A model generated the notes under the pieces. The model did not search any database. It had not been told where the DNA came from and saw nothing but the letters and a program-made list of their open reading frames with translations. From positions 1 to 64,000 of the forward strand of contig NIVC01000702.1 in the NCBI GenBank assembly GCA_002269645.1: a DNA stretch of 64,000 nucleotides, in the 5' to 3' direction. This document shows, piece by piece, positions 1 through 64,000 of the stretch. This DNA is from Macrostomum lignano. Lineage: Eukaryota. Both the position numbers and the translations under genes were made by a program. Position 1 is the first letter of the stretch, and each line of letters opens with the position of its first letter.

Positions 1-2173
1 CATCGCGAGATTGAGATTATGAGTCATCTGAGGCATCCGCATATTCTGCAGCTCTATACAATGTTTTACGATCAGAAGCGCATCTACTTGGTGCTTGAGT
101 ACGCCTTTCGAGGCCAGATGTACTCCCTGCTCACCAGGATGGGCCGCTTCAGCGAGCGGAGGTCCGCCACCTACATGTACCAGCTGAGCCCTGCCTTCTG
201 TCATAGCAAGCAGGTCATTCACAGGGGTGAGTGAGAATCTCATGTAGCCAGATCTTTTCTCATGGGTGAGAATCCCATGTAGCCAGATCTATTCTCAAGG
301 GTGAGAATCCCATGTAGCCAAATCTATTCTCATGAGTGAGAATCCCATGTAGCCAGATCTATTCTCAAGGGTGAGAATCCCATGTAGCCAGACCTATTCT
401 CATGAGTGAGAATCCCATGTATCCAAATATATTATTATGGGTGAGAATCCCATGTAGCCAGATCTATTCTCATGGGTGAGAATCTCGTGTAGCCAGATCT
501 ATTCTCATGGGTGAGAATCTCATGTAGTCAAATCTATTCTCATGGGTGAGAATCTCGTGTACCCAGATCTATTCTCATGGGTGAGAATCTCGTGTAGCCA
601 GATCTATTCTCATGGGTGAGAATCTCGTGTAGCCAGATCTATTCTCATGGGTGAGAATCTCATGTAGTCAAATCTATTCTCATGGGTGAGAATCTCGTGT
701 AGCCAGATCTATTCTCATGGGTGAGAATCTCGTGTAGCCAGATCTATTCTCATGGGTGAGAATCTCGTGTAGCCAGATCTATTCTCATGGGTGAGAATCT
801 CGTGTAGCCAGATCTATTCTCATGGGTGAGAATCTCATGTAGTCAAATCTATTCTCATGTGTGAGAATCTCGTGTAGCCAGATCTATTCTCATGGGTGAG
901 AATCTCGTGTAGCCAGATCTATTCTCATGAGTGAGAATCCCATGTAGCCAGATCTATTCTCATGGGTGAGAATCCAGTGCAGTTAGAACAGAGTCGAACC
1001 CCCGCTGCCCCATCGCAGACATCAAGCCGGAGAACCTGCTGCTGGGATTCTATTACGAGCTGAAGCTCGCCGACTTCGGCTGGTCGGTGCACGCGCCATC
1101 GCAGCGGAGGCGAACCCTGTGCGGCACCCTGGACTACCTGCCGCCAGAGATGGTCACAGGGGTCACCCACGATGAAGGCGTCGACGTCTGGACGATGGGC
1201 GTCCTCTGCTACGAGATGCTGCACGGCTCGCCTCCGTTCGAGGACGAAGATGAGCACGGGACCCAAAAACGAATCGCTATGGTGGACTTCACCTTCCCCG
1301 AGCACATCTCTCCTCTGGCCAGGTGAGGCGGTTAGGAGGGGACAGTTTTGTCGTTTTCTGTTGCTTACCGGTTTTTTTTAATAATTATTCTTCTAATGTC
1401 AAATCTCATGAACCCACTTGCCGCCTCAAATGCCACTCCCAATCTCATAAATCCCACTCCCCATCTCAAAAATCCCACTCCCCATCTCATAAATCCCACT
1501 CCCCATCTCATAAACCCCACTTCTAATCTCATGAATTAGTTTAGTTGGATAAATATTGTTTAAAGCGTGGATAAAGTTGGATACATCCTACTTTCCATCT
1601 CATAAATCTCAATTCCCATCTCGTAAATCTTACTTCCCATCTCAAAATCTCACCCACCACCTCATAAATCTCACTTCCCGTCATAAATCTCACTTCCCGT
1701 CATAAATCTCACTTCCCGTCATAAATCTCACTTCCTATCTCATAAATCTCTCACTTCCCATTTCATAAATCTCACCCACCATCTCATAAATCTCACTTCC
1801 TATCACATAGATCCCACTCTCATCTCACAAATCTCACTTCTCATCTCAACTCTGAATTAACTCCCAAGCTTGCACTTTCGACATTAGAAAATTCCAATTA
1901 TTTACGCCCCCTATGTCTTTTATATATTGATTCCCATAAAAAACTGTTGCCATCAGAGACCTGATCAGCCGCATTCTGCGCAAGCGCTCCAAGGACCGCA
2001 TCAGCCTCCAGGACATCCAGTGCCACCCGTGGATTGAACAGCACGCTACAAAATCTGTAGACACGAACCCCAGCCATCTGGAGTCTTACCTGCGCGAGGA
2101 TTTCAATCGGACGATGAATGAAGAGTCCAAGGCTCTGCTGACCGACTGCACTGCTGAGAGTCACGGAGAGTGA
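1..2173 (+). CDS. AURK: Aurora kinase, 3' part (exons <1-226, 1019-1322, 1957-2173)
   Basis: The spliced frame reads [19 protein letters not shown]...VIHR|DIKPENLLL...[29 protein letters not shown]...AR|DLISRIL...HPW. This contains the HRD, DFG and Aurora-typical [15 protein letters not shown] motifs. GT-AG introns 227-1018 (phase 1) and 1323-1956 (phase 2) keep the frame, and the stop is TGA at 2171-2173. The 5' end lies outside the window. Confidence 0.95.
227..975. repeat. 35-bp intronic minisatellite (GTGAGAATCTCGTGTAGCCAGATCTATTCTCATGG)n, about 21 copies
   Basis: A direct tandem repeat with period 35 (e.g. AATCT at 481 and 516). It starts at the Aurora intron-1 donor. Confidence 0.95.
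1400..1850. repeat. Degenerate ~19-21-bp tandem repeat (ATAAATCTCACTTCCCATCTC) in Aurora intron 2
   Basis: ATAAATCTCAC/ATAAATCCCAC units recur throughout the interval. Confidence 0.8.
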
Positions 2174-4249
2174 TTGCCGGTATTTTCAAGGTGCAAATTT
2201 TAACTGACCTACAATATACTGCAGCTCTAGCTCTGATGTGTGCATAAATGTTTGTATAGTTATTTGCTATTAGTGTGACTAACTAACCTGTCCATCAATT
2301 ACTACCTGTTGAGAACGTTGCCCTGACCAGAATCGCTAAGGAGTCATTGCACACAATATATTTAAGTCTCTAGCGACTCTAGAGCGATCTTTTGTGACAT
2401 TTTAACGACACAAACGACTAACTCAAGTAAACTAAATTAAGTTGTTATATAAATGCGAAGTGCGATTTTAATTCATAAAGACGCAACTCAGTGATTTTAC
2501 AGCGACTCTGGTACGCCTCAGATCCGACTGTACGGTCTCAGTCGCAGACAATTGAGACAGTAAAACGTTTCAAATTGTTTTAGAGTCGTCTAGAGTCACT
2601 TCTTTCCTAGTTTACCTGTGTTACCTGCAACGACTCTATGCTGCTTCTTGGCCTTCTCGTTTTCATCGGGGTGGGGGCAATTTAGTTTGCAAAATACATG
2701 CAATTTTCTTTTTTATTTACATGTATGACCATCCTCATTACATTTGCATAATTCATATGCTATTACTAATGTAATAAACAGTGAATTAGTAATGATATTA
2801 GCTTGAATTTACTGGTGCTGATTTATTTTTTCTACTTATTGCTCAAAGCTACAAGTCTTAATTAACACTCGTTGATTTAGCCATACCGATATATATTTAC
2901 AATATTTTGTAAGTTTTTTCTGTCTTAATCAGCATTTTGTAGGAAACAGCTGGTAACTAAAATAGTATATTTTGTCCTGCGTAATAAATTTTTTAATAAA
3001 TGCTACTAATTAAATTGCCTGCTCGCAATATTTTATTTATTTTATTGTCAAAACATAAACAAGTTTCTTAAGGGGCTTGTTATTTGAAATAATACGCATC
3101 TTTAGTTAAGCATATATTAGGAACAAAGTATAGTGAATCAGCCAGTCTCAGGGGTTTATCTCAATTTTGCATAATGCCGGAGCAGTCGCAGACCAAACAG
3201 ACATTTTTTGCCTGAAAATCTAAATAAAATTGATTAATATATCGATGAGTTTCTAGCTACTTAAATCTGTATGAGTAACTTCCCCTTGGGTTAGACAAAA
3301 TGGGGAGACAAGATTTTTATTTGAATTTTAAAGTTGTATTTTTATGCAAATGCGAACAGCGGTTAGAATTTGATTTATATTAAAATACGATCGATACGAC
3401 AAATATGCATTAATTGGTTGCTGGTCAATTGTTATATTCTATTTCGTCATATAGGATAACGAAGTGACCAGGAGCTAAGTAGCATTCTAAAGTGATATGA
3501 GATGAAGTTAGCAAATATTTTAATAATACCTGGAACCTAGGTTAATCAATACTTTGTTATCAATTTCAATCGGCTAAGTGGTGGATGACAATCCATTGCA
3601 ACACACTCGTGTGTAACAATGCACATATAACTAAACCGTAAATTTGGACCCTTCGAGAGAGTAATCGCCAATAGAGATGGGCACAAAGTCTTAAGTATAA
3701 AAAATTCAAACAATTAATACTTTAAGAACACGTATTTGCATACAATAAATACTTTATACTCGTAAATTATCCACATTAATTCACTTAATTGACATGCTTG
3801 TGGATGACGAAATGACTCCCTTCAGTTAGTGTATGTTGATTAAGATGACGAAGTGACCAGAACCGGGAGGGGGGTCATACATACAGACACCCTAGATGAC
3901 GAAATAACAGGGACGCTTTCATAACCGACCTCCTGCTAATCTCTAATAAAAGCGAGTTTTAAGTAGCATCCTACTTCAGTTTTCCATTAAGCTAAATTAT
4001 TGTAATGATCACTTTTAATGAGTGCTGTTGACCGTAGAGTCAAGCTGGGTTTAGCATTTGACTGATATTAAAGCTAGATGTGCATACTGTACAAAATGTA
4101 CTTGAATGTTATGCCTTTGTTATCTTATGCTTACTATGCAAAACAATGACATTCCTTGATATCACCTTACCAAGTTAGAAGCAACTCAAATTTAATTAAA
4201 TCTGATGTGGACACTACTTGTACTGTAGTTTTCTGATCATCAAGCTTCT

Positions 4250-4580
4250 AGTGTGGGCTCAGAGAAGATAGTTGAGCTCGGGGTAGGTACTCGTAAAATT
4301 CACCATGGCGATCTGTTTCTGAGTCCCGCGCTTCATCCTCGAGGAGTTGGACGAGGACCGCATGCAACAACAACCATCCTGTCCTGCAACGAAACTGCTG
4401 GGGCTGAACGAACCGACTGAAGAAGTTGCGTTCAATCCTTCTCTGCACACGGGAAGAATATAGCCAGCATCAGACAAAATAACGCAGAGTTTCTGATTCC
4501 TGGAATGAGTTCGATAATCACCCAGCTGGTTCGGAATTCCACAAGAGCTGTTAACTGCCATTCTCGTTAGCAGAGCTTCC
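4250..4580 (-). pseudogene. Degenerate inverted Aurora-kinase-derived fragment
   Basis: The minus strand encodes EDE..RGTQKQIAMVNFT..YPE, against [21 protein letters not shown] in Aurora exon 2 (10/12 identity in the core). LLTRM and QL..HSR also match exon 1 in collinear order. The fragment is frameshifted and shortened. Confidence 0.6.
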
Positions 4581-5919
4581 TGGCGCTGTCTCATTTCGTA
4601 TTTACAATTGGAAATAGCGGAATACCCTTTGTCGGCATCTATAATAGAGCTCTATGCGTTCTCGAGAGACTACTTAATGCAGTAGCAATAAGACAAATAT
4701 GCGTTTTCTGCCGCGGCCTCCAGCTCATTTCTAAGAAAAGCGAGTTTTAGCGTCCCTATGAATTCGATGACTGGATATGAATGTATCAACTACAGTAATC
4801 TTTGGACTTGTCTACTTATAATACTATATGAGTAGTATATAAAACATCTGGACTTAAAACGTCTCGCTAACGTACGCGACTTTATAGAAACAATTCTATA
4901 CTCATTTAGGTTTCTATACAGTAACCCATTTTTTTACATGGATTAAAGTCATGACTTACACTGCCTGAGCAAAAGTGTTTGACAGCATAAAAAATAAAGA
5001 ATATTTTATTTAAGAGTTTCACCACAGTGTTAGTCGTTAAGCGGGGGTATTACAGGAGGGTTTGGCTCTGAAAAATAACCACTTTCGGTACTGTAAGGAA
5101 AGAAAACACAAATCGGGATTACCGTTTGATTTATTAAGGGTTCTAGTTAATCATGATTAAGGGATAAGTCGTGTAGCTAAGTAGCTATAAGGAGTTCGGG
5201 ACTGAAATGCTTCTGAGAAATAAAAGTTACATAGTAGGGGTACAGTACAGCTACACACGCTATATTACACGTAGATATATGTATACTAGAATGTCATGCC
5301 TTAGTTGCTTTTCGGTTAATTAAAGGTCTTGCTTTGGCCTTTACAATCATGTCTGATTAAAAACAGACAATCGGTAGACATAATTATCCGCTCTTGCACT
5401 TTCCACACCATGCTTTATCCGACAGAGGCGTTTCATTCGCTAACACGTGAAAGTTTTTTTCAAAAAAATTTCTTAATGTGTTATCTAAACTATATAATTG
5501 AAGTTGGTCTTACGCTATTTTAACTCCTGCATATATCGCGATTTAACTATTGGCATGGGCGGATAAGCGGATAATTTAGCGAAAATAGTGCATTTAGACT
5601 AGTTGCGCAACCCCCAGTCGGTAGCTTCCACATATTGAAGCTTTTGATAAATCTTACCTGCAAGTGTAAAGATACTTTGATACTTCAAATATGTTGTCAC
5701 TCAACTCCTTAACAATGTAACAGACGTGCAGAACAGGTAATAGTAATCACAGTAAGCAAATATATATATACGTACAGAACTAAATGAAAATAGGTTCCTA
5801 TTAAATGATTCAGCCGTAGCTTTAAATATATCGATATGAAGAATTAGTAGCGGGCATGCAGAAACAATTAGTAAACAACAAAGCGAATACAATTCGAACG
5901 ACAGCATAGATGAGAAATA

Positions 5920-8271
5920 TCACAGCAGATTGAGCTGCGCCATGTAAACTCTGCGCAAGATTGTCTGACAGTCCGCGAACACTCGCCTAATGTTCTCCGT
6001 GTCCACGGCTGTTGTGTAGTGCGGATAGCATCTGCGCTGCCCGTCGCCTTGGGCGATGGCCTGGAACTTGTCCCGCACGAAGCTCTTGGCCCTGGTCAGC
6101 TCCGGCTCCTCCTTGGGATTCTCTGAGTCCGGCCCCGGCTGAGGGTAGTTTTTGTACTCTTCGAAGAAGTCTTCCAGTTTCGTCTTTCCTTTAAGAATTT
6201 TTTCCTGCAAAGCAAAACCAAAATAAAAATTAGGGAAACAGCTTTTTTGGCCAAAATGTGTGCTCGTCTGGTGTGTTTTACTACACTATTACCTCCTATT
6301 TTGAACGAACTCCTTTTACTCAAACAAGCGGACATCATTTCAGAGACTGGTACATAGGTTCTTTTCAATTCCTGAACGCGTTTAACTCGAAAATCAACTC
6401 CTATGCAAAAGGAAGATAATCGAAAGAGACAGATCGTTTTCAAATCAAACGTGATGGCTGAGTCCGTGAGCGGAGACATATAGAGGAAGAAGTGCGAGAC
6501 GAACTGCTTGATGAGGAAGGCAAAGACTGGACAGAGGAATATAAGTCAATTGTTTGCCGTTTGATTTGATATGTTCTTCTTGTGTTAGCTGATACTGCGA
6601 GCGTACCAGTTTGTCTATGGTCCCACTTAGTAATATATAATAGCTAGCACCTGCTGAACTCATCCATTGCCCTTGCCTTTCGTGTCAACCGTCCAGCAAG
6701 GTGACCTACATTTAGTAGCTTACTACAAGCCAAATGCCGACACCCCGTGCTCCCAGGCGAAGTTCCTAATGACCGACCGACACTTACAGAGACATAACAA
6801 AGTTATTGTTTGTTAATGATAGTTATGATAATACGCGCATACTTAAGAGATCATAGACTTTAGACTTGCCCATAGACACTCTGCTCTGGCTGAATTAAAA
6901 AGGTTATGTTCATGGATAAAGGAATATCATGGAATGCTCATCTGATATAATCTAGGGTCAATTTGCCTGATGAAAGTTAATAATAATTTTGGGCTGGTGA
7001 GAAGTCCATAGGCGACAGCTCGGTGCATTATTTGGCTTTTGCACTTGCAAGCATGACTAGCGGCTGGGATGCATCTGACAGACTGACTCAGCAGCAAATT
7101 AATCCTACGGGGGGTATTTTTAACTTTCATCAGCCAGCAGTTTCCAACGGGGTGTAAATTTCAAGTAGAAAATCAACCTAAACAACATCCTTACGTCTGA
7201 ATGTGTCAGTGTCTGAATGGATGTTCCGTTTCTTTGAATAAATATGAAGCTTGTTCAAAAAAGTAGGTAAAAAAGGTTTTAGTAACCAGTAATTAATTAC
7301 CTGGAAGGTGTCCTGTTTATTTAGAAACAGGATAACCGAATTCTGCTTCAGATAACGATTGTTCCAAATAGTACGAAAGAGCTCAATTGACTCTTTTAGC
7401 CGATTCTGAGTCGGGTCCTCGCGCAATCTCGAATCGTAGCCAGAGCAAGCGCAGACGAAAATTACCGCGGTGATGTCGTGAAACACCTGCAAGTCGAATG
7501 CCAAAAAAATTCTGTCACTCTCTAAATACAGAAATCACTCTATGGCTCCCAATTTGTCTCACCTGAATCCACTTGCGTCGCTCCTCTCTCTGTCCACCCA
7601 CGTCAAACATGTGAAACATCACCTTTTCGACTGTGAACTTGGTCTCGAAGATGCCCGACGTGAGGACTCGACAGCGCAGGATGTCCTGCTCGTCCGGGAG
7701 GTACTCCGGCTTGGCCACCTCTGCGCACTTGTCCAGAAACCATTTTGCTGAGTCGATCAGCTGGTATTCGTTGGATCGACTAAATGCCTCTTGAACGCCT
7801 TTGTCCTTCCACAATGTGCAGCAGTATTCAAAGAATTTTCCGGATAGTCGAAGTCCTTTGCGTAGACTCGTTTTGCACGTAGTCAACGTACTCCTGGTAC
7901 TCGGGGTGCTCCAGCTGCACTGGCGGATTCAGGTTGGGCATGGCACCGGTGATTGATAGCATACCGTCGCGAATGTTTCGCCGAATGTCTGGCACCTTCT
8001 CCCGTCGAGCCGAGTCATCGTAGCCCGTCAAATAGAGGATCTGCATCTGCTTGATCAGCGTGGACTTGCCGGACTCTCCGGCGCCCACCACGGGTATTTT
8101 ATGCGTCATGGCGTGCTGCTTCTTCTCCTGCTTCAGCTTCTTCTCAATATCGTCCTTTCGCTCCTTCGCCTTGTCTTTGCCGGCCGACTTTGCCATCTTT
8201 CCCGAGCCGGGTACCTTGCCGTTGGCAACCTCGCCATCGCCGTCTTTGGTTTTGGGCCGGAAGCAGCTCAT
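5920..8271 (-). CDS. GNAS: Heterotrimeric G protein alpha subunit, Gs class (exons 8271-7563, 7486-7301, 6204-5920); two 1-nt deletions at about 7857 and 7837
   Basis: Motifs present are [50 protein letters not shown], the Gs-type insert before TRAK and [11 protein letters not shown]. Both introns are phase 0 GT-AG. The DFDYP segment lies in a third frame between the two supplied ORFs. Confidence 0.9.
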
Positions 8272-9671
8272 CGTGACGGCCAGTTGCTGGCAGTAAAACT
8301 TCCGGGCCTTAAGGGTCTCGGGGAAGCCGCAGAAGGGGACCTACAGTAATTCGATGACAATTCGTTCTGTGCAGAGAAATTCTGTTCGGTTATGTATAGC
8401 TGCTGTCACTTTTTCCTTTTCTGCGCTACTGATAAACTGTCTTCTCAGCCTACCTATTTTGGATGGAATGGCACAGTTAGCAGTCTTGGTTAAAAAAATT
8501 GAGCTTTTTTTTCCTAGCAGAATGTTGGAATTTGCCACTCTGTATCTTTGCTTCGCTATTTTCTTTCTTTTTCTTCTCTTTATTTTTCTCTCTCCTCACC
8601 CAGTCGAACCCAACCTGCTCACAGTTGCAGTACTGGCAGAGTTTGTGCGTGCTCTGGTGCCACACTCCATCCCAGACTCCCCATGCGCTTCATCGTCCTT
8701 TCTAGCTCTTTCTTTCGCTCAAGTCTGGGCGGGAGTAGTAGAATGCCACTTCGTGCTGTGAGACTCACGATCGCGCATCATGACCATCGTTGACCGCACG
8801 TCGTTGTTGCGCCAACCTTCCCTGGTCTCTGTGTGCCAGAAGGCAACAATCCCTGCCGTACGTGTTTCAGTTTATTTTTAAGACAGATAGAGAGACGGAG
8901 GGGCAGAGGTGAGGGTTTAGCGTCTTGTTTACTCTGCAAATTTTGCTTTCTGCAACAATGCCAGCCGCAGCCTCACTCCACTCAAATATAGCCACCTCAA
9001 CGCCGAAGCCCTCAGTTACTGTTACACTACTTATAATCACTCGCTCCGTCAGTGCGACTTGCGCTCAGTTGCAGCGGCTGCTCGACTCCAAGCATAGGTG
9101 CAAACAGTTATTAAAGAAGTAGACCTAATTCTATCTCTCCCCAGTCTCCACACTGTTCATTGGTCCACAATTGACAACAAGGTACGATATTGCAAGTTCT
9201 ATAGTCTCAGGCGGAGTCAGGCCCGCAACTCTTCAACTCTTCAGCAATGATGGAAAGTGGAAATAGGGCTAAAAACAACAATGAGAAATACTGGCTCGTA
9301 TTATTTAACTCTATTTTCGGGCATCCGAGCTTTTATAGAGAGGAAGAAATAACTTAAAATTCTGCATAGAGACGGCTTTTTATCGCGAAAAAATTGTGCA
9401 GTCATTTGCAGTCACGGTTCATTGCCTGGGTCTCTGCATCTGCTCTAGACTCCAGCCTCAAACCGCATCTCTGTAGCACCCGTCACAGACTATTTTTGTC
9501 ACTAAGACGGGACGGGCAGATATTCACTAGTACGCAACTTTCTAAGGTTAATTAAACTGGCTCTGAAAAAACTGCAGTTGGCAGTCAACATTGGGTTTGA
9601 AGTGCAATGTGAAGTTTGTTATGCTTTTTTTAATCCTGGCTCCAGTTACCTAGGACCGAATTCTAGGTGTC

Positions 9672-9946
<275 letters not shown>

Positions 9947-11211
9947 AATTCGTGTCTTTAATTCATCACGAAAAAAGGGTGCTTGCTTTTAAATTATTTT
10001 GCAATACATTTCAGTTTCCATATATTTCAGCTTAAATGGATAAAGCGTATGTATACTTTGATTTACTGTATAGTTTTTGAAAATTAGTCAATATATGTTT
10101 TTTGAGTCGGAATTTCATGAACAGAACAGTAAAACATTCCGAAAAAGTTAGTTTGTTAAAATGATTCAGTTTAGTTTTGATGAATTCATGACGTTTAGCA
10201 TTGAGTGACTGAATTTAGGTATGAAACTCCACCAGATTAGACAAATGAAGAGCAGTCAAACGCTGAAAATATCGCTCATAATTTTAATGAATTTCCTAAT
10301 AGTAACCTAGTGCTTCATTGAAATTCAATTGAAATTCAGTTGCAAGCACTAAAAAGCATTCCAGGCTGCAACTAAGTGACGTAAACTCCAGTCGCATCGA
10401 AAGCCTGAAAATTTGAGCACAATTATAATTCAGCCGATAAAGATTTATGTTGTATAGTAGCGCAAGTTACCTGCTCTGCAGAATCCCCTGTGTACTGATT
10501 TCCCATCCGCTGCATCTTCAACACCTCCTGGCCTGCCTTCGGAGGCTGCGGTCGGCAGGTTTTGTTGAACAACTTGCAGGCGAGGCCCAGCAAAGCAGTG
10601 CTTGCGACAGCGGCTAATGAAGATGCAGCACATAGAAGAGGCCGCTCCCAGACTCTTGCCAGCCTGCTGCCTGGTGATGGTTAGGAAATTTTATTGAAAT
10701 TGAGCAGATGTTTTCTGCGCATCAAATTGCTGTCACCGAACTCACCAGTATCAGGTTCGGGCAGCCGGAGCAGTGCGAATGTACCGTTGAACAAACGGCA
10801 CCTAATAACCGAGCCTGCGATGGCAGACGGCTGTCGAAACACCGCCACGAACTGTGACGTCACTGAGCTGAGACAGCGCGAACCGCGAGGCCTCGATGCT
10901 TCCTATAAAGTTTCGAATATTTCGATCAGAAACTACATAAACAATCTGCTGAACAAACAATAAACAAACAAAAAACATAAACACAGAGTTTAGGTTAGAT
11001 TTAGGCTAGGTATTAGGCCAGGTATCAGGTTAGGGTTTAAGTTAGGGTTGGAGCTTGGCTTTGTAGGGGTAGGTCGGCAGTCAATTGACGCATACTTCCT
11101 GCTCAATCAAATCTTCAATTTTAACAACGCATTCTATGAGGCAACTAAACAATTTGAAATCATCTGAAGTTGTCTATAGTATTAACTTCTAGACACGACA
11201 CCACATGGAAT

Positions 11212-14172
11212 TTAATCAGCACGAACCCGCTTCATCAGTGTCACTACTAGCGAGCTGTCATTGCTGGCCGTCCTCAGCTCGCACCTGTGTGTCGCACTGG
11301 GACAGGCAGACTCGGACACCGCACGGAACTGAATGACTCCGGTGAGGTGCCACAGCTCAGCTTGGATCACGTCAATCAGTATGTGCTCTGGATCAGCTGT
11401 TAAATTCAAATAGTCGCCAAAAGTTTGTTTAAATTTGACAATCAATTTACAATTACAACAGAACGTAAAATTTATACCTTTTGGAACGGAGACTGATTGA
11501 GCCAGATTAGCCATGTCGTATCCATCAAATTTACAGGTGATAGTTCTGTAGCAGCTTTGGGCTCGGGGTATCGCTCCAAGAAACTTGTATGTAGTTGATG
11601 AAGATCTTGAGAGACTGCTGCCTATCAACTGCATGCGAATTTTCTCAGACCCGCCTCCACAGTCGCGATGCAGTCGACAATTTGCTGATGGAGTATTGTC
11701 GACGGAAGTTACCGACACAGCGAAGGAAGGACCAGCTGCACTGCTAGTCGTCCATTTCGAGAGATCCCACCGGATATCCGGAGCGTCTGAGTGGGAAAAT
11801 ATTGAAGCCTTATCGCCTCCTTTTCTTACCATTGATAATAATAATAACAATAATAATTGATTATATCTGCCCCAATCGGGCCAGATGGGCAACCGACAGC
11901 TCAGCCGCAGCTATTGCGCGGCGCTTCTGAAGGCTGCGTACGGCTGTTCAGTCCAAGGACTGGGGGGGTCGCCACACACAATTTTCTCAGCTAATGCTGG
12001 CACCCATTTTACAGCTGAGTGAACTGAAGCAATGCAGAGTTAAGTGTCTTGCTCAAGGACACAAATTGTTCCGATTGGGTCGAGAGTCGAACCTCCGACC
12101 TTCAAATCACGAGTCAGACGCTCTAATCACTAGGCTACAACCCGCTTCTATATATTGATAAAGTAACCAGGGCATCAATATAAGGGCAATATGTTCTCTT
12201 TACAGGAATGATTATTAAAATTTGTCACAGTTTGTGCTTGATTAGTTAAAACAAATTGTTATATAGACAAAGCAGTTGGCACTCACGGTTTTTAGTTAAG
12301 CGAAAGTCAAGTCGGTAGACTGAATTTACGAAAGCTAAGATGACACTGTGGTTGAACTGAAGCTGATAGCTAGGACTCTGGCCATGAACGATGTACCGGT
12401 ATAATTCAGGAAAACTGCTGTTTGGAACAGTGCCGTTAAAAATTCTGACACTGCCATACCGGTAACTGTTGCGATTTTCATCAATACGAGTTATTCTGAT
12501 TTTTAACAAGAAGTTCTGGGGAACAACAAGGCTATAATATGTTCTGTAGCGGCGCTGTAACCGACGCAAAAACACCGCGGACTGAAACTGTGGATGAGTG
12601 GTCCGACTGCCGCTCTTCTGCCTGATGACTTCCGTAGCACCTGAGAAATGCAAGCGAGTATTCTTTGTTTGTTACCACCGAAATTGATGAGCATGCTATA
12701 GGAAAGCATTGAATGTGCCCTTACCTGGTATTGTTTGATTGCTTGTCTCATAGGTAAGCCGGAATCCCTGATCAGTGATGGAGCGGTCAATGACAAATCG
12801 AATAACTACGGGACCGGTGAGCCAGAACTCTGATTGCAGCGAGTCGGGGCTGTTTACCCTAAAACTTTCTTCGTCACTGTTTAAATATGTCGTTATTCTC
12901 TCATAGATTCGAACACTGTCGCAGCAGCGTCGAAGTTGCAGTCGACTGAATTTGATAATCACAGACAGATTCGAGTCGATGGTCCACATGATTCCAAAGT
13001 TGCTGTCGTAAACTTTACCAATCGTGTCCAAACCGCCCGGTAGATAGGAAACGACTCCAGACTTTGAGCTCAGAATAGAACGGCTCTCTTTTGCAGCTGT
13101 TAAAAATAATAAAATGATCAAGCACTCAACCCTTCTCAAGCAGTAGCCATTCCCTTTAAAACACCACAGCTCACTTACTTATACTGAATTTAAACTCAAA
13201 TCCAGGTCTGACTACTCCAGAATCAGTCGAAAAAATGAAGGTGACACTGTGCTGAAACTTATAGAAAGGTAAGCTGAGGCTTCGATTGCCGGATAACTCC
13301 AGCATTGCATAACGGTTTTGATGCGGTATCAGACCACGATAAGTATTTAGTTTGTCACTCCATTGTTGTGTAATAAATTTAGTAAATTGAACCAAAACTT
13401 CATAGTTAGAAGGCACGAATATGCTCCAGCATTTTCGGTAGTTATTGGCATAGTCTTCATCCCCAGGGTGGCTCTTTCTGACGCCAATATTTTGTCTGAT
13501 GATCTCAGCGGCGGCTGCAAATCGTTTGGAAGCAAACCAATACGTTATTCGTCTCTTAGAGCAAATATTTACAGCTCAGCAAGTTCAGCAAGGTAAAGTG
13601 TGGATTCAACAGTTAAAAGCTAAAATACAAAATTTTGTCTTTTCAAATGAGTAGTTAAATTTGTAATCAGCTAGTATCTTACCCGGAATCGATTCACTCC
13701 GAGTCTGGTAATTAAGCTCGAATCCAGTTCCCGTACGAGAGCCACCAGTCCTCTGAAACCTCACAACGAACGGTGCAGTCAGCCATAACTCGGAGTCAAT
13801 GACGTCAGAGTACCTTAGCCTGAACCTCTCCGTGCTCTCTAAGGCTGAGCTGGTATTTTCATAAATTGAAACTCTGTCACAGCAACTATTCACATCGAGC
13901 TTGGTGAACTTGATCATCTTCACTCCGCTTGATTGCACAGTCCAGGACACACTCATGTAGCTTGAGCTGGACTGGCATGAAATCGTTCCGCTAGGTGAGT
14001 AGACAGTGCCTCCTGAGCAGGAAGCTGCAATACCAAAGTGAAATACTAATTATTTCTTTAATATTCGATCGGAAATGTGTAAAGTTTGACCAGCAAGATT
14101 TTAATTACCAGCAGCTAGTTGTAGCCTGAATATTAAAGTAAGAATGGCAATGTAGCAGGTGGCTGCTTGCAT
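11212..14172 (-). CDS. Secreted multi-CUB-domain protein, about 680 aa (exons 14172-14109, 14024-13683, 13514-13179, 13096-12725, 12640-12287, 11786-11212)
   Basis: Exon 1 encodes a signal peptide (MQAATCYIAILTLIFRLQLAA). The next exons each encode a CUB-like domain (e.g. SHPGDEDYANNYRKCWSIFVPSNYEVLVQF...FSTDSGVVRPGFEFKF; MWTIDSNLSVIIKF...CCDSVRIYE...VIRFVIDRSITDQGFRLTY). All five introns are phase-1 GT-AG, and the summed CDS is 2043 nt, open to TAA. Confidence 0.85.
11834..12146 (-). mobile_element. tRNA-derived CORE-type SINE with (TTA)n tail, in the last intron of the CUB gene
   Basis: The head has box A (TAGCCTAGTGA) and box B (GGTTCGACTC). The central TGTGTCCTTGAGCAAGACACTTAACTCTG...CAGCTGTAAAATGGG closely resembles the MIR/CORE domain, and the 3' end is a TTA repeat. 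Confidence 0.85.
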
Positions 14173-14703
14173 TTTTCCAAGAAATTAGAAATTTTGATTA
14201 CTAAAATTCAACTCTTTAAGTTTTCCATTGAAATGCAGCTAAATATGTTTTAATATGCGGAGCTGCGATATAACAAGGTATGTATTATTATAATATAACT
14301 ATTGTATACATTTCAAGGCCAGAACGTTAATGGTAAAAGTGGCATTTTGTATCAAATTAAGCAGCTTTTGTCTTGTTTTCAAACTGATTAGCTAAACTGA
14401 TTTTTAGACTTCAAATAAACAAATTTGACAAACATATGAACAGAAAATTTCTATATATATATAACGTAGCTCGATAATATCAGGTTTGAACTCGTAGTTT
14501 CTGTTTATCCAGGCAAACTCTAATTCTGCAGATAGCAGAATTTAACAAACTTTATTGGTCAACTTAAACCAACTGAGTTAAATTTAACCATCTCAATGGC
14601 AATTAATAAGGTTTTGTAAATTTTGACTCTTGCTCTTAAAGACGATCTCTAACTGCGAAGACCCAAGTCTAGATAATTTTAAACCGACAAATTATTGCAT
14701 ATT

Positions 14704-15910
14704 TAGTGTTGGGCACAATTCCGATTCTCCGATACTCCGATCGACGATACCTTTTGGGTATGGGAGTATCGGAACTCGATACTTTTTTAATCTGACTTCG
14801 GTAACTTCCGATACTATTTTCAAATTTTCCCGATAGTCCGATACTTTTAAAATTTTGAGCCTGCAAACAATCAAAACTTCGTTAAAATTAATGAAATAGT
14901 TGCGTAATTTCAGAGAAAGTTATGATAAATTACTTCATTTTTAGGTCAATGAAGCTAAAATTTAATTAATATTTCGTCCCTAAAATTTGTTTTTTAGAAC
15001 TTTTTAAAATTGCCTGCGCCATATATACTTTATCAATTAGTTAGTAATTAGTAATTCTTATCAAAATGATATTATTTAGTCTATTATCATGCTGCAAGTT
15101 CTGCAACACTGTCAGCCACTGATTGCTGATTGCTTCTACAATTTCTACAATAGTATATGCACAAGTACTACACTATATAGTAACACAAGCAATTTAGTTA
15201 ACGATGCGTACACACAAACAGTCAGCAAAAATAAAGAAATGCACTATTTTGGGCGCATATATTGAGCCAAGTTGAGTAGAGGGAATAGAAGTGACGCGAT
15301 TTACTTAGGTTTACATGTATAAAGAGCGGAGGGGCGAGGTGTTGCCCAATCAGAGGTAAGGCTTTTAAGTTTGTACCTCGGCTTAGAGCATTCGGTCTGG
15401 CTGACTACTACCTGTACATAGTGCACGCAACCCCCAACCAAGGCTGATCAGGTTAAGCGTGCAGGCGCATCAATCGCAGACTGGCAGGTCGCCACACTAT
15501 ACTAAAACAATAACAGTACTAATATAGGCATAAAGAAGACTGACTACAGAGGCTAGTAAATAGTTAATCGATTGACTACAGTGGCAACTGTTGGTTTTCA
15601 TTCGTTAATTTTATTTTATTTGTTTCACTGAAGTCTTCATCATTTAAAACAGAGCTAAGCTTGCTTTATTCGCCTGAAAATCCAAGGAGAAGGTCTGAGA
15701 AGCTTAAATTATATGCATTTTATTCGTTAAGCATTTCTTTTTTCAAAAACCGGGTATCGGAATAGAGTATCGGAATTAGGGTATCGCCGATACTCAAATT
15801 TGGGTATTGGACTTTCAGGTATCGGTGATACTTTTTTCAGAAAGGGTATTTAAAGGGTATTGGAGTATCGGTTTTCACCGATACTTTTTTGAGTATCGTG
15901 CCCAACACTG
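14704..15910. mobile_element. Non-autonomous hAT DNA transposon (1207 bp)
   Basis: The TIRs are TAGTGTTGGGCAC and GTGCCCAACACTG, with an identical 8-bp TSD TGCATATT (14696-14703 and 15911-15918). Many subterminal GATACT/AGTATC motifs occur at both ends, and there is no transposase ORF. Confidence 0.9.
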
Positions 15911-17565
15911 TGCATATTACAGAAAGCAACTTAATCCAAAAGATGGAACTAAAAATCAGTAATCAGATCCTAACGCGTCTGGACCTGATCCCGGTATAAA
16001 AAGCAGAGTCCAGCAGACCCATAGTGCTTTTAATGAGTCTTATATTAAGTATTCCTTAATTAAAGAGACAAAAATGACGTTCCACGTTTTACTCTCAATC
16101 TCAACAGAGAGTTTCTACATCAGAGAGAGGTCGTGAGGAGAATGCGTCAGAGCATATCGGGCAGCTGCGGCAGCGGCAGTCACCCCGCGCCACATCCCTG
16201 AGCTGCCGGCACGCAGTGTCTCCCTGCTGGTTCGGCCCCTCGCAACAACAGCACCAGACTCCGACATCAGTGCCTCAACTGCCGGTTGACGTCTCTGTGC
16301 CATCATCGTCATCCTTGACGCCTAGTTACGCCTCCAGACGATGAAAGCGAAGACACCTCCGATAACAGACGATCGGACAGGCCTTACAGGCAGATGCGGC
16401 AGCAACTCACGACATCGGCATTGACGCAGAGTCGGAAAAAGGAGCTGCCCGCCTGTAAATGATGGGCGCGTGGAAAAATCTTTTAAGTCAACAGCAGGTT
16501 AAGACGCCTCGAATATCAGCTGAAAGCCATGCTGGAGAGAAGTTCAGCTCACTTGGAATCTTTGAATCCGATGCATTCAACGATTGGGCGATGCGTCCAG
16601 CTTGACCGTCGCAGAGCGACCGTTGTCACCGTTTGAAAAGGTCGGCTCGTGGGCCGCTTGCAAGCAGAACCGACTTGTATATGTGATATGCTTTATAATT
16701 GCCTGATTTGAGATTTGGAATTTAAGACTAAGCGTACTTGATGAACACAAATATCACCTCTGTCTGTCAGTACATTGCCAAATGTACAAATTTCACAGAC
16801 GCTTTTCTGTTCCTCTGTGATCCTGTGGAAAAGAACAACCTTCGACATCAAGAACGGGCAGTCGAGCAGTCAGGAATGGGCAGTCATTGCTGCCACTGCC
16901 TCCGGAAGAACAGAAAGGGCGGCTCACTGAGAGCAGCAGCAGAGATGACAACGAATACTGTTCATTTCTGGCTTGCTTGCATCAACCAACTTTTTTCTTT
17001 CGCTCTTTGATCTTTCTTGCACTTTTCCTACTTTTAATGTTTGGCTTGCTCTTCATATTAGTTGTTACTCGGATTACCTGTTGCTCGGACTACCTGTTAA
17101 CTCGGACTACCTGCTACTCGAATCACCTGTAACTCGAATTACCTGCTACTCTCAGAATACTCGAACTACCAGAGATAGTTAATCATCGGACATCAAATCA
17201 AGTTAATAACCCTATTCAAAAAATACTTAAATATATATTTGTTTTAATGATTCTAAATCGCTTTAAATAAAGTTTCAACTGCATGAATAAATGTATGTCG
17301 ATTAGACAATATTTACAATTGTAGTTGGGCCCGTATTGATTTTACACTCCAAGAGATATTTATTGAACAAAACAAAGCTGACAGCTGAAATGGACAGGTT
17401 TTTGCTAGAAGGGTGAAAACAATATTGAATTATAAAAATAATTATATGTGCAAAAAACTCTAAAACTGCAGCGCACCATATTTTATATCTGGACGATCAC
17501 AAAGCATTCCAAGAGACAGATATAAACTGCTTGGTACTCAAGCGGTTCAACTCAGTATGACGACG

Positions 17566-18335
17566 TCATCGCCTTTGGTGCCGCCTCATCTTGCTGGCGG
17601 CAGTGGCCGCTGCCGCGACCGCATTCGCACCATTCTTGTTGCGTCGTTTCTTGCCATCAACGCCGACATCCTGCAGCTCGTTGGCTGGCGTCGCTTCTGT
17701 CGCCGGCGGCGGCACGATGTACACCCGGACAGGCACGAAGTCGTCAGTGAAGCGGTACCGTCGGATCTCCGTCATGCCGCCCCGTCTGGCAGCTTCTCGA
17801 GTCTCCAGCAGGCGAGGCTCCGTGTACTGAATTTCAACAGCCGGTTCCTCTGGCTGCCGCTGTCGCTGCTGCCGCTGCTGTTGAAGTCGCAGACTCTTCT
17901 TTGTCGCTCGTACAGGCGGTGCCGGAAGACTTCTTTGAGGCTTCGTTGCGGACTCAACAGCCCGGGTGGAGTCTGGCATCGCCGCTGCCCGGGTTTCTGT
18001 GAATCGAGTGGGCCGATGGCTGCTCATCACCACCTGATAGTCGTAGGTTATGGGCGCTGGCGACAGGCGAGATCTTCCGAGCGCTTGACGCGGAAATCTG
18101 CCAGGAGCGCTGAAGCTGCGCCGAGGTCGCGGGTTCGATTCCGGCGAGCCGATGGCGGCATTGTGCCAACTTTTCATAAGCGTCGGCAACTTACGATAAT
18201 CGGGCATTTCTGCAGGTGGCTCTGGGGTGCGAAATGTGTGATAAACTGACTCTAACTCAACAAATTTTCATTTGCACGACAATTAGCCCCGGGACAAGAA
18301 ACCTAAATAAACTTCAGAATACCTGCTGAGTGCAT
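17566..18335 (-). CDS. Orphan, probably disordered protein (main exon 18209-17566; possible 13-nt first exon 18335-18323)
   Basis: A 213-aa GC-rich ORF in AT-rich surroundings. There is a CTGCAG acceptor at 18210, a phase-compatible upstream ATG micro-exon (MHSA|E) and AATAAA on the minus strand at about 17360. No recognisable domain. Confidence 0.4.
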
Positions 18336-18593
18336 GGGTAAACTATGTACGCAGTTTTATTTATAGTAAAGACCCGACTTTAAACAGTAACGCTAAAATC
18401 AATTTTTGTCTGCTTATCCGCGTCTAAAACACGTGGTCAGAGAAACGTCTGCAGTCACGGACGAATGCTTGAGTGAGTTTCAATTATCATATAGGACGAG
18501 CCTAAAGGATTCATTATCATAGGATTATTCTGATCTTTACTGTATGGAAGTCGATAATTTATAAACATGATTTCTATGAGAGTGAGGAGAGAG

Positions 18594-18598
18594 AGAGA

Positions 18599-18661
<63 letters not shown>
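18594..18661. repeat. (GA)n microsatellite
   Basis: A direct GA run. Confidence 0.95.
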
Positions 18662-18662
<1 letters not shown>

Positions 18663-19198
18663 AGTTGCTGCTGGCATCCTTCTTCGTGCTGATATGTCCA
18701 TCGCCGAATCATCAGCTTTCTATCTTTTCGAATCGAAAAAAGAGTTTTCCTGATGAAGTTTTTAAAGCGGAACTATATCGGTAATTTCAGGAAATTTCTA
18801 CAACTATTCGGGTGTCGAAAAAAGAAATAAATTCGACAAACGGTAGAAGCCATTGATGGCGTATAGATATCAAAGTTTCGAGATTCACCCAAAAGCGTTG
18901 TTAGAAATGTACGTTGACAAGGAGGTTCCTTATTTCGAGGAAAACACGCGGAGCTCGGTGCTGCTTTGAATTTATAACAGATTAGCAGTCCATTTCATGA
19001 GCAAAAACTTCGTCCGACTTGGATAGCGGTTGTTAATAAATATGGATCCCAGTTTGCCTGTACGCCTTGTCTATGTCGCTAGTGCTTTGCTAGCGGAGAT
19101 TCTCACTAAGTAACCTCCGCTGCCATAGACAATAAAATTAACGCCGTGAACCTGAGTGAGATTTATTGAACACTTTCTTCTACCATAGACAAAACGTG

Positions 19199-19285
19199 TC
19201 CCGCGAATACAGGGAGCGGAGAGTACTCATAATCTCCGCGAATCTAGTCTGTATTCTCCGCTCCCCGCTCCTTGCATTCGTGGGC
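19199..19285. repeat. Short imperfect inverted repeat/hairpin
   Basis: CCCGCGAATACAGGGAGCGG pairs with CCGCTCCTTGCATTCGTGGG at about 17/20 positions. Confidence 0.5.
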
Positions 19286-20360
19286 TACATAGAGCTAATG
19301 AGGTTTCGACATAGACGAAATTAGGTAAAAAAAATCATTGCTCAAGAGCATCATTCTCTTCACAATCAATCGAAATCCTACCTTTATAATCCGCAGATAA
19401 ATGTAAACTGGGTGATTGTGCCGTGTAATGTGTACAGCAGGCTAATTCTTCACAGGCGTATTTAAACGACAAGCTCAATAAAAATCCTATTAAAAATGAT
19501 GAAGCTTATACATATGCCTGGGCAAGACTCCCGCTGAGCTGCATTCTACGTCATACTGAGCTGAGAGATTGCATATGATAGAAAATTTACATTGCTCTCT
19601 CAGTCGAGTAAGGGAAGCCACGCCTCGTGCTCAGGTGAGGTTTAACAATTAACTGCATAAATGCATTAACTGCAATAGCTACATGCGAGTCGAGTACCGC
19701 GGGCGAAATTCATGCACCCACCTCAGCTCCCTGCAGGCGGAGCGCACACATGGGTTGCTATGGGGATTGTTCCTTACTGTATAGAGATAGATGAGAAATA
19801 ACAATTTTGTATAGTCCTGTGTTGTTTTCTGTTGTTTGAGCACACTTTTGTCTCCGCAGATGACTGCGCGAAGCTGCTACTGCTTTTAGGAAAAGCCAAT
19901 TTCTATAAAAGCTGTATTGAAATATCTAACGCTGCGTGTGGGGAGAGCCATGCTGGGAATGAGAAAGAAATGCTTTAAATCATTGAAGCAGATAGAAAAG
20001 CATTGTAGGAAAGTACGACAGTAAGACATACGTATATATACTTGCATGCATTTCAGCATTTTCAACAGTCACTGATCTACATACATGAGTTCAGTTGGAC
20101 AGTATATATTCTTCTTGCAGCTTAAATTTTAAGGTTAAATAATGGCACTTTCTGTTCAGGTTCATTAAATATAATGTACGTTTTACATGTACATGTAAAT
20201 GTATATACTGCTACAATGCTTACCGCATTGATGGCGCAAGGACTAACTATATAAATTTAAATAAATTTACCGCAACGTCGTACCATGTATCAAATTTTTA
20301 TTGTTTTTAAATAAAAAAAGTCACTTTACTACGTAGAATTTAATTAACAGTAACTACGAG

Positions 20361-21184
20361 TACCAAGGGGGGGGAATTCCCCCCCATGACAATTTTTTTG
20401 CTGCGCCGGAACGGAGCAACGCAGGCACACGAAATTCAAGAACACGGGCTAACTTTTTGTTGCGCACCTTCTCAAATAAGAATCAAGTCGCCAGCCCTTC
20501 GGACCGTCGAGATACTCGACGATTCTGCCAGAAGGTCGGATTTTTTCCATAAGTGCTAGTGTATTCAGTACACCCCTGTGCGCCAATCAGCACTGCGCCT
20601 CAGTGCAGCCTTGCCAAGTCTCCAAATTTCATCAGCACGTCGACCACATGTGTCTGCATCAGTTCTGACTTCGTTGGTCACTAGCCTTCACCCAGGTGGA
20701 GCTTCTGGACCCTCAACAGCTGTGGCACCAGGTGATTATGGACACCCTGATGCGGATTTCTCTAGTTTCGCCGATCAAGCCTCGACAGTGGGCAAGAATC
20801 AACCGCCAGACATTCTCAGCTAGTCTCTCAAGCATTCCGTCATCATCTCGACGCCGTCGGCTCCTTCAACAGATTACACCAGGTGACTATGGACATCCTG
20901 TTATTATCAAGCTTCAATAATGGGCAAACCTCAACTGCTGGACATCCTCAGCTACTCAGTAAAGCATTCAACCAACACCCCGACGCCGTCGGCACCTTCA
21001 ACAGGTGGCACCAAGGGAGTAAGGACACCTGAGCGTGTTTTTCCTTATGCTCTTAACATTTCTGAAGCTCTCAAAATTTTTTAAGCACGTATTTCGCAAA
21101 AGTAAGCACCATAGAAAAAATTCCCGCTTCGCTCGCATTTTTTCTATGCCACTTACTGGCTCATCGTTCCCCCCCCTCTTGGTA
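20361..21184. mobile_element. Putative TIR element with internal ~134-bp degenerate tandem repeats
   Basis: TACCAAGGGGGGGGAA at 20361 mirrors TTCCCCCCCTCTTGGTA ending at 21184. Internal GACGCCGTCGGC.CCTTCAACAG...GGACA units recur at about 20850 and 20980. No TSD was found. Confidence 0.4.
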
Positions 21185-22774
21185 GTTCTGTAAACTAAAA
21201 ACTTAAACTGTTAAACTGCATGGATATTTTTAAGCGCAATCTAAGCACATAAACGTATATTTTTACATATAAATTTATAGAGTATGCGCATGCACATCAT
21301 GTATGTACGTCATGTGAAGCCTACATGTACTAGAGATTTCTACAAGTACAACCGAACTTTTGGCATAATTTTGTGCACAAAATACGTAGGATCAGATGAG
21401 ATCGATGCTATGGCATTGGCGGGCTGAACTTTAGCGGAAAAATTGCTAAGTTTGTCACGCAATACATGTTTAAGTTTATAATGATAGGACTGACACTTAT
21501 AGGCATAGACCTTAAAACCAGTGCATTCACGAACAACTAATTTTGCAGTTGTACCGGACTAAATCATCACGAGCCTGACTTCAAGTTCAATGCCCAGTCA
21601 GAGATTTATTTTTGAATAGATATTGAATCTATAAAGTACATAATAATTTTTGCTACAATATTTGTTTTCATGTAAATTACTTTAATAATGAAAGTTAAAA
21701 GTTTTAATCTATAAAATTGTTTAAGTACGTAAAAGTTAATTAGTTTATCCTTAACCACGATAATTTGAAAAGAGCAACGTGACGTTTGAGCTTTGATCTT
21801 TATAGCGTGACGCTGGATCGAGTCTGGACCAGATTTACTGATTTAGATGTATAGATCAGGAATTTTAGGCTTCTGTTTGTCGAAATTTTCGTAATACATT
21901 TGTATTATTTTTTAGTTTATTCTTTCTATTTTTACTTTCGATGATTTGAGACTAAGCATTTTTATTATGGCTTCATTTGCATGTACTAAGTGCAAAAACA
22001 AGAATTGGTTATCAAATATCATTAGTTTTTAAGCTTTTGACTTCGCATAATTGTAGTTGCGTATTAAGTATAAAATCCTAGACACTTGACACCAGGAAAT
22101 TTTTATTAAATTTACTTAATCTATTATTACAGAAAAGAATACAATAATATAATCATTTAATAGGACAGGTAAATGGGCGGGTAAAGCAAGTGGGCTTTAG
22201 CCGTTTTTAATGACTGAGCGACCTGCCTCGCTGCCCCCCTTTTTTATCGCCCCGACCTTGTACTTGTACTTGTGCTTGTTTTTACGTGCTGTACGTAACA
22301 TACATGCTCTCACTTAATACCCCTAATCCCCAGTGTGCATGTGTTTTATATATACATTGCTCAGCTCAACGCGAAGGGCGCTGCTGCCGCTCGAAAGGGC
22401 GCCCACTCACTCGTCTCCACCTCTTCGCTCCAGACATTAAATAGCAGAACATATTTTAACATAATTAAAATATTGATATAATTAGTAAATAAATAATAAA
22501 AAAGTAAAAGTAAAAATATGCTACACATTTAGGCTTATCTTTTTTATATCATTTGATGTCATAATAGGATCAATCAGTAAATACTATTAAAACTATGTGA
22601 TTTTGTTTTTGGTATATACATCAATATTCTAAGTTTTTATTGATATTTTTATTCTAGATTTTTATATTCCATTTAATTGTTTAAGATAAGAATATATTCA
22701 TCTAAAATTCAAAGCATGCTGCAGAATTCAAAGAAATATCAAAGCTTGTCAAATATCAAAATACCATCTTGTAA

Positions 22775-50113
<27,339 letters not shown>

Positions 50114-50524
50114 TTGCATGATCGCTACTTTAATTACTTGATTTAAGTCGTTTAATGAGGTTTCATGTTATGAAATTTTCACATTGTCTTCCCTACTGAA
50201 ACAGAATGAATTAGGAGACTTCGATTAATCCTGTGTTTCTAAATTTTTACTCATAAGGAATTTCGAATCTCTGAGCTGTGAATTTTTATTCCTACATTTT
50301 TACGGAGCAAATTTTTGTATGAATTGTTTAATACCAGAAATTGCCACGCATGGGTTTCTACCAGTACTTTTGTACTACTCTGTGTACTTCATTGAATGTG
50401 ATATTCTGCTTAAGGAACAACTGTGAGAATATATCATTCGTCAATAGTTTTTATTTATTTTTCATTTTAACCACCTGCTCATCTGTGCGGGCCTTTTCTA
50501 CCAAAACATCGGACCTCTACCGTA

Positions 50525-50745
50525 CCTATCAATCCCACACCCCACCCCACACCTTGCCCCACCAATCACACACCCCACACCCTCCCCACCAATCACACAC
50601 CCCACACCCACCCCACCAATCACACACCCCACACCCTCCCCACCAATCACACACCCCACACCCACCCCACCAATCACACAACCACACCCTCCCCACCAAT
50701 TGCACACCCCACACCCACCCCACCAATCACACCCCACACCCTACA
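50525..50745. repeat. AC-rich ~27-bp repeat (CACCAATCACACACCCCACACCC)
   Basis: About 8 units. Confidence 0.85.
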
Positions 50746-51103
50746 AAAATCATCCTGCTTCCCGAACGCGTACAATGCGATGGTAGTCTGAAATTTTAAA
50801 CTCCTCTATTTAAATATTTTCATGTGTTCAAAAACATGTAATTCACTAACTGACACGTAACACATTCGATTTTGAATATAGAAGCTCAACTAATCTTTAA
50901 ATATATCGTTTATTTGAGCTGAAAATTTTTTGAAAATTTCGTTTTATAAAAATAAAATTCTAAGGCAAGTTTCATTTTAATCTATTGTAGCTCATTCTTG
51001 AATTAAAAAATAATATTTTTAATCACAATGAACACACAAAATCATGGATCTGGAATCTACAAGCGTACATACAATTGTGGCATCAAGTGTTGCTGGAAGC
51101 AGT

Positions 51104-54100
51104 TCAACTAAAAGCTAGGAAGCAGCGATCAAAGCTGTCCAGCTTCCTCCTGACTCGCTCCAGCCTCTCGTTGTCGCAGCTGTCCATGGCAACCCGTGGC
51201 TCCCTAGCAACAACCGCCTCCATTCGCTCCAGGCAGAAGCGGAGCTGCACCGGGCTGTCAGTGTAGTGGGCCAGCGTCGCCAGCTCCTCCGTGTCCAGCT
51301 GCGATCCCGCAGACTCAGCCTGCAGCTCCAGGAACCACTGCTGCGCCAGCCTCTTGGCGAATCCCGAGCCCGCAGCTCCGTCGGCTCGAATGCATGCCGC
51401 GCGCCGACCGCCCAGCAGCTCAGCTTGCAGACTCCAGCTCAGACAGCGGAAGTTCACGTACAGGTGGCGCTGCATCGGTGAGCGGCTGCAGAGTCGAGCA
51501 GTGAGCAGCGACTCGGTGAACCTGGGTAAAAACGGCAGGCTGGGCCGCCGGTCGCAGGGCAGGCAGAACCTCCAGGCCCAATCGGTGCTCAACGGCCATC
51601 GCCAGCTTTGAGTCTCCGATATGGCCTCTTTGCTGAGGTCTTCGACCGTCCAGCCGCTGCTCATCACCTAGAATTGTTATGATAGCATTTAACAAGTGAG
51701 CAATGCTTGTTGATTTCATGCATGCTTGAGTCTTTACAGCCCTTAGCTGCTGTCTTTGCATTGGCTTAACCAAAAAAATTCTCGGTGCCTTTTACTGACG
51801 TCTGGAACCCATAGTCACAACTTGAATTGCAGTCCTACTGAATAAGTACGCTAAGTGGCCTTGTGAGGTCTGAAACGCCTGTGCAATGGCATCCTGGTTT
51901 ATCGCAAAGCCCTCTTCTTAACAAGCCAATTGAATCTCTTAGCTCTGAAGTTGACTTGCGTCTTCAGTATCCTAGCCAACAATCTGGTCTCGGTCATTCG
52001 GAAGGCACAATCACCCTAAGACCCACCGCTCCGCTCTGATCTTTGGTCTTGGCGTGGCAGTTAACAATATCTACATCTACATGTAGCACGGAGCTGATTG
52101 TTACGGCCTTCTTCATCACAATCTGCTATCAAAAAGCTTCCGAAACGTACGAAGTGTTTTCAAAAATAAATGTCAGTGGACGTACATCTTTGCTCGAGCA
52201 CATGCTTTCACCTTTTTTATCAACACGCTTTTACGTTTACATCCTGTAGTGCACCTGCTCCAAGGTCATTTTAATCTCAACAGTACAGTTTATCTTTTAA
52301 CCTCTAGAAGCTGTTTAAGTTTTCCACTCCCTTGACGAAAATGACGTAAGTTCAACCATCAGATAAGGCAAAGGTCATTTAAGGTCAAGCAAAGTCCGGT
52401 GTAGCAGAGGTCATTTAAGCTTTCCCGTAATCAGATCACTTTCAACACTGCGACTGGAGTAGGAACGAGTCCTGAGAAGCCTTCCAACAATCGCAACAAT
52501 CGATCGAGCTCGGTGGTGATTATATGCATCTTGAGATGTTGAACTTGTTGGGAAATTTCTACTGAAAGCCTCTCATACCTACCGAAGCAATGGAGGCTGA
52601 TCGCATTGGTGCTTGTTTGCTTTATAAGTGAAGCTACAATGAGTCATGGAGCACTTTACTTGACCCCAGTCTCGGCAACACTAAAATCGTGTGATACCTA
52701 TCACAAAAACGGGTCACATTTCTCACCTGATGTCTCACCAATTCGCTCAGCGTCTCCTTCGCCGCAGTTTTGTTCCTGTACTTCAGCTGCGCCATCACAG
52801 CCAAACACCTGACCGTGCAGTGACACCAGCTGCACTCGTACCAACTTTCAAGCTGCCGCATCAGAGCTCCTTCGCCATCCACTTCGTCTGCAGCTTGCAG
52901 AGCTCGCAAAGCCGCCGCCACTGAGCAGTAAAGTCCAGCGAGCTCAGTAGCGTCTGGAGCTTGCGATTTCCGGTCATGAGGCACATCGGGAGGCAGAGTC
53001 AAAGGTAGCAGAGTGAACAAGTCGAAATACAGCTTGTCATCATCATCCAGAGGCTTCAGGTGGCTCATCAGCTTCTTGACTGCGGGTTCGAGGTCACTCC
53101 GAGCTTTGAGCAGCTCAGCTCGAATTCGAGTCTTGGCCTCATCCACAGGTCTTCTAGTCCATTGTAGCTGCAGCTGAACATGTGGCTTGAAGAAGCTGGG
53201 CATGCAACCATCATCACTCGAGCTGGTCGAGTCCAGGAACTTCATCATCAAGTCCAGGGCCTCTTTGGCGAGTTCTATCAGCTTGTGCGGCTGCCACATT
53301 TGCCAGTTCCACGAGCCGTGAGTCTCAATCAGGTAGAACAGCAGGTGCTTAACGTGATGACTCGTTAGTCCCGGACACTGCGACACCTCGGCCAGGTAGT
53401 TTTTGAGTAGGAACTTGAGCAGAATGAACAGCTGGCCCTGGACTGTGTTCAGCTGTCGCATCCGCTGCTTCTCTTCGATAGCGAATGTCTGCTGCAGGTG
53501 GATTAGGGCTGCATCACGAATGGAAACCAGAGGCAAGAGCAGAGCGCTCGCTGATTGAGGACTCCGAAATGCCAAGGTAGTGCTGGTAGCTGGCCTGAGA
53601 CCGCACGGAGCTGAGGCCACTGGAGGCTGCTGGCCAACTGCAAGACAACAAATGGTTTGACACGCTTTAGCAGGCAGAGAAATACAAAAGTTAAAATCAA
53701 CATAGATTATAATTAATTCTTTCTACCGACGCGTTTCGGACCAACAATGGCCATCTTCAGGGTCTGGTGTATTTTTAACTCACACAACAACTTTATAAGT
53801 GAACAAATGTTAACTGTACAGTCCAAAGGGCATGTCATGGGCAGAATTTTCCAAAAATGTTAAGCATAGATTGCAAGTACATTGTTCAGACTTGTGGTCG
53901 GCCAATACGTTAGTAGACTGAAATCCCATGTTCCTCTTGCTCTGGCGGCAGGTGTTGTGTACAAGTTCTCTTGTTCTGTTGACCAGAACATTACCCATAT
54001 AGGTAAAACTAAAATGCACCTGTACACCAGAGTCAGAGAGCATTGGTTAAAAAGGTCGGCTATCCAAGACCACCTGCTTTGTTGCAACAGTTGTTGCGAA

Positions 54101-57100
54101 ATTGAGCAAACTCAGCAGTTTAAAATTATTGATCGGTGTAGAACTGATTTTAGGCTCAACATACTTGAATCCATGTACATTAAAGACCAAAAACCTAATC
54201 TGAATATTCAGCTCTCCCATAGTGGTGCGGGCCATTTGCTCAAGGTATTCTAAGTAAAGGCACAAGTCTGAACAATGTACTTGCAATCTATGCTTAACAT
54301 TTTTGGAAAATTCTGCCCATGACATGCCCTTTGGACTGTACAGTTAACATTTGTTCACTTATAAAGTTGTTGTGTGAGTTAAAAATACACCAGACCCTGA
54401 AGATGGCCATTGTTGGTCCGAAACGCGTCGGTAGAAAGAATTAATTATAATCTATGTTGATTTTAACTTTCGTAAATGGTTTGACATTGACAGTTTTGGG
54501 TACCGACTAAGTCGTATTGGTGATATGATTTACGGCTGATTGCGGACTCCTTTGACTCACATCCCGATGCGTCATCTTCTACAGTGAGCAGCTGGGCGCC
54601 CTCCTCTTTATCGGGAGGGTCTCCGGTGAAGTCCAGTCGCAGCTTGGTCGCACCTGGGCAGCCAGCAGCAGCCGTAACGGGTGTCAGCCAGTCGATCCCG
54701 GACCCATCAGAAAGCCTCGCATTCAGCCGTGTCAGACTGCAGCCCCAGCCGTCAGCAAAGCTGCCGATCAGATGGGGTTTGGAGAGGCTCAGACAAGCGG
54801 CTGTCCGCTCCAGTAAGTCTGCCAGCCTCTGCTGACAAGCCGCTCTGCTCTGGGTGAAGCCGGAGCTCGTGAGGACCCAGTGCAGTTTCTCGCTGAGCTG
54901 AGAATCGTGTAGGTCAATGTCACTGCAGGTAGGTTGAGACGAACTTTAGTATCGCTTTTTAAGCTGCGCATCTATTGCCTATACATGCACTGTACTTTCT
55001 ACTAAGTAGTGTGTACCTGTTACCCCATGTATAGAAACTATTGGTAAGCCGAATGATTAATTTATGAAGCTTCGCGTTCAATTCAAATCTGAATTGCGGA
55101 AAGGATGTAATTGTACTCACATTTGACTCTTTTCAGGCACTGTCTGTTCAAAGGTTCTGAAATGAATTTTTAAAAGTGAATGCTGCAAGGCAAGAATGGT
55201 AAAAGCACAGCTTGACTGACAACTTTTGAGTCAACTCTTGGATTTAATTTTATTTGATTTGATGATTTGATGACTTAATTTGCGTCAGTGAGTCAAAAGA
55301 CCAACTGCTCAAACTGACACACTGACACACTATACTCACCCAGTTGAAGCAGGGGATGTCAATTTAACGTTCCCCTCCTCTGCCAGCACCCAAGTTGCTT
55401 GGTTCCGCCCGCACAGCCGAGCTCTGTCCAGCGCTGTGCAGCCCTGAGTGTCTCGCACCTCTCTGTCAGCTCCTCGCTCCAATAGTTTGGCAATGACGTG
55501 GCAGTGACCCAGCTCGGCGGCAAGCATCAGAGTAGTGCTGCAGAGTTGGTCATCCAGCCTTTTGTTGACGTCTTGAATACTTGGCAATATGGCGGTAGCC
55601 AGGGCGGAGTGACCGTGAGAGAGGCTGGAGCACAGCAGCTGATGAAGCTGGTGCTGATTTGCGTTGAGCAGGATTTTCTGAATATTTTAGCATGAATAAA
55701 TAAATAACCAATAGCCATTCGTTCTTGAGTGTAGTTAGTGCATGAAGTTATCAAATGTTATTTTAATATTTGCAAATTAACAATTCGCAATTTATAAAAG
55801 ATCTTCTAAGTATTTCTTGCACGCAAATGTTTTTCCAAGAGTTTTTTTTCGAAGAAATCTGTTCAAGGTTCTGGTTAAGATCGACCAGTTCCTGGGAAGT
55901 CGACCAGTTTACATTATTAAAGTGTAAAATCAAAGTTGGGCTGAGGCTGCTAATAGAAAAAGAAAGGCTTGTGGCTGTAAAAATGACTTAGACTACTTAA
56001 TTAATCAATTTCTTGATAAAATTGCAACCCATCCTAAATTTCGTAAGGTATTCCAATGCTATTTCCAATGGTAAAAACATGTAAATAGGCTAATCATAGA
56101 CTGGGTGTGGCTGGCTGTAAAGCTGACTCAACCAGAGATAAGATTGCACCCACCCCACAGGAAAGGGTTGGGTGGTTGAATAGTCAGTCGGCTATAGTCA
56201 ATCGATAAGATTGCACCCACCCCACAGGAAAGGGTTGGGTGGTTGAATAGTCAGTTGGCTATAGTCAATCGATAAGATTGCACCCACCCCAACACATGAC
56301 TAGAGCTGCTATTGGCTAATGAAAACGCTCGTGTTCAAGCAGAAGCTTGAAAAAGAGTGGTGGTGGCTGTAAAAATCGACCGCAAAGTTAATCGATAAGA
56401 TTGCACCCGCCCAATCCCACAATAACGGTGAATGGTTGAACACTTAACTGAACCGATTGAATAAGTACGATTATTACTCAATAAGAATAAGCAAGAGCGC
56501 ATCACTACTTGCTTTGGCAGAGAACAGACAGAAAAAAGACCGTTACTTATTGCAAGCTAGTATACCCCATCCAATTAAAAGCTATACTTTTTAACCTGTA
56601 AGTTTTTGTTTTCCTTTCCGAATAGATCGAAATCTAATACTGTAGCTTCTTACTTTTACATAGTAGTCCTCTCCTATGGCGACAGTTTCAGCTAAAAATT
56701 TCAGCAGGTACAAATTCTTCGTCGAATTGTCGGCCAGATAGATGCCATGGTTTGTTGTTCCATTTCTGATTAGCGATGATTGAGATTTTTTTAGACAGTT
56801 TTTGTAGGCGTTTACTCTTGCGGACTCGCTGTAAAATTTGAGCGAGGGGTACACTTATCTGAATTGGCGAAATGCTCAACTCAGATCCCATTACAGTCGC
56901 CTGATTTTTCAGCCCATGATCGCAGCTCCCGGTCCTGGATTTCTCATATGGATTTTCGATCCCCAGATTCTCAATTCAAGATTCTTGATCCCCGGATCCC
57001 CAGATTCCTGATCCCCAGATTCTTAATCCTCAGATTCGTAATCCCTAGATTTCCGATCCCCAGATTCTTAATCCCCAGATTCTTAATCCTCAGATTCTTA

Positions 57101-60100
57101 ATCCCAAGATTCTTATTTCCCCAGATTCTTAATCCCAAGATTCTTAATCCCTAGATTCTTAATCCCAAGATTCTTAATCCCCAGATTCTTAATCCCTAGA
57201 TTCTTAATCCCAAGATTCTTAATCCCCAGATTCTTAATCCTCAGATTCTTAATCCCAAGATTCTTATTTCCCCAGATTCTTAATCCCAAGATTCTTAATC
57301 CCAAGATTCTTAATCCCTAGATTCTTAATCCCAAGATTCTTAATCCCTAGATTCTTAATCCCAAGATTCTTAATCCCCAGATTCTTAATCCTCAGATTCT
57401 TAATCCCAAGATTCTTATTTCCCCAGATTCTTAATCCCTAGATTCTTAATCCCAAGATTCTTAATCCCTAGATTCTTAATCCCAAGATTCTTAATCCCCA
57501 GATTCTTACGAGTAATTTTCAGATTCTTAGCTGGAAATACCCAGATTCCCGATCCCCAGCTTCCCAATCCCCAAATCCTCAGCCTCCCAGTTTAGCCACA
57601 ATGAATCAAAATTATTACCTGGCTCCATCGTCCTTAATCAGTCGAGTCAGGCTGACAGCCACGCTCAGTTGATGTCTTGCCTGTGCAGCCAGCCTGGCCC
57701 TGTCGAGGCACTGATCCTCCATTGCTGCACAATCTGCAGTCCCCGCCGCCCAAGCGGCAGTCCGAAGGTCGCCGCCGGTTGCCGCGGTTTCTGCTACCAA
57801 TATTAGCAATTTCTGCTTCGGAGTAATTCTTCTCTCCAAAAGCTGATCATCGGGAAGCGGAGGCGGCAGCAGTTTGATCAGCTCTTCTAGAAGGTTGCTG
57901 CGGCCTAACTTGGCGACTCTCTCGGCAGCCTCCAAGCAGAACCGCCAACGATTTGCTGGGCTTTCTATTCGAGGTAAAATTTTCAGACCAATCGCGATGT
58001 GCTGCTCTGTGACCGCATCGGATTCGTTTAATAAAAGTCCAAGGACGCGGATCTTCACGCCCTGGTTGGGCGAGTCAGCCACCAGAGATGGAAGCAGGTG
58101 GAGTCGGCCAGAGAAAAAGACTGCTTCAGCCAGGTATTTCAGACAGATCTGCTCATTAGAAGTCCTAAGGGGTGTGCGGTAATATATGTAGTGTCTCTTC
58201 TATTGTCTGTTCTATCGTCTCACCACCTGTTCTATCGTCTCACCACCTGTTCTATCGTCTCACCACCTGTTCTATTGTCTCATCACCTGTTCTATCGTCT
58301 CACCACCTGTTCTATCGTCTCACCACCTGTTCTATCGTCTCACCACCTGTTCTATCGTCTCCATTTCTGTTCTATTGTCTCACTACCTGTTCTGAAGTAT
58401 TCATATCATCATTATGGACCCCTTCAATCATTTCAGTACGTCATCTATCATCTTAAATATGTACCCTAACAACCCAATTAATACTTGTTTACGGGTCTGT
58501 AGCTACTGTAATGTGTATCGCTTTCCAAGTCAGTTTTTATCAGTTAAAATCATATGGTTGAAATACTACTCAAGCCAGCTCCTACCCATTGAGATGTTTC
58601 ACCAGTCGCAGAAACTCCTCCGTCCGACCCCTCTGTTCAGCAATGAGCAACAGTTTTTCGAAAAATCTTCTCTTGACTGGATTCATTAAATTTGATGCTC
58701 GCCGAATACTGATGTACGAGTGAGTGCCCGACGATTTAGCGATGCATAGCAACAGTTGAACCGCAGCCTCGAACCGGCCCGCACGGGCAGCCTTGGCTGC
58801 CGACTTACTGCAGCACAGGTCTCTCTTAAGATCGTCCGAAATTGTTGCAGCCAAAGCCTGCAGCGCCGCAGTGTTGCCATGCAGGGCCAGATCAGCAATG
58901 AGGCCTTGACAGAACTCGTTTCTGCGTTGCCCGACTGCCAGCTTGCTGTGGTAGCGCTCCACTAGCTTTGGTTGACCATCGATCGCAGCTTGCTTCAAGG
59001 CTCGCTGCCAGAACAGCTCTGCAACCCTGACATCGCCAATACTAGCGAGGCAGTGCGCCAAAAACTTCCAACTCGGGTGACTCAGCAGCGATTCATAATC
59101 GATTGAAGTGGAGAGACAGACAGCGGAATGAGCCAGACTGATGAAGCACCGGATCTTACTTGTGAAATGGCACTGATCGACAAGCTGAAGTTTATGAATT
59201 AGTGCTTGAGTGAGTTCACGAGTTTATGAGCGAATTTATAAGTGAGGTCATGTGTTCATGAGTGAGTTCATGAGTGAGTTCATGAGTGAGTTCATGAGTG
59301 AGTTCATGAGTGAATTTATAAGTGAGGTCATGTGTTCATGAGTGAGTTCATGAGAGAGTTCATGAGTGAGTTCATGAGTGAATTTATAAGTGAGGTCATG
59401 TGTTCATGAGTGAGTTCATGAGTGAGTTCATAAGTGAGTTCATGAGTGTGTTCATGAGTGAGTTCATGAGTGAGTTCATGAGTGAGTTCATGAGTGAGTT
59501 CATGAGTGAGTTCATGAATGAGTTTATGAGTGAGTTCATGAGTGAGTTCATGAGTGAGTTCATGAGGGAGTGAGTGAGTAAGTGAGTTCATGAGTGAGTT
59601 GATGAGTGAGTTCATGAGGGAGTGAGTTCATGAATGAGTTCATGAGTGAGTTGATGAGTGAGTTCATGAATGAGTTCATGAGTGAGTTGATGAGTGAGTT
59701 CATGAATGAGTTCATGAGTGAGTTCATGAGTGAGTTCATGAGTGATTTCATGAGTGAGTTCATGAGTAAGTTCATGAGTGAGTTCATGAGTGATTTCATG
59801 AGTGAGTTCATGAGTGAGTTCATGAATGAGTTCATGAGTGAGTTCATGAGTGAGTTCATGAGTGAGTTCATGAGGGAGTGAGTGAGTAAGTGAGTTCATG
59901 AGTGAGTTGATGAGTGAGTTCATGAGGGAGTGAGTTCATGAATGAGTTCATGAGTGAGTTGATGAGTGAGTTCATGAATGAGTTCATGAGTGAGTTGATG
60001 AGTGAGTTCATGAATGAGTTCATGAGTGAGTTCATGAGTGAGTTCATGAGTGAGTTCATGAGTGAGTTCATGAGTAAGTTCATGAGTGAGTTCATGAGTG

Positions 60101-61641
60101 ATTTCATGAGTGAGTTCATGAGTGAGTTCATGAATGAGTTCATGAGTGAGTTCATGAGTGAGTTCATGAGTGAGTTCATGAGGGAGTGAGTGAGTAAGTG
60201 AGTTCATGAGTGAGTTGATGAGTGAGTTCATGAGGGAGTGAGTGAGTAAGTGAGTTCATGAGTGAGTTGATGAGTGAGTTCATGAATGAGTTCATGAGTG
60301 AGTTGATGAGTGAGTTCATGAATGAGTTCATGAGTGAGTTCATGAGTGAGTTCATGAGTGAGTTCATGAGTGAGTTCATGAGTGAGTTCATGAGTGAATT
60401 TATAAGTGAGGTCATGTGTTCATGAGTGAGTTCATGAGAGAGTTCATGAGTGAGTTCATGAGTGAATTTATAAGTGAGGTCATGTGTTCATGAGTGAGTT
60501 CATGAGTGAGTTCATAAGTGAGTTCATGAGTGTGTTCATGAGTGAGTTCATGAGTGAGTTCATGAGTGAGTTCATGAGTGAGTTCATGAGTGAGTTCATG
60601 AATGAGTTTATGAGTGAGTTCATGAGTGAGTTCATGAGTGAGTTCATGAGGGAGTGAGTGAGTAAGTGAGTTCATGAGTGAGTTGATGAGTGAGTTCATG
60701 AGGGAGTGAGTTCATGAATGAGTTCATGAGTGAGTTGATGAGTGAGTTCATGAATGAGTTCATGAGTGAGTTGATGAGTGAGTTCATGAATGAGTTCATG
60801 AGTGAGTTCATGAGTGAGTTCATGAGTGAGTTCATGAGTGAGTTCATGAGTAAGTTCATGAGTGAGTTCATGAGTGATTTCATGAGTGAGTTCATGAGTG
60901 AGTTCATGAATGAGTTCATGAGTGAGTTCATGAGTGAGTTCATGAGTGAGTTCATGAGGGAGTGAGTGAGTAAGTGAGTTCATGAGTGAGTTGATGAGTG
61001 AGTTCATGAGGGAGTGAGTGAGTAAGTGAGTTCATGAGTGAGTTGATGAGTGAGTTCATGAATGAGTTCATGAGTGAGTTGATGAGTGAGTTCATGAATG
61101 AGTTCATGAGCGAGTTCATGAGTGAGTTCATGAGTGAGTTCATGAGTGAGTTCATGAGTAAGTTCATGAGTGAGTTCATGAGTGATTTCATGAGTGAGTT
61201 CATGAGTGAGTTCATGAGGTAGTGAGTGAGTGAGTGAGTATATTACACAAGAAAGACAGTTCCAGTTACCAGGTCTTTATAATCTGGCGAATTTTTAGTC
61301 GTTCCAGGGGCACAGTCGAGCTGCACTAGCGAACTAAAAAAGTCACTCGTGGCCGCGTACTTTGCCACAGCATTCTGACAGCAGCGGAAGCCTATGTGGT
61401 GACTGCAGATGCTGAGCAATGCGGACGTCAAACTGCCGCAGGGACAGTCAAAATCCAGTTTGCTGTCTACAGCCTGACACAGAGCTGTCACTATTCTGTC
61501 TACTGTGTGGCAATGCTGCTTAAACAGTTCGTCTTCATCGGCTGAGACCATGACGCAATCATCTCGATCAGCAATATTAAAAGCTCTTACAATGAATTTT
61601 AAACGCCTCTGCGAGGCAATGTAATGAGATCGGCTCACCAT
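51104..61641 (-). CDS. Helical-repeat + ankyrin + Mab-21/cGAS-like (cGLR) nucleotidyltransferase-fold protein, about 1288 aa (exons 61641-61270, 59184-58586, 58164-57619, 56828-56654, 55677-55340, 54922-54561, 53637-52727, 51667-51104)
   Basis: All seven GT-AG introns are phase-compatible (0,2,2,0,2,1,0), giving 3867 nt open to the stop. The ankyrin segment reads TTLMLAAELGHCHVIAKLLERGADREVRDTQGCTALD and the NTase N-lobe reads HLIGSFADGWG...SGIDW. The Mab-21 C-lobe reads TFAIEEK...QGQLFILLKFLLK...GLTSHHVKHLLFYLIE...W...L...MPSFFKPHVQL. The start codon is uncertain. Confidence 0.8.
53725..53763 (-). ncRNA. Minimal type I hammerhead ribozyme (inverted copy; sense to the cGLR-like pre-mRNA)
   Basis: It is the exact reverse complement of the 54394-54432 motif. 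Confidence 0.8.
53882..54253 (+). pseudogene. Penelope GIY-YIG endonuclease fragment
   Basis: A 123-aa ORF with a VVY...HIG motif and the EH/DH histidines. No RT is present. Confidence 0.85.
54394..54432 (+). ncRNA. Minimal type I hammerhead ribozyme (Penelope pLTR)
   Basis: The elements are CTGAAGA (54397-54403), stem II GGCCA/TGGTC, GAAA, palindromic ACGCGT stem III, a GTC cleavage triplet (54427-54429) and a short ACC/GGT stem I. Confidence 0.8.
56137..56290. repeat. 67-bp tandem duplication (GATAAGATTGCACCCACCC...)
   Basis: The motif starts at 56137, 56204 and 56271, with a partial copy at about 56394. Confidence 0.85.
56950..57510. repeat. 15-bp minisatellite (CCCAAGATTCTTAAT)
   Basis: About 36 tandem units. 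Confidence 0.95.
58205..58395. repeat. 20-bp minisatellite (TCTATCGTCTCACCACCTGT)
   Basis: About 9 copies. Confidence 0.93.
59205..61240. repeat. 12-bp minisatellite (GAGTTCATGAGT) with 308-bp and 1084-bp higher-order repeats
   Basis: About 170 units. Identical or near-identical repeat-ORFs in the track recur at offsets of 308 (59630/59938) and 1084 (59328/60412, 59630/60714). Confidence 0.97.
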
Positions 61642-62303
61642 GCAGGGTCGCCGTGTTGTTGTTTTCGGATTCAGTCCGTGCACTTTTGTAACACCCCTAG
61701 CAGCGTAGCGTTCTCGCCAACTCCTCGTTGTGGGCGGGCACTCGCTTAAATATCCCCCATTTCGTCCCCGCTTGTGTCTCCCGTTCTACCCCTGCCAGTG
61801 CTGTACGCAGCTCATCTCGAGTACGCGATTTGTACAACCTCCTCCCCAGCTTATGCTTCATGATCCTTCTATTCGCGCATACTTATTGGAAGCTGAGTTT
61901 ACTATTATATAAATTAATATGTTTATAATGCTCATAAATACAAACTAGAGGCATTTTCTGAGCCAGCTACACAATGGTGTTTTATGCTCCATCTACTCGT
62001 GGCGCGTGGCTCATTGTGTGCCTTTTCTTTGGTCGCTTGCTTTTTCTTACCTTTTAGGGTTTTTCTCTTCTCTAAGTTAGAATTTTTTCTTCTTTTCTCA
62101 TCTGCCATCTCTCTCTCTCTCTCTGTGCATATATTGTGCAAAGATACAGGTCATGCACAGCCGTATACATTTCGTGTATATAGCTATTACAGTTATAGTT
62201 TTATGCATCAACCGTAGCATAAAAACCCAAAGTGAAACAGAAAATTTGCACCATTTAACAATTGCTTTGTGATTTATATTGAATTAATCTTCTCCAAAAA
62301 CCT
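61642..62303. promoter_or_regulatory. Putative bidirectional promoter region between the cGLR-like gene and the innexin
   Basis: This is positional inference: about 660 bp separate two divergent putative ATGs. No specific motifs were validated. Confidence 0.4.
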
Positions 62304-63349
62304 ATGGGTCACGACTGTGAGTCTATTGCGTCAGGAATTTCATTCAGTCTGGAGGCTGTTAGAGTACTGTCAGGAGGCTGTTAGAGTACTGTCAGGAGGC
62401 TGTTAGAGTACTGTCAGGAGGCTGTTAGAGTACTGTCAGGAGGCTGTTAGAGTACTGTCAGGAGGCTGTTAGGGTACTGTCAGGAGGCTGTTAGGGTACT
62501 GTCAGGAGGCTGTTAGGGTACTGTCAGGAGGCTGTTGGAGTACTGTCACGAGGCTGTTAGAGTACTGTCAGGAGGCTGTTAGGGTACTGTCAGGAGGCTG
62601 TTAGAGTACTGTCAGGAGGCTGTTAGAGTACTGTCAGGAGGCTGTTAGAGTACTGTCACGAGGCTGTTAGGGTACTGTCAGGAGGCTGTTAGAGTACTGT
62701 CAGGAGGCTGTTAGAGTACTGTCACGAGGCTGTTAGAGTACTGTCACGAGGCTGTTAGGGTACTGTCAGGATGCTGTTAGAGTACTGTCAGGAGGCTGTT
62801 AGAGTACTGTCACGAGGCTGTTAGGGTACTGTCAGGAGGCTGTTAGAGTACTTTCAGGAGGCTGTTAGAGTACTGTCACGAGGCTGTTAGAGTACTGTCA
62901 GGAGGCTGTTAGGGTACTGTCAGGAGGCTGTTAGAGTACTGTCACGAGGCTGTTAGAGTACTGTCAGGAGACTGTTACAGTACTGTCAAACGCAATAGCA
63001 CTCCCGCACTTCTGTACTCATCCTGCAGCCGAAGAGGCCGGGGTGAACGAGTCCGTGTTCACCATACTCAACAACGTCGCCGGCTTTCGCATCGGCTCCT
63101 TGGTTGCCGCTGAAGACTTCGCCGACAAAGTCAACTACAAGTGGAGCAGCTCGCTGCTGCTCACGGCCACCTTCATCATAGTGATGCGGGACTTTGCGTT
63201 CAAGCCGATTCAGTGTTACACCCCGCCCGAGTGGCCTCATCCTTGGGAAGAGTACGCTGAGAACTACTGCTGGGTGCAGAACAACTACCACGTGTCCTAC
63301 CTGAACACCAGCTTCCCCACGCCTACTGAGAGGAGCAGCCTGGAGCTCA
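62304..63349 (+). CDS. inx: Innexin, 5' part (possible micro-exon 62304-62316; exon 63029-63349; continues beyond the window)
   Basis: The exon reads AEDFADKVNY...LLL...PIQCYTP.EW...WEEYAENYCWVQNNY, the innexin TM1 and first extracellular loop with two conserved Cys. The CTGCAG acceptor at 63028 and GTGAGT donor at 63350 are both phase 1. It is missing from the ORF track because this exon has no ATG at its start. Confidence 0.93.
62351..62985. repeat. 22-bp minisatellite (GGAGGCTGTTAGAGTACTGTCA)
   Basis: About 29 copies. Confidence 0.96.
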
Positions 63350-63352
63350 GTG

Positions 63353-64000
<648 letters not shown>

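Follow-up and report, generated by a model that had tools for sequence, protein, structure and literature searches.

Head-to-head Penelope-like element remnant with minimal hammerhead motifs in an intron of a Macrostomum lignano gene

A predicted intron of a minus-strand gene in the analysed window (64,000 nt of the Macrostomum lignano contig NIVC01000702.1) carries an 811-bp insert bounded by a 13-bp target-site duplication. The insert consists of a 5'-truncated remnant of an endonuclease-bearing Penelope-like element (PLE) and a second copy, shorter and inverted, that has a 20-nt tail (Table 1). As a whole, the locus is probably best explained as an ordinary, dead PLE copy lying head-to-head within an intron. 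Nothing points to its hammerhead motif as a control of the host gene.

Table 1 Positions of the insert, its parts and the neighbouring host gene in the window
Feature	Position	Strand	Remark
Left target-site duplication, AAATGGTTTGACA	53650–53662	.	direct-repeat search
20-nt tail, confined to the outer end of the inverted copy; minus-strand reading UUUCUCUGCCUGCUAAAGCG	53663–53682	-	
Left arm: second PLE copy, inverted and more heavily truncated at its 5' end, 3' region only	53683–53896	-	perfect over 53687–53896
Forward 5'-truncated PLE copy, 577 nt: end of the endonuclease ORF and 3' region	53897–54473	+	
Last 118 codons of the PLE ORF and stop codon (54251–54253), GIY-YIG endonuclease domain	53897–54253	+	
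Right arm: PLE 3' region (part of the pLTR)	54261–54470	+	begins 8 nt past the stop codon
Right target-site duplication	54474–54486	.	direct-repeat search
Minimal type-I hammerhead motif, PLE-sense and host-antisense	54394–54432	+	predicted cut after 54429
Minimal type-I hammerhead motif, in host-sense orientation	53725–53763	-	predicted cut between 53728 and 53727
Predicted host intron, GUGAGU...UUGCAG, 923 nt, phase 1	53638–54560	-	ORF continuity across the junction
Upstream host exon with IGSFADGWG...SDGSGIDW	54561–54945	-	no Pfam match of its own
Downstream host exon up to the stop codon, with weak Mab-21_C match	52634–53637	-	

The inverted-repeat search returned arms of 214 nt each at 53683–53896 and 54261–54474, separated by a spacer of 364 nt. 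Upon base-by-base comparison a single mismatch was located at 53686/54471, and the remaining 210 nt were perfectly complementary, exactly where the original prediction had placed a perfect hairpin. The 13-bp duplication named in that prediction was likewise recovered: AAATGGTTTGACA is exact over its 13 bp and no third copy occurs in the window at up to one mismatch, a level at which shuffled sequences gave on average 0.18 matches and two matches in 3 of 100 shuffles. A point that had been overlooked before is the asymmetry of the insert ends, with 20 additional nt separating the left duplication from the left arm and nothing corresponding at the right end; no other copy of these 20 nt turned up in the window, even with 3 mismatches allowed, and they presumably belong to the PLE.

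Exact identity of two arms can look suspicious, and assemblers are known to have difficulty with tandem and inverted PLE arrangements (PMC8557442). It is nevertheless highly improbable that assembly or sequencing created the repeat, for instance through a fold-back chimera: the insert lies inside a window of contig scale and has a unique loop of 364 nt, a clean 13-bp duplication, an asymmetric tail and one terminal mismatch, its removal gives back a plausible 99-nt intron, and an independent contig from another organism shows the same layout.

For the 118-aa ORF fragment 1439 relatives were collected, and the fragment aligned with the C-termini of proteins of approximately 800 aa that carry RVT_1, two of which (P0003, P0093) also scored above the GIY-YIG cut-off. 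The window fragment by itself gave no match in Pfam. In the alignment with the relatives, the catalytic columns of GIY-YIG were conserved; at two nearly invariant positions, Y34 and R40, the window fragment carries H and M, respectively. Only the endonuclease end of the PLE ORF is left in the window and the reverse transcriptase is gone; the inverted second copy, 214 nt with 210 nt perfect, represents the pseudo-LTR structure of PLEs. The Penelope origin claimed for the hairpin was thus borne out by the relatives of the ORF fragment and the conserved GIY-YIG columns. Terminal inverted repeats and a target-site duplication would also suit a DNA transposon of the fold-back or MITE-like type, with the 210-bp arms as its terminal inverted repeats and no retroelement remnant, but this is hardly conceivable, given that the loop codes for the GIY-YIG domain found at the C-terminus of PLE proteins, the arms are the 3' region of that same ORF with the hammerhead of the lineage, the ends are asymmetric and the window holds no further copies.

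By analogy with other insertions, the head-to-head hairpin is to be regarded as a known and recurrent product of PLE integration, not as a special device; it appears routine because a contig of another organism (L003) has the same layout, with perfect inverted arms of 373 nt and hammerheads on opposite strands, and a diverged version of this layout was seen in a further locus (L031). In typical PLE insertions, a 5'-truncated copy lies inverted and a tail of 30–40 nt is present on one side, with a duplication of varying length (PMC8557442). As in the insertions of Craig et al. 2021 (PMC8557442, Fig. 2), the inverted 5'-truncated copy adjoins the forward copy, and 3'/pLTR terminal repeats, variable-length duplication and pLTR hammerhead are shared with them, as is probably the one-sided tail, whereas the forward copy described here is itself cut to 577 nt, without reverse transcriptase, and its 20-nt tail is shorter than those published.

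The hairpin could have arisen as follows. The PLE endonuclease would have nicked the two target strands at positions 13 bp from each other, and each nick would have primed reverse transcription, giving one cDNA of 577 nt (end of the GIY-YIG ORF and 3' region) and another of 214 nt plus the 20-nt tail (3' region only), which would have started at a more distal reverse transcription start site. Head-to-head joining of the two cDNAs would result in arms identical at birth, a unique loop of 364 nt and the 13-bp duplication. A purified PLE protein acts on both DNA strands, cleaving and extending them, and the tail is delimited by the two sites at which it starts reverse transcription (PMC11167929). 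For PAc (Poseidon of Anolis carolinensis, PMC11167929), cleavage and extension of both strands is the activity that would explain the two outward 3' ends of the M. lignano insert, and the two start sites would explain its tail. Both elements have an AUG at the start of stem II (54403 in the window), but in PAc it opens an ORF, whereas here the frame ends after 13 codons.

The hammerhead core in the arms reads CUGAAGA-U-GGCCA-UUGU-UGG(U)CC-GAAA-CGCG-UC with ACC/GGU as helix I, and on the plus strand it starts 144 nt past the ORF stop. With a structural descriptor, composed after the motif had been seen, these two sites alone were found in the window, compared with 0.04 expected per shuffled window; a search of Rfam (4227 families) reported no hammerhead, even at E ≤ 10. 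The core elements CUGAAGA, GAAA and UC are present, as are a pairable 3–8 and an unpaired U after A9, and helix III (ACGCGU) is palindromic and very short. The G10.1–C11.1 pair is kept only in the register of helix II with a bulged U, which is the one the covariance model picked, while the contiguous register leaves an extra C ahead of GAAA. In needing one or the other of these, the motif is unlike all 20 relatives found by the descriptor, none of which has to leave a base unpaired in the 3' strand of helix II.

Among the PLE relatives, a minimal hammerhead was located on the ORF strand, 81–594 nt after the ORF, in 20 of the 23 loci counted, namely those whose downstream sequence reached 245 nt or more. 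The 3–8 core pair was C-G in 6 loci, U-A in 7, A-U in 1 and G-C in 1; core matches showed a strand bias of 15:0, and six non-pairing control cores gave 1 match altogether. In the alignment of the relatives 91% of the cells were paired and all 12 pairs varied on both sides, with a covariation score of 0.91 against 0.21 after shuffling. The inner pair of helix III covaried in the model-based alignment (CG 7, UA 5, GC 4, AU 2); palindromes among the descriptor matches are not independent evidence, as a palindromic helix III had been demanded by the descriptor. Covariance models were built from relatives without the window sequence, and with them both arm motifs ranked joint first in 128 kb of searched sequence, at 19.3 bits with the runner-up at 10.8, and at 22.4 bits with the runner-up at 16.4, top scores that are borderline by themselves (E approximately 0.18 and 0.07, respectively, by rough calibration). 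Judged from these comparisons, the arm motif appears to be the hammerhead common to the 3'/pLTR region of copies of this PLE lineage.

The minimal hammerhead originally proposed for each arm was therefore found by the descriptor and by the relatives-only models, Rfam being silent, and the mapped motif agrees with the proposal that the minus-strand copy is sense to the host gene, with its predicted cut after 53728. Two hammerheads had been spoken of; both motifs are there, but on opposite strands, so that each transcript contains one hammerhead and its antisense and never two. In Schistosoma mansoni, dual minimal hammerheads lie on opposite strands 100–700 bp apart and were ascribed to truncated PLEs (Cervera and de la Pena 2014, PMC4209133). 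The arrangement, the flatworm host, the minimal type-I motif, the single unpaired nucleotide after A9 and the palindromic helix III are common to both cases; PLE lineage and host differ, and the copy in M. lignano is resolved to the base, with its duplication and intronic position. The hammerhead variant of Drosophila virilis Penelope (PMC4209133) has a bulged nucleotide in helix II, like the M. lignano motif in its bulged-U register, and shares with it a palindromic helix III insert and a very short helix I, though its sequence is unrelated and helix I measures 2 bp there and 3 bp here.

The host intron would be 99 nt long without the insert. Its acceptor is predicted at 53638, and an alternative in-frame acceptor at 53509 suits the only related protein model (P0001) better; P0001 is without the IGSFADGWG...SDGSGIDW stretch. 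The distance of about 89 nt stated earlier between the cut and the 3' splice site holds, at approximately 90 nt, for a predicted acceptor at 53638 with which 53509 competes. The sole profile match for the host gene was Mab-21_C with 23.3 bits, below the cut-off of 24.1 (E = 7e-5), and the profile search gave no NTase-core family match for the host protein, nor was a PDB relative found by sequence. By eye, IGSFADGWG is a candidate G[GS] motif in the host translation, and the acidic residues of SDGSGIDW form no canonical [DE]h[DE] dyad. A single-sequence structure model made for the host gene had a mean pLDDT of 39, too low to be usable. The position in an intron of a minus-strand gene was supported, while the label of a cGLR NTase domain for that gene is weak, with only the sub-threshold Mab-21_C match behind it.

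Folding of the monomer hammerhead gave −10.3 kcal/mol, no stabler than shuffled sequence (z = −0.17), and its minimum-energy fold is not of hammerhead shape. The same 49 nt reached −100.8 kcal/mol when paired with the antisense arm, and for the whole intron the predicted fold is the arm duplex over its full length (−499 kcal/mol, z = −34). The sense hammerhead could be captured as it emerges, because the complementary arm is transcribed first: the sense arm would zip onto the antisense arm, the insert most likely folding into a duplex of approximately 210 bp in which the one sense hammerhead is concealed, and the folded insert would leave with the intron. Single PLE hammerheads showed no cleavage in vitro and dimers cleaved weakly (PMC4209133, PMC6765202), and in one active PLE cleavage required the element's own protein and no RNA-seq read ended at the site (PMC11167929). 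In the host pre-mRNA, the hammerhead is accordingly expected to be inert.

A different role had been suggested for the intronic insert, namely a switch between long dsRNA and self-cleavage at 53728 that tunes a nucleic-acid-sensing gene. One hammerhead is indeed sense to the host transcript and close upstream of the predicted acceptor, and conserved intronic hammerheads exist in amniote genes, with RECK, CTCL and DTNB as hosts (reviewed in PMC6155905). These are type-I, retroelement-derived, intronic and gene-sense like the M. lignano motif, but they are conserved across classes and have full helices with loop-loop contacts, whereas here a minimal motif in a probably young insertion is paired to a perfect antisense arm. 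The switch is very unlikely and unsupported by the analysis: there is a single sense copy per transcript of a kind inactive as monomer and weak as dimer (PMC4209133, PMC6765202), its monomer fold is not a hammerhead, the rival duplex of about −100 kcal/mol would form co-transcriptionally, the layout arises generically when PLEs integrate (PMC8557442; L003, L031), identical arms point to a recent insertion and not to a conserved device, and the cGLR identity of the host gene is not established. The preferred reading is of a young, neutral or mildly harmful intron expansion, which would not be regulatory; youth and polymorphism of the insertion are suggested by arm identity.

Drosophila hpRNA loci, which likewise hold a long, near-perfect inverted repeat inside one transcript, yield endogenous siRNAs. 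In animals, Dicer processes long perfect hairpins, and dsRNA elicits a response in M. lignano. These two points, together with the perfect 210-bp duplex that dominates the predicted pre-mRNA fold, speak for the transcribed hairpin as an hpRNA-type source of siRNAs against this PLE family, with possible nuclear silencing of the host locus as well; this would be a by-product of some biological consequence. Such a role is unlikely, as the intron may be spliced away and degraded fast. It is a very faint prospect that the sense hammerhead might cut the host pre-mRNA only where active PLE protein is expressed, the hairpin feeding the siRNA pathway elsewhere, an idea that arises because PLE hammerheads can be helped by the element's own protein (PMC11167929). 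If true, it would couple expression of a Mab-21-like, possibly innate-immune gene to transposon activity.

Taken as a PLE remnant, the locus is a clean head-to-head insertion resolved to the base, in which the duplication, the one-sided tail and the two outward-facing 3' ends can be seen, and it agrees with the in vitro finding that PLE protein nicks and extends both target strands. For annotators, the insert lengthens the intron from 99 to 923 nt and the acceptor site is ambiguous; its importance beyond annotation is little. Perfect "ribozyme" hairpins in flatworm introns should at first be read as products of PLE integration. If small-RNA or RNA-end activity appeared, the locus would offer a case in which to test the action of ribozymes of retroelement origin on transcripts of the host.

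The two inverted arms were returned by the repeat search as 214-nt stretches (53683-53896 and 54261-54474), and base-by-base comparison placed the single mismatch at 53686/54471, which leaves a perfect stretch of exactly 210 nt, at the same coordinates as in the original prediction. The arms are separated by 364 unique nt, and the insert is flanked by an exact direct repeat, AAATGGTTTGACA, found in two copies only within the window when one mismatch was tolerated. The insert ends are asymmetric: the right arm reaches the duplication, and the left arm is preceded by 20 extra nt (53663-53682), for which no second occurrence was found in the window. Further copies of the insert were likewise absent from the window. 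Coordinates are collected in the table.

Features of the insert, the host gene and the remaining window
Feature	Position	Strand	Remarks
Insert	53663-54473		811 bp, between two exact 13-bp direct repeats; whole region 53650-54486
Target-site duplication AAATGGTTTGACA	53650-53662 and 54474-54486		13 bp, exact direct repeat
Perfect inverted arms	53687-53896 and 54261-54470		210 nt each
PLE open frame	53897-54253	+	118 codons, then stop
Hammerhead motif, right arm	54394-54432	+	predicted cut after 54429
Hammerhead motif, left arm	53763-53725	-	predicted cut after 53728
Palindrome AUGGCCAU	54402-54409	+	8 nt, in 5' strand of helix II
Frame from stem II AUG	54403-54444	+	mirror at 53754-53713 (-)
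Upstream host exon frame	54945-54561	-	open up to donor
Host intron	54560-53638	-	predicted; 923 nt, phase 1; GUGAGU donor from 54560, UUGCAG acceptor ending 53638
Downstream host exon	53637-52634	-	frame continues; stop codon ends at 52634
Ankyrin-repeat coding stretch	55339-55686	-	Ank_2, 31.9 bits
Ty3/gypsy-type LTR retroelement ORFs	31226-35991	-	877-aa ORF: RVT_1, RNase H, integrase
E1-E2 (P-type) ATPase family match	38429-38953	+	exon-like ORF, 65.6 bits
tRNA match, weak	12075-12144	-	31.5 bits vs cut-off of 29; shortened T-arm
Minisatellite arrays, examples	231-974, 23808-24838, 27371-29500, 42845-44459, 44984-46083, 59254-61239		TRF

The 118-aa fragment encoded between the arms was not assigned to any Pfam family when searched alone, and a word-indexed protein search returned one weak relative; an exhaustive profile search gave 1439 relatives. 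The fragment aligns to their C-termini, proteins of 769-879 aa among them. The long relatives carry RVT_1, and two of them, P0003 (63% identical to the fragment) and P0093, also scored above the GIY-YIG cut-off, which matches the architecture of Penelope-like elements (PLEs), i.e. a reverse transcriptase followed by a C-terminal GIY-YIG nuclease (PMC8557442). The conserved GIY-YIG columns are visible in the fragment alignment; the window copy has H at the nearly invariant Y34 and M at the nearly invariant R40. From these domains and columns the forward copy is identified as the 577-nt 3' end of a PLE and the left arm as a second, shorter copy of the PLE 3' region in opposite orientation, in line with the Penelope derivation first proposed. 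When the host ORF, the PLE ORF, the 41-aa arm ORF and P0001 (a protein related to the host gene product) were looked up for exact matches, no record was found.

Each arm contains one motif of the form ACC-CUGAAGA-U-GGCCA-UUGU-UGG(U)CC-GAAA-CGCG-UC-GGU. Rfam reported no hammerhead, neither when the entire window was scanned at gathering thresholds nor at E ≤ 10 over 53600-54600. A structural descriptor, composed after the motif had been seen, matched only the two arm sites in the window (0.04 expected in shuffles). Relatives of the endonuclease fragment were also used as evidence: 31 loci encoding them were fetched. In 23 of these the sequence continues for 245 nt or more beyond the ORF, and 20 of the 23 have an ORF-strand motif, 81-594 nt past the ORF end (144 nt in the window). 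The contigs of the closest relatives, L001 and L002, stop 29 and 63 nt past the ORF, too short to reveal a hammerhead. Among the relatives the tertiary 3-8 pair covaries (C-G 6, U-A 7, A-U 1, G-C 1); the strand bias was 15:0, and six non-pairing control cores gave 1 match in total. In the alignment of relatives fitted to the structure, 91% of cells were paired, 12 of 12 pairs varied on both sides, and the covariation score was 0.91 (0.21 shuffled, 0.08-0.14 in slid controls). MAFFT alignments A3 (loop 3 misaligned) and A4 (gaps within the helix II 3' strand) were unfit for modelling, and A5, a subset of relatives with a 2-nt loop 3, was used. Covariance models R1 and R2, built from relatives only and run unfiltered across the entire window, both ranked the arm motifs first, at 19.3 bits (next 10.8, rough E 0.18) and 22.4 bits (next 16.4, rough E 0.07), respectively. 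A minimal hammerhead in each arm is supported, and the computed cut positions agree with those predicted originally.

Of the four traits listed for metazoan PLE hammerheads by Cervera and de la Pena (PMC4209133), the window motif shares the unpaired nucleotide after A9, the palindromic helix III and G10.1-C11.1, the last in the bulged-U register of helix II; the fourth, covariation-rich consensus families, was visible in its relatives. In contrast to all 20 descriptor-found relatives, it has to accommodate either one additional C ahead of GAAA or a bulged U in helix II, the latter in the register picked by the covariance model; a helix II bulge is also present in the Drosophila virilis Penelope variant (PMC4209133). 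In a two-copy cofold, the minimum-energy contact was made via the AUGGCCAU palindrome and not as a hammerhead dimer via ACGCGU. An AUG lies exactly at the start of stem II in both arms, opening a frame that forms the tail of the 41-aa ORF found in both; in the Anolis PLE PAc such an AUG is reported as an ORF start, whereas the frame in the window stops after 13 codons.

PLE insertions typically consist of an inverted, 5'-truncated copy beside a forward copy, with a short tail at one end and a duplication of variable length (PMC8557442). One purified PLE protein cuts and extends both target strands and begins reverse transcription at two nearby internal sites, with the stretch between them corresponding to the tail (PMC11167929). 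The anatomy of the insert fits this scheme: both outer ends would be element 3' ends, one extending 20 nt further, with nicks placed 13 bp apart. The same layout was found at positions 2759-3739 of L003, a metagenome contig in ENA that comes from another organism and an unrelated sample: a truncated PLE in which a loop of 235 nt separates perfect inverted arms of 373 nt, with the hammerheads on opposite strands; locus L031 holds a diverged version of the head-to-head layout. Dual minimal hammerheads on opposite strands, 100-700 bp apart, have already been reported in Schistosoma mansoni (PMC4209133). Given the integration literature and the layout of L003 and L031, arm identity is the expected product of one integration event; the lack of any difference over 210 bp would suggest either a recent event or conversion between the arms. 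An assembly artefact is unlikely, since the duplication is clean, the loop is unique, the tail is asymmetric and L003 provides an independent example. A fold-back DNA transposon, which would also present inverted arms, was excluded because interior and arms are PLE-derived.

The insert lies within an intron of a minus-strand gene, as proposed; the open frame is continuous across donor and acceptor, and the intron would measure 99 nt without the insert. An alternative in-frame AG acceptor (GUGAUGCAG, followed by CC) is located at 53509 (-), 129 nt downstream of the 53638 acceptor. Its use drops 43 low-complexity codons and raises identity to P0001 from 48% to 58% with fewer gaps, so the exon boundary (53638 or 53509) is uncertain. 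P0001 (A0A1I8FBG2, an M. lignano model named "FAM178 domain-containing") was the sole related protein found. It has a long, almost identical stretch in common with the host protein, which makes M. lignano or a close relative the most likely source of the window. P0001 lacks KPHLIGSFADGWG...SDGSGIDWLT (window 54565-54924), which would hold the NTase GS motif, and its C-terminal part is read in different frames or from different exons, around 51.1-51.7 kb; P0001 represents either a degenerate paralogue or a gene that was modelled wrongly. Pfam gave Mab-21_C alone on the host exons (23.3 bits, under the 24.1 cut-off) and no match on the upstream exon, PDB sequence searches with the host protein returned noise only and no relative, and an exon-only structure model was unusable (pLDDT 39). 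By eye, the GS motif is present and the acidic dyad (SDGSGIDW) is non-canonical. The cGLR label given to the gene is weak and not supported; the product may be a divergent Mab-21-like protein, with catalytic competence and nucleic-acid sensing both putative. Encoded on the same strand and lying upstream of the Mab-21_C-like exons, the ankyrin-repeat stretch may be part of this gene.

The PLE lies in antisense orientation to the host gene. The pre-mRNA would read, in order, the antisense right arm, the antisense ORF fragment and the sense left arm with a single hammerhead, which confirms that one copy, on the minus strand, is sense to the transcript. It was further proposed that the pre-mRNA alternates between self-cleavage and dsRNA as a regulatory switch; nothing in the sequence favours this. 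The predicted intron fold is the full-length arm duplex (-499 kcal/mol, z = -34). Alone, the hammerhead region reaches -10.3 kcal/mol (z = -0.17) in a predicted shape other than a hammerhead, and the same 49 nt paired with the other arm reach -100.8 kcal/mol. The loop-proximal arm ends would meet first in transcription, and the duplex may zip while the hammerhead, which lies 136 nt into the second-transcribed arm, is still incomplete. In published assays single PLE hammerheads did not cleave in vitro and dimers cleaved weakly (PMC4209133, PMC6765202); an active PLE needed its own protein for cleavage, and RNA-seq showed no read ends at the cut site (PMC11167929). The modelled energies and these assays make it most likely that the sense hammerhead is inert in the host pre-mRNA and that the insert leaves with the intron. 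If the gene is transcribed, the hairpin could plausibly give rise to siRNAs. Because the tail (UUUCUCUGCCUGCUAAAGCG) and the duplicated target site leave a pyrimidine-rich stretch and a branch-like UGCUAAA some 29 nt ahead of the acceptor at 53638, splicing may well survive the insertion. Hammerhead-bearing PLE derivatives are frequent in introns (about 43% of Xenopus copies), which are nonetheless depleted of them relative to intergenic regions (bioRxiv 10.64898/2026.07.22.740005).

Elsewhere in the window, ORFs upstream within the Ty3/gypsy-type element encode an aspartyl protease and a zf-CCHC gag knuckle. The tRNA match, the sole Rfam match at gathering threshold in the window, could represent either a pseudogene or a repeat derived from a tRNA. 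Minisatellite arrays are abundant throughout (54 TRF rows at a score of at least 150, periods 12-143 nt), and several generate long spurious ORFs.

In sum, derivation from a PLE and assignment of the motifs as hammerheads are supported; the regulatory interpretation is not. The insert is one further copy of an element type that is already known, and its form is the usual one.
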